Origin: Phallusia mammillata
Lineage: Eukaryota
Assembly (NCBI GenBank): GCA_965637545.1
Contig: OZ281494.1
Coordinates: 29,512,001-29,576,000, forward strand
Reading direction: 5' to 3'
Length of the DNA: 64,000 bases
Shown: in pieces, positions 1 through 64,000 of the stretch
Numbering within the stretch: the first letter of the stretch is position 1
Layout: the number at the start of each line of letters is the position of its first letter
The notes under the pieces: generated by a model
Told to the model about the DNA's origin: nothing
Seen by the model: only the letters and a program-made list of their open reading frames with translations
The model's database searches: none
Position numbers and translations under genes: made by a program

Positions 1-334
1 AATCGACAAGGACAAAGCTACTTACAAAAAAACTTTAGAGCTGCGATAGTCACTTTGATATCACATGATTTGCGTAAGTTTTCCATGCATTTACTTCAAA
101 CAAATAATATATCAGTGGCGTTTGGTCCAAAACCGAAAAGAACACATCAGCTTTCAGTAATATTTTTTCTATGAAAGGTCTTGTTGTCGCTAGAGTCCGT
201 TGACGCGACAAAATCTCAACAAAGGTAGAATGAACTGATGTGCATGTACAATGGGTACTAGTACCTTGAATACCGCCGTTGTTACACAAACGGTTTCACT
301 TTTACAATTCAATAATATAATACCTTTTTTGCAG

Positions 335-3300
335 GGGCTTTATGCTATCTCGAACTTGGATTGATGATACAGAAATCCGGCGGAGCCTACATTTACTTGC
401 GGGAGGCATATGGAAATGTGATCGGTTATCTTGTTGTCTGGACAACAGTGGTTGTGACAGGACCATCGGCCTCCGCTATTTTGGCAGTGGGATTTGCTGA
501 GTATGCAACAACTCCATTTTACCCACACTGTACTCCACCAGCGACTGTGCAAAAATGCGCTGCGGCCTTCAGCATATGTAAGCTGCTTTTGTAAGGGTTT
601 AGATGAGTGTTAAAGGACTGTATAAGATAATATGCTTTAAGGTTTGTCAAAATAACTTTTTTGAATTGAAAAGTTACATAAACTAGAAGACTGGTGGATC
701 AATGCCGTTCTAAAAATGTTTTTGAATAAAATTACATGTTTATTGCCATATGTGTTTATCTAAGTTGGTGTTGTATCGCAAGGTACTTAGCGCGTTTCAG
801 TCCAAAATCAGATAGCGTCACTATGCTTTTACTATTTGAAATATTTTTCAGTGATTATCGTCTCAATCAACTGCTTTAGTGTCAAACTGGCCAACGCAAT
901 TCAAATATTTTTCACGGCGGCAAAGCTGTTAATTATTGCGGCAATTATCGTCGGAGGTTTCGTAATGCTTGGACAAGGGAAGACAGAAAACTTTAACAAC
1001 GCATTTGAGGGTTCAGCTACTTCGTTTTCTGCCATCGCTGTAGCGTTTTATAGTGGTCTGTGGTCATACGACGGCTGGTGAGTTACATACATACAAAAAT
1101 TTCTGACTATACCATGTGTCAGTTTACAACACAATCCGGGTAAATAAACTGCATGTTGTTGCTATTAATTCTATCCCTTGTTTTTAAGGAATCAACTCAA
1201 CTCTGTCACCGCTGAAGTGAAAAATCCGGTCAAGTAAGTGTTTTCTAGATAAAATATTGCTTGCTTATAAAGAGAACGGGTCTGCTAGGCCATTTTGTTT
1301 GGGGTATGTCTTTGTATGGCAAATTTGTGTCCAATTTTCACACATTTTTTGTCATTTGCCTTTAAGATCAATACAACCAGTGGTGGGATTCAGCCGGTTC
1401 GCACCGGTTCTATAGAACCTTCTCACAAAATTTTTTGAGATCAGCGAACCGGTTAGAATAAATGATTACTGTTAACAGACTTTTTGTAACAGAACCGGCT
1501 GAAAAATACGACTTTTGTGACAGAACCGTTTGACAAAAAATGTGCATACAACTGAATATAAACCACTATTTAATGACAAAAACAGCTCCAGTCTTAGAAG
1601 CTTTAAGGTTCTAATTGAAAAGACATAAAGTTTTTTAACTCATTCTTGTTCCAGCATTGAAATGGTGTCACTGTAGGAAAAAAATACTCCTTTTAACCAC
1701 TTAATGTTTTCGTAGAAACTTTCCGCTTGTGGTAATGATTGGAATTCCGCTTGTTACTGTTCTCTACATTCTCGTCAACATAGCTTACTTCACTGTAATG
1801 ACACCAGCTGAAATGATGCAATCAAATGCCGTTGCAGTCGTAAGTTAGAGTTGACAACATGTGTGCGACTTAAAATATAATTTTAAAACAATATCCAAAA
1901 ATTAGGAATATTGTAAGACCATCAGCAACAAATTCCAATTCTTCAGATTAAAAAAAAAACTTGTAGTACGCGAGGGCGACTGAAGGTGTCATATGTAATC
2001 AAGCCAGTCCCACAAACATCAACAAATTGCAAGACGTATAGGCTGGAAAAATATAGACTGTAGTGGGCTTTCAACTAACAATATGGATCTATTCTAGATG
2101 GTGGTTGACCAACTAAGACAACCGTGCTTGTGTTTCGGTTTTTAGTGTGTTTATACCACTGAGCCTGCAAAACTTAGTTGTCGTTGGTTCGAATCCCATC
2201 GCAGATTTTTTGAGCCTACGCATTCCCAGACAGGAATGCTTGGGAGGCGGTTTGCTTCGGTACAACGTTGTCAATAGCCCTGGCGTATTTCAAAGACTTC
2301 TAGAATCTGTAGGTCTTTTTTTCTATTTCGTGTTTCTTTCCTTATAGAGCTACATGAATGTGCTGTAATCGCTGCGTGGTCTGCACGAAAAAGGTTTAAC
2401 CGTAGTAATACAAACATGTTTATCTAGGACAATTTTCTCTATGTTTCTCACTGCGTAAAAAAATTGATCGGTTCATTTTTCCACTGCAGACGTTTGGAGA
2501 TCGAGTTTTCGGTCCGGCGAGTTTTTTGGTTCCAATTTTTGTTGTCTTCTCGACTTTTGGATCAGCAAACGGAACTGTTTTCAGCACGGGAAGGTTAGTT
2601 AACTTTATTTGTTACTAAATTACAGCACATAAATATTCGACCTATTAACGACCTGTTCCGCGTATGAGCTTGACACTATTAGTTGTGTTTTATTTTCAGA
2701 AAATAAAAATCCAAAACATAATGTTGTTTCTTGCGGTGCATTTAAACGGAAGTAGGCTGTTTATAAATGGATCAAATGACCTTATTGACAAAATTAACTG
2801 TGACGTACAAACTTTAAACCTAAACAAGTTGTAACTAGTCTAAGATGCCAAACAGTTACCTGGCTTTCGTGTCCAATTTTTCCCCCAAAACCCCCACTTT
2901 AAAAAAATGCTTGCTTCACGACATTTCGAAAAAATCTCTTATACCAGGCATAAACTTAGATTTGTAAGGAAATTTGAACCCGACCAGGTCAAACATGCAC
3001 GAGATTAAACAAATCTGCTTCTTATAGAGTGGGCTATGCGGCAGGAAAGAATGGTCACATGGTACGCCTCTTATCATACGTCAGTGTTACAAGGTTGACG
3101 CCCGCTCCTGCCCTGACACTACAGGTCAGTGAAATGAATCGGAATCATAGGCAATGTTTTGCCCAAGGGCGATTAAGTCGATACTTTCGTACATTTGGGT
3201 CAAATCAGGTATTTGATTGTAGCAGATAGACCTGTAGCAAAAAAAGGTAAAATACCAACTTTCCTCAAAGAAATCAAGTTTATAACTTACCAGGTATAAA

Positions 3301-4731
3301 GACAAAGTATTTGTTACACGAACCAATAAAAGTTATTGTTTGGCAATGTGTTGTCAGTCAAGTCTATGTACAGCAGTAAATCTGGTTAGGCGGATAGCCT
3401 ACACAATTTGAACAGCTTCGAAGATACATTACTTTAGCCCGTTCTGATAAAGGCCTTCTTACAGTCGGCTTTGTGAAAGTAAGCAAAAACAAGTGCAAGA
3501 GTATTTTAGGCAACAAAGTTTTTTCATCATGTTCATGTTTTCTTGCAGGGCACCATCGCTGTTATCATGATCATTCCCAACACCTCAACCTTCTCAAGCC
3601 TCATCGATTACTTCACATTCGCCACATGGATTTTTCATGGTTTTACTTTTCTATCTGTGCTCGTTCTTCGATATCAAAAACCAAACTGGAAACGGCCATA
3701 CAGAGTATGCAAAACTGCCTTTTATAAATATTAATAACGTAGTGTTCAAACAACACTTGCGACAAGTTTTAGATGTTCCATTATTGCTAGTGTAAACAAC
3801 GGTATTTAAATAAATTGTGTGTGTTATAAGACGTTTTCTCCCAAAGTACAAAGAAATGGAAGACATTATCGGCAAAATACACACAGAGCTTGTTTGGTTG
3901 ATGAACCAGAATAACTTGTTTGGCATCTCAAAAATACTTCAGGTGTATTGCAATATGTTTGTTTTTTTTGTAAACGAAAGCGTTTCAACCTAAAAACAAA
4001 GCAGTATATAGGATGTAAGGCAGGCAAACAGATTGAAAAGCCATGATCTACACAATTTTCTTTCAGGTGTTTCTTCCAATCCCGGTCATCTGTTTTCTCG
4101 CATCTCTATATCTCATCGTTGCTCCCATTCTAGAAGATCCAGCTATTGAATATCTCTATGCAGCAATCTTCATTCTAGCAGGACTTACATTTTATATTCC
4201 CTTTGTGCATTTCAAGATTGTTCCGACGTTTATGGGTAAAATAGCGGTTTACTCTGCTTTGTCAGACTGAACTACTGATTTTCGTTGACTACATGACCAT
4301 ACAAAATGTTCGTCACTATAAGTATTTAACCTTCTGTTGGTGCTCGAATAGTGTAGGTTTCGCTGTTTTCAACCTATCGGTAGGTTGGTTATGGCTCATG
4401 ATACCTCAATGTTAAGACAAATCCCCACATCGAATTTCAGTGTTACCTAGGCTAACCATTTTTTCACCACCGAAAAGGAAGACACATTGTTAAAAAGAAC
4501 ATTGTCCACTAAACATTACTTGTTTTTTCGTAAAAAATGAGGACATGTCATCAAAAAAGGGGACGTATGATGGGCCTTTTGTTAACACATTAACCTAATT
4601 TGTTTTCCTGCAAAACAGGTCCATTGACAATATATTTGCAAGAGTTACTGGAAGTTGTGCCACCTCCGGAAGACGAATTGATGCTTGATGGTGAAGTGGA
4701 GGAAGAATTGGAAAAGTCACATGCATTCTGA
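335..4731 (+). CDS. SLC7A9: b(0,+)-type amino acid transporter 1-like (SLC7 light chain), copy A, 5'-partial
   Basis: GT-AG exons 335-577, 852-1077, 1189-1233, 1716-1839, 2490-2593, 3028-3124, 3549-3704, 4067-4235, 4619-4731 (TGA). Motifs: [18 protein letters not shown] (heavy-chain disulfide Cys loop), [12 protein letters not shown] (TM6 with the b0,+AT-type Asp), C-terminal EVVPP. The first two coding exons lie before the window. The symbol means SLC7A9-like co-ortholog. Confidence 0.9.
1378..1545 (+). mobile_element. Truncated MITE-like repeat (CAGTGGTGGGATTCAGCCGGTTCGCACCGGTT end)
   Basis: Starts with a CAG-type terminal motif. A clearly related copy lies on the minus strand at ~17960-18117. 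No second TIR or TSD seen; right boundary approximate. Confidence 0.55.
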
Positions 4732-6146
4732 TCTTTTGTTCATTACAATTTTTTAGTACGTTCCGTTTTTAGTCGTGTATACTGTATTTTGTTTTCGTTT
4801 GAATTTAGTTTTAAAGTTAGAGTAACAAATTAAATTGTTAAACCGTGTATACCGTATCAAAAGATATTTATTCTTCAGGAAAGTGCTAATGGGAAATAGG
4901 TATAGAAAAAGTCGTTATTAACTTTTACAAGTAAAAGTTTGAGTTTGATGTCAATTATCGCTTTATTCAAGTTTCTATCATTAATCCAGTTTGTTCCTGG
5001 ACAGATAAGCATTAACGATGCAACGCGTTGGTATTTGTGTTTGACTAAGTTTCTGTTTACATCGTGTCAAACCAGAAAATTATATGGTCCGATATTTGTA
5101 CAGATTACTAGTTCAGACTATGGTCAATAGGTCGTCCTATCTTTTTGGACTATACTGCACATAGTTTGGAAGCAGACGACAGATTCCTTCAATAATTACG
5201 GCAAAACTTCATAGGTTACACCGCTGAATTGTGCAAATCACGATTTGGTAAATCACATGTCAACATTGGTTCCTATTGTGTTGGTAGCGCAAACAATGAA
5301 CGGCGGTATTTGGCATGTGTGCAAGTCGCAAATTCAAGCAGTTAATGGTTCTGCCAAACACATGAGCAGTTTATTAGTGATCACAAAGTCGTAGGAAACT
5401 TTGTTCGGTTAAAGTTATCCAAACGTAAGGGCCACTACCCAAACATGATTAGAACAAGTTAAAATAGTCTTCGATACCTTTTAGAAAACAACAGTTCTCA
5501 CGCCAAACGGTAGCAGTATGTGGCGACGGAATATCCATAAACGACAGCTAGGATTTTAAACAGGTTTATGTTTAGGGATTTCATCATACAGAGTCTATAT
5601 TAGGCATTTAATTGCAAGTCAGCTGGGCGAAACGGGTGCGGTTTGGGCGATTAAGTAAACTGATGTATAATCCAAACTTCGGTCCAAAAAGAAAAAAATG
5701 TTTTCTTGTAACAATTTCCCGCAATGCATGAAAGACTAGTTAACGGTTAACGAACAGCTAAAAAGCATGGCAATAAAAACTCCCGAAGCTTGTTGATGTT
5801 GCAGGGCGTACTAGACAACAGGAATGTTTTCAAATCGCCTCGTTTTGTCATATTTTAAAGCTTATCATAAGGTGAATGCCCACTAGTTACAAACCGCTCA
5901 GTAGCTAAAATTTCAAAAAGCGATATATAAGCTATTGCTGCCAGGCATAATATAAGTTTATAGAGCTCTTCTGGCAAATTTGTTTTTTTTCGGACGTTTC
6001 GACGTCCTATATACAGGTCGCCTTAAAAAGCAATGTTTCTTAGAAATTTTGTTCGTGTTGCATACAGGCGGTTTATCTTACTTTACGTAAAGGCAACTTG
6101 TAAACAAAATCGTTTCTGTCTGGTTGTTTGCGGTTAGAATTTCAAG

Positions 6147-9100
6147 ATGTCGGAAACAGAAATGAAACATCGAAAGTTTAGTTCAACATCAAGCAACAAA
6201 TCCAGTGAAGATGAAGTGGAGCTAAAACGGGAGGTTTGTTCTTTTCTGACCAAAGTTCGGAAAACTTTTTTATAATTGTTTAAGCGATTATCCCCTTCTT
6301 AACAATACTTCTACAGAAGTAGCAAAAAGATTCAAAACTGTAAACAAATCGAGATTTTGCTATTTACATACTGTGTTTGTAAAATCTTACAAATGGTTGA
6401 GTGTTTTAGTTTTAAACACAATCTTATCCGGAAGTAAAATTCAATTCGCGATTGTGATAAGTACAACTAAAAAATCGCTATCTTTTGATCTAATTCAACT
6501 TTAGGCAATCATAATAGTAGCTGTTGTCACTTCAGTTGCAAAAAATGTAAGACCTTGTGTTTACTGTTTAGGTGGGATTAATCGGAGGCATATCATTGGT
6601 GGTCGGGACTATGATCGGATCCGGGATCTTTCTTTCCCCTGCTGGGATATTAGCGGAAGCAGAATCGGTTGGAGCCAGTCTCTGTGTTTGGGCTGGATGT
6701 GGGGTTCTTGCCACCTTAAGTAAGTCCTATAATGTGTTGTGTTGTATTTTTACGGGGTTTAAACCCAGGACACTCCCGGGGACGATTTCCCGAACAGGTT
6801 TTTTATGTCCGTATGGGTCGGGCGCGCCAGACCATTCGACCAAGTTTCTGCCCAGTCCTACAATGTTTGTAAAGACACCGATTACCGATTTATGCACCGT
6901 CACCAACCGGTAAAATGCTTGTTTTCAAAAAACACATGAGACGTGAAAAACAGAGTGAGCCTAAACATAACAAAATAAGTACATCAAATATAGACATTTG
7001 TCTCTCTTTCTTAGGCCGTGGTTGAGTACAAACTTGCAATGAAAAACAAGGGTGGATTGGGATAGGTTTGGTTGGATCGTTAAAAGTAAAGTTGATGTTT
7101 GCAGTGTTTGTGGTTAGTTTGTGCAACCCAGTTAGTACACAGAGTTTATCGCTTTCGCGGTCGTTGTGCTTGGGAAAAATCAATCGTAAATGTTTGAAAA
7201 ACAAGGTATCATTCCAAAGCAAATGTAACTTTGCCTTGTTGTGAAATCAATGATGAAACACTACTTTTGCTAACACAAACCAATCCGAGTATTTGTCATG
7301 TATTCAGAATGCAGTATGAAACGACAACTATAAATTGGTTACCAGATAGCTTTTCACGGTACCAATATTACCAGCAGGTTACATTGAGGATTGAGTACCA
7401 ACAAATGTAAAACGCTTTGTCATCCCCGGATTTTTATCTACCTTGCAATAAATCAACAAGCATATGAGCAGCTGCGTAACATCAGCTGATCAAATTAACT
7501 GTTTGCTTGCTTTGTGTGCAATGCTTACTGTGAGAATGAAAGGTACGTTCGCTGACCAAATAATATATATTGTTCTATTCTATTTAATGGCGAACATACA
7601 AGCTCTTATTTGCGATATCTTCCCTTTTAAGACCTTGGTTAATTCGGACCCGCTTTGACCTAAAACTTTTTTTTAGACTTTTTTTGGACAAGATTCGGTG
7701 AAGATACAGATTAACCGGTCTAAATTAGTTCAAGCCTTACCACATTACAAATCAATTGTACCTTGTGTAATTAGGCGAAGATCCGGATTAACCTAACCGG
7801 GTTAACCGAGGTTTACTGTATTTGCAAATTTCTACAAATACTGACAATAATGTTAAAGCAAAGCGATACAAACACTTTGAAATACTTTAGTCCAAAACCT
7901 TAAATCTAATCTATATCTGCATAATAGGTTTCAGCCCTACTTTTGGGTCCGCCTTCAACTCTGAATCCAACCCTCTTTATACGTTTAGGTGCTATTAGTT
8001 ACATTGAACTTGGCCTGATGATCACAAAATCTGGAGGGGAGTATCAATATCTGAGGGCTGCATTCGGGAATTTAGTTGGATATCTAGTAGTGTGGACTTC
8101 AGTGGTTGTCACCAAACCATCTTCGTTCGCTATTATCGCTGTAGGCTTCGCTGAATACGTCACGGCCCCTTTTTACCCCGGATGTACCCCGCCTGTCACA
8201 ATTCAGAAGTGTGCTGCTGCATTTTGTATTCGTAAGTCTTGGTTTTGGTTCGTGGAAAAATAGGCGCTTTCAACGATAATGATTTGATTTTCGAAAAAAT
8301 AAGTTATATTTTGGGTCACAAAAGTGACCCCAAAAGGTACCGAATGTTTTATATTGTACATAAATGGCTTAAATAGAATAACACTCTTAAAAAATAATAA
8401 AGATGGCACCATGAGTAGATTTCAGACGTTTTAAAAATGCATCAAATTATATTGTCATGTTGGTCCGTCTGGTGTGTCACCGCAGACAAAGTAATCACTC
8501 ATTAACTATTAACGATGTCACTCAGGATGAGATTCCACGGTTTTGGAATTGTTTGCCTAACTCGTGTATGCAATGGATATAGTTTTACAGTCGTGTGAAG
8601 AAATAGTGTCCCAGGCCAACTTTCATACACAAAACGTCCCATCTGTATGTTTGCTTCGAGGGAAATTATATCCTGTTGGCATTTGCGGAAGGAGTTTTAT
8701 TGTTGTAATATGGCGCCCCAGTGACAAGTTTAAGTTAACCATCCCAATCTAAATCGTAACTTAAATAAATAAAAGTTAGTCGATGTGTGGGTACAAAGGT
8801 GTAGTAAATACTGTGGAATATATATTTCGTCTAATTGGTATCTTCAGAACTTTAATCCTTTCTCGTGTTTTTGTACAGTTCTTATAACGGCAATCAATTG
8901 CTTCAGTGTCAAACTGAGTAACTTCGTTCAAATCTTCTTCACCGCGGCTAAGCTTGCCATCATTGCGGCCATTATTGTCGGTGGTTTCGTAATGCTCGGA
9001 CAGGGAAGGACTGAAAACTTTCAAAATGCCTTTGCGGGATCAGCCAGCTCGTTCTCGGCAATAGCTGTGGCGTTTTATAGCGGCTTGTGGTCGTACGACG

Positions 9101-12100
9101 GCTGGTGAGTACAGTAATTACTTGTTTCTTAAAACTTCAACTCTTCAAACATTATGCCTTTGTATAGTTTGGCAAATCTAACTGTTGAAATATTGACCCA
9201 AAAGAACACTTTGGTAAAAGCTCTACAAAAATTATCTTTTTATAACATGAATTTGGTTTTTGGGAATCGCGGTACAAAAAGGTTATACCAAACTCCTCAT
9301 GGTAAAATGATGGAAAGAGCTTTTTGAGATGGTCACAGTCCACAATGACCAGGCGATAAACTCCAACTAAAACTTCTAAATCGGTTTGAGATGAAACAAA
9401 GGCAACAAAAGTTTTCCCATTCTCCACATATAAGCAAAGTTGTGTTCGCATTTAGAAAACATCACATATTCCACATAGGGAAAAAACACTTGTTTGAAAA
9501 GATGATTGACAAAATTAACATTTTTCAGGAATCAGTTAAATTTCGTCACCGAAGAAATAGAAAACCCTGCAAGGTAACGAATAAAGTATAGGCCTACTAA
9601 TTTATTCAATAAAAGCGTGTTTAGGTTAATGACAAAGGTGAACAAAGTTTTTTTACCCTATAGTCTTTCATAGGGAATTCCCTTGTTGGAAATGAATTTT
9701 GCACCAGAAAAACATTAAAAATTGCAAGAACACTATAAAAAGACAAAAGAACAATGAAAAACCTTGCTGTTGCTACAAGTGTTGGGTTTAGAACATTCTG
9801 TAGGTCATTTGGTAGAACGCGAGCCGAGGAAAGGCTCACGTCGTGCGTTCGAATCCCACCGCGGGCTACATTTTTCTCCCCTATTTCTTGTCATGTGGGA
9901 TTGCGTCCTTGGCCTGGCGTACTAGGATTTATATATTAGTGTGCTCTAGTTGGTCTGTATGGACACTTCAGGGCTGATGCCTGATATGAACGTATCTTAA
10001 TCAATTCTTGCATAGTTTTTTTAATTCCACAGAAACTTTCCGCTTGTCATCGGGATCGGAATTCCTCTTGTTACTGTCCTCTACATCCTCGTCAACATCT
10101 CCTACTTTACTGTGATGACAACCACAGAAATGCTACAATCAACAGCGGTCGCTATTGTAAGTAATATGTGATAAAAAGTGTTTGCCAAGTAATTTTTTTC
10201 ATAATGTACTATATACGCTCAAAATAAACTTACCCTATGAAGTGATGTTTAAATACAAATCGTTGCCAATCAAAAAACATTGTTCCTTATCTCGGCAAGC
10301 ATAACAAGTTTTTAGATTAATTATTTGCACTTTGAAAATTTCAACTCTTGTAAAAATACGAATCTGAAATCTTTTAATAAGTGATATAATCAATGATTTA
10401 TAAACCAGATTATGGGTACAGAAAATTAAAGCGCCTTTTCCACAGTTGTAACTCGTTATAAACTCTGTGTTTCAATGGTTTATTTTGTGTGTTTTATGTC
10501 ACCGAACGCATTTTAAACACTCCAAGTTGTGTGGTTTTGTATAAAAACGCTTTGAGTAGTTGCCAATTCACTTAACTACACTGTTTAAGTATTTACTCGC
10601 ATGTCAAGTGTTGTTCACGAGCCTGCTATTGCAATCTTGCCAAAGTCAATACACCCGATGTGTTTTCGATAACCTTCGCAAACAACCAACAAAATGCATT
10701 GACGTCATATGTTTAAACACATGCATTAAATGACGTAAAAACCCAGGCTACGCATGCAGTGTAAATTCCAATACTTTAGAGATTTAAGGTTTAGTAATGG
10801 AACAATAAACACGTTTAGTGGTTTTAAACCTAAACTTCTAATAAAATAATTAGCTTGGAGAGAATATCTGATACTTCCTAAAAAGCCATACTGAAAAATC
10901 ATATCACAATCACACCATATAGCAGGGGTGGCCAAACTTTTTTACCAGAGGGCCAAATTTGCAACTGTCTTGCCACTGGAGGGCCGGATTAAATAAGATT
11001 TACGTAAAATTTGCGGTAACTGGTTGCCATCTTTGTTAAAATATATATTATTGTAGTAGAATAACAATAAATAACACCATCTTGTTTACACTTGTATTTA
11101 ATAAATACAGGCTATGTTAGCTACTTACGTCATGGTTGACAGACTGTTCTAAAAATAACGCTGCAAGGGCATTTATTCTAAAATTAACAACGCTTAATTG
11201 CCACAAGCTACTGCTAGTAGCAGCCAGCGCTGTTGCACTGCTTGTTCACAGTGGTAAATATGGTGCTTGGAAAAAAAACAGACAAGGTGTTTGGCGGGCC
11301 GGATGAAACAGGACTGGGGGCCGGTATAGTAAACATATATCATTTCACCCATCCGAGGCAAAAGCCGACCATTTACGTGCAACAAAGAATTACAGCATAT
11401 GAAGTACAATCAGCACAAAATTTACAGTAAAGGATTTTGCTGGAGTTTCGAAACCTAATGTGAAGAGGAGCAATTAAAGTTCATTGGATGTAAATTTATG
11501 TTTCAGACATTCGGTGATCGAGTATTTGGACCTGCTAGCTTTCTTGTTCCCGTTGCAGTCGCTTGTTCGACTTTTGGGGCCGCGAACGGAAGCGCTTTTA
11601 CCGCTGGCAGGTAAGGAATGGAAAAGCAACATGCATTTGTTTAATTAAAGTGGATTTCGCTGGACAAATAAAACTCTGATAATACTGTACAGTACAACAG
11701 ACCGATGGATGACACAATTACGTCAACTATTTTGTTTATATGTTGTAAATGCTTTTGTGGTAAACTCCAACCAACATTCCATCGTACAAAGAGCCCTTAT
11801 CAAACACAACAAATGATTGGTTAAAGCGTTTTCCCTCTAGCTCCCTCTGGCGTGAAGCACTATAAAGCGATTTTTGTGATGGTCTAAAACTTTGCAACGT
11901 CGAGCACGTTTCATATAACTGATCTATATTTACTTTGGGTGAAATGCTTAGCATCTTTAAAAACTGCTTTCAGAATCACGTACGCTGCTGGAAGGAACGG
12001 ACACATGCTGGAAATCTTCTCATTTATCAGTGTGACATGTTACACCCCATCGCCTGCTCTTATGTTCAACGTAAGTTTTTACAGCAGTGTGAGTAATCCA

Positions 12101-13693
12101 TTTAGCTTATGGGTGGAGAAAAAAGCAGTTTGTAAAACAAGCCAAGAAGTTGGCATGTATTCATGTATTAAGTTGTAAAGTCAAGATAACCTTGAAAAAA
12201 TCAAAGGCCACTGCCTGAATTGAATATGGTAGTAAGTTACAAATCCAGAATTAAGAGATAGATTGTAAATCGTGGTTTAAGTGTTGAAACAGGTGCTTTG
12301 TAACCTAACAAGAGAATAATTTGTCACATCATGCATAGATTTATTTTTTAAACCCCAAAAATTACATTACAAATAGGAAATGTTTTCGTATCACACAAAT
12401 TTTACGCCAACATAGTAACCCGGGAGGTCAAGCAAAACTGAATTTACCAAATCCTGATTGTGTTTTAATCACAGTCGTTTATCGCTCTGATCATGATCAT
12501 TCCTAACACATCAACCTTCTCAAGTCTGATCGATTACTTCACATTTGCCTCGTGGATCTTCTACGGCTTTACGTTTCTTTCTGTGCTCGTTCTTCGTTAC
12601 CGAAAACCGAAATGGAAACGACCATACAGAGTAAGTTAAAAAAATCCCAACATCAGTTTGACAAGGTTCCAAAGACTCTTTCTAATTGTTGTTTTTAATG
12701 TTCCTCTCTAATATGGAGGTTAAAAAATTGTGCGGAATAATTAAACAGTTTAAGTTGTTATAACTTTACTTTTTTTAATCTCGTTGTCTTATCAACTTTA
12801 TGAGCTACTTTCTAAATATTTCAACAATGTACTTCTTCTTTGTCTAGAATCTATGAAAAGTTCCATGAATTTCTGGTTTCAGGTCTTTCTCCCGATTCCA
12901 GCCATCTGTTTTATCGCATCTCTGTATCTCATCATTGCTCCCATTCTCGAGGATCCAGCCCTTGAATATCTCTACGCCGCTATTTTCATCCTAGCAGGAC
13001 TGATCTTCTACTTTCCATTCATTTACTTTAAAAAGGTTCCATCGTTTATGGGTAAGACACTTGACATGCAAATACAAGCTTCCCACCAACGCCGAGCAGC
13101 GCATCCGCCAAGGGTTGTGAGTTCTAATCCTTTCCTGGCCCTTTTAATTTCCAGAGCAAGAAACTTGAGCGGTATTGCTCAATCGCAATAGGACTTGTAC
13201 CAACAACCTATGAAAAGATACCCGGAAATGAATTTTCTTAGACCAACTTTCCTGCTTTCAAATAGGGATAAAATGCCTATAACGATTCATTTAGGTTTGT
13301 TAGACTTGTTCACTCGTGCTTGGAATACAGTAATCCAAGCCGCAACAAATTTAAATTTTCCTGCTCTTTCGTTTCTAAAGAAAATTTAGGAAAAACCTGC
13401 GCGTTGGTTGCTGAAAATTTAACTTATGGGTATTTTCTTGCAGACAAGGTTAACGAAAATTATTCAGCTATATTTTAGGAAACCCTGTTGTTTAGTTGTT
13501 GAGCGCGATAAAAAAGCGTCAGTTTGTTGAAACACATTCCATTACGAATGTTGTTATCTTTTTAGGATCTGTGACCTCTTTCCTTCAACAAACTCTTGAA
13601 GTTGTGCCGCCTCCTGCGCTGCTGGACGAGGATGAAGAAATAGAGAAATCAATAGAAGAAATGCACTCAGAAAACAAAGTTCACGCATTCTAA
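6147..13693 (+). CDS. SLC7A9: b(0,+)-type amino acid transporter 1-like (SLC7 light chain), copy B, complete, 508 aa
   Basis: 11 exons: 6147-6233, 6572-6719, 7989-8231, 8879-9104, 9529-9573, 10033-10156, 11507-11610, 11974-12070, 12475-12630, 12883-13051, 13566-13693. Total 1527 nt, in frame. GTMIGSGIF (TM1), [43 protein letters not shown]. Internal exon sizes match copy A. Confidence 0.93.
6752..6843 (-). mobile_element. tRNA-derived SINE-like repeat, family 1
   Basis: Minus strand has an A-box-like TGGTCGAATGG and a B-box-like GGGTTTAAACCC about 70 nt apart, plus an anticodon-stem-like CCCGA/TCGGG pair. Related copies at 44658, 50629 and 55562. No complete acceptor stem. Confidence 0.6.
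9798..9870 (+). pseudogene. tRNA-like sequence (tRNA pseudogene or SINE head) in an SLC7 copy B intron
   Basis: D-arm-like GGTCATTTGGTAGAAC, perfect 5-bp stem GAGCC/GGCTC with a 7-nt loop, and T-loop GTTCGAATCC. The 5' and 3' acceptor strands do not pair, so it is not a functional tRNA. Confidence 0.5.
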
Positions 13694-15700
13694 GACTTAT
13701 ATGTTTGCATATCTCAATGTTTTCTGAAGTGGATTCAATTTCCCATTTTGTACAAATTCTGTAAACTATTTAAAACATTGTCATCATCAAATATTTGTAA
13801 AAACAAAAGAATATTTGTATGCAAACCGATGTGGCTAACGTCACAAAATACAAACTCCTCGGATTAATTATAAGTTAAAACTTTTCTGTGGAATTAAACT
13901 GGTGGTTGTGTTTTTGTCTGCTATTGTATGTGCAAAAAATGTCCAGTGAGCGTACATATTTAGTGTTTACTTGTTTTGAAAGATGCGATAGCCAACTATC
14001 GTTTGTGCTGTAATCGCCACCACAAGCTTGTTATTGGGTACTTTAGGCTACTGTTATTTTTTCATGTATACAACAATAAAAGCGAGGCATTGTGGAGACA
14101 AACGTGTAGTAAATGGTACTATAGCGTATAGAGCGGGGTCGGCCTCGTCTGGATCTCGATTGATCAGTTGAATACAAGATCAGAGAATCTTGCGCACCAG
14201 TCTCTGTACACGTTTCTTTACAAAACAGCTGACAGCACAGCAGAGGTACGCCAAGCGGTATTACGTGCAGTATTCGAATGAAGGCTACCTATACTTTGGT
14301 CTTCACTTTCAATTTCTTGTTATTTAATCAGTGTAATGAGTGTCGATAGACAAGGGTTTTGCACCTTAGTTTTTGTTGTTGTCTTCTTCAATCAACATGC
14401 TTTTTCAAATAGGATGTTAAGAAACAAAACAAGTCGTTAGGAATTAATAATAACCCTCCCTTGTAAATTTAATGTCTACTAGCAAAAAATCGCAGTCTGA
14501 TAAAGCAAGCAACTAGGAGTTAATTGCTATTAGGCTAAAACTTTTGTGAGAAATTACATCATCAGTGCGATTTATAAATTCTAGATACGTGGCGTTAAAC
14601 TGTACACATGTGCTCTTGCGATTGGCTCTTGTACAACATCTACACAAAGACAAAGTCCTATCACTGCACAGGACAAAACATACGGGTGAACCAACTAAAC
14701 ATCAGATCGACAAAAAACAAGTTCACGTCACTATTTCGCAACACGATTGAATTAGGTTGCAACATATTGTCACTGCCTCGCAAGCTTGAAGCCAGCGAGT
14801 CGAAACGAGCTATTTTGGAAAACAATTGTTGCAGTTGTAATTGGCACAAATTAATTATTATTGCAATCGCTACAGCATCGCTGATGAGTAGTTTTCCTGA
14901 AATGTGGTAAAGACAACCTGCAGATATACTTTGTTGTAGGGGGAACAAGGTACTAGCTGTATTGAACCCTACAGAAAGGTTGAAAAGCGTTTGAAACATG
15001 TAAGTACTGCATGCAAAACGCTGGCAAAGAAAAGTCGAATTGTTGTAAAAGTTGCGTTGTGACCACAGAAACACTTTTATGAAAGACTTGTAATCTGATA
15101 GCTCGTATGGGCACAATCAGTGAGGTATATAGTAACTATAACCTATGTTACTGAGAGTCTAGATATTTAGTATTTTCCTTTTATAATTTTCCGCGAAGCT
15201 TTTCATTGTTTTACAAACTTGTTAAAAATTTGAGCTGAACAATTGATCGCGCATGTACAAACGGGAAGTCTGCATTGCGACAAAAATGATTCTGAGGGAG
15301 GGGTGCTGCAAAACGTACCCGAAATGTGTTTTTGCACAACCACAAAAATCAGTTTAAAAGTAAAGTAATTAAAAGTTAGAAAGGTCTGCTAGTTTACGGA
15401 GATGCATAAACTAGCAAATGTCTTAGTACAGATGCTAATTGTTTCACAGTCTGTTACTTTCATTTAGTAATTCATTTTTTTCGAGTTTGAACGCCAAGCT
15501 GCTTATGATAAGTGTCAAACTGAAAAATCCTGCAAAAAAGTTATATTTTTTTCATTTGTATGCTGAAAGCCTTTCTAAAGATGATACTAATGTATATTGT
15601 TTGATGATCCTAAACCAAACTTGTAAATTGGAGTTAAGAAGCTTTAACCAAGATGTAGAAATACCTCAGCTGCATTTTGCTCTATATACGCTATTAAGCG

Positions 15701-16216
15701 ATGGAAGGGTTTCCACTGAAGATTAATGACGTCCCAACTGGAGATGAGCTTGACTCCGGACAAAACGGCGAACTGAATGTTAAAAGTCCCTGCGTTTTCA
15801 AGGAGTACTTGAACAATACAAAAGCAACAGACGAGATTAAGGAGACCTCTGGCTGGTTACACACTGGTGATTTTGGATGCTATGATCAGAATGGCGCGGT
15901 TTATATCTTTGACAGACTCAAGAATGTCATTAAGTCCTTTGGAAACATGGCAGTGTTTCCCGTCGAACTTGAAGCAGTTCTTCTCTCTCATCCTGCCGTG
16001 GCTGAAGCCGTCGTAGTCCGCGTCCCTCATCCAGAATATCAGAAAGCCGCAAAGGCGTTTGTTGTAAGAAAAAGAGATGATCTTACAAAAGAAGAATTAC
16101 TCGAGTTTTTCAACACTCGTGTCGCCAAATACCAACAACTGTTTGGTGGCCTGACGTTCATTGAAAACATCTTGAAAACCGGGCTTGGGAAACCGATAAA
16201 AAATGTTGTTGTGTAG
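15701..16216 (+). pseudogene. C-terminal ~170 aa of a luciferase-like/4-coumarate-CoA ligase-like acyl-CoA synthetase (ANL superfamily); N-terminus missing
   Basis: Motifs GELNVKSP, GWLHTGDFG, DRLKNVIK, PVELEAVLLSHPAV, KTGLGK. In-frame TAA at 15695-15697 just upstream. No N-terminal adenylation-domain exons recognised in 13700-15700. Confidence 0.7.
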
Positions 16217-17959
16217 ATCGGTTAATCAAACAATGGTGTGTATACTGTATATATCGACCAATCTTTGTGCGTTTTCTTCTGCAGTTTTGTCAAATTATCA
16301 TCCCACTCTGTTTAACTACAGCAGAAGTTGTCTATAGATAACTTTCGTGTTGGGCACTCAGTAGCTTTTTCCAAGTCTCGAGCTTTGAACACCCATGACA
16401 AATAAAGTTTAGCTGATTTGGAAATAAAGTTGTCAAATCACCATTGCATTCAATATTAAATTTTCCAACTCCCACCAAAAAAAGTTGCTTTATCTTCAAA
16501 TAACCACGTTTCTTGTCCAGAACCGACAAATACACAAACCCAACGCACACAAATAATAGCGGTAAACTCACGCAGATTAATTTCAACATGTGAAGCATGT
16601 GGACATACGTTACAAAAGGCCTCTGTTTGACAGCTGGATCAAAAAGTTAGTATCGTCAAAAGTACAATAGTGTAAAGAAATGATATTCGGGAGGAAATCA
16701 ATCTCATTTCCGCTGTGCTAAACCTATATTATCTACAAACAATGGTACAACGAAAGCAAGAAAAAAAACTGTCAGTATAAACTACAGAAATCCTCCCAAG
16801 AACTTTGTATTGCTGTTTGACCCACTACTGGGACAGTTGTGGTCTTGCATTAAAGTAAAACATGGTAAAAGTTCTGATTAAGATTCTGCTTCTTAGTGGA
16901 TTTTTCCTGACCTGTAATGCAAAATCTGTTTCTGCCCAAACCAAGTAAGAGTTCATTTCTTTGTTTTGTCTATAAAGCTGTTGTTTTTTAACATAATAAT
17001 TATGTTTTGTAGCGACGAGTTCCAGGAAGATCACCACAGTCTTCAAAAGCGCTGTTAGTAAATGAGAGACTTATTCATGGTTAAGTTTGACTGACTTAAA
17101 AATTGCGAAAATGTAGAAATAAAACAGTGAATAATGACTAGCGTCAAATTAGCAGTCTAACTTTGAAATGTTTGAATCTACAACAACAGAAAACACATGA
17201 TAATTGCAAAATAAATTTTCAGAAAAGGATGGTATTAATTTAGAATTTACGTTAAACTTGGTTTAAATAATTTAGATTTAAAAAAAAGAGAGTAATAACG
17301 TCAAACAAATTTAAATTGATTAGAAGACCTGTGTTTCATTTGACTGTTTGGGAAAGATCTTAAGTTCTTAACATTAACACAAAACAATGAACAGCTTGTT
17401 CAACGACGTGTTTACTTCATGCCTATCCACAAATGTATAGTTCATCGTAATTACTGTTATAGGTGCTGAGGACGGTTTAGGATGTAAAGACACAGAGACC
17501 ATAATTATATCATCGACTGCACTCACTGGATGATGATAAGGATAACTTGAAAAGTTTCTTTAAAAAAATGAGCAAATAGGTCAAAAATGGCGAATAAAAA
17601 ATCATTGCATTCAACTGTCACTATAGTGATACGCGTACAACCAGTTGAGAACCACTAATAGCAGAATTCATACTATCGGTTAGTTTACGTTAAAACCAAT
17701 AGATTCCTAAGAAGGAACTGATGATGCCACGTTGGCGAAATATATATATATTATATATATCACTTCATTTAAAACCGACTCATTCCGTTTAACCACGGAT
17801 TTTATAATCAATTGGTTTTAATGTATTATAGTTGAAAAGGCAAACAGTGATCGTCAGTTTAAGACACGCTGTTGATTTTGATCTATTACTAAAGTTGTCA
17901 CTTTCATAGGTTAGTTTATGAACTGTTGGCGTTGGTGTACAGTCAATGGTTGGATTCAT

Positions 17960-18117
17960 TTTTCCGCGGTTCTATCACAAAAGTCATATATTCCAGCCGG
18001 TTGTTACAAAAAGTCCATTGATAGTAACCAATAATACTATCCGGTTCGCTGATCTCATAACATTTCGTGAGACAGTTCCATATATAACCGGTGCAAACCG
18101 GCTGAATCCCACCAATG
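17960..18117 (-). mobile_element. Truncated MITE-like repeat, same family as 1378
   Basis: Reverse complement reads CATTGGTGGGATTCAGCCGGTTTGCACCGGTT...GAGATCAGCGAACCGG, matching 1378-1500. Confidence 0.55.
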
Positions 18118-18733
18118 TATACAGCAGATATAATACATGTTAATATAAAGTTAATTTTCACTCCATATAATTATATTTAAACGGATCTTTGTTGTTCTGT
18201 GACGTAGGTAGTGTTCTGATCTTTTGACCCGTTTGCGTTATTGTACCATCGTAAGGTGTGTAGATCGGAAACATATATGTCTATAGGGCAATTGATCCCA
18301 TCCCGAAAGGATTCGCGCGACTGCTTCAGGCTAGAGTGGACGCCAATGACAGGAGTGGCTGCTACGTACAGTTGAAAAAACATCCTAGTTTTAAAATGCG
18401 TTTAAATAGAAACTCATTGATGCGTTCATTTCGATAAAACGCTAAGTAGTTTAGTAAGGAAAATTGGTCAGGTAATACGCCCTGTCTAGCGTGTTGAAAA
18501 CTTTTCAGTTAATGCAGAGTTTTAAATGGAAAGAACGTATAGCAATCAAAGGTCATAATTGTAAGTGTTGAAATTATATTTTTTCGGTTGACTATACTTG
18601 AGCAACACCAACGCAAAGGTAAAGCTAAAACGTCACCAGATTTCAAAATTGTAAGTGTAAGAATATACCAACAATAACATAACGTTTTTTTTAGCTACAG
18701 TTATATGGACCTTTGCAGTAGACCAAACGCAAA

Positions 18734-20550
18734 ATGGTTAATTCTCAAAACAGCCAAGTATCGGTTACGAAAACCTATTGCATATCTGCAGTCACGTTGA
18801 TTACATTGCTGACAACAATTGGATTTCAACTGGTTGCGCTGCTAACGACGGGGTGGCTTCATTTTAGAGTGGGATGCCGAAACAGCGGACTAGGAGTTTA
18901 CGTCGGTCTGTATCAAGCTTGTTCGGTGGGAATTTGTGTTTTGCAGGATCAGGCCGTCAGGTCAACCATTGCCGAAAATGCCAACCATTTTGAAGGGCAA
19001 ACAGGTAATTTTTGCCTATAGGCTGATACAAAAAAAGGTGTATTAAAAATATTTGGTTAAAATGATTCCAATAAACTGCAAATAAGTGATAGTTCGGACG
19101 CTTAAATTTTGACTCTTCTGAAGACTACATAATGACTCTAATACAGGGTCCATTTTAATCGGTTTGATTCCGATTCGGGTTCGACGCCAAACAAAATATA
19201 GGGTTTAACTTCGGGCTTGTAAGACAATGTAATTTATGGTTCGGGCACGGTTTGGGTTGACTGCTCAAACCGATTCGCGGGTTCAGGTTTAGTTCCGGTT
19301 CGACAAGCCACATAAAGTAGGTTTGTTTTTGTATCATGCGCATGTATTAGGCTGTTTGTGATGAACAGTGCGGCCAAACAATATGTTTTATTTTTTCCGT
19401 TCCAACCACATTGTTATTTGTTTCATACAGTTCAAGACAAGGTGGCTCTTGTGCTCATCAGCAGCTCTGGAGTGCTACTTGCAATCGCATTTGTCATCCA
19501 CTGTATTATTCTGTGCAGACCCAAAGAAAGCTTGGCAAAGTTAGCAGGAATATTCTGCGCCCTGGCAGGTCAGTTAACGGTTAACTGTTAACCTATACGT
19601 TTTAAGAATCTTCTCCAATTAACTTACATCACATCGACCCTCTGCTGTTTTAAGATATTAAAATTTGTATGACAAATTCTTTCTAAATAATTGACACTCA
19701 ATTTGTTTCTAGCAATTCAATTTAAAGTAAAAAAAGTCTTACTTGTTCAGCTGTGCTGGTCTTCTGCGGTTGCGCAACATGGACAGGTTTCTTGGTTTAC
19801 GCGGAAATTGCTGATATATGGAATACAACATCCAGCATTTCCTTCTTCATCAGCCTTACCACTTTTTCGTTCTGCGATTTCAAGTTTAGACTGTTCAAGG
19901 ACTACACAAGCGATAAACCATTCCCATTGCAGTACAGCTTTTTCTTCGCCTGGATTTCACTGTTCTTTACATTCATATGCATTGGATTGTCAAGCAGCGT
20001 AAAACAAAGTGAGTGTATTTATGTGGCTGCGCATTTGACACATGTGTAAAAATAACTGCATTCAAAACGTCTTCCATTTCGAACCGATTTCAAGTTCATG
20101 TAAAATGTTTCTGTCTCACAATTAGGACCACTTTCGCCAATCAGTTTAATTAAGTAAAAAATAGTCATGCAATTAAGTTTATGTGTCATATAACCAAGCA
20201 TAAGTTACTGAATTTCGACAAAGAATGCAAGGCAAAACAGACTACTACGTACCTGCTAGCAACGGAATTTAAACACATGTTTCACAGAGTTGTCCGCCAG
20301 ACTAAGCAGTGCACCAATTCCAGTTCCAAACCAGTACAACGTCCACCAAACAACCAACGTCAATTTTGGAAATGATCTTCAACCATCTGCTCCAACGCAG
20401 CCAACAACTTTAAGCGATCAGACAATGACCAATTCTAGTAACTTTATTATGTCACAAAACCTGTACAAGAACCAAGAGACGGTTCTTAATCCAGCTTTAA
20501 ACATGGGTAATAATTTACCTCTCAAAAATGCAGATGGTGGGTTGGTTTAA
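18734..20550 (+). CDS. PMP22/EMP/claudin superfamily four-pass membrane protein
   Basis: Exons 18734-19004, 19431-19568, 19751-20008 and a probable terminal exon 20288-20550. ECL1 signature W...GLYQAC...C, four hydrophobic segments, YSFFFAW before TM4. The terminal exon is ambiguous (see findings). Confidence 0.75.
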
Positions 20551-21460
20551 TGATGGTTTATTAATAACAGTGCAGTTTATTGTAATATGCATCTGGTAAA
20601 TTGACTTAACTATTGTTTATAATTCACTGCTTTTGGGCCGTGGTTTATGGAATTTGTGTGGACAATTTTTGTGTCGAAAACTTTTTGCCTGTATATTGGA
20701 TGAAAACAAAAGTAGACAAGTTACAGTTTTCATGTTCAAAAAAAGTAAAACGTGTTGGCAGTAGTATTTTGAGATGTTTTGTTACGAACGATAGTCACGC
20801 TAATTGCTGCTTAATGCGCAGTTCTAGGTGTGGACAAATATAAAAGAAACGTAATTCCACTTTGTGTCTGGTCTGAGCAGCGTTAGTCCATTGGACATGA
20901 AAGGTGGCACGACAAAAGATCTGAAAACACTTGCGGCTTTTACTTCTTGGCTAGATTTTTGTATTTATCTAACATACGTTGTGGAATAAGATGTCACTGA
21001 TTGACAGTTGAATAAGAGGTTGGACTGATTTTACACGACAAAAACAGACATAAACAAATCAAGTAGTATGGGAAATATTTTTTCATAAAATCCTAAAAAC
21101 CTTTTCGTATGATCACCAATCAAATGCCGACCTAATAATTAGCCTTGCACAACACCTAGAAACTTCAGAAACAATTTGCTGTTTAAGGTAAATCTTGTAT
21201 TGCACCCACATAACCGACATACTAAAAATAGTCGGAAGTCAAACCAGAAAATACAGGTACAAAAATGATAGAGTTTCTTGTATAGAACCACAAGCTCTGC
21301 ATGGCCAATGTGGGTCGAATCTATAAGTGCAAACACTCGCGTAGGCACTCAACAACTGCGAAAAGATATATGACTGAAATGCAAGTTCATTTTTTGGAGG
21401 AACAAAGGGTTATCTTTCAAGAGTTGCGAAAAATATTGGGATGTTTCGGCGAGAAAGGGA

Positions 21461-24336
<2,876 letters not shown>

Positions 24337-24855
24337 CTACATGCAAAAACACTATGAAATGAGTGCAACGACGGAAAGAATCGCTTTGCAAATAATTAAA
24401 CATAATTTCTGGCAAACTTTTGGTCCCAAGCAGCAGTAAATAAGTTATACAAAAACTAATGACTAAAAATCAGAAAATTCTACAGTTATACTAACCACAT
24501 TGTAAGAATAATTGGTACAGAAGACATTTCAGCATGTACTAAAAATATTGGTTTTACTGCATTTAACAAATAACATTTGCTTGTAGCATCAAGCATGTGC
24601 AAGATAGGATCTAAAAAAGCAACAATTCCGCACTTTGCAATTATACAAAATTAACAAATAAAGGGTAGTACCGTCAAATAAAAACAATACAGGTAGCTTA
24701 TACAGAATCAGGTGTATGTATGAAAACAGTGGAATACAACATAAAAAACCACAGCATGAAAAAAACAGCACACCAGTGTTACAAGTTATAAAAGCAAGCA
24801 AGCATTTTAACAGCTTGAGCTTTTACAAAACTGGAAGCCTTTGACAATTTTACAA

Positions 24856-27084
<2,229 letters not shown>

Positions 27085-27757
27085 TTTTAGTAAAGTAGGT
27101 ACAAAATATATTTTGTAAGCCACGAATCTGGAACAACAAACGTCAAAATCTGCAACGTTTTCTTTCAGACAAACACCAGTGTACATAGAAATCATATTAA
27201 TTTGGTCCAAAATTTTACAATTTTTATAAATGCCACTGAAAGGTATTTTGCTAATGTACAGCTTTGAAAAGCCAAAAATATTCAGTTGCCAAATTATGCA
27301 TACTTCGAAAACAATTCTAAAAAAAATAAAAAATGTACACAAAAGGTTGTTTATAGTTTAATTTACAATCACATAAACTAGAACCGTTTAGAAAGCCTTA
27401 ATTAGGCTGTTTGTCCAAATTGAACTATACGGAGTAATTTTTGCACTTTTATGTTTTAAGTAAACTTGTAAAGAGTGCAATTACTAACAATAATGTTTTT
27501 GCGAAAATTAATTATAATTTTGCAACGCACGGTTGTCGATAGTTTGTTTAATGCATGAGCAATCAAGCGTAACGAACATTTATCACGCTGCTTCCGAATA
27601 AAAATAACAATTGTATTGTATTGACTTAATTTATAGCAAATTTGCCAAGAAATTTGTCAATGTGACTTATGTAAGAATGTAAGATACCTGAAACATGTTT
27701 ATCAAAAAGTGTTTTGTGTTTAGGTATTTGATATTGTGCTTTGTTTGATACAAACAA
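27085..27757. promoter_or_regulatory. Putative bidirectional promoter between ZC4H2 and CMTR2
   Basis: Head-to-head start codons 673 nt apart. No specific motif is claimed. Confidence 0.5.
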
Positions 27758-30019
27758 ATGGAAAGTAATGATGACATAAGTTTTACAAAAATCTTTAATT
27801 ACGACAAAACCGGAAATGATTGGGATTTACCGGAACCAGCAACTTTGTTCAGTTGTGCCAAGCAGGATGTCAATTCGTTAATTCAGCTAAAGTCATCCCT
27901 TAACAAGGTCAAAAGTTCATTGAACGGCTACGACATAAAGGAGTGGAATAAACACACAAATTACGTAAACCCAGCTGGAAGAATCCTACAAACAGTTAGA
28001 AAAAGGTTTGAACCAGAGCTTCCGACCCAAGCTTGGTGCAAGTTTTATGAAATTTTGTCCCACTACTTGGTAATTCCATTTCAGTGTGACACAAAGTTCA
28101 ATGCAGTACATTTATGTGAAGCACCTGGAGGATTCATTTGCAGTCTCAATCACTTTTTAAAGTCACATGAACAGTTTAAAAATGTGAAGTACACATGGAT
28201 TGCAAATGCCCTTAACCCATACCATGAAGGAAATGCTTTGGATCAATGTATATTGGACGACCGCCTGATATGCAAGACACTACGTTCTTGGTACTTTGGC
28301 AAAGATAACACAGGAAATATAATGCAGCAAGATTTTTTAGATGATCTTAAAGACAAATGTGAATGTCATACCACGTTTGACTCAAACCCGGTAGATCTTG
28401 TGACGGCAGATGGTAGCTTTAACTGTCAAAGTCAACCAGCAGAACAAGAAACCATTGTTGCCCATTTAAAGTACACTGAAGCATTCACAGCATTACACAT
28501 TCTTGGCACTGGTGGTACATTTGTGATCAAAATGTTTACACTGTTTGAGTACCACTCAGTCTCACTTATCTACCTATTCTGTTGCATTTTTGATTCAGTC
28601 ACTGTCATTAAACCTGCCACAAGTAAAGCAGGGAACTCTGAGGCTTATGTGGTGTCAGCAGGTTACTGTGGTTCGATTACTGCAAAGCCATATCTGGATA
28701 AAATGGCTGAATATTTTCCATTTAAAGATGTTATTGAAAAACATATGTCCATGATTAGTGTTTTTCCTGACAGTTTCCTTGAACAACATGTAAATTGTAC
28801 CAAGTACTTTTCTGAGCATCAGAAAGTGGCAATTGGCCGAAATGTGCATCTCTTTCACCACAGATCAAGATTTTTCTCCACTGACATTAAACCACTTCAG
28901 CAGATTTTTATCCAAAGGTACTTTGACCTTTGTGAGATGCGCCGTATTTCTCCAAACTCCTACATAGTCCGAAATCCTGTTGCAAAGTCTCATTTCAGAC
29001 AGACACCCAAGATGGAAGGAACATTTAGCAAAAGGGTGATGCAAAGGAATAATCTTGAGCGCCCAGTTGTAGAACAAAATCTGTGGAATAAGCCTATAGA
29101 CTTTAACAGGATGTGTGATGAACCAATATTGAATGGGGTTGTTCTTACATCAGGTTTAGTGCCTAAAGAGATTAATTCTAGTCTGTATTGTTCCACTGAT
29201 GTGATTGTCAGCTATTCCAATGCTTACCAAGAAGCAGCAACACATGGTGCATTGCAAGAGACACCACCTACATTACAAACAGGCTCAAAAATGTTGAGTG
29301 AAAATTTACAAGAATGCATCTGTCATATTATAAGAAGATATGAAGGCCTGGTTACTACCTTATGTTTACTACCGGACACCAGAGATAAAGTTTCATTGTA
29401 CACCAGTTGGTTTGAAAGTCTGCTTAAGTCAACATGTCCCAATTCTGTGATGACTTTCCAGTCTATAGAACAGCAGTTTAGTTCAAATTGCACATTAGGA
29501 AAACCAAACTTTATATTTTGCAATTTTGTGTCCGATTCAAATCAGGTTTGGTGTGAAGTTAACCTTCGATCAAAAATTATTTGCGCATTAATCAGCATCT
29601 TGCAAGCTCTTCCAAATGGCGGGAGTTGTTTAGTGATTTTACCATCTGTTCTTCTTCGTCTGATTGCACATGCACTGTACATATTTAGTTGTACATTTGA
29701 ACATATTCATATCCAAGCTACGTGCCTGCATCACGCTGATACAGACTTACCAGGGGTGGCAGTTGTGGCTGAAAACTTTGGCTTGCAGGGGTCGGAGACA
29801 TTAGATAGAGTACTAAAACTTTTTCAAGAATCTTCAATGGAGTCTTCAGGCATTGTTGAGTTTTTTCCTGCAACATACCTGATGATATCTGAGGACTCAT
29901 CACTTGCTACAAATCCAAAAAGCAAATTTGTTTCTGCTCTTAAAAGTGCAAATGAAGTTTGCTTGGACAAATTAACTACCATGCTGGAGAAGAGATTAAA
30001 ACTACAAACTGCTGTATGA
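27758..30019 (+). CDS. CMTR2: Cap-specific mRNA (nucleoside-2'-O-)-methyltransferase 2 (FTSJD1), 753 aa, intronless ORF
   Basis: Uninterrupted ORF with TQAWCKFYEIL, VHLCEAPGGFICSLNH, LVTADGSFNC, GGTFVIKMFTLFE, KPATSKAGNSEAYVV (RrmJ/FtsJ K-D-K-E catalytic motifs) and a degenerate second MTase-like half. Confidence 0.95.
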   Translation: MESNDDISFTKIFNYDKTGNDWDLPEPATLFSCAKQDVNSLIQLKSSLNKVKSSLNGYDIKEWNKHTNYVNPAGRILQTVRKRFEPELPTQAWCKFYEILSHYLVIPFQCDTKFNAVHLCEAPGGFICSLNHFLKSHEQFKNVKYTWIANALNPYHEGNALDQCILDDRLICKTLRSWYFGKDNTGNIMQQDFLDDLKDKCECHTTFDSNPVDLVTADGSFNCQSQPAEQETIVAHLKYTEAFTALHILGTGGTFVIKMFTLFEYHSVSLIYLFCCIFDSVTVIKPATSKAGNSEAYVVSAGYCGSITAKPYLDKMAEYFPFKDVIEKHMSMISVFPDSFLEQHVNCTKYFSEHQKVAIGRNVHLFHHRSRFFSTDIKPLQQIFIQRYFDLCEMRRISPNSYIVRNPVAKSHFRQTPKMEGTFSKRVMQRNNLERPVVEQNLWNKPIDFNRMCDEPILNGVVLTSGLVPKEINSSLYCSTDVIVSYSNAYQEAATHGALQETPPTLQTGSKMLSENLQECICHIIRRYEGLVTTLCLLPDTRDKVSLYTSWFESLLKSTCPNSVMTFQSIEQQFSSNCTLGKPNFIFCNFVSDSNQVWCEVNLRSKIICALISILQALPNGGSCLVILPSVLLRLIAHALYIFSCTFEHIHIQATCLHHADTDLPGVAVVAENFGLQGSETLDRVLKLFQESSMESSGIVEFFPATYLMISEDSSLATNPKSKFVSALKSANEVCLDKLTTMLEKRLKLQTAV

Positions 30020-30474
30020 GCAAACTTGGGCCAAGCTCATATACCATATTCGCAGCTAGTTTTTTAAAAGATTTTGTCTGCTTTTGTACTGACTTTAGTG
30101 TAGTGCTGATGTTAGAAATATAGCTGCATCTTTTTCGTCGGTAGTCTGATTTACTCCCCTTTAAACAAATAGCTTTCATTGCAGTATGGGAGTCTATGTC
30201 AAGGATTTGTCTCCAAAACTTCTAAATTTTATGTCAACATTATGATTTTACTGTTATTTTAATGTACAAAGTACATTGTTTTGTATGTATTGCAATAATG
30301 TTGAATGCCTTGTAGTCTAGATTGATTAACTGCATTGCTTTCATGTTTTTTAAACTGTTTAAAATCTTCCTAGCACTGTATTTTGAAGTTGATTATTATT
30401 TTTTATTCTAATGCATTCTTTTTAACATGCAGTTAGTTTTAGTTATAGTAGTTTCTATAAATTTTGGCTGTAAA

Positions 30475-33400
30475 ATGGCTGAGTTTGCAGCTGCACATAT
30501 GGAAAGACATGGATGGGCAAAAGGTAAGCTTAAAAACTAGCATTTGTGTATAATGCTAGGACACACCCCTTGTTTATTGCATCAGAGTTAATACTATGAA
30601 TATGGGTGTTTTTAATTATTTCATATTTCAAAAACTGTTGATTGAAATTTACAATTCTGTGGGTTTTTTAGTTTTTTGATCAGACTTAATTATCATATTA
30701 ATCACAATTACTACATTTAGAAGTCACTTTTGAACTTTATGTTTCAAAAACAATTACTTTGATGAGGACCAAGGACAGTCAAGCAATACGCTTCGTAGTC
30801 ACACAACTATTGAACCTACTTTTATACTTAAATTTAATTATGCCTTGGTTTCATCATTTCGACAATGTGTTTTAGGCAAAGGCCTTGGCAGAAATGAGAG
30901 TGGAATTAGTGAACCGATTAAAGTTTCAATAAAGGCTGACTCAACTGGAGTAAGTACAGTCAAACTATTACAAAATTATGAAAATGTTAATTTCAAATTC
31001 TATTTTAAGGTTGGTCATGATGCGTCGAAACAATTTACTTTTCATTGGTGGGAGCATGCATTTGAAACAGCCAGCAAAAACATTGAAGTAAAGGAAGAGG
31101 AGGTATGATATTTTGATTAAACTCTGTAACGATTTGCTTTGTAAATTTAATATTGTCTATGATTACAGGATGGTGTTGTCCTTACAGCAGTGGACACATG
31201 TATTACCACTGCCACCAACAAGATCTACAAAAAGTCACTGACTGCAAAAAGTATGCTCTATGGGAGGTTTGTAAAGGTGGGTTAAGTGCAATTTTTTTTT
31301 TTGTATTTCCATGTTTGTATAAACAACAAAGACCTAAGTACGCTTGGACATTGTTATAAGTACTTGCACTTTGATCTTTGCATTAACTTAAGCATTACTG
31401 CCCCGCTTGTATTTCCAATTTAGCGTCTAAAATGAAGGTAGGATACTGGGGATCCCAATAACACTAACTATAAGCCGAACAAGGGTTCCTTACTGAGATC
31501 AACCCTGAAGCAGACCAGCGATCATGACATACTCGTATATATTTCATAGTATGCCAGTCCTATTTAAGGTGTTATACCAAATCAGCAGGAAATCAATAAC
31601 TATATGCGTAATTTTTACCATTGGATCTTAATAAAAAGCTTAAAATTAAAATGTTAAGAAACAAGTTTTTGAATTAAATTTTATCTATGTTTAAAGAGTG
31701 GAATCTTGAACAATGGTCTGATCGAAAAATCAGACAGCAACAATTCATCTGATGAGAGCAGTGATGAAGATGACAGCCACAGACCTTTAACTAAAGATCT
31801 ACAAATGTTAACAGATGAAGATTTGTTTAATGCTTGTGGAGGTCGAACTGCTCACAAGTAGGTTTTTAAATTGTCACAGTATAATTTACCGTTTTAAATT
31901 ATTTAATTTTTTTAACACTATATACTGATCTGTTGATAAGTTCATTGATAAAAATCGAAAATAGATTTGCATGTGTGCGAAGACATCTGCATGTGTGCAG
32001 ATTATAACCATAATGATATACAGCAATTTTGAAAAAAAAGAAACGTTTGAACAATAAAGTTGGTCACTTTTTATGTCTATGAAATTTAAGTGCAAACTTA
32101 GTATTTAAGATTTCAATAGAATTAACGTCTTTCAAATCTTTTTGTGTAGAGGTGCCAGACATGGTATGAAGCTCAGTGGGAAACTAGCAAGGCTTGCTGA
32201 ACAAGAAGTAATGTAACCAATTCTTTTGTTAACAGTATTTATGGGTCCCCTTCCCTGAAGGGGACACATGTTGATTTTACTCGATTTGTTTTTTTCTTTG
32301 CTTTTTTTTCTTCCCTGAAGTTTGTCCACCCCACTTTGCCATGAAATGTTTGATGGATTTCGATGAAACTTTCAGAGATGGTAGATATAGTTATGCAGAT
32401 GTGCCATCTACTTCGTTTGTCTTGATAACCCCAGTATTTACCCCGCTAGACGCCGAAATGTAAAACGTTTTTGTAGGTTGCTGCGCACCACAAACAGAAA
32501 ATTTCTTTGCTGTAATAGTATAATATAGGCAACAGAACACATGGTACTTGTGTTTGTGCAATACTTGGTGGACGGTTTTGCAGTTGACAGTTGGAGGGGT
32601 GTTAACAGCCTTATGACGTCAGATGAGTTAACGAATGTTGATAATGACGCCTCTAGTGGTCAAAATTTTAAACATTAGCCGATTTGGATAAAATTTTACA
32701 GGACTGTTGCTTGGGTCATTGTGGTTTCATATTTTATACTTTTGGGTGTAAAACCCCATCAGTTACCCCACTAACCCCCTAAAAAGGGTGAAATTTTTAA
32801 ACAGTGTTGGAATTAAATGAAATTTGAACAGTTTGCAGAGTTTGTCATTTATAGGTGTCGATTGTTGTGTTTAACCCTGAAGTCCCAATATTTACCCCTC
32901 TTGCCCCCTAAAATGGGTGAATTTTTTAAACAATGTCTGAATTGGATGAAATTTGGACAGCTTATAGAGTGTGCTATTTATAATTGTTGTGTTCAACCCT
33001 GTCTTCCCAACATTTACCCCACTAGCCCCCCAAAATGGGTCCATGTTTTTAACAATGTCTGAATTGAATGACATTGGGATGGTTAGTAGATTATGTCATT
33101 TTTAGGTGTCAATTGTTATGTTTCACCCTATAACTTTAACATCTACCTAACCAGCCCCCTAAAATGGGCGATTTTTTAAAACTGTGTCGGAATTGAATGA
33201 AATTTGGACAGCTTGTAGAATTTGTTATTTATAGGTGTCGATTTTTGTGTTTCACTTTATTTTGCCACTATTTATCCCTTCTTTTCTATAAATAGAGCAC
33301 TAAATAGGACAAACTTCAAACAACGTGTGAATTGAATCAGATTTTCATTGTTAGTACTTTTTAAAGCATGATTATTTAAGCGAAGATCTGACCACAGTTT

Positions 33401-34006
33401 TTCTTAAAACACCAAACTTACTGATGGTTGTCTTTTGAAATGCATAGTTTTTAACTTTGCATGTGTGGGGGACCCATGAGTTTCTGCCTGCAGAAACAAC
33501 TAAGGTTATAAAAGACAGTGGGTGGCATGGGACCCAATATAAAAAAGTGTAGGGAATATATTAACGTTTCAAAATAGGTTATAGTGTATGTGCAATTGAA
33601 ATATGTGCTGAGCCACCCTTCTAGTTTTATCTAACATTGTTTTTCTTTATTGCAGACCAATACCACGGAGGTAAAAATATCTAATAAGCCGAGAAAAAAG
33701 AAGAAGCATAAGGCAATGGAACAGAATTCGAGCGCAAAAGCAACTTGCACTACCAATGACAAATTAACAGTTTCCCAATCTGATATAACAGTTAGAAAAA
33801 AGAAATCTGCAAAAGGAAAAAAGAATAAAAATAAGAATTTGAATAAACTGGAGGGAGAAAGTGCCGAAATTAACTTAAATTGTACAAAGAAGAAGAAAAA
33901 CAAAAGAAAAGCTGACAAACACGAAATTTCAGCAGTGTCCAAGAGGACTGAAAAAGATGTCCCGAAAAAGAAGAAAAAGCGGAAGGGCAAATTGGCTGAA
34001 ACGTAA
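30475..34006 (+). CDS. GPATCH4: G patch domain-containing protein 4
   Basis: Exons 30475-30523, 30876-30949, 31010-31102, 31169-31276, 31697-31857, 32150-32207, 33656-34006. G-patch HGWAKGKGLGRNESGI, FTFHWWEHAF, LTDEDLFNACGGRTAHKGARHGMKLSGKLARL, and a Lys-rich tail. Confidence 0.93.
31398..31532 (+). ncRNA. Candidate box H/ACA snoRNA in GPATCH4 intron 4
   Basis: ~135 nt. Hairpin 1 has CCCC/GGGG, GTATTT/GGATAC and TTTAG/CTAAA stems; H-box-like ATAACA at 31458-31463; hairpin 2 has AGGGTT/AACCCT; ACA at 31527-31529. The lower stem of hairpin 2 is weak. Confidence 0.35.
32239..33624 (+). mobile_element. Non-autonomous Helitron/Helentron-like (HINE/DINE-1-like) element, copy 1
   Basis: 5' end TTATGGGTCCCCTTCCCTGAAGGGGACAC (subterminal hairpin), 3' end ...GCCACCCTTCTAG followed by T, no TSD, and internal ~122-129-bp tandem units at ~32790-33330. 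Second copy at 37240. Confidence 0.65.
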
Positions 34007-34288
34007 AACGTAGCTTTTATGATTCGCCAATAAAAAATTTAGGAGATTGTCATTGTTTCTAAAGAAGGGTGTTGTTCAAAATATTGTCTTAGAAATCAGC
34101 GAAATTAGATTATTCAGTGCGGAACAAAATGTTGCTGAGTCATCGCCACGCTCCAATACGTTTTGAGCGAGCGGTGATTCAGCAAACGCGTGCTTTGGTC
34201 AGCAAGAAATGTAGCTTGGCAAATGGCAACAATGCGATAAGGTGTACTTAATATCGTAACATGCCAAGTAAATGACGACGGCTCTATT

Positions 34289-37200
34289 ATGTGGAAGGAA
34301 TGTGTCCTGCTTTTGGTTATTACACACATATCGACTGGAATAGATCCCCATTCTTCTCAATACTTTTCTTCCATACGGTAGGTTTTTTTCATTAGCATGT
34401 TAATATTTTTTTCACATTTTGATTTCTCACTGCAGGGAAAAGGTGAAGGAGATATTTTACCATGCATACAATGGGTATTTAGATAATGCTTACCCATATG
34501 ACGAGTTACGTCCATTGACATGTGATGGGGTCAACACTTGGGGCAGTTTTTCTCTGACTCTTGTGGATGCATTGGACACATTAGCAGTAAGATTCTCAAA
34601 ATAATGGCTGTGAAACTCTTGTCATAAGCTAAATATATATACAAGCAAAAATTTGGTGTGAAAAAACGTGACTTTTTCTGGTAATATAAACTTTTACTTT
34701 TGTCTTTCAGATTTTGGGAAACTACACTGAATTTAGAAGAGTTGCCAACTTGTTGGTAGACACTTTGGATTTCAATCAAAACATTAATGCATCTGTGTTT
34801 GAAACCAATATAAGAGGTTAATATTGTGGCCACGATATTGTTTGACTTTATTGATCTCCATTGAAAAATGATGGTGCGGTTTGTACTACCGCATTGCTGT
34901 TAGTTTCCATCAAGTTTTAACCACATCAGTTACACTACACCATAAGTTTTGAAAGAGCTTAAAATAGATACTAATGGACAACCAGACATCATAATAGCGG
35001 ACTGTTTGTGAGGATTACACCTATCGCCGACAACCAAACTAGGTAAAAAAAAACAATTAAAAAAATATTATTTTACAGTTGTTGGGGGATTGCTGTCCGC
35101 CCATTTGCTTGCTCCGAAAGCAGGAATGGAAGTAGACCCTGAATGGCCCTGCAAAGGACCATTGTTGACTTTGGCAGTTGACCTGGCAAAAAAGATATTA
35201 CCTGGTATTAGTTTTGTTGTTGTTGTTGCAATGTAATTCACAGCATACAACTGCGATTTTTGTAGTGGATTGTTTGCAAACAAAACAACCTGATTGTATG
35301 TGCAGCATTTGATACACAAACTGGAATGCCTTATGGAACAATCAACCTTAAATACGGTGTTGATCCAAAGGAAACACCTGAAACCTGTACCGCTGGAGTT
35401 GGGACATTTCTTGTAGAATTTGCAGCATTAAGCAGGTTAACTGGTGACCAAAGCTTTGAAAATATTGCTCTTAGGGCTGTACATGCTCTTAACGCATCAA
35501 AGTCAGCTTTAGGTATGGTAAGTGATTTGTATTTTAATTCTTAATCAACTATCCATGATTGTTAGAAAAAGAGTGTTTTGTTCATTTAAGCTTGCTCATG
35601 AGTCTTAAAATTGTGATATCATATAATTATATCTATACAAGACACAATATTTATTTTTTAGAAGACACACATTTTGTGTATTCTCTCCTAAATGTTTATG
35701 TCATAAACATTAAAGTTACAAATGTTCTATTTTGCTATTTGTAAGTGTGTCATAACTGTTCATTTGTTCTGTGTTTTTACTGTCCTAAAACTGTTTTGTT
35801 TGGGCACCTCCACCATATTTTATAGTAGTCACACACTTTTATAGATTGGAAATCATATTAATGTTGTCACTGGAAAGTGGACTGCATTAGATGCTGGTGT
35901 TGGTGCAGGAGTGGACTCATATTATGAATACTTGGTAAAAGGGGCAATTATGCTTAATAAACCTGAACTGATGGACATTTTTAAAGGTAAGTTGCATTTT
36001 GTAAAATTTAGATTTGCCAATGTTAAAATATGGCACAAATGTGGCTAATTTTGAATTCAACATTTTTTATTCATGCCATGTGTTGATATGGATAACTATT
36101 TTAGAATTCCTAAAACCAATTGAGCAACATATTAAACAAGGAGACTGGTACATGTGGGTAAATATGAATACTGGACACACAACAATGCCCGTCCATCAAT
36201 CACTGGATGCATTCTGGCCAGGACTTCAGGTATGAAACATTGCTGATAATACATTGCTACAGAGATTTAGCATTTGGATAGCCTCCGTACTGCTCAAAAT
36301 CAATTTTCCAACCAATTTTTATGCTCTTTATTTTCACTGTCAATCCAGTAAACTGTGTAAACCCAATCAGTATGTTATGTTGATAGTAATCTTTTTTTTT
36401 AAATGATGCAATAAAGATTGTAATAAAGCAATGTTACATCAAATATGACCCAACCAAGTACGTAGTAATGTGTGTGCTCAAACTGTGGGTAACCAGTAGG
36501 CACTAATACCACTTATATTTTTAAAGTTACCCACATACATATATTTTTTTAGACTTTGTATGGTGATGTTGAAAAAGGCTACAAAACCCTACTCAACTAC
36601 TATTCTGTGTGGTATCGATATGGTGGCACCCCAGAATTCTTCAGCATACCTCATAATGCACCTATACAAAAACGTGAAGGTTATCCTTTACGGCCAGGTA
36701 CAGTCTCCTTGTTAGCTGACACCTGTAAATGTTTTGAAATAACGTGTTAAAAAAATCAGATTTGTAGTCTAATTGTAAGTTGGAAGACAGTGTTTTTGTA
36801 AAAAGATTTGTTTTACGATCCCTTGCGGTATGTTTGAAAAACCTTATCCGTAGGTCTACGCGTTATCGTGCACTGTACTACACGCATTTATTATTTACCC
36901 TGATGAAGGCGACATGTATAGGGACATCGAAGCGTCGGTATAAAAATACAATTGCAAGAAGAATTCTATAAATTTTTATCCTTAGGTTTACAAATGTACG
37001 TCCAATCTTATTTTAAACAGCTTTTATGTTAAGTTTGCGTGACCTTACTGGAAATAATTTTTTAGAGCTGATTGAAAGCACTCTGTACATGTACCGGGCA
37101 ACCAAAGACCCAGCACTTCTTGAATTTGGCGAAGCTTTGCTTTATTCCATCAACGCAACTGCTCGAACCGAGTGCGGCTTTGCAACGGTAAATCGATGTA

Positions 37201-39248
37201 CAGTATGGATTTGTATTTACGCGCTAACGTCTGAAATAATTATGGGTCCCCTTCCCTGAAGGGGACACATATTGATTTTACTCGAATTGTTTTGTTTTTT
37301 TTCTTGTTTTTCTTCCTTTTTTTTTCTTCCCAAAGTTTGTCCAACTCGTTTCTCCATCAAATGTTTGATGGATTTGGCTGAAATTTACACAGATGGTAGA
37401 TATAGTTATGTAGATGTGCATCCCACTTTGTTTTTGTTGATAACCCCAGTATTTACCCCGCTAGCCCCGTAAAATGGGTATTTTTCCCCAAAAGTTTGTC
37501 CGACTCGTTTTTCCATCAAATGTTTGATGGATTTAGCTGAAATTTACACAGATGGTAGATATAGTTATGTAGATGTGCATCCCACTTTGTTTTTGTTGAT
37601 AACCCCAGTATTTACCCCGCTCGCCCCCTAAAATGGGTGTGTTTACCCAAAGTTTGTCCGACTCGTTTTTCCATCAAATGTTTGATGGATTTAGCTGAAA
37701 TTTACACAGATGGTAGATATATTCATGTAGATGTGCATCCCACTTTGTTTTTCTTGATAACCCCAGTATTTACCCCGCTAGCCCCCTAAAATGGGTGAGT
37801 TTTCAAACAGTGTCAGAATTGGCTGAAATTTGGATTTCTTGTATAGTATGCCATTTATAGGTGTCGATTGTTGTGTTCAACCCTGTAGTCCTAACATTTA
37901 CCCCACAAGCCCCTAAAGTGTAAAACGTATTTGTATGTTACTGGGCACCACAAACGAAAGATTTCTTTGGAGCAATAGTGTTACAAGGGCAACCAGTTGT
38001 ATGTTGCTCGTTGGTGGGTTGCTTGGTGGTCGTTTTTGCGCCATGGCAGTTAGTGGCTTGTTGACAGCCCTATGACGTCAGAAACAATAACGGTTGTTGC
38101 TCAAAACACCTCTAGTGGTCGAAATTTTAAACATTGGCGGATTGGGCTGAAATTTTGCAGTACTATTGATTGAGTCATTGTGGTTTTTATATATTTTTTA
38201 GTTTGTGTGTCGAACCCAATTAGTTGCCCTACTAGCCCCCTAAAATGGGTCAGTTTGATGAGTTTTTGCCTGCAGAAACGACTAAAGTTATAAAAGACGA
38301 TGGCTAATATGGGACCCAATACAAAATAAGCATAGGAAATATATTTATGTTTTAAAATAGGTTATAGTGTATATGCAAGGGCAATATGTGCTAAGCCACC
38401 CTTCTAGTGTATACCTTGTTTGCCAAACGGTTGTGTGTTGAGTTGCGACTAAACCACGAAGCAATCGTTGGACGCTGAAGTGATTACTTATTCATATAAA
38501 ATTAGCAAGAAACTTGCACGTGCTGACAACGCTAAAATACAATAAAGGTTAAGGATGTACGTGATCACACTCTCGACAATCGTATGGAATCATTTTTTCT
38601 CGCTGAAACCATAAAATACATCTACCTTTTGTTCGACCCTGAGAACGAATTGCTTCAAACTGGCAAGGGCGCCAGCATTCGAAAGATGCCCAACGGAAGA
38701 AAATGTCTTTTTGGCGCAGGTAGGCTACTGCTGGCCTTAATATGCAAATCGCGTTATAAATACATGTAGAAAAAAGATATCGTTTGAAAACCTTGCTTTT
38801 TTATATTTCAGAAAAAAAATAACAATTTTAGCTACATAATAATGTCATTTTTCAGGCTGTTACAGTTTAAGGTTAAGGTGATAAACGTTTTAAATGCCAA
38901 CGCATTTTTGTCTTACTAAATGTTAACAAATGCATTACAACAGGGGGTTACATCTTCAACACAGAGGCTCACCCGATTGACGTCAGCGCATTGCACTGTT
39001 GCGACACCATGCGGAGGGAACAGGAACGCTCAAAAACCTTGCAACTGTTCGAAGAGTTTGATCCAAAACGAGTTTTTGAGATGAACCGTCAAGCTCGGGA
39101 TTCGAACCGCAAACCTCAAACTTACCATGAGGCTGAAGACCCAACGCTGCTAAATAACGCAACTGATCAGAACGTTAGGCTAGGTTGCGAGCCATTGCCC
39201 TATCATATGAAAATGTCAAGGTATGGGCAATTGTTTGTTAATGACTGA
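34289..39248 (+). CDS. EDEM2: ER degradation-enhancing alpha-mannosidase-like protein 2 (GH47), 564 aa
   Basis: 11 exons: 34289-34377, 34436-34586, 34711-34816, 35079-35204, 35306-35517, 35845-35986, 36105-36229, 36553-36697, 37066-37187, 38548-38719, 38944-39248. Total 1695 nt. Signal peptide, [72 protein letters not shown]. Confidence 0.96.
37240..38407 (+). mobile_element. Non-autonomous Helitron/Helentron-like element, copy 2
   Basis: Same termini as 32239-33624. Contains three ~158-bp tandem units (~37330-37800). Lies in EDEM2 intron 9. Confidence 0.65.
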
Positions 39249-39832
39249 GATTTGGGCCGTCTGTAGGCTATATATGCAATTCTGTAGGCCAAGGTAGGTA
39301 GAACTGTTTATTTATGCTGTATTATTTACTCCTTCTGTGACCGTATTTGGATGTTTGGACTGAAACAGACCATCTGTCAAACCGCCATATTGACCTTAAC
39401 AAGATACTTCCGATTCTAGACCCATTTTCCTGATCTACACACGTTTTTTGTGGGTAAACTTATGTGGCTTTGACTTTGTTGGAATTTGGAAACACTTTGC
39501 ACTGATTATGATGTACACAAGAAAGTCGCTGTCGTAAAATTGTACGGTTGCCGGTGCCTTCCGTGTCGCTTTATTGATCGTGCGCGGTGCAATATAAAAC
39601 TATAGCGGCCAGTTTGTGTCTATCGGCAAAGCTTCATGTGTTATGGTCAAGTTGTTAAAACATAGGAGGAAAAATGAAACTACATACAATTTGCTTGTAT
39701 GTGGCAAAACAAGCGGCCCAGTACATAACAGGTTACTCGTTCAAGTATTGGACCTTCGTATTTGTAATTTCAAAGTAACATGTACTCTGCAACATTTTAC
39801 CAACCAACCGAGCAGCTAGAAATTTCCTGGAT

Positions 39833-40160
39833 CAGAGTTGAAGTCGGGCATGGCTCCGGGCTAAGGTTTCTTCAACAAAGGGATTTGATTCGGGCCTGAC
39901 TTTACACTTTGTGTCAGTATTCTTTTAAATAAATTTAACTGGCTAAGTAGCTAGTTGCTGGACTTGACCTAATGTCAAACAGCCTTCAGTAGCCTTGTTT
40001 AAGACCAATTGACTATTGTGTTGGTTGTCTTGGTCTTTCTCGGTGAGGCTTTAAAATATAGGCCTGTCAATCAAACTTTTATGCCTAAACGGGCTTCTTA
40101 AAAACGATTCGGGTTCGGGTCAGGTTTCGGGCTCCTATTTCAGGCCCGTTTACAACTCTG
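39833..40160. mobile_element. Older hAT-type MITE, CAGAGTTG family
   Basis: Ends CAGAGTTG.../...CAACTCTG; flanks TCCTGGAT and CCCTGAAT (6/8 TSD match). Confidence 0.6.
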
Positions 40161-40829
40161 CCCTGAATAACCCAGTATAAACCATTAGTCATGGAATTGT
40201 GCCATTGTTAAAAGTATGTGCAAATTCGCTGCAAACGGTGGTAGCAAATGTTAAACACAAACATGGATTTAGTCAGGGATTAGTAGAGCCACTTGTGAAT
40301 CTTTCTGCGCTGGATGTTACTGGAAATGTTTGCTGTCTGTCTAACTGACTTGCAGTTTATAGCTTCGTTGCACCTCAAGTTTGTAGGCCTACCCCTGTAG
40401 TGTTGGTACTTGTTTATAGCAAACAGGGCTTTAAATCAAAGACAAATTTATTTTCAGTATTTTAACCTTTGGCGATATATACAGTTAACGAGGATAACAC
40501 TCTACAACGGAAAAAATCTTTAATAGGCTGTTTTTGCTTTCAGAAAAACATAGTGCAATGCTTTTTGACTAGTAACACTAGAAATTGGGTACTCTTAGAC
40601 CTAAATGTTGAATAAGAACCCGACCATACGATTATTTGCAGCCAATAAGTACACAAAAACATACATGCCAAGACTTTTGTTAAGTTAGGCGGTTTATCAT
40701 CCTTCTCGGTATTGTCGCAGATAAATAAAATCAAACTTAACTTGTTTTAAATGTTTTTTGCGGTTGCTAAAACTTTTCATTATATATTTATGCAATATAT
40801 ACATATATAAATAAGTTAGTTCCTGATTG

Positions 40830-43800
40830 TTAGTAAGGCAAAATTTCATCTTCTTTTTCAATGCAATCATCGTTCGTTTGATTGCCGACGTCGTTCGTTT
40901 TCAGATCACCAGTGCGTCTTCTTCTAGCCAGCACAGTCTCCTTGGAAACCGTCCTCAGGTCCCAGGCAAGTCCCAGCTTTTCCATAAGCTCGATAAAATA
41001 TGTGGTGAAGCAAATTGCTAGACCGTACTCGTTAGATCGGTAATCTTGCGGGAACACGTGATGGTAGTTATGAAAACCTTCGCCTTTAAAGAAACAGTAG
41101 AAAATTCTCTTGTGTCTAGTTTGCGCCCAACAATCAACATAGCTCACAACAAAACATTAATTAAGGCTACGCTATAGGAAAAGCTCGAACAGTGTTGATG
41201 TGATATCTCAAACCAGGTAAGTTTAAATTTTCCGAAGATAACCAAGATGTTGCGTGTTTTGGGTGTTGCAAGCAGTATTTTGTGAGCGTGTGCAATAAGC
41301 TTCTAGTAACAAGCTAGAAGTAGCCTATACAAAACAGTAATATTGTAACCAAGTGGTCCGAACTCTACGTTTTTTCCGAATTAAACCCTAAAGTTGGTAA
41401 AATCGAGTTTGTTCTCAGGTTCGAATTAAGCCTGATTTAATTCCAAACCCTTTGGATAAATTGGTCGAATAGGATTGTAAAAAAACTAATAAAGTTTTGA
41501 CCACAGCACAGGCATACTTACCCATGGTGCAAACGGTAACAAACATGGAGTTAGACGAACTTATTGTCGTGTCGATGGGCCTGTAACCGTACGAATGTGC
41601 CACGCTGTTCACGAAAAAGGTAAAATGAACCGACAACAGGTGACGAAACATTCCAACAGTGAACGATGCCATAGCTGACTCAGCAAAAAAGTACCACGTG
41701 ATAAATGGGGCAAAGAAGAATGCCAAAAGGGGCGCCGCAATGTCGTAATATCTTTAAAAATAAATAAAGCCCATAAAAGCAATTGGCCAATAACAAATGT
41801 ACACAGCAGACAGTGTACACTGTTTCGACCTATAAAGTATCATCAGTACTAGCCAATACAGCCGGTCTTTCGCCACCAGCTGCACTGACGAAACAGCTCA
41901 AACAAAGGCTGTTTTTTTGGAAAGGTGCATTTAGGCTACATATCATGAGTGTTATATTTAAACAGGATATTTTGGTATGTCGCTCAAAAATAATACAAAC
42001 TACAAAGCGACCAACCACAAGGACTACCAAATCAGCGTGGCAGGCGGAAAGTGGATGTCAAACCAGTAAAGAGATTTAATGCAACTTTACTGTAACATTT
42101 GATCTTTGCACAATTCAAATCTATGTCGGCGCTTTTTTTGCATGTGCTATTGTGTGTGATCCACAAGCGAGTAATCCTACTTACCTTTTTTGAAACATCA
42201 CCACCGGATTGGAGCGCATGTCACTAAGGTCTATTTTCTCCCCCTTCTCGATAACCTGAGGCAACCTGGGCATGAAAGCCCAACCCAAATGAGTAAAGAA
42301 GAATCCACGCCGAGCATCATGTGGATCAGCGTCCGTGTCGACGTATTTGTGGTGAACACGGTGGTCACGAACCCATGTGTAAATTGGGTTCTGTAGTACA
42401 ATAAATAGTTAGCTTGATAATATGCAATAAAGACATATTTATAGCGGGTCTGAATAGGGGCCTGAACTTGAAGGTACAAGCCACAACAAAAAGGAATTTT
42501 AAGTTAGTTTTATTCAAATTTCAGCTCCAATCCGACGCAGAGTTGCAAGTCGGGCCGGGCTTTTCGGGCCGGGTTCGGGTTCGGGCCGGGTTCGGGCCGG
42601 GTTCGGGCTTAGGTATTTGTCAGAAAACGGGCTCAAAACGGGCCTGACTTTACGTTCCGTTTCCGTCATTTTTTAGTAACAATTCTCTCGCTTTGATCGA
42701 ATGCCCACCCTGGTCTAAAACGTATTGTTTACCCCATTGTCTACTATTGTTCATTGTGTTTGTTGTCTTTTCTCTTTTTTTCTTTCTCATACTTTGTTGC
42801 AAGGCTTTCGTGGATAGACCTGTCAATCAAAATTTCGGGCCTAAACGGGCTTCTCAAAAACGTTTCGGGTTCGGGTCGGGCTTCGGGCTTATACTTTCGG
42901 GTTCGGGCCGGGTTCGGGCTCAGATTTCGGGCCCGCTTGCAACTCTGATCCGACGTACTTGCAACTCTGTATTAAAGCAACTCTTACACTTTTCATTTCT
43001 TAAGTTTTGTTCAACATTGGCCTGTCGCACTTATTGGTAACAATGTGATATCTTCAGTTAGTTGCCCAAATAAATTTAAATGTTCAGAAACGGTTAGTGT
43101 TTCACATCTTTAAGTCATGTTGTGGGTCACAATCCCATTTTAATAAACATTTAAGCCTTAAATTAAAAAAACAAACATGGGAACCACAGTGTTAAAATGA
43201 GCTAACGTCAGTAAAACATTTCGACCTAATTATTCGTAAGTTGAAACCAGTTTTTTTTTACACGCAACAAAGGTAGGCTACTTACTAAAATGGCCATCGG
43301 TTTATTGTAATTTACCTGCCTGGCGGCGGTCTGAGCCACGGCTAAGAATATTTGCAGTGGCATGGATGCTTTGTAAGAACGGTGAGACCATAGACGATGT
43401 ACTCCTGCCATTGTACCAAGCTGAACATATTCCAGGAATATAAGATCTGCGTAAGAAAAACGTATAAGTTTAAAAAAACAGGAATACTGCTCTAGAAAGA
43501 TTCAAAACGTCTAGTGATTTTTAATACATGTAAAACGTTCAAGACAATCGTAATGCTGTATTTAGCATGACATACAATAAACTGTCTATGTAGTTTTACC
43601 GTTTTTAACAATTTGCAATATAGTTTGATTAATGTGGTTCAACATAATAACATAAACTGACAAAGTTCCAAATAAGCCCCATAAAGATAAGTTATTACTT
43701 CAAAAACTGATTTTCAAATTATTTAAATAATTTTGCAATCTATAAGTTGCACTTACTGAATAGCAGAGTCTTCCAATTGCACTGAAACATCTGGAAGATT

Positions 43801-43904
43801 CCAATAACAGCAACCGAATGCAAAAAGGCAACAAAATACACGACAGGCCAATTAACATATTGGTACTGTGTCTCCTTCGTTATGTGCTGGTTTCTCAAAC
43901 CCAT
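40830..43904 (-). CDS. SCD: Stearoyl-CoA (Delta9-type) desaturase, divergent paralog 'b', complete, 322 aa
   Basis: 5 exons (minus): 43904-43757, 43446-43316, 42390-42185, 41751-41522, 41083-40830. Total 969 nt. His boxes HRLWSH, DHRVHH, NSVAH and HNYHH all intact. Confidence 0.92.
42538..42947. mobile_element. hAT-type MITE, 410 bp, recent
   Basis: 12-bp TIR CAGAGTTGCAAG and perfect 8-bp TSD ATCCGACG. The empty site is visible in the duplicate block (~49257-49264). Confidence 0.9.
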
Positions 43905-44657
43905 TTTTGCAGATTAAAGACCTATTATGTTTCTTTCTATTTGTAAAATAAAATAAAAAATAAAAAACCGTAATTGTCACCGAATGCGCAAAACTTAACT
44001 GTTTTGTTGTAATTCCTTTAACCCATGAGATGATTTCTACTATTTAGCTGTGGTTCTGTGCGTTACTCCATAGCTGACCAACGTAAGTATTTCTTATCAC
44101 AAACTAGCCAAATTGCAGCTAATCATCAATCTGATTAAAACCGATTCGGCCAAAGATTTTTAGTTTGTTTTGTTCCCCTAAATAACTGATCCACATCTGT
44201 TCAGTTAATAATGTGTCTTTAGAGTGGAGTATGTAGCGGTTTATATGTCTCACGTTCAGGACGCTGCATGGATGCATATGTTGGAGTAACTGCGTGCTTT
44301 CCGGACAATCAAGTTAAATTGCGCAAAACGCGTGGTGACTGAGTTCCAGCGATTAGAATGTAAACAATGAGTAAGCGGTGTAAGTCAAAATCTTCTAACT
44401 AATCTAAAAAACAATAAGTCAAGTCAAAATGTACTAACACCGTACCTCACGGCTGACTAACATTTGGCTAATTTTTGATAGGTGGTAAAAGGGCATTTTT
44501 GCTATTTAAAGCAATATATATATATATCTAATAACGCTTGGTCTATTAGGTTTGAGGTAAGGGTATTGGCATTCAAAATTAAATAAAACTAGCAATATAA
44601 CTTAATTTGTAATGTAAAATTTTCACAAATTTGTATCCTAACCTACTCCTTTTTTTT

Positions 44658-44746
44658 CACGGGGTTCGAACCCAGGACACTCCCGGTGACGAATGCCGAT
44701 CAGTTTTTTTTTTAATGTCTGTATGTGGGTCAGGCGCGCCAGACCT
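44658..44746 (-). mobile_element. tRNA-derived SINE-like repeat, family 1 (5'-clipped)
   Basis: B-box GGGTTCGAACCC on the minus strand; homologous to 6752 and 55562; abuts a MITE. Confidence 0.6.
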
Positions 44747-44748
44747 TC

Positions 44749-45058
44749 CAGTCTGGGTCGCGAAATATTTTAAATGAATATAAGCATCGCATCTATAGTT
44801 TTAATGAAATTCAGCTTTTTTCAACCTCCTAATTATTGTAGCATTGTTACATAAGACTACGTAACTGTTGCATACAACAAAGTAACAAATTTTGTAACAA
44901 TGTATAACGTAAAAGTTAAGCGCACCTGTACAAGCAGTCATGCGCTTTCTGCACTATTTTATATTAAAACCAAGTACAGATCACGACCAGATGCTTGGGT
45001 CGCGAAAATTTAGAGCAATTTTTTTAGGGTCGCACCAAAAAGTATTTGCGGACCCCTG
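44749..45058. mobile_element. Truncated MITE of the CAGGGGTCCGCAAAT family
   Basis: Right end ATTTGCGGACCCCTG; body matches 56230-56817. Duplicate copy at ~50719-51029. Confidence 0.7.
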
Positions 45059-45206
45059 CTATAGACTGTGCAATACACATCACACACATACCCAACTAGA
45101 CTCGCACACACATACAAACACCACGCAAATGTCGGAAATCGGCCTAACACAATGAAATATTGTTATATTGTTAAATTCCAACAGCAGCTTATAGTTTAGT
45201 GTAGAG

Positions 45207-45427
45207 CAGTGGTTCTCAAACTCGGTTTTCGGGGCCGCATGCGGCTCTCAACTAAGTTACTTATTTTGCGGCTCGCACCAGACCTCAGAAAACCATCAAA
45301 CATTGCTATTTTAGCTTTCAAAGTCATCATCTTTAGTGATTTTCTCAAGGTTTCGTTTTTTTGCGGCTCTCTACACACTTAAAAAATACCATTTGGCCCC
45401 GACAATAAAAAAGTTTGAGAACCACTG
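45207..45427. mobile_element. hAT-type MITE, 221 bp
   Basis: 16-bp TIR CAGTGGTTCTCAAACT; TSD GTGTAGAG/GTGCAGAG (7/8). Confidence 0.85.
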
Positions 45428-45516
45428 GTGCAGAGTGTAGAGTAGACGAATATTATCTTCAACAGTCAGTATGTTTTGTGGGTTTGGTGAATTTCTTTTA
45501 AACAAGTTTTAAAATC

Positions 45517-45613
45517 GACCAAATACACCAAATGCGACGACCAAATACACCGGAGGCCAATTAACGTATTCATATTGTGTCTTCCTCGTTATATGCTTGT
45601 TTTTAGCACCCAT
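45517..45613 (-). pseudogene. Truncated first coding exon of a third SCD paralog ('c')
   Basis: Reads MGAKNKHITRKTQYEYVNWPPVYLVVAF, homologous to SCD-b exon 1 (MGLRNQHITKETQYQYVNWPVVYFVAF), and is cut at the duplication junction. Confidence 0.85.
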
Positions 45614-46762
45614 ATCTTTACCTTTAACCAAGACCTAGTCTATCCTATTTACAAGTGTCTAAACAAACGACATGTTTTTACTTTAGGTAAATCAACAGTA
45701 CATGTCAAACGAAAGCATAAATTTCGAGCCTTTCTTCCATCAATCATCTAAAGTTCGTTTAGTTTAACTCGTTTCACAGCAACTTTCTGAATACTTTATC
45801 TTATAGTTTCACTACTTCAAGGCCACCCAGCTATAGTTTTACTCAAGAAGTATAATATAAATATTAGTAGTTAACTTTCGTAAAGTTTCCTTCAAAACTG
45901 GCATTTTTTCGATTTGAGTTCTTGGAAAGTCTGGCTTTTTACTGACAGCACAGCTTGGACACGTATGTTAAGGATTACTGTATGTCTTCCGGTTGCTTCG
46001 TAAAACGTGATTGGAAGGTAAACAGTGATTAAAACTCTCACAGCTGGTCTCGACATAATTTGCTGCTGGCAAAATGGTAGGCCCTAAATTAATATAGAGC
46101 TCATACTATAGGCAATTTTGCTTCTTTTTATGAAATATGTTGCTTATACTGATCAACCACTGGTTTTAATGTTTTTGTCACATGAAGTTTTGCATATTCG
46201 GCCTTTATTGTCATTTGTGAGAATTATATACTTTCTTCCAAAGAAAAACATTTCAACTGCATTACCTCAGAGTTGTAATCCTGTTTAAAATAAAATTCGA
46301 TTTGTTAAAGATGGTGAAAATGCAGCAAAAATGAGTGCAGAGTCAGGCCTCAATCAAGCCCCTTTTATTGAAACTCAAACCTGAAACCTACCCAAAACTC
46401 TCCCTTACAACTATGTATTACCTTATCCAATAAAACATACGTCCAGGTGGTAATTTCAATTAGCGTAACTTTATTCTTTGAAAACACAACGCAAATCACA
46501 AGCGTCGCCGGTCATGTTTCATGCTCGTTGCGAGTCACCTAACTCAATCACTCACAAACAAGACAGCATTAGTATTATTGATATAGTTGAAAAAACAAGC
46601 AAGGTAGAAGAATGTTAATCACAGTATGACTTTATAGTAACCACGACGTCGCTGCCAAAAAATCGTAATTTATCAATGTACCGGCCATCTCTAACCATCT
46701 AAACCACTTTTTTAGGCATTGAACATGGTTGATAAAAATAAAATATAATGATCTTCTGGTTG

Positions 46763-49700
46763 TCAACCCGAGGCAGCACTCATCAAATCCCCAGTTCGAC
46801 TTCTTCTGGCTAGCACCGTTTCTTTTGAAACTTTTTTGAGGTTGCTGGCAAGACCCAATAAAGACATGAGGTCGATGAAGGCTGTTGTGAGGTTAAAACG
46901 AATTCCGAACTCGCTGGTGCGGTAATCGTGAGGAAACACGTGATGGTAGTTATGGAAACCCTCGCCTGTGAACAAAGAGCCATAAATAAAAACGTTTTTT
47001 GTGCATAATACCAGAACATTACACTTACCCATAGTGAGAAGGGTAACCCCCAAGTTTTGGGCTGGGTTAATGTTGACGTCATACGGTTTGTTGCCCCACA
47101 AATGGGCGGCGCTGTTTACCAGAAACGTAACGTTCAACGAAATCACGTAACGCAGTGACGTCACGAAGTAGGCGTAAATGATACTTTCATTCCACGACCA
47201 GCAACATATGGAGATCGGGATCACGTAGCACATTACTAGAGTAGTCCAGCGGTAATATCTGCGAATGAACCAAAATAATCAATGCACATAAAGGGACGGG
47301 CCACAAACGGATTTTTTTGTAAAAAAGACCACTTTACGTGGTGTACCAATTGTTATTTGTTAATTAGGCAACTTACTTTTTTGTACCGAAATCTTTTACA
47401 TTCATATTTCATATCTCAAACCACGTAAGTTTTAAATTTTCCGAAGATAACCAAGATTTTGCGTGTTTTGGGTTTTGCAAGCAGTATTTTGTGAGCGTGT
47501 GCTATAAGCTTCAAGTAACAAGCTAGAAGTAGCCTATACAAAACAGTAATATTGTAACCAAGTAGTCTGAACTCTACGTTTTTTCCGAATTAAACCCTAA
47601 AGTTGGTAAAATCGAGTTTGTTCTCAGGTTCGAATTAAGCCTGATTTAATTCCAAACCCTTTGGATAAATTGGTCGAATAGGATTGTAAAAAAACTAATA
47701 AAGTTTTGACCACAGCACAGGCATACTTACCCATGGTGCAAACGGTAACAAACATGGAGTTAGACGAACTTATTGTCGTGTCGATGGGCCTGTAACCGTA
47801 CGAATGTGCCACGCTGTTCACGAAAAAGGTAAAATGAACCGACAACAGGTGACGAAACATTCCAACAGTGAACGATGCCATAGCTGACTCAGCAAAAAAG
47901 TACCACGTGATAAATGGGGCAAAGAAGAATGCCAGAAGGGGCGCCGCAATGTCGCAATATCTTTAAAAATAAATAAAGCCCATAAAAGCAATTGGCCAAT
48001 AACAAATGTACACAGCAGACAGTGTACACTGTTTCGACCTATAAAGTATCATCAGTACTAGCCAATACAGCCGGTCTTTCGCCACCAGCTGCACTGACGA
48101 AACAGCTTAAACAAAGGCTGTTTTTTTGGAAAGGTGCATTTAGGCTACATCTCATGAGTATTATATTTAAACAGGATATTTTGGTAATCGCTCAAAAATA
48201 ATACAAACTACAAAGCGACCAACCACAAGGACTACCAAATCAGCGTGGCAGGCGGAAAGTGGATGTCAAACCAGTAAAGAGATTTAATACAACTTTACTG
48301 TAATATTTGATCTTTGCACAATTCAAATCTATGTCGGCGCTTTTTTGCATGTGCTATTGTGTGTGATCCACAAGCGAGTAATCCTACTCAAAGGCGCCGA
48401 GTTTTACAAAAATGCAAGGTGGCGGACGTAATTATGACGGCACTTTTATGACGTCACCAATGCGTGCAACCAAACGAGCTCCAACTCAAAACCCAATATA
48501 CTTTTAATAGAATGCAACGTTCGTCAAATTCTTAAAAAAATGATTTTAAAAAAATAATAATCAGTTGGCACACTTTGCTTTAACGTTATTAACCCATTAT
48601 TGGTTTAGCAACGTTAAGAAAATGTTTCGTCAAGTTGTTGCTCTTGTATCACCTAAGTTAACCATTTATTACAATACAATCGCGTTGTACACAATAATGG
48701 CCAAACATTTACTGTCAACAATTGTGCTATATTTCGCCAGCACGCTTGTTTGAAAGCAAAATTGATCCCAAATTTCTTCAGATTTTACGATATTTTGTAC
48801 GATACCGCTACAAACTAACCAAATTTCCACGGTGGCCGCCACCGTGCTTTACAAACCCAAGGTGGCGGCGCCACCCCGCCACCGCCTACTCGGCGCCTAT
48901 GATCCTACTTACCTTTTTTGAAACATCACCACCGGATTGGAGCGCATGTCACTAAGGTCTATTTTCTCCCCCTTCTCGATAACCTGAGGCAACCTGGGCA
49001 TAAAAGCCCAACCCAAATGAGTAAAGAAGAATCCACGCCGAGCATCATGTGGATCAGCGTCCGTGTCAACGTATTTGTGATGAACACGGTGGTCACGAAC
49101 CCATGTGTAAATTGGGTTCTGTAGTACAATAAATAGTTAGCTTGATAATATGCAATAAGGCATATTTATAGCGGGTCTGAATAGGGGCCCGAACTTGAAG
49201 GTACAAGCCACACCAAAAACGAATTTTAAGTTAGTTTTATTCAAATTTGAGCTCCAATGCGACGTACTTGCAACTCTGCGTAGCAACTTATACACTTTTC
49301 ATTTCTTAAGTTTTGTTAAACATTGGCCTGTCGCACTTATTGGTAACAATGTTATATCTTCAGTTAGTTGCCCAACTAAATTTAAATGTTCAGAAACGGT
49401 TAGTGTTTCACATCTTTAAGTCATGTTGTGGGTCACAATCCCATTTTAATAAACATTTGAGCCATAGATTAAAAAAATAACATGGGAACCACAGTGTTAA
49501 AATGAGCTAACGTCAGTGAAACATTTCGACCTAATTATTCGTAAGTTGAAACCAGTTTTTTTTACACGCAACAAAGGTAGGCTACTTACTAAAATGGCCA
49601 TCGGTTTATTGTAATTTACCTGCCTGGCGGCGGTCTGAGCCACGGCTAAGAATATTTGCAGTGGCATGGATGCTTTGTAAGAACGGTGAGACCATAGACG

Positions 49701-50216
49701 ATGTACTCCTGCCATTGTACCAAGCTGAACATATTCCAGGAATATAAGATCTGCGTAAGAAAAACGTTGAAACGTATAAGTTTAAAAAAACAGGAATACT
49801 GCTCTAGAAAGATTCAAAACGTCTAGTGATTTTTAATACATGTAAAACGTTCAAGACAATCGTAATGCTGTATTTAGCATGACATACAATAAATTGTCTA
49901 TGTAGTTTTACCGTTTTTAACAATTTGCAATATAGTTTGACTAATGTGGTTCAACATAATAACATAAACTGACAAAGTTCCAAATAAGCCCAATAAAGAT
50001 AAGTTATTACTTCAAAAACTGATTTTCAAATTATTCAAATAATTTTGCAATCTATAAGTTGCACTTACTGAATAGCAGAGTCTTCCAATTGCACTGAAAC
50101 ATCTGGAAGATTCCAATAACAGCAACCGAATGCAAAAAGGCAACAAAATACACGACAGGCCAATTAACATATTGGTACTGTGTCTCCTTCGTTATGTGCT
50201 GGTTTCTCAAACCCAT
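46763..50216 (-). CDS. SCD: Chimeric stearoyl-CoA desaturase: b-type exons 1-3, alternative exon 4 (b' or a), a-type exon 5; 305 aa either way
   Basis: Exons 50216-50069, 49750-49620, 49118-48913, then 47960-47731 (b', 230 nt) or 47258-47029 (a, 230 nt), then 46965-46763. All splice sites are GT-AG and either path gives a 918-nt ORF with all His boxes. Expression is not shown. Confidence 0.7.
48389..48901. mobile_element. hAT-type MITE, 513 bp
   Basis: TIR CAAAGGCGCCGAGT / CATAGGCGCCGAGT (13/14) and perfect 8-bp TSD ATCCTACT. Absent from the duplicate block at ~42173. Confidence 0.9.
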
Positions 50217-50628
50217 TTTTTGCAGATTAAAGACCTATTATGTTTCTTTCTATTTGTAAAATCCAGCTATTGTAAATCGCAAATAAACAAAAACAAACCG
50301 TAATTGTCACCGAATGCGCAAAACTTAACTGTTTTGTTGTAATTCCTTTAACCCATGAGATGATTTCTACTATTTAGCTGTGGTTCTGTGCGTTACTCCA
50401 TAGCTGACCAACGTAAGTATTTCTTATCACAAACTAGCCTAATTTTTGATAGGTGGTAAAAGGGCATTTTTGCTATTTAAAGCAATATATATATATATCT
50501 AATAACGCTTGGTCTATTAGGTTTGAGGTAAGGGTATTGGCATTCAAAATTAAATAAAACTAGCAATATAACTTAATTTGTAATGTAAAATTTTCACAAA
50601 TTTGTATCCTAACCTACTCCTTTTTTTT

Positions 50629-50716
50629 CACGGGGTTCGAACCCAGGACACTCCCGGTGACGAATCCCGATCAGGTTTTTTTTTAATGTCTGTATGTGGG
50701 TCAGGCGCGCCAGACC
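50629..50716 (-). mobile_element. tRNA-derived SINE-like repeat, family 1 (duplicate of 44658)
   Basis: Part of the duplicated block. Confidence 0.6.
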
Positions 50717-51177
50717 TTCCAGTCTGGGTCGCGAAATATTTTAAATGAATATAAGCATCGCATCTATAGTTTTAATGAAATTCAGCTTTTTTCAACCTCC
50801 TAATTATTGTAGCATTGTTACATAAGACTACGTAACTGTTGCATACAACAAAGTAACAAATTTTGTAACAATGTATAACGTAAAAGTTAAGCGCACCTGT
50901 ACAAGCAGTCATGCGCTTTCTGCACTATTTTATATTAAAACCAAGTACAGATCACGACCAGATGCTTGGGTCGCGAAAATTTAGAGCAATTTTTTTAGGG
51001 TCGCACCAAAAAGTATTTGCGGACCCCTGCTATAGACTGTGCAATACACATCACACACATACCCAACTAGACTCGCACACACATACAAACACCACGCAAA
51101 TGTCGGAAATCGGCCTAACACAATGAAATATTGTTATATTGTTAAATTCCAACAGCAGCTTATAGTTTAGTGTAGAG

Positions 51178-51397
51178 CAGTGGTTCTCAAACTCGGTTTT
51201 CGGGGCCGCATGCGGCTCTCAACTAAGTTACTTATTTTGCGGCTCGCACCAGACCTCAGAAAACCATCAAACATTGCTATTTTAGCTTTCAAAGTCATAA
51301 TCTTTAGTGATTTTCTCAAGGTTTCGTTTTTTTGCGGCTCTCTACACACTTAAAAATACCATTTGGCCCCGACAATAAAAAAGTTTGAGAACCACTG
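51178..51397. mobile_element. hAT-type MITE (duplicate of 45207)
   Basis: TIR CAGTGGTTCTCAAACT; perfect TSD GTGTAGAG. Confidence 0.85.
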
Positions 51398-51642
51398 GTG
51401 TAGAGTGTAGAGTAGACGAATATTATCTTCAACAGTCAGTAATCAGTATGTTTTGTGGGTTTGGTGAATTTCTTTTAAACAAGTTTTAAAATCATGTCAC
51501 TGTGTTTCCTTTCAACAAGCGAAATATGCTTAAGTCAGCACGAAATCATTTTCATTCATATGCTTTTATTTGCATTTCAGATTTTCTGTTCGTTATTAAG
51601 CTGTTTATCATTGCAGCATAACTGGAATCTGTAAAAGGCAAA

Positions 51643-54600
51643 ATGCCCAAGTTTGTAAAAACTTCTAAGCTTATTATAATCGGCTTTTTGGGATTTTCTG
51701 CGTTTTATTTGTTTATGTTTCGAAGGACACACATTTTGCGAGTTGCAACTGATTTTAAGGTGAGGACAATGAAAATATCAATATTTTGGACAGTATTGGG
51801 CTTTAACTAATGAAAATACACATAAATGTGACGTATTCTGTTGTAGAATATTGACAAGAAGCAACAACCGGCAGCAAAAATATTCGATGTGAATGACAGG
51901 AAAGTCAAGTTACCGAACTGCGTGAAACCGGCCAACGCTGAAAGTCACATTATTTGTGATTCTCTACCTTTTCAAACTCCCATGTGCCGAAATAACACGG
52001 AAGGTAAAAAATAAATTTGTTATGCTTTGCTTTGCCAAAGTTAAAGCTTTAACAATTTTATTTCGATTAACGACGCGGATAACTTTTTTATTCTAACTTT
52101 TGTGTACCTGGATTCAAAATACAAACAAATCACTTCACATTTCAAAGATACAGGCCTCGTCCCAAACATTGTACACTATATTTGGATTGGGAATGGAACG
52201 CTCAAATTTTTCCAGTACCTATCTATTCTCTCAGTCGCCACCAACCACGTAAGTTTTTATTTCTATTTGTTGACTTGTTTGCACATACAAACTGAAACAC
52301 ACCTTAATTCTATATCCTATTAAAGTACATAACTATTAAAGCAAAAATAAACTTGGTGATTTTCCAAACAGAAACCAGATAAGATTATATTTCACATCAA
52401 CGATGTTGTTCCACAAGGAGAATTGTGGTTAAATTTGGTTGCTCAAATTCCTTGTCTCGAAACACGAAAGTTTGAAGCTCCTACACATATCTATAGTAAT
52501 CAAATCACAGACGTCTATATGCAAACAGATGTCGCAAGGTACTTTGTATATATTTTTTTGGAACTACTCAGTGTGAATGCCCACAACAGGGGTCGGCAAC
52601 CCCCGGCACGCGTGCTAAGTTTGGCACGCGAGGTAGTTTTTCATGGTACGCCAACCGATTTGCGTGTTTTATTGAAGTAAAAATTTTTCGAAATTTATCA
52701 TGCCATTGTCTTAAAATTCAGCCTTACATGTGTAGCGCTACTAATTCTGCGCCTAAGGTTCAGGACGCTGCTCTAACGGCTAGCCGGTAAAACCAATAAC
52801 TAGACCGCGCGCTACTCTTAATTCTTTTGCAAAACAGTAACAAAATATGCAATATATCCTTTGTTCTTATTATAAAAGCGGAGTAAAATAAGCACGGTTC
52901 TCGACAACACAATCGGGCCAACGTAGCACTTAAAAACACGATGTAAAAACGGACAAATAGATAAAAGATCTCACAAGCCAAGAAGCACGTTCTACCAAGG
53001 CCGACCAACCAAGTCTGCCCGATCACATTTTCACCGCCCTCACGTTAGGGAGCCACGAGGAAAAATCAGCAGTTATTCTTGGGGCAAATTAAGCAAAGTC
53101 CCGAGGATGTTTGTAATTAGGGACACGCGCAGGAATGCCAAGGCAACACGGTGGGTTGCATTCGAAACGAAATAGGAAATAAAACAAAATCAAAGTCTGT
53201 TATGAGAAACAAATATACGCAAGGTAGGTTGAGAAACCTACGTAAAAAAACAACACCAATGGTGAAACACAAACAGAAAAGACGGATAACATATAGTGAC
53301 AGTGCAACAACCAAACATAGTGCCGGGACAGAAAACGAATAAACAAAGGTAATAATGTTCGCAACATATGGAAATGAATCGCGTATGAACTTATGTCGAC
53401 GAACCAACAAACCAAAGCAATAACAAAACTGTTCAATAAACCAATAAATCATATTACGAGAAAAGGAAAACATATAGTGACAAAACAACAAACTAAGCAA
53501 GTGGCAAAACAGTGTAGTAAAGAAAGTTGTAATTTTATTCGTAACACATGCACAAACCACTCTGCTGTTTCTTTTTTTTATATCTGCTGGTACGAACCAC
53601 TGTTATTCAGAAAAACGTTGGCATGCGAGGTCAATTAACACATGGGAAATAACAAGTAAATTGGCACACGTCGCCTCAAAGGTTGCCAAACCCTGGCTTA
53701 CAAAATCCAAAATCACTTGCGTTGTGCGTATATGCGTGATTGCTATAACAAGTGTTTTGGTTTAATCGCAGTATCAAAAAATTAAATCCTCTATAACTGG
53801 GGTGTGCAACCTACAGCCCGCAGAGACGCTTGGATTTTATAAGCACTGGCAAACGAGTCCAGTTATTATATATTTTGAGCAGATTAATGCACCCGGTGCT
53901 ATTTTTCTGCGACCTGACAGTTATACGGGTAAAATCAAATGCGAATTTTAGTTGTTAACTGAATATAGCCTTATATTTGATATGCAGCAAAGTATAACCA
54001 CCTTGTGTTTTTTAAAGGTGCAGCCTGCAATCTAATTATGGTAATTGTATTTGGCCCACAGTGACAAAGGTTGCACATCCCTGCTCTAAAACATGCCTTG
54101 TGCTTATAAACCGCAGTGAGGTTTATGGCTTACATTTTGACTGATTAACGTAAATGACTTTCAATCTAGGTTTCAAATTGTTCTGAAACAGGGAGGAATT
54201 TATCTCGATTCTGACGTCATTGTTGTTGCGTCATTGGATCCACTCCGTCAATACCCATTCACAATGGGATTCGATGGTTTAAACAGCTTAAGTAGGTTTT
54301 ATGTGCTATTAAAAAAACACTGAACAGCTAAATTGCTAAATTGGATTCACATTTTAATCTTTACAAAATATGAAAATTTTGATCCATTTTTTAAATAAGT
54401 TGATTGTTAGCAATTTCGATGCACCAAACCGAAAATTTACTTTGCAGCAAACGGAGCATTTTTAACCAAACCAAATGCTGCTTTCTTACAGGAGATTTTA
54501 AACGGATACACATCACCTTCTGGGGTAAGTATTTAATTAGGAAATAACAACTATTTTCAGAAAAGGGTATAAAATGAATGTTTTTTAGTTTACCGAGCCT

Positions 54601-56020
54601 GTACACTACTACGCATGCATAAGGCCAAGAGATTTGGCTTTAAGGCGCAAAGATCTTCCAATCCACATTGAGGAAACTTCAATGCAACGACCGAACTTGT
54701 GGATTGAACACGCATCTGTTGCAGAATCCAGTTATGATTTGAGTAACAACTACATGATTCATATGCATCCGAAGGATACAGTAAAACATTTTTCTAGGGT
54801 AATAAATTCTGTGTCCCCGAGTTTGCCCTTTTTTACATGTTCTTTCACTTAAGTAATTGCGCCTTGTTTTGCAATGATTTTTACTCGTGTTGTCTCCTTT
54901 TTGTTTTGTCAAGCGGAATTATTATGTCTCTACCGTTTTTGATAGAGCTATTAACACCATACCTCACGTGAGATTCACTTTCACAAGGGGGCGTAAAGAG
55001 CTGAAGTTTATATTCAACGGCTAAAGAGGGGTTGGGTTGGGAAATAAGTATTTAACACAGAGTTGCAAGCGGGCCCGAAATCTGAGCCCGAACCCGGCCC
55101 GAACCCGAAAGTATAAGCCCGAAGCCCGGCCCGAACCCGAAACGTTTTTGAGAAGCCCGTTTAGGCCCGAAATTTTGATTGACAGGCCTATCCACGAAAG
55201 CCTTGCAACAAAGGATGAGAAAGAAAAAAGATAAAGACAACAAACACAATGAACAATAGTAGACAATGAGGTAAACAATACGTTTTAGAGTAGGGTGGGC
55301 ATTAGGTCAAAGCCAGAGAATTGTTACTAAAAAGTGGCGGCAACGGAACTTAAAGTAAGGCCCGTTTTGAGCCCGTTTTCTGACAAATACCTAAGCCCGA
55401 ACCCGGCCCGAACCCGGCCCGAACCCGAACCCGGCCCGAAAAGCCCGGCCCGACTTGCAACTCTGATTTAACATTTTTGCATAAGTAACTAAATTTTTGC
55501 CCCGATACCTTACCCCGAGCCTAGTAGCCCTAACCGTGAGCGTTTATAGAGATATTTTTTTCACGGGGTTCAAACCCCGGACACTCCCGGGGACGAATCC
55601 CGATCAGGTTTTTTTTATGTCTGTATATGGGTCAGGTGCGCTGGACCATTCGGCCAAATTTTTGGAGATATAACGTTATGTAATAACCTGTCGAAAATTA
55701 GACACTTTTGGGTGTCTCGTGAGGTATGGTGTTAGTAGCTCCACCATCTTTTTTAGGACTTTCTTGAGTGGGGAATTGACGAAGTCCGGATACACGATTC
55801 AACGTACGGCGCGGCCGCAAGAGCAGCTCTGTTTGGAACTAGGGATCTCGTGTTTCTTCGAGGTGAGGAAGAAATCGCAAAGGACAGAAAACCAAAAAAA
55901 ACGATAAAGCTTGTTGTACATAATGAAGGTGAAAAACAACACAGGAATTTTGTGAGAACAACCCTCAGGGAGCTTCGAAAAGTGTCTAAATACTTCAGGA
56001 ATCTTACCAAAACAGATTGA
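51643..56020 (+). CDS. Alpha-1,4-glycosyltransferase family protein (GT32; A4GNT/A4GALT-like), type II membrane protein, 404 aa
   Basis: 8 exons: 51643-51759, 51847-52003, 52148-52248, 52372-52538, 54170-54291, 54448-54524, 54589-54798, 55757-56020. Total 1215 nt. N-terminal TM helix, VPNIVHYIW, TDVARFQIVLKQGGIYLDSDV (DXD motif), NGAFLTKPNAAFL. Confidence 0.88.
52587..53695. mobile_element. Non-autonomous hAT-like element, ~1.1 kb
   Basis: Ends CAGGGGTCGGCAACC / GGTTGCCAAACCCTG; flanks GCCCACAA and GCTTACAA (6/8). Confidence 0.7.
53797..54083. mobile_element. hAT-type MITE, 287 bp
   Basis: Ends CTGGGGTGTGCAACC / GGTTGCACATCCCTG; TSD CTCTATAA/CTCTAAAA (7/8). Confidence 0.75.
55058..55465. 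mobile_element. hAT-type MITE, 408 bp, same family as 42538 in opposite orientation
   Basis: TIR CAGAGTTGCAAG; perfect TSD ATTTAACA. Confidence 0.9.
55562..55657 (-). mobile_element. tRNA-derived SINE-like repeat, family 1
   Basis: Minus strand TTGGCCGAATGGTCC (A box) ... GGGGTTTGAACCCC (B box). Confidence 0.6.
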
Positions 56021-56181
56021 TTGAACTGAATATGTTTTTAAACTTGCAATACATATTTTGTTAAATTTTCTGTTCGACTCGACAATAAACTTGTACAGTA
56101 GTGTAGCAAGAACCTTTAACTTCAATGATTTTGTTGTGAAGAAACTTATCTTAAAGGTCATTTGGAAAGGATGCTTTAACT

Positions 56182-56817
56182 CAGGGGTCCGCAAATCGTG
56201 GGTCGCTACCCAAATTTGGGTCCTTCCAGTCCGGGTCGCGAAATATTTTAAAATTCCCATGAATATAAGCATCGCAGCTGCAGTAGTAATGAAATTCAGT
56301 TTTTTTCAACCTCCTCATCATTGTAGCATTGTTATATAAGACTACGTTACTGTTACATACAGTATATATATGTAACAATGTAGTAAGTTCAGCGCACCTG
56401 TACAAGCAGTCATGCGCTTTCTGCACTATTTGATATTAAAACCAAATACAGATCAAGACTAGAAGTAGAGGATGATTTTTTGCTTGCTCATAAATAAAAC
56501 CTCGAATTGATTTGTTGTGTTCTCATAACTTCTCAATACAGTGCCCACAGTTCTCTTTTGTTAGAATAAATACGTTCGTTTTATGTTACCTACTGTTTTA
56601 TGTGAAAATAACAACTGACAATGGCATTATAGCAGTCTTAGTATTGATGTCTAGTTGCTTAGTATTTTCCACAAACTTACATGCTAACTTTCCACAAACT
56701 TACATGCAAACTTACATCTAGTATTTTCCACAAACTTACATGCTAACAAAATACTTGGGTCGCGAGAATTTAGAGCAATTTTTTAGGGTCGCCCAAAAAA
56801 GTATTTGCTGACCCCTG
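56182..56817. mobile_element. MITE with CAGGGGTCCGCAAAT TIRs and an ~290-bp internal insertion
   Basis: Left CAGGGGTCCGCAAAT; right ATTTGCTGACCCCTG. No clear TSD. Extra sequence at ~56460-56750 (with local CCACAAACTTACATGC repeats) relative to the 44749 copy. Confidence 0.7.
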
Positions 56818-57394
56818 CAGTAGGGTATGGTGTTAGATCTACTCAAGTCAGCGAGGGTTGGTGATAGTGTAACGTGAACCGGTGTTCACTTAGTTTAGTT
56901 TATTCACTGTGTTCACTTAGTTTGGTATATGCTTATTTATTATTTAATTATTGCACTTGCTTTTCACTGTAACTTGATGTACCTATTAATATATTAGTTG
57001 TTTTGTTTCATAATGTTTGTTTGTTTTGTTTAGCCATATTTATTTTCACGTTATTCCTTTCACTTCTTGTTTTTCCACATTCGTTTTCTTGTGTTCCATT
57101 TTCACCCCTTTTCACTTTAATATCTTTATTTGTACGTTTACACCGGTAACATTTCGAACGCATCCCCGCTTCAGTGATTTCCCGCGGCGCATTGTGATTG
57201 GTCACATTCCTAGAGGCATGTGACGTCGTTTCTCCTTGTGTTTGGTGTGGCAGTTCTCTCCTGGCCCCGGTGAAGTGTGCGCGGTTGTTTTGGTGCTGTT
57301 ATTGTGTTTTGCTATAGTGCAACGTGGTTATTGCTGTGACGTAACGTGATCGAACACTACCTTTCACCTTTCAACACTGTAAATGATATTGGGT

Positions 57395-57640
57395 TGTTTT
57401 TACCCAAAGTAATTGGGTAGCTTGTTGGGTACCTTCGTTGGTAAACCCAAAATGCTGTTTGGGTTCCTTTAACCCAAATGCTTTGGGTCATCTACACGCA
57501 AACTTATTGGGTAATAAACACCTAAAATTATTTGGTAATAAACACCCAAACTTATTGGGTAATAAACACCCAAACTTATAGGGTAAAAAACACCCAAACT
57601 TATTGGGTACTAAATACCCAAACATTTAGGTAAAACCTCA
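57395..57640. repeat. Left subterminal array: ~24-bp unit CACCCAAACTTATTGGGTAATAAA (about 6 copies from ~57495) plus dispersed ACCCAA-N5-TTGGGT palindromes
   Basis: Read directly from the sequence. Confidence 0.85.
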
Positions 57641-57900
57641 CTGCACCCAACCACGTAAAAATCCAAGCCTTAAAATGTTCACACATTGATGTCAAAAATA
57701 CTTTTATTGTCTCATGACAATGCAATGACAAGAATGAAGTTGCCTAAACCAAAGTAACCCAGACTGGCAAGAAACACGTTTTTATACAAACAATACAGTA
57801 TATACACAATCATGCACCGTATTAATAATGTGCAGCAAATAAGAATACTTGATTCAGGTATTCAATTTGATTCAGGTATTCAAATGTAAATGAGTGAATG

Positions 57901-60209
57901 TCAAAATTCCAACTTCATTGCCAGCTCTTTAACAGAGTCAACAATCGGTGGCTTTTTTATCTCAAGCCAAAAATATTGAACAAACTGCAGGGCCTTGCGC
58001 ACATGGGGGCAGTATTCATAGTTAATTGCATAATAATAAGACAGAAGGGCAACAACACCCTGCACAATCGAGTCTACCTGCATTACAATGTTCTTTTCCG
58101 ACATTAGGCAGATTTTTTGAATTTTTACAAGTGTCCCAAATAAAATAAGAACTGGTTGGTGGCGGTCTGGTAATTCATTTTTTACGTCCTCATAGGTTGT
58201 ATAGGTCTGCAAGTACAAAGAGTTATGTAGATGCATCAAAGACACTATGTTAGAATATAGTAAGTTCATTAAAAAAATAATTTATTGTCATTTTACCGGA
58301 TAAAGGTCCAGAAGATATCTCTCCAAGCCAAAGTGTTTCTTTGTCTTATTTGGCAAAAGGTTAGTTAAAAGCCACAACCCAATAACAAGTTTCCAGTCTG
58401 TTGGCAAAAATAACGAATATATATTATTTTTAGATCACATTTACATATGTCTAAAAATATGGTAGACTTACCCTGGTTGGTGTTGTCTTCCTCAATAGAA
58501 ATCTGTTTCAATATTCTTTCAAGTTTGGACCCAGTTTGGACTTTCTGTACATAAGCAATTACTTTGTCAAACAAAATTTCCCCATTTGTCTGCAGTTTGT
58601 CCAAGGTTGGATTAATTTGTTGAATTCTGTTCATTTCCCTTAATAGCTGCAAACAAAACAAGCCAACAATAGCACACACATACAACTGAATAGTGGCAAA
58701 ATTAAACAACTATTTTAACAAACATATAAATTCTGTATTAAGACAAAGCAACCATAGATAAATAAAAAATCTTACTTCATTAAATGTAGATATTGCAGGC
58801 CACTCCTTTGTCATTGTCTGTGGTGTAGGTTTGTTATCTGCTATGTACTTTTGTCGGAAGTAAAATGTTTGTGCCATTAACTCTGAAATTTTTTGTTTGT
58901 TTCGGAGAATGATTGGTTTCATAAATTCTTGCTTCAGGTTCTGAATAAATGTTATTTTAAAAAGTATTTTCATGAGAAACATGCATGATTATAAAATATG
59001 ATATTCCACAGTAAAACAGAATTATGTGGTATGGCATGTATTTATTGTAAGTAGCACCTAAAACAAGGCATGATGTTTAACACACCTATGTTACACAAAA
59101 TAAATATGAATAAATAAAGTGGTTTTGTTCAAACACAAACAAACCATTTGGTGTTGTTCCATTAAAGAATTCTCCTCCATGTGACTTTCAAATGTATTGG
59201 AAACCTTTCGGCATTTAGCAACTGATGTATTAGCAAGCCCTGACAAGTTGTTGCTAACTCTTTTGGATGGCGTTTTTTCCTTTTGTGACTTTCTGATTTG
59301 TTTTAGTTGCGTATTCAATTTTTGAGTAATTTTGTGCAACCAGAAGATCTGAAGAACAAACTGATTAGTAATATTCTATAGCTTTATTTTACACATACAT
59401 CAGTAGGTTACAGTTATATCAAATGTGAACAGCTACCTTGGCTTCTTCATCACTTAAACCCAGTGAAGCTTTTCCAAGTGACACTAAAGCTGAAACTGCT
59501 GCTCTTCTCAAAAGTCTACCAGGATGGCTGGTTAAAATGAACAAAAGTTTTAACTAAATACAATGTTTCACACTAACAAACAGAATACAGGTACTTTTCA
59601 TAATTTTTCATTACTCTAATCATCTCAGAGGTTATTTCTCTTTTTCCCTTGTCAGTAAGTGAACCTGTATTTATCAACATTTTTGCATGATAACCAAATT
59701 GACAGGATTTTATAGGAAATGATTTTGGAATTGGATGGGTTGCATTTTCAAAACTTGGACCAGCGAGCTCAGACTCATTTCCAATTGACAAACTATCACT
59801 ACAATCCTCAGATATGACCGTAGGTATACTATTTGGTGTAGATGTTGAAATAAATGAAAAAGAGTCATCAGACGTCACAGGCAGGGTGTCATCCGACTCA
59901 CAAAACTCATCTTTGCTTGTGTTGAATTCTCTAATGGCACCAAAGAGTTTGAGAGTGTGCCCAAAAGGCACACCTGGCAAAATTTTTGTTAGAGTGTCAA
60001 AATTATTGACACATTTTAAAGCCGACGAGTCGATTTTGTTATCTGCAGAAAAAAACTTACAGCTAGAAAAATAACACACTTTTGCATCATCGAAGTTACA
60101 ACTTGTACATACCACTAAACTCCTTACAAATTTTTTCCAAATCATTCTCTGGGATTTCATGTAAAGTATCTCGAACCAAATTGATGACAATGTCTACAGA
60201 CGAATTCAT
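57901..60209 (-). CDS. Transposon-borne SAM-domain protein (SAMD3-like), 8 exons, 528 aa, intact
   Basis: Exons (minus) 60209-60113, 60042-59595, 59527-59437, 59348-59145, 58940-58776, 58646-58472, 58397-58297, 58206-57901. Total 1587 nt, all GT-AG and phase-consistent, no stops. SAM-like FSDNKIDSSALKCV...LPGVPFGHTLKLFGAIREF; LMAQTFYFRQKYI...KEWPAI; ALLSYYYAINYEYC...LQFVQ. Confidence 0.85.
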
Positions 60210-60647
60210 TGTTTCTTCAAACACGTTGCTGGATATTATCACACGTGAACTGAACTTAATAAAGTCAACGTTCGACTGACGTTTCGGGCAAATTCCCGCC
60301 AATCACTAGATGACGCCAAAAGAGCGCAAAATTTAAAACAAATTGTGAAGCTATCTTTTCACAAGTTAAAACATCGTATTACCATAAAACCTAATTATTA
60401 TTGTTATGTATTTTTCATCACAAATCACACAAAAAACTAAAAAAATTTTTTTAATCATTATTTTTTTTAAATTACCGCAACAAAAAATCCTGTTATCGGT
60501 AATTGCATCCAGAGGACCGTTTTTTTGGTCAAAAATATGAAGTTACGCATTTTAATTACGAACACATACAACATTGCAAACATGCAAATTACCCCATTTT
60601 GGGTAAATGTGCAACTCACCCATTCCAACACAGAAGTCTTATAACCT

Positions 60648-60959
60648 TTTTGGGTAAAATAAGAATTAACCCATTTTACCGTAAAGGGTGATTCTCATGT
60701 TTTGGGTAAAAATGTTACCAACCCAAAATGCTTCATGGGTATATATCATGAATTGGGTGGGAAGATAATCTACCCTAAATAAATTTGGGTATGCTTTTTT
60801 ATATTTTGGGTAAAATAAGAATTAACCCATTTTACCGTAAAGGGTGATTCTCATGTTTTGGGTAAAAATGTTACCAACCCAAAATGCTTCATGGGTATAT
60901 ATCATGAATTGGGTAGGAAGATAATCTACCCTAAATAAATTTGGGTAAGCGTTTTTGAT
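60648..60959. repeat. Right subterminal 156-bp tandem duplication
   Basis: GGGTAAAATAAG at 60652 and 60808; AAATTTGGGT at 60781 and 60937 (period 156). Confidence 0.9.
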
Positions 60960-61284
60960 ATTTTGGGTAAAACAAGTTTTATGCCAATGTCGTTTTGGGT
61001 TATTATAGCTATTACCCAAAATGTTGCGAGTTTTTTACCCAAAATAATTTACAGTGAAAGGTTTTATTAATTACAATATATATTATTTTTGGCCAGTAGC
61101 GAAGTCACCGTTGTAACAATTGGTTTTAGCGATAAGCCGTTAGTGCAGGGTCTTGGACCGTTTTACGAATTAGGGAGGTAGCCTCGAATACAATCGGGAT
61201 AGTTGGAAAGGTTTAGCGTTAAAGATCTCGCACCCAAACATCTTTCTGTAAATTTCGAGGTTACCAAAATAATTCCGTAACAGT

Positions 61285-61301
61285 TGGCGAACACGCCAGG
61301 A
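61285..61301 (+). other. Primer-binding site (tRNA-Arg-like)
   Basis: TGGCGAACACGCCAGGA directly after the LTR end CA. 14/17 match to the complement of the vertebrate tRNA-Arg(ACG) 3' end as I recall it (TGGCGAGCCAGCCAGGA). Confidence 0.7.
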
Positions 61302-61403
61302 CCCTGCTATCGCGAGACGGTGACTTTTCTATAGAGAGAACTCCCATTTTTACACTATTTTTACAAGAACTTTTACAGCATACTGTTGTTTTTATTATTT
61401 TAA

Positions 61404-62213
61404 ATGGCTTTTAACTTTTTATTGCCTCCGCCTCGGTATGAGCCGGGAACGGATTTGCAAGATTTTATTAGGGTGTTTGAATCGTACGCCAACAGCATTA
61501 AGGCTACTGAAGAGGTAAAACGGCACCTGTTCTTGTCTACTATTGATGACGAGCTCCGCTGGATAATACAAGGCAAGGACCGTTCTGTATACAACCTGGA
61601 TTACTCAGTCATTGTCGATCGCGCTCTAAAGAACAGTACCGGCGGCGCTTACTTGCATAAACTGCGCCATCGATTGATTACACGTCGGGAGATGCCTCGC
61701 GAAACGCCTCGAGAATTTGTGCGTGCAATCAAGGAGCTGGGAGACAAAGCGTACCCCGAGGAAAACGAAGAAGACATCAAGAGAGAAGTAATGTACACTG
61801 TGTTGTTGTCTGGACTATTAGATCAAAACCTTGCCGCTAATATTTCGAATAGATTGAACCATAAGCGTGACTTTTGGGCCGCTGCCGAGTTGGTTTTAAA
61901 CGAACAATTCACGGCCATTGTCGCAACAGTCACTACGTCCGTAGATGACAAACGCGATTTTGACAATACTGTAATTACTACCCTGATTGAGCTGAAGCAG
62001 GGTTTACACAAAAACACAGAGCATTTAACAAGCACTGTTGCGAGTTTGCAAGCCCAGTGCGAGAATCTGCAGCAACAGGTTCGGACGCTGGCGTTGGCTC
62101 AACGTCGTACCGATGTGCGCCCTTCCCGACCCTTAAATCAGCGAAGGTGTTTCAGCTGTGGAGAGGCCGGTCATCTCCAACACCAGTGTCGACGTGAGCA
62201 ACCTCTAGACTGA
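61404..62213 (+). CDS. gag: Ty3/Gypsy Gag protein, 269 aa, intact ORF
   Basis: Capsid-like region (ETPREFVRAIKELGDKAYP) and C-terminal CCHC knuckle CFSCGEAGHLQHQC, 102 nt downstream of the PBS. Confidence 0.9.
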   Translation: MAFNFLLPPPRYEPGTDLQDFIRVFESYANSIKATEEVKRHLFLSTIDDELRWIIQGKDRSVYNLDYSVIVDRALKNSTGGAYLHKLRHRLITRREMPRETPREFVRAIKELGDKAYPEENEEDIKREVMYTVLLSGLLDQNLAANISNRLNHKRDFWAAAELVLNEQFTAIVATVTTSVDDKRDFDNTVITTLIELKQGLHKNTEHLTSTVASLQAQCENLQQQVRTLALAQRRTDVRPSRPLNQRRCFSCGEAGHLQHQCRREQPLD

Positions 62214-62242
62214 CCCCCACAAAATCGATGATGACTACCAAA

Positions 62243-62298
62243 CGACTCCCCGACCCTCCGACCCTCCGACCCTCCGACCCTCCGACCCTCCGACCGTC
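62243..62298. repeat. 8-bp tandem repeat (CGACCCTC) x7 at the gag-pol junction
   Basis: Five perfect units flanked by CGACTCCC and CGACCGTC. Confidence 0.9.
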
Positions 62299-62310
62299 CG
62301 CCGGTAGCAA

Positions 62311-63633
62311 GTGTTACCGCGATTTGTTGAGATTGTGACCGAAAACGTGCCGGTATGTGCTTTAGTAGACACGGGGGCAACTGTATCTTTGTTATCCGAA
62401 CACCTGTGGCGAAAACTTTCAAACGTTGGTAATATGAACCTAGAGTCGTGTCCAACCAATTTTGGCCTGGTCGCTGCAAACGGCACGCAGTTGAATTCTC
62501 TTGGGATAGCTAAAGTAAACATTAAAGTTGGTGGACTAACTGTGAGCCACCGATTCTATGTATGCAACCACTCCGCGCATGAGTGCATCATAGGCCTAGA
62601 CTTCTTGAAAAAGTATAACTGCTCTCTTTGCTATAAGACCGCACTGATGACCGCCGGGAAAGCAAGGGTGCCTTTGCTGAACCAGTCCCTTATTCCTGAA
62701 GAAAAGGAAGTCTTTCTAGCGGAACTGACCCGAGTCCCTGCATCAACGGAGGTGCAAGTGATGGGAGAGTTTCCCCCCGACCGCAATGACTTCCGAACCT
62801 GAGCAAGTTTCCAGCGTCACACACAAAGCAGAGGACGGCCAGGCTGATGAACATTGGCGAAATATAGTCTCCGGGGAGACGCTCGACCAGTGCGCCAAGC
62901 TCCTAGGAGGATGCCGCAACGTCACAAGCATAAAGTTGAAGAGATCATCGACGAAATGCGCAAACAAGGTTTAGTCCGTCCGTCAACGTCTCCCTGGTCG
63001 AGTTCAATTGTTCTTGTGAAGAAAAAGTCAGGATGGAAAGCACTGGGATGAGGCTTTGTCAGCGGTGGTAGCATCATACAATTCCAGTCGGCATGAAAGC
63101 ACTGGCTTCGCTCCCCACTACTTGCTTACAGGGTCTCCTTTGCGTCTGCCCGCTGACCTGATACATGCGCCCTCGCCGCACGACCAGCAGTCGCCTTTGG
63201 TCCATCTGGAAGGACTCCGAGATCGGCTGGCACTTGCCAGGGAAGTGGCACGCGAGACCCTCCAGTGTCAGCGCAAGTAAATAGAGAAGCAATATAACAA
63301 TAGTAGAGAAGCAAGGACCTGTCAACTACAAAATTGTTGATCAAACCGGCAAAACCCAAGTAGTGCACTTCAATCGCTTGAAGAAAACATCGGCCAATTT
63401 TGATGAGCACAACGATGGAGATGAGATTGTTGCGAAGCGTCGTGAAGAAGATGTAGCTTTACGTGAACAAGCACGTGGTTCCGACAAGCCGTTACCAACT
63501 GTTGTTGTCCAGGTGATGGTCCCGAGCACCGAAGACGATTCAGGAAAACGCGGCTCCAAACGACCCCTATGCGACAACGGGTCTGGTTTGTCCGCGGACG
63601 TGCAGATTATGAGCGACGTGTTGGAAACTAGAC
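62311..63633 (+). pseudogene. pol: Internally deleted Gypsy pol: aspartic protease, RT N-terminus, integrase C-terminus
   Basis: ALVDTGATVSLL (protease). RPVRQAPRR...STSPWSSSIVLVKKKSG is joined out of frame at ~63031 to KHWDEALSAVVASYNSSRHESTGFAP (integrase), then VNYKI...VVHFNRLK. RT core, RNase H and most of the integrase DDE core are missing; stops present. Confidence 0.9.
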
Positions 63634-64000
63634 CAGTGGTTCTTAACCGGTGGGAAATTTAATGTTTTCGAAAGGGAAATTATGTAAGCTTGAAAAGAGC
63701 AAACTCGCGCTCGAGGGTCGAATCCGGCTTTGAATTAACCATTGAAAGTTACTTTACTAAAAATTTTCTGCAACAACATGTAAGATTAATTTCACCAAGG
63801 TTTACAAGACACATACAAATCCAAAGGCCGTTTGTTACATCACAGACAAGACTAAAACCATCAATGACTTTGCTATTGTGCGCGAATAGAAGCCTTTCCT
63901 TTGTTAATTGTGATGCAATAAATGAATAATGCAAGCAGAGCAGACTCTTCAATACTCTAAAAAGTTTAATCTTACACAGAAGCACTATTTAAACTAAATG
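63634..64000 (+). mobile_element. Start of a probable hAT (Charlie-like) element running off the window
   Basis: CAGTGGTTCTTAACC terminal motif preceded by AACTAGAC (CTAG-centred target typical of Charlie-type hATs). The other end is not visible. Confidence 0.55.

What the first reader, a model, noticed from the sequence alone, without database searches (positions are those of the whole stretch)
46763..50216. Chimeric desaturase with two tandem, mutually exclusive exon-4 variants: possible birth of alternative splicing
Seen: divergent b-type exons 1-3 are followed by exon 4b' (47960-47731) and a canonical exon 4a (47258-47029). Both are 230 nt, phase 2 in and phase 1 out, with intact AG/GT sites, and are followed by canonical exon 5a. 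Using either gives a full 305-aa ORF; using both shifts the frame. Of 5 coding differences between b and b' (715 nt), 4 are synonymous and the only replacement (Y->C) is in exon 4b'. Known: this exon encodes TM3-TM4 and the NSxAH motif that shape the acyl tunnel. Inference: one new locus could yield two hybrid enzymes with different specificity, with the double-inclusion product removed by NMD.
Basis: partly seen in the sequence, partly recalled or inferred. Interest (0 to 1): 0.7.

Follow-up and report, generated by a model that had tools for sequence, protein, structure and literature searches.

The report
Young chimeric desaturase locus, splicing unproven
A recent duplication-plus-insertion fused the first four exons of one fatty-acid desaturase gene to the last two exons of another, leaving two alternative "exon 4" copies in a row. 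The RNA data laid show only the two parent genes, so this looks like a by-product of rearrangement, not a new alternatively spliced enzyme.

Summary
The anatomy is confirmed exactly. On the minus strand, b-type exons 1-3 are followed by exon 4b' (47960-47731), exon 4a (47258-47029) and exon 5a (46965-46763). Both exon 4s are 230 nt with AG/GT sites. Using either one gives a 305-aa ORF; using both or neither shifts the frame. b and b' differ at 5 coding sites, 4 synonymous plus Y164C.

The cause is a block-insert-block rearrangement, as the earlier scan note s1-382328 on this same stretch already said. A 4.1-4.3 kb block holding b exons 1-4 and its upstream region is present twice (41203-45516 and 47411-51493). 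Between the copies lies a 1.9 kb piece of another desaturase locus (45517-47410), with a 14-nt templated copy at one junction.

RNA-like contigs from three studies show only parental transcripts:
- Gene b e1-e4 and e4-e5b, carrying b-type letters.
- An a-type gene whose exon 3 is not in this window, joined to e4a-e5a.

None of the four predicted chimeric junctions appears, and depth arithmetic leaves no room for hidden junction contigs. The hybrid intron between the two exon 4s has intact parental signals, so double inclusion, with a stop codon 207 nt before the last junction, is the default expectation. An independent DNA run has no contig across the novel junction at 47410/47411.

Verdict: a real-looking, very young and possibly polymorphic chimeric locus. 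Mutually exclusive splicing is unsupported. Interest is modest.

The parts
50069..50216 (-). Exon 1 of the chimeric locus (b' copy). ATG at 50216-50214. Identical to gene b exon 1.
49620..49750 (-). Exon 2 (b'), holding His box 1 (HRLWSH). Identical to gene b exon 2.
48913..49118 (-). Exon 3 (b'), holding His box 2 (HRVHH). Three synonymous differences from gene b, at 49080, 49068 and 49002.
47731..47960 (-). Exon 4b' (230 nt, NSVAH motif). Differs from gene b at 47955 (Y164C) and 47935 (synonymous).
47029..47258 (-). Exon 4a (230 nt, canonical NSAAH motif). It lies inside the inserted fragment from another desaturase locus.
46763..46965 (-). Exon 5a with His box 3 (HNYHH) and the stop codon. 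It is separated from e4a by a 63-nt intron that is in frame and has no stop.
47411..51493 (-). Upstream copy of the duplicated block (b'). It holds about 1.3 kb of 5' flank, exons 1-4 and the first 320 nt of intron 4.
   Evidence: Self-BLAST, 95.6-98.9% identity to 41203-45516
45517..47410 (-). Inserted 1.9 kb fragment S, unique in the window. It holds the last 152 nt of an a-type intron 3, e4a, e5a, the 3'UTR and intergenic DNA, and the first ~83-97 nt of the next gene's exon 1.
41203..45516 (-). Downstream copy of the duplicated block (gene b exons 1-4 plus 1.6 kb upstream).
40830..43904 (-). Intact parental gene b: 5 exons, 322 aa, with its own exon 5 at 41083-40830. It is expressed.
45517..45530 (-). 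14-nt templated copy at junction J2. TGGTGTATTTGGTC repeats a sequence that lies 22 nt upstream.
   Evidence: RNA and DNA contigs of the source locus stop matching at 45531.
45531..45613 (-). Truncated exon-1-like ORF (MGAKNKHITRKTQYEYVNWPPVYLVVAF...), a paralogue of b exon 1. It is intact and expressed at its source locus.
   Evidence: X8 record 19
48389..48901 (.). hAT-like MITE private to b' intron 3, starting 11 nt after the exon 3 donor. It has 15-nt terminal inverted repeats and an 8-bp target-site duplication (AGTAGGAT).
   Evidence: (X3 has the empty site)

Best explanation
The locus is the novel junction product of a very recent complex tandem duplication (duplication-insertion-duplication).

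What the sequence shows:
- A ~4.2 kb block with the promoter region and exons 1-4 of the divergent stearoyl-CoA-type desaturase gene b was copied.
- A 1.9 kb fragment of another desaturase locus was templated into the breakpoint. It holds the end of intron 3, exons 4-5, the 3' end, and the start of the neighbouring gene.
- The downstream copy remains the intact, expressed gene b.
- The upstream copy (b') lost b's exon 5 and now runs into the a-type exons 4 and 5.

What is inferred:
- The hybrid intron between e4b' and e4a joins b's proven intron 4 donor to a's proven intron 3 acceptor and branch region. If b' is transcribed, the default product therefore includes both exon 4s.
- That product is frameshifted and stops at codon 246, 207 nt before the last exon junction, so it would probably be an NMD target.
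- The locus is thus most likely a non-productive, possibly polymorphic chimeric gene fragment. It is raw material for evolution, not a working mutually exclusive exon pair.
For: - Architecture: flank-block / insert / block-flank, with 95.6-98.9% identity between the blocks. There is a 14-nt templated copy at J2 and a short A/T-rich similarity at J1.
- Splice sites: all are consensus.
- RNA contigs from three studies, all parental: e1-e2-e3-e4 with b-type letters at 47955, 49002, 49068 and the 5-A 5'UTR; e4b joined to gene b exon 5 (exact match 41008-41037); and e4a-e5a-3'UTR with 0-1 mismatch, joined upstream to an exon absent from the window.
- Depth arithmetic: the depth in bins 46800-47799 equals the listed parental contigs exactly. 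For X7 at 47200-47399, 27.2 x 59/200 = 8.02. No hidden contig lies at a chimeric junction.
- No structural basis for exclusivity: the intron between the two exon 4s is 472 nt and there are no convincing competing inverted repeats.
- Age: S differs from the parent's transcript at <=1 of about 690 nt, against about 10-11 expected at block divergence (P about 0.0002-0.0006).
- Y164C replaces a Tyr that is conserved in a, in b, in a tunicate SCD5-like protein and in mouse SCD1.
Against: - Logan contigs drop rare variants, and the RNA samples may come from animals without the rearrangement. Lack of chimeric junctions is therefore not proof that b' is silent or always double-included.
- b' keeps at least 1.3 kb of native upstream sequence and intact ORF-compatible exons.
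- pN/pS between b and b' is 0.07. I attribute this to inherited polymorphism of b.
- No read-level check of junctions J1 and J2 in the reference individual was possible.
Confidence: 0.6

Rival explanations
1. Assembly artefact. The two blocks are the two haplotypes of a single heterozygous b locus, wrongly placed in tandem (a false duplication), with a mis-joined piece of the a-type locus between them. In that case no chimeric locus exists in the animal.
For: - b/b' divergence (1.6% non-coding, three transposon presence/absence differences) is at the level of allelic variation. For comparison, X3 differs from the window by 0.3-0.9%.
- The independent DNA run X3 shows the same depth (~11-12) over the block and the insert, a mosaic of b and b' letters, and the empty site of the b' MITE.
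- X3 has no contig over 47409-47430 (J1). The bin depth of 10.2 is fully explained by records 7 and 8.
- False duplications of heterozygous regions are common in assemblies (PMC9516828).
Against: - There are no N gaps in the window.
- J1 joins two unique sequences, so a repeat-mediated misjoin cannot explain it.
- A 14-nt templated copy at J2 is a repair or replication signature, not an assembler signature.
- The layout (native upstream flank on copy 1, native downstream flank on copy 2) is exactly what a true tandem duplication gives.
- X3 contigs end at or within ~20 nt of both junctions, which could mean forks in its graph.
Confidence: 0.2
2. b' is transcribed, e4b' and e4a are used in a mutually exclusive way, and NMD removes double-inclusion and double-skip products. 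The result would be two hybrid desaturases with different acyl-tunnel shapes.
For: - The two exons have equal length (230 nt, not a multiple of 3), the same phases and intact sites, and give two 305-aa ORFs that keep all the His boxes and the N-x3-H motif.
- NMD-enforced exclusivity is a recognised mechanism for exon pairs whose length is not a multiple of three (PMC6071210).
- b' carries the native upstream region.
Against: - None of the four junctions appears in RNA-like contigs of three studies, and there are no b'-haplotype transcripts.
- No mechanism favours skipping either exon. Both are constitutively used in their parent genes with the same flanking signals, the intron between them is 472 nt, and there are no docking/selector pairs.
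- The event is too young for selection to have shaped it.
- Y164C hits a conserved residue.
Confidence: 0.06
3. A functional chimeric gene with one productive isoform. One exon 4 would be skipped or weakened (for example e4a), giving a b-like enzyme with an a-type C-terminus.
For: - The e1-3 + e4b' + e5a ORF is intact, and e5a is 66% identical to the part of b's exon 5 it would replace.
- Chimeric genes from segregating tandem duplications are often expressed in Drosophila (PMC5460883, PMC4069613).
Against: - No true 47731->46965 junction was found. The apparent one is gene b's own.
- The e4a acceptor (CAG with its native branch region) and the 63-nt downstream intron are proven efficient in the parent gene.
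Confidence: 0.1

Closest known systems
Chimeric genes made by segregating tandem duplications (Drosophila yakuba/simulans surveys, PMC4069613, PMC5460883)
   Same: A partial gene copy at a duplication breakpoint is fused to foreign 3' exons. The event is young and probably polymorphic, and the parent gene stays intact beside it.
   Different: The 3' partner here is not the neighbouring gene. It is a 1.9 kb fragment templated from another paralogous desaturase locus. Because the donor fragment starts in intron 3 and the recipient ends in intron 4, homologous exon 4 is present twice. No expression has been shown.
Duplication-insertion-duplication complex rearrangements by template switching (FoSTeS/MMBIR, or polymerase-theta-type templated insertions; from my own knowledge of the literature, not checked here)
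   Same: There are two copies of a block with a foreign templated segment at the breakpoint, a short templated copy (14 nt) at one junction, and little or no homology at the junctions.
   Different: The mechanism is inferred from junction anatomy only. The two blocks differ by 1.6% and three transposon insertions, so they probably come from different haplotypes.
Mutually exclusive exon pairs that arose by tandem exon duplication, with exclusivity enforced by frame/NMD, steric hindrance, spliceosome incompatibility or competing RNA structures (PMC6071210)
   Same: Two adjacent homologous exons of identical length and phase, with a length that is not a multiple of 3, so double inclusion or double skipping shifts the frame.
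   Different: The exons are old paralogues (29% amino-acid identity) brought together by gene fusion, not by tandem exon duplication. The intron between them is 472 nt, so there is no steric block. Introns are GT-AG and no competing RNA structure was found. No single-inclusion transcript has been seen.
Stearoyl-CoA (delta-9) desaturase, mouse SCD1 structure 4YMK / human 4ZYO
   Same: e4a-e5a matches SCD1 at E 2e-35 and e4b' at E 1e-8. His boxes HRLWSH, HRVHH and HNYHH and the N-x3-H motif are all present.
   Different: The b-type exons are strongly divergent (e4b' is 25-35% identical to other animal SCDs). The activity and regiospecificity of a, b or any hybrid are unknown.
False duplications of heterozygous regions in assemblies (PMC9516828)
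   Same: Two near-identical tandem copies whose divergence equals allelic divergence. An independent DNA sample gives no evidence for two copies.
   Different: There is a foreign 1.9 kb insert with a templated junction between the copies, and no gap.

Membership tests
Acyl-CoA delta-9 desaturase (SCD / Pfam FA_desaturase PF00487) | Three histidine boxes (HxxxxH, HxxHH, HxxHH) plus the Asn-x3-His of TM4 | tested here: met
   HRLWSH in e2, HRVHH in e3, NSVAH in e4b' or NSAAH in e4a, and HNYHH in e5a, in both 305-aa models.
Acyl-CoA delta-9 desaturase (SCD / Pfam FA_desaturase PF00487) | Significant sequence similarity to solved SCD1 and to the Pfam model | tested here: met
   4YMK matches e4a-e5a at E 2e-35 and e4b' at E 1.3e-8. 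Exon 3 alone hits PF00487 at E 1.2e-5, below the gathering score because it is a fragment. The whole spliced proteins could not be submitted by reference.
Acyl-CoA delta-9 desaturase (SCD / Pfam FA_desaturase PF00487) | Desaturase activity of the hybrid proteins | not testable with these tools
   Needs expression in yeast ole1 or a similar host.
Mutually exclusive exon pair | Adjacent homologous exons of the same length and phase | tested here: met
   Both are 230 nt, phase 2 in and phase 1 out, and both align to SCD1 residues ~191-268.
Mutually exclusive exon pair | Mature transcripts that contain exactly one of the two exons | tested here: not met
   No 48913->47258, 47731->46965 or 47731->47258 junction appears in RNA-like contigs of X7, X11 and X8, and the depth is fully explained by parental contigs. 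Caveat: these are contigs only, and the carrier status of the samples is unknown.
Mutually exclusive exon pair | A mechanism that enforces exclusivity (steric, U2/U12, competing RNA structure, or frame/NMD) | tested here: inconclusive
   The intron is 472 nt and GT-AG, so steric hindrance and U12 incompatibility are excluded. The only inverted repeats are chance-size, 12-15 nt. A frameshift with a PTC 207 nt before the last junction would allow an NMD filter, but nothing promotes skipping.
Tandem-duplication chimeric gene | Duplicated block with the native flank on each outer side and a novel junction inside | tested here: met
   Self-BLAST and junction alignments.
Tandem-duplication chimeric gene | The junctions exist in genomic DNA of an animal, independently of the assembly | tested here: inconclusive
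   The independent DNA run X3 has no contig over J1 (47409-47430) and single-level depth, yet its contigs end at or near J1 and J2.
Tandem-duplication chimeric gene | A chimeric transcript | tested here: not met
   only parental transcripts are present.

The most novel reading that the evidence does not exclude
A template-switch rearrangement has just placed a paralogue's exon 4 next to the resident exon 4. In carrier animals the b' promoter would drive transcripts in which frame/NMD filtering leaves two single-inclusion hybrid desaturases. That would be a caught-in-the-act origin of a mutually exclusive exon pair by paralogue exon capture, not by tandem exon duplication.
Probability: 0.06. 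Interest if true: 0.7.

Novelty: new member of a known kind. Interest (0 to 1): 0.3.

Why it matters
If the rearrangement is real, it is a clean and very young example of how a complex tandem duplication shuffles exons between paralogous enzyme genes. It creates, in one step, a locus with two interchangeable copies of the exon that carries part of the metal-binding site and the transmembrane helices. Such loci are the raw material from which mutually exclusive exons could evolve. The present evidence says it is not yet, and may never be, a working alternative-splicing unit. It is also a warning for annotation. A gene predictor would happily emit either 305-aa hybrid protein, although neither has transcript support.

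Tried and rejected
- Apparent e4b'->e5a joint (46964->47730). Rejected: only 45 nt fit e5a, and the loose end is gene b exon 5.
- a-type exons 1-3 hidden in this window, so that e4a/e5a would be the resident gene. Rejected: tblastn with the two models and five outside SCDs finds no further desaturase exons, and the a-type exon 3 tag has 0 matches at <=3 mismatches.
- Competing RNA structures. Only the MITE's terminal repeats and 12-15-nt chance pairs were found.
- Exact look-ups of the genomic ORFs 46766-47233 and 47627-47881 in public assemblies. Neither is on record.
- Protein searches to recover this species' own a, b or hybrid proteins, using the 171-aa stop-free e4a-e5a ORF and then a profile of exon pieces on a tunicate SCD. 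The best identity was 54-58%, and nothing came from the same species.
- The spliced 305-aa models could not be submitted to exact look-ups, family scans or structure prediction. They have no reference, and I did not type them.
- pN/pS = 0.07 as evidence for selection on b'. Rejected because the insert is far younger than the b/b' differences, and at least one 'b-prime' coding letter (49080) segregates in other samples.
- Scan-note searches for the source cluster ('desaturase', 'stearoyl', by sequence). Nothing was found.
Full report
**1. Observation.**

| Exon | Coordinates | Length |
|---|---|---|
| e1 | 50216-50069 | 148 nt |
| e2 | 49750-49620 | 131 nt |
| e3 | 49118-48913 | 206 nt |
| e4b' | 47960-47731 | 230 nt |
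| e4a | 47258-47029 | 230 nt |
| e5a | 46965-46763 | 203 nt incl. stop |

- All acceptors end in AG and all donors are GTAAGT or GTAAAT.
- With either exon 4 the CDS is 918 nt (305 aa). With both it is 1148 nt, with a stop at codon 246, eight codons into e4a and 207 nt before the last exon junction. With neither exon the frame is also lost.
- Both 305-aa models keep HRLWSH, HRVHH, N-S-x-A-H and HNYHH.
- e4a-e5a matches mouse SCD1 (4YMK) at E 2e-35 and e4b' at E 1.3e-8, over the same SCD1 segment that holds the Asn/His of the di-iron site.
- The two exon 4 versions share only 22 of 76 residues, so they are old paralogues.

**2. Where the arrangement comes from.**

tblastn of the two models on the window finds a complete second gene downstream on the same strand. 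This is gene b: e1 43904-43757, e2 43446-43316, e3 42390-42185, e4 41751-41522 and its own e5 at 41083-40830, giving 322 aa.

Self-BLAST shows that 41203-45516 and 47411-51493 are two copies of one block at 95.6-98.9% identity. Three transposon-sized insertions interrupt the copies, and each has a flank overlap consistent with a target-site duplication (8, 8 and about 6 bp):
- 48389-48901 in b' intron 3. This is a hAT-like MITE with 15-nt terminal inverted repeats.
- 42538-42947 in b intron 2.
- 44115-44467 upstream of b.

Between the blocks lies 45517-47410, which is unique in the window. It holds:
- the last 152 nt of an a-type intron 3;
- e4a, a 63-nt intron and e5a;
- about 1.15 kb of 3' flank;
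- the first ~83-97 nt of an exon-1-like ORF, MGAKNKHITRKTQYEYVNWPPVYLVV....

The upstream block keeps the native upstream flank and the downstream block keeps the native downstream flank (b intron 4 and exon 5). This is the layout of a tandem duplication with a foreign segment templated into the breakpoint.

At junction J2 the insert ends with a 14-nt copy of a sequence 22 nt upstream. J1 joins ...TTTGAGATAT to GAAATATGAATG... with only a short similarity.

An earlier scan note (s1-382328) had already called this a block-insert-block rearrangement with a fragment from another SCD cluster. I confirm the layout. The source cluster is not in this window: there are no further desaturase exons.

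**3. RNA evidence.**

It did return many small contig sets labelled 'RNA?' that hold 0.4-0.6 of the words of 46600-47960, which is about the exonic share.

I laid three of these from three studies (X7, X11, X8) and one independent DNA run (X3) on 45400-51399. The RNA-like runs cover exons only and show spliced joints, so they behave as RNA. They contain three kinds of contig.

(i) e1-e2-e3 plus 70 nt of exon 4.
- It carries the b-type letters at 47955, 49002 and 49068, and the 5-A form of the 5'UTR.
- 49080 is b-type in X11 and b'-type in X7 and X8.
- This is gene b.

(ii) The 3' 189 nt of exon 4b joined to '46964' for 45 nt.
- It then runs on into sequence that is exactly gene b exon 5 (41008-41037).
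- This is gene b's own e4-e5. It was laid here only because the first 45 nt of the two exon 5s are alike.

(iii) 3'UTR-e5a-e4a with 0-1 mismatch.
- It continues upstream of 47258 for 640-710 nt into an exon that has no match in the window.
- This is the a-type parent gene at its own locus.

X8 also has a contig that covers the truncated exon-1-like ORF and runs on for 81 nt unlike the window. The source locus therefore carries this exon intact and expressed.

None of the four junctions that would prove the chimera is present. The bin depths are reproduced exactly by the listed parental contigs, so no unlisted contig sits on a chimeric junction:
- X7 47200-47399: 27.2 x 59/200 = 8.02.
- X7 46800-46999: 27.2 x 165/200 + 63.8 x 45/200 = 36.8.
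- The same arithmetic holds in X11 and X8.

Limits: contigs lose rare isoforms, and I cannot tell whether these animals carry the rearrangement.

**4. DNA evidence.**

X3 (another study, 2018) gives contigs of one depth level (~11-14) over both the insert and the block. Its other features:
- a mosaic of b and b' letters;
- the empty site of the b' MITE (joint 48380->48902);
- almost nothing at 49200-49550, where b and b' differ most;
- no contig over 47409-47430, since the bin depth of 10.2 is fully explained by records 7 and 8.

The simplest reading is one block copy and no J1 in that animal. Against that, its contigs end at or within ~20 nt of J1 and exactly at J2, which could reflect forks in its graph. 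I therefore count this as inconclusive.

**5. Age and selection.**

- The blocks differ at 45 of 2828 aligned non-coding sites (1.6%) and 5 of 714 coding sites.
- pN/pS is 0.07, and 4 of 5 changes being synonymous has P about 0.009 under neutrality.
- The insert, however, differs from the expressed a-type parent at <=1 of about 690 nt, where about 10-11 differences would be expected at the block's divergence (P about 0.0002-0.0006).

The rearrangement is therefore much younger than the b/b' differences. Those differences are best read as two pre-existing haplotypes of gene b, in line with X3's mosaic and the segregating letter at 49080. The excess of synonymous changes thus reflects selection on gene b and says nothing about b'. 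The single replacement, Y164C, removes a Tyr that is conserved in b, in a, in a tunicate SCD5-like protein and in mouse SCD1.

**6. How it most likely works.**

Shown:
- the structure;
- the intact splice signals;
- use of the e3->e4b and e4b donor sites in gene b;
- use of the e4a acceptor and the 63-nt intron in the a parent.

Inferred:
- b' keeps 1.3 kb of native upstream DNA, so it may be transcribed.
- Its transcript would meet a hybrid intron (47730-47259) made of b's own donor side (320 nt) and a's own branch and acceptor side (152 nt).
- With short introns and consensus sites, the default is to splice e3-e4b'-e4a-e5a, which is out of frame. Nothing in the sequence favours skipping either exon: the intron is 472 nt and GT-AG, and no competing structures were found.
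- Frame/NMD filtering is a recognised contributor to mutual exclusivity (PMC6071210). It only removes the wrong products and does not create the right ones.
- I therefore rate a non-productive chimeric locus at 0.6, an assembly artefact at 0.2, a single-isoform functional chimera at 0.1, and true mutually exclusive use at about 0.06.

**7. Comparison with what is known, and novelty.**

- Chimeric genes at the breakpoints of segregating tandem duplications are well documented (PMC4069613, PMC5460883).
- Duplication-insertion-duplication events with templated junctions are a known class of complex rearrangement (my own knowledge).
- False duplications of heterozygous regions are a known assembly error (PMC9516828).
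- The unusual detail is that the inserted fragment comes from a paralogue and starts one intron earlier than the recipient ends. Homologous exon 4 is therefore doubled with compatible phases. This would be a route to exon pairs different from tandem exon duplication, but so far it is only a possibility.
- The host is probably a tunicate or another invertebrate chordate, judging by the best outside matches (Clavelina SCD5-like). Its own proteins are not in the searchable protein collection.

Noticed in passing
window 48389-48901: hAT-like MITE private to the b' copy, inserted 11 nt after the exon 3 donor. It has 15-nt terminal inverted repeats (48388-48402 / 48888-48902) and an 8-bp target duplication (AGTAGGAT). 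The family is high-copy (X3 depth 300-3000 against ~12 for single copy), and a related copy sits inside a 2979-nt RNA contig in X11 and X8.
   Followed up: partly
window 42538-42947 and 55058-55465: A 410-bp insertion in gene b intron 2 that is absent from b'. The flanks overlap by 8 bp, indicating a target duplication. A 96%-identical inverted copy lies 12 kb away.
   Followed up: partly
window 44115-44467: A 354-bp segment upstream of gene b that is absent from the b' copy. It is probably another transposon insertion.
   Followed up: no
window 50600-51493 and 44650-45516: The upstream ~900 nt of both block copies consists of very high-copy repeats (X3 contig depth up to 13000). The block's upstream boundary lies at or in such a repeat.
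   Followed up: no
window 45531-45613: A truncated first exon of a third desaturase paralogue, 50-68% identical to b exon 1. Its intact form is expressed elsewhere (the X8 contig runs on for 81 nt unlike the window). The source cluster therefore has an a-type gene followed by a b-like gene.
   Followed up: partly
window 46966-47028: The intron between e4a and e5a is 63 nt, in frame and free of stops. Intron retention would insert 21 residues just before the last His box without breaking the ORF. All RNA contigs have it spliced out.
   Followed up: yes
window 47891-47918: Contigs of the DNA run and of all three RNA-like runs break at the same place inside exon 4b. This suggests a branch in the sequence graphs (another paralogue or a variant) that I could not resolve.
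   Followed up: no
window 57375-61056: An earlier scan note (s1-382258) reports a transposase-less CACTA-like element carrying a SAMD3-like gene here. I did not examine it.
   Followed up: no

What the first reader, a model, noticed from the sequence alone, without database searches (positions are those of the whole stretch)
57375..61056. Transposase-less CACTA-like transposon carrying an intact 8-exon SAM-domain (SAMD3-like) gene
Seen: 20-bp TIRs starting CACTG, a 2-bp TSD, arrays of ACCCAA/TTGGGT at both ends, and one cargo gene filling the interior. It has 8 exons, 7 canonical introns, 528 codons and no lesion, with an N-terminal SAM-like domain, a Ser/Asp-rich linker and a helical C-terminal region. 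Known: plant En/Spm encodes a second protein (TnpA) that binds subterminal repeats and regulates transposition and methylation; SAM domains oligomerise; vertebrates have a poorly understood SAMD3 gene. Inference: this is the animal CACTA accessory gene, here mobile on its own as a helper, regulator or anti-silencing module, and the family may be the source of host SAMD3-like genes. My SAMD3 assignment comes from motif recognition, not a search.
Basis: partly seen in the sequence, partly recalled or inferred. Interest (0 to 1): 0.75.

Follow-up and report, generated by a model that had tools for sequence, protein, structure and literature searches.

The report
Transposon carrying its own SAM-domain helper gene
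This is a real, recently moved DNA transposon of a sea squirt that has lost its transposase gene but kept an expressed second gene, which full-length relatives carry next to a CACTA-type transposase; the gene looks like the family's own accessory protein and distantly resembles vertebrate SAMD3.

Summary
Window 57375-61056 is a 3,682-bp DNA transposon with 20-nt CACTG inverted ends, a 2-bp target duplication and roughly 50-fold enriched TTGGGT/ACCCAA arrays at both ends. Other copies in the genome end at exactly the same bases, and related copies of the host repeat show the empty site. The genome is an ascidian, apparently Phallusia mammillata.

The minus-strand gene has 8 exons and 528 codons. 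RNA-derived contigs from three studies carry all 7 splice junctions.

The element is a deletion derivative. A 6.8-kb relative (87% identical) and a second family of 7.4 kb carry the same gene back-to-back with a C2H2 transposase of the CACTA type (Transposase_21/DUF4218). Ciona intestinalis has the same two-gene layout. Weak but above-control matches to the gene lie beside related transposases in a tick, a killifish and two metagenome contigs.

Between lineages the gene is under purifying selection (dN/dS 0.24). Young copies decay neutrally.

The N-terminus folds as a SAM domain in a predicted model, but no Pfam SAM model matches. The SAMD3 link rests only on language-model features and modest structural similarity (TM 0.45-0.56).

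A TnpA-like function, binding the end repeats and oligomerising, is inferred and not shown.

The scan noted a third, 3,450-bp sister family elsewhere in this genome (s1-411019).

The parts
57373..57374 (.). Left copy of the 2-bp target-site duplication (AA)
   Evidence: The empty paralogous sites read ...CCTTTCAAAGGTTTT, which fits a 2-bp AA duplication. Other family-1 copies have CA, CA, TA and TA.
57375..57394 (+). Left terminal inverted repeat, starting CACTG
   Evidence: Inverted repeat I9 is 20 nt with 90% complementarity. The same terminus is found in all other copies.
57395..57640 (.). Left subterminal array of TTGGGT/ACCCAA, with 24-bp units at 57448-57639, each an ACCCAA-N5-TTGGGT palindrome
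   Evidence: Direct-repeat family D1 has six copies at 24-bp spacing. There are 15 hexamers in the left 270 bp against 2 in the interior.
57765..57900 (-). 3' untranslated region as far as the RNA contig reaches
   Evidence: The X1 contig ends at 57765. This stretch contains a variable 17-18-nt tandem repeat at 57849-57883.
57901..58206 (-). Exon 8 (101 codons plus the stop codon)
   Evidence: The junction 58206|58297 is seen in X1, X5 and X15.
58297..58397 (-). Exon 7
   Evidence: The junctions 58206|58297 and 58397|58472 are seen in RNA contigs.
58472..58646 (-). Exon 6
58776..58940 (-). Exon 5
59145..59348 (-). Exon 4
59437..59527 (-). Exon 3
59595..60042 (-). Exon 2: second half of the SAM-like domain, the acidic Ser/Asp linker and the start of the conserved helical domain. 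The last base (59595) is a change private to this copy.
   Evidence: The transcripts and six other copies have G where this copy has A on the coding strand.
60113..60209 (-). Exon 1 (ATG at 60209-60207; first half of the SAM-like domain)
   Evidence: The junction 60042|60113 is seen in X1 and X15, and the X1 contig starts at 60239.
60210..60560 (.). Upstream region shared with the 6.8-kb relative. In that relative it lies between the divergent accessory and transposase genes, so it is presumably a promoter region.
   Evidence: DNA similarity to L018 runs up to query base 3386, which is window 60560. The L018 transposase reading frame starts about 45 bp further on.
60561..60803 (.). Site where the 3.3-kb transposase unit of the longer relative is missing; partly filled by one unit of a 156-bp tandem duplication (60648-60803 / 60804-60959)
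   Evidence: L018 holds C2H2 and transposase exons here.
60590..61036 (.). Right subterminal array of TTGGGT/ACCCAA (52- and 156-bp periods)
   Evidence: Direct-repeat families D2-D4. There are 15 hexamers in the right 480 bp.
61037..61056 (-). Right terminal inverted repeat, ending CAGTG
61057..61058 (.). Right copy of the target-site duplication (AA)

Best explanation
Shown: window 57375-61056 is a young, non-autonomous internal-deletion derivative of a two-gene DNA transposon of the CMC (CACTA/Mirage/Chapaev) superfamily in an ascidian genome. The full element has CACTG ends, 2-bp target duplications and TTGGGT/ACCCAA arrays at both ends. It carries two divergently transcribed, intron-containing genes. 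One encodes a C2H2 zinc-finger DDE transposase of the Transposase_21/DUF4218 kind. The other encodes a 528-residue protein with an N-terminal SAM-fold domain, an acidic linker, a conserved helical domain, a basic patch and a C-terminal alpha/beta domain. The window copy lost exactly the transposase unit and kept the second gene, its upstream region and both ends. It must therefore be moved in trans, by the 6.8-kb relative on C1 or by a related family. The second gene is spliced and expressed at the family level and was under purifying selection along the lineages that stayed active.

Inferred (about 40% likely in this specific form): the protein is the functional counterpart of maize TnpA. Its conserved helical domain would bind the palindromic ACCCAA-N5-TTGGGT units. 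Its SAM domain would oligomerise, bringing the two ends together or controlling the element's promoter. Accessory-only copies would then add to the trans-acting pool.
For: Element and mobility:
- The ends are exact and shared by the other copies, target duplications are 2 bp, and an empty site exists.
- End hexamers are about 50-fold enriched.
- A near-identical second copy has 4 differences in 3,682 bp.

Two-gene relatives:
- L018 (6,792 bp, same ends) has C2H2 plus transposase exons in place of window 60561-60803.
- Family 2 (7,389 bp, three copies about 100% identical, TSDs TA/TA/CA) pairs the two genes divergently at seven genomic places.
- Its transposase exons align colinearly with proteins that hit PF02992 and PF13960.

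Depth of the association:
- Ciona intestinalis has the same layout, with a CACTCAG...TTGGGT end.
- Intron positions are conserved across three families and Ciona.
- Profile matches of 15-35 bits lie beside related transposases in a tick, a killifish and two metagenome contigs. The best hit in 57 kb of control DNA was 7.7 bits.

Expression and selection:
- All 7 junctions are present in contigs of three studies. They are absent from a run that holds the introns.
- dN/dS is 0.24 between the window copy and L018, at dS 0.21.

SAM fold:
- The model has pLDDT 80, and nearly all top PDB matches (about 30 of the listed rows) are SAM domains, with TM 0.6-0.75.
Against: - No biochemical evidence exists for DNA binding, oligomerisation or any effect on transposition.
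- Pfam SAM models do not match the protein.
- The conserved helical domain has no significant structural match; Z is 5 or less.
- Young copies evolve neutrally and several are broken, so any one copy, including this one, may be inert. This copy has a private change at a splice donor.
- The transcripts seen fit other copies or alleles better than the window copy.
- The transposase's own Pfam hits are sub-threshold (DUF4218, E 0.038), so the superfamily call is transitive.
- Matches outside ascidians are short motifs, and common transposon borders were not found there.
Confidence: 0.78

Rival explanations
1. The second gene is a transposon-encoded regulator rather than a transposition cofactor. 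It could be a repressor or dose-limiter of the transposase, or a shield against host silencing. Accessory-only copies would then tune or parasitise the autonomous elements.
For: - The gene keeps its own upstream region in the deletion derivative.
- Two independent families (family 1, 3.68 kb; family 3, 3.45 kb) produced accessory-only elements. These are the youngest and most numerous copies.
- Maize TnpA is itself both cofactor and promoter regulator, as summarised in PMC1636069.
- Several of the best structural matches to the SAM-fold model are SAM domains of Polycomb-group proteins (Scm, Ph, PHC3, L3MBTL3). This is suggestive only.
Against: Nothing tested here separates this reading from the cofactor reading. 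No small-RNA, chromatin or dosage data were examined.
Confidence: 0.3
2. The gene is a host gene (an ascidian SAMD3-like gene) that a CACTA-type element captured, as Pack-type elements capture genes. It rides along without any role in transposition.
For: - Language-model and shape searches point to SAMD3-like host proteins of chordates.
- The element here has no transposase.
- The gene has normal introns.
Against: - The gene sits in the same position and orientation beside the transposase in three divergent Phallusia lineages and in Ciona, with conserved introns.
- The two genes have diverged to a similar degree between families, about 46% versus 46-49% amino-acid identity.
- It was under purifying selection inside the transposon lineage.
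- Motif matches accompany related transposases in other phyla.
- An ancient capture at the base of this clade cannot be excluded.
Confidence: 0.1
3. It is an ordinary single-copy host gene that happens to lie between chance inverted repeats.
For: None was found.
Against: About nine family-1 copies share exact ends in unrelated flanks. The target duplications are 2 bp. An empty site exists in paralogous LTR copies.
Confidence: 0.01

Closest known systems
Maize En/Spm (CACTA) with its TnpD transposase and TnpA accessory protein, and its dSpm deletion derivatives
   Same: Both have CACT-type inverted ends, arrays of short subterminal repeats at both ends, and a transposase of the Transposase_21/DUF4218 kind. 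Both encode a second element protein. Both give rise to non-autonomous internal-deletion derivatives that are moved in trans.
   Different: - The target duplication is 2 bp here and 3 bp in plant CACTA.
- The second protein here comes from its own divergently transcribed gene, not from alternative splicing of one unit.
- It shows no Pfam match to plant TnpA-type families, and it has a SAM-fold N-terminus.
- The derivative here keeps the accessory gene intact.
- A TnpA-like function is only inferred.
Animal Transposase_21 elements (SmTRC1 of Schistosoma and relatives; DeMarco et al. 2006, PMC1636069)
   Same: These are animal elements of the CACTA superfamily with 2-bp target duplications. Homologous transposases are reported in Ciona, zebrafish, sea urchin and mosquito. 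Short non-transposase products were proposed there as TnpA analogues. Insertions into LTR retrotransposons were also seen.
   Different: That paper found a CCC end motif and second proteins with no similarity to anything in other animals. Here the ends are CACTG, and the second gene is conserved across ascidian genera and apparently beyond.
Vertebrate SAMD3 (sterile alpha motif domain-containing protein 3) and SAMD3-like clusters
   Same: Both have an N-terminal SAM-type domain followed by about 450 residues, for a total of about 520-535 aa. ESM-Atlas feature score is 0.95 for the whole protein and 0.86 for the C-terminus alone. SAMD3 clusters are the top rows of a shape search made with the SAM-less C-terminal model.
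   Different: - No sequence-level match was obtained.
- TM scores are only 0.45-0.56.
- Here the gene is multi-copy and lies inside a transposon.
- A direct profile comparison with SAMD3 could not be run, because no SAMD3 sequence was available through the tools.
Mirage/Chapaev branches of the CMC superfamily (from my own knowledge of the classification)
   Same: Both are CAC-type-ended animal DNA transposons with 2-3-bp target duplications and DDE transposases related to the CACTA type.
   Different: I did not place the transposase in a phylogeny, so the branch is not assigned. I know of no description of a conserved SAM-domain second gene in these groups, and three literature searches found none.

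Membership tests
CMC (CACTA/Mirage/Chapaev) DNA transposon, non-autonomous member | Terminal inverted repeats with a CACT-type terminus | tested here: met
   The inverted repeat is 20 nt, 18/20 complementary, starting CACTG. The same terminus is found in families 1-3; the Ciona element starts CACTC.
CMC (CACTA/Mirage/Chapaev) DNA transposon, non-autonomous member | Short target-site duplication of 2-3 bp and evidence of insertion | tested here: met
   The duplication is 2 bp in 5 of 5 family-1 copies and in 3 family-2 copies; 3 family-3 copies are flanked by TA on both sides, which cannot be told from part of the element. An empty site exists in paralogous LTR copies.
CMC (CACTA/Mirage/Chapaev) DNA transposon, non-autonomous member | Subterminal arrays of short repeats at both ends | tested here: met
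   There are 15 hexamers at each end against 2 in the interior and 0.84 per kb in the rest of the window.
CMC (CACTA/Mirage/Chapaev) DNA transposon, non-autonomous member | Autonomous relatives with the same ends encode a Transposase_21/DUF4218 DDE transposase | tested here: met
   L018 and family 2 carry the transposase. Their exons align colinearly with P0033, P0048 and P0070 (PF02992 at or near the cut-off) and with P0045 (PF13960), at E down to 1e-33. Caveat: their own Pfam hits are sub-threshold (DUF4218, E 0.038 and 0.006).
Plant-type CACTA (En/Spm) in the narrow sense | 3-bp target duplication, CACTA terminus, and TnpA made by alternative splicing of the transposase unit | tested here: not met
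   The duplication is 2 bp, the terminus is CACTG, and the accessory gene is a separate unit on the opposite strand.
SAM domain (Pfam SAM_1 / SAM_2) | Sequence match to the SAM profile models | tested here: not met
   No SAM family matched at E up to 1, either on the exons or on the 528-aa public protein P0001 and three paralogues.
SAM domain (Pfam SAM_1 / SAM_2) | Five-helix SAM fold of about 70 residues | tested here: met
   The AlphaFold model of residues 1-82 has pLDDT 79.8 and five helices. Nearly all top Foldseek PDB rows are SAM domains (Scm, Ph, Ste50, L3MBTL3, CNK2), with TM 0.6-0.75, rmsd 2-3 A and probability 0.99-1.0. E-values are only 0.09-1. The model is predicted, not solved.
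SAMD3 family | Architecture: N-terminal SAM domain plus a C-terminal region of about 450 residues, 520-535 aa in all | tested here: met
   The protein has 528 aa, a SAM fold at 1-75 and a structured region at 135-528. The SAMD3 clusters found are 491-535 aa.
SAMD3 family | Detectable sequence homology to SAMD3 proteins | tested here: inconclusive
   phmmer with exon 8 against 1.84 billion representatives gave 23 hits; the full-length ones checked are ascidian proteins and the rest are unnamed short fragments. Word-indexed searches gave 2 hits. No direct profile comparison with SAMD3 was possible.
SAMD3 family | Shared fold of the C-terminal region | tested here: inconclusive
   SAMD3 clusters are the top rows of the shape search, at TM 0.45-0.49 with my model and 0.56 with the Atlas model. 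Feature score is 0.86-0.95. Both sides are predicted models.
SAMD3 family | Single-copy host gene outside mobile elements | tested here: not met
   The gene is multi-copy and flanked by inverted ends. The genome has 25 to 48 or more exon matches.
TnpA-like transposon accessory protein (functional class) | Encoded inside the autonomous element alongside the transposase and conserved with it | tested here: met
   dN/dS is 0.24 between lineages.
TnpA-like transposon accessory protein (functional class) | Binds the subterminal repeats, and is needed for or modulates transposition | not testable with these tools
   Only circumstantial evidence exists: the repeat units are palindromic, and the conserved helical domain has weak matches, Z 5 or less, to DNA-binding folds.
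TnpA-like transposon accessory protein (functional class) | Sequence similarity to plant TnpA-type families | tested here: not met
   No Pfam family matched at E up to 1, apart from chance-level rows.

The most novel reading that the evidence does not exclude
A SAM-domain (or CIDE-N-domain) protein with this C-terminal fold may be the ancient, conserved second gene of a whole metazoan clade of CACTA-type transposons, spanning ascidians, ticks, fish and other invertebrates. Vertebrate SAMD3 and the arthropod DUF4769/SAM proteins would then be domesticated descendants of it. That would give SAMD3 an origin and a testable biochemical function: binding repeated DNA and oligomerising.
Probability: 0.3. 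Interest if true: 0.8.

Novelty: new variant of a known kind. Interest (0 to 1): 0.6.

Why it matters
Animal CACTA-type transposons are poorly understood. The one detailed study found second proteins that were not conserved between species (PMC1636069). Here a second gene is conserved in structure, position and introns across ascidian genera, is expressed, and is selected. It also survives on its own in young, transposase-less copies of two independent families.

That gives a concrete candidate for the animal counterpart of maize TnpA. It can be tested in organisms where DNA is routinely introduced into embryos (my own knowledge, not tested here).

If the remote likeness to SAMD3 holds, it would also suggest where a vertebrate gene of unknown function came from and what it might do.

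Tried and rejected
- Pfam on all eight exon translations and on four full-length family proteins gave no SAM, DUF4769 or TnpA-type hit.
- The DUF4769 model against the whole genome found nothing, and the control genomes were silent too, so this is uninformative.
- Word-indexed protein searches with P0001 and with a five-sequence profile returned only two ascidian proteins, because of the candidate cap.
- A sequence search of the PDB returned only chance rows.
- Foldseek and the wide VIA search of the PDB with the 401-residue C-terminal model gave nothing significant: probability 0.1 or less, Z 5 or less. The weak BEN, winged-helix and homeodomain rows are leads only.
- hhalign of the family profile against the 345-aa killifish ORF next to the transposase gave probability 0.6%. 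My by-eye likeness of its 'WP..F..P.F' region is therefore not supported; only the downstream motif matches.
- Pfam on the neighbouring ORFs in killifish, tick and the metagenome contigs found nothing.
- A search for common inverted ends around the tick two-gene locus found none.
- Literature searches for SAMD3 with transposon, 'SAMD3-like', and 'sterile alpha motif' with EnSpm found nothing relevant.
- I considered and rejected a 3-bp target duplication (left CAA versus right AAA) and an 8-bp one. The extra CCTTTCA to the left of the insertion is absent from the other copies' ends.

Step left out by rule: the spliced 528-residue product of the window copy was never joined or submitted to a tool. 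Exons were searched one by one by reference. The public 528-aa protein P0001, a near-identical copy, served as the full-length stand-in.


Full report
**What the sequence shows.** They are 18/20 complementary and start CACTG. The window is G000:C1:29512001-29576000 of a 240-Mb genome. A DNA search of that genome with the element plus 200 bp of flank on each side showed that similarity to other copies starts and stops exactly at these ends:
- C2:27395966-27399648 differs at only 4 of 3,682 bases.
- Copies on C198 and C4 are 96-98% identical.
- A longer copy on C1 is 87% identical.

Each copy lies in different flanking DNA, and each complete copy is bordered by a 2-bp direct repeat: AA here; CA, CA, TA and TA elsewhere.

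**The insertion site.** The flanks of the window copy are themselves a repeat. In other copies of that repeat the two flanks are contiguous and read ...CCTTTCAAAGGTTTT. That is what a 2-bp AA duplication predicts. The host repeat is the LTR of a retrotransposon. Paired copies lie 4.5-9 kb apart elsewhere. A gag ORF with a zinc knuckle and an aspartic-protease ORF follow at 61404-62802.

The hexamers TTGGGT/ACCCAA occur 15 times in the left 270 bp and 15 times in the right 480 bp. They occur twice in the 2.9-kb interior and 48 times in the other 57 kb of the window. On the left they form 24-bp units, each an ACCCAA-N5-TTGGGT palindrome.

**The gene.** On the minus strand I find eight exons:
- exon 1: 60209-60113
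- exon 2: 60042-59595
- exon 3: 59527-59437
- exon 4: 59348-59145
- exon 5: 58940-58776
- exon 6: 58646-58472
- exon 7: 58397-58297
- exon 8: 58206-57901

There are seven GT-AG introns and 1,587 coding bases, which is 528 codons plus a stop.

Contigs of public runs from three studies cover only the exons and join them at exactly these seven places. One 1,760-nt contig runs from 60239 to 57765 through all eight exons. A fourth run that holds introns and flanks, so DNA, shows none of the joints, so the spliced form is not a retrocopy. The run type 'RNA' is the tool's guess, but exon-only coverage with exact splice joints supports it.

The contigs differ from the window copy at a few bases. Expression is therefore shown for the family, not for this copy. 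This copy has three private coding changes relative to its near-twin on C2. One is G to A at the last base of exon 2 (59595). It turns Ser into Asn and weakens the donor. The transcripts and six other copies have G.

A public 528-aa protein, P0001, served as the full-length stand-in. Its source names it 'uncharacterized protein LOC104265813', Phallusia mammillata, and it is 98% identical in exon 8. The source name also suggests which organism the genome belongs to.

**It is a deletion derivative of a two-gene element.** The 6,792-bp copy on C1 (L018) has the same ends. Where the window has 60561-60803, L018 has 3.3 kb holding a C2H2 zinc-finger ORF and a series of exons that end in a 297-residue ORF. 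These lie on the strand opposite to the SAM-like gene.

A second family is about 46-48% identical in protein. It consists of 7,389-bp elements with ends CACTGAAAAAAATATTGGGT... and TSDs TA, TA and CA. Three copies are essentially identical. Across the genome, matches to the SAM-like gene and to the transposase of this family pair up divergently, 3-5 kb apart, at seven places.

The family-2 transposase exons align colinearly with ~800-aa proteins from Ciona, ticks, a sea cucumber, fish and unnamed contigs. Some of these hit Pfam Transposase_21 (tnp2) at or near its cut-off, and one hits DUF4218. The elements' own hits to DUF4218 are weak, at E 0.038 and 0.006. The superfamily call, CACTA/CMC, therefore rests on transitive homology together with the ends, the 2-bp duplication and the subterminal arrays.

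L018's transposase exons show no stop inside the conserved parts. It may be the autonomous partner.

A third family of 3,450 bp has ends CACTGCAAACC..., is flanked by TA at both ends, and has at least five copies at about 99.8% identity. It is again transposase-less with only the SAM-like gene. This is the element noted earlier by the scan as s1-411019.

**The association is old.** In Ciona intestinalis the homologue P0007 lies divergently next to a transposase homologue, of which exons a-g are present. It is followed by a dense TTGGGT/ACCCAA array and an end reading CACTCAGAAAAAAATTGGGT in reverse complement. Intron positions fall in the same alignment columns in families 1-3 and in Ciona.

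I searched a profile of five ascidian proteins against six-frame ORFs of loci that encode related transposases. It gave same-strand, colinear matches to its two most conserved motifs:
- a tick: 19.5 and 15.3 bits
- a killifish: 17.2 bits
- two metagenome contigs: 35.2 bits (E 4e-10) and 19.1 bits

The best hit in 57 kb of control DNA scored 7.7 bits. These are short motif matches. I could not define common transposon borders there, so they remain a lead.

**Selection.** Between the window copy and L018, dS is 0.21 and dN 0.05, giving dN/dS 0.24. Intron divergence is 0.11. Among copies 1-4% apart, dN/dS is 0.5-1.3, and several have stops or frameshifts. This is the usual transposon pattern: selection along lineages that stay active, and neutral decay after insertion.

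**What the protein is.** No Pfam family matches. A model of residues 1-82 (pLDDT 80) is a five-helix bundle. Nearly all of its top PDB matches are SAM domains, with TM 0.6-0.75, although the E-values are modest. The SAM-like reading therefore holds at the level of predicted fold.

The remainder was modelled at pLDDT 74 and has a confident helical domain, a basic stretch and an alpha/beta C-terminus. It has no significant match among solved structures.

In the ESM Atlas, the whole protein is nearest by features to SAM_2/DUF4769 clusters of arthropods and to 'SAMD3 isoform X2' (0.95). The C-terminal 401 residues alone still find 'SAMD3-like' (0.86). Shape searches with the SAM-less model put SAMD3 clusters on top, at TM 0.45-0.56. 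A cluster with a CIDE-N N-terminus also appears. This hints that the C-terminal module is combined with different small N-terminal domains.

A sequence-level link to SAMD3 was not obtained and could not be tested directly.

**How it most likely works.** Shown: this is a non-autonomous CMC-type transposon that moved recently and keeps the family's second gene. Inferred: it is mobilised in trans by the L018-type or a related transposase. Also inferred, at about 40% in this form: the protein acts like maize TnpA. It would recognise the palindromic subterminal units, and self-associate through the SAM domain to pair the ends or regulate the promoter.

Two independent accessory-only families are the youngest copies. 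This suggests, but does not prove, that keeping this gene helps a derivative to spread.

**Comparison with what is known.** Plant En/Spm supplies the model: a transposase plus TnpA, subterminal repeats, and deletion derivatives. DeMarco et al. 2006 (PMC1636069) described animal Transposase_21 elements with 2-bp duplications, including a Ciona hit. They also described second proteins that were not conserved between species.

The differences here are a separate, divergently transcribed, intron-rich accessory gene with a SAM fold that is conserved across genera, and derivatives that retain it. I rate it a new variant of a known kind. Three literature searches found no description of it, which is not proof of absence.

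Noticed in passing
window 57175-57366 and 61057-62802 (continuing beyond the window end): The element sits inside the LTR of an LTR retrotransposon. The flanks are a repeat found in pairs 4.5-9 kb apart elsewhere. A gag ORF with a CCHC knuckle (61404-62213) and an aspartic-protease ORF (62311-62802) follow. A second LTR copy lies about 670 bp beyond the window end.
   Followed up: partly
window 57360-57373: The left flank carries a 7-bp tandem duplication (CCTTTCA CCTTTCA) that the empty paralogous sites lack. It is not part of the element as defined by the other copies. It could be a variant of this LTR copy or a scar of an earlier event.
   Followed up: partly
L021+L029 (G000:C2:4616377-4623765), L022+L030, L023+L031: Family 2 is a 7,389-bp two-gene element present in three copies that are 99.99-100% identical over their full length. 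It is probably an active autonomous transposon.
   Followed up: partly
L026, L027, L028 (G000:C1:9439021-9442474 and others): Family 3 is a 3,450-bp accessory-only element with ends CACTGCAAACC..., flanked by TA at both ends, at about 99.8% identity. Its gene corresponds to the public mRNA-derived protein P0006.
   Followed up: partly
L037 12500-19200, L036 13300-14400, L039 10200-14100, L041 8300-8700: Motif-level matches to the accessory protein lie downstream, on the same strand, of related transposases in Ixodes scapularis, Nothobranchius furzeri and two metagenome contigs.
   Followed up: partly
window 60648-60959: A 156-bp tandem duplication (96% identical) lies right at the place where the transposase unit was lost. 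Repair or slippage may have accompanied the deletion.
   Followed up: no
G000:C3, about 12-17 Mb: Many degenerate fragments of both the accessory gene and the transposase cluster in this part of C3. It may be a transposon-rich, possibly pericentromeric region.
   Followed up: no
L032, L033, L034 (G000:C4:7880495, C1:15143203, C3:10248415): Other families in the same genome encode intronless ~800-aa C2H2 transposases that are 25-31% identical to the one studied. Weak accessory-motif hits lie nearby in L033 and L034.
   Followed up: partly
window 57849-57883: A perfect 17-nt tandem repeat (18-nt period) in the 3' untranslated region varies in sequence and length between the RNA contigs of different runs.
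   Followed up: no
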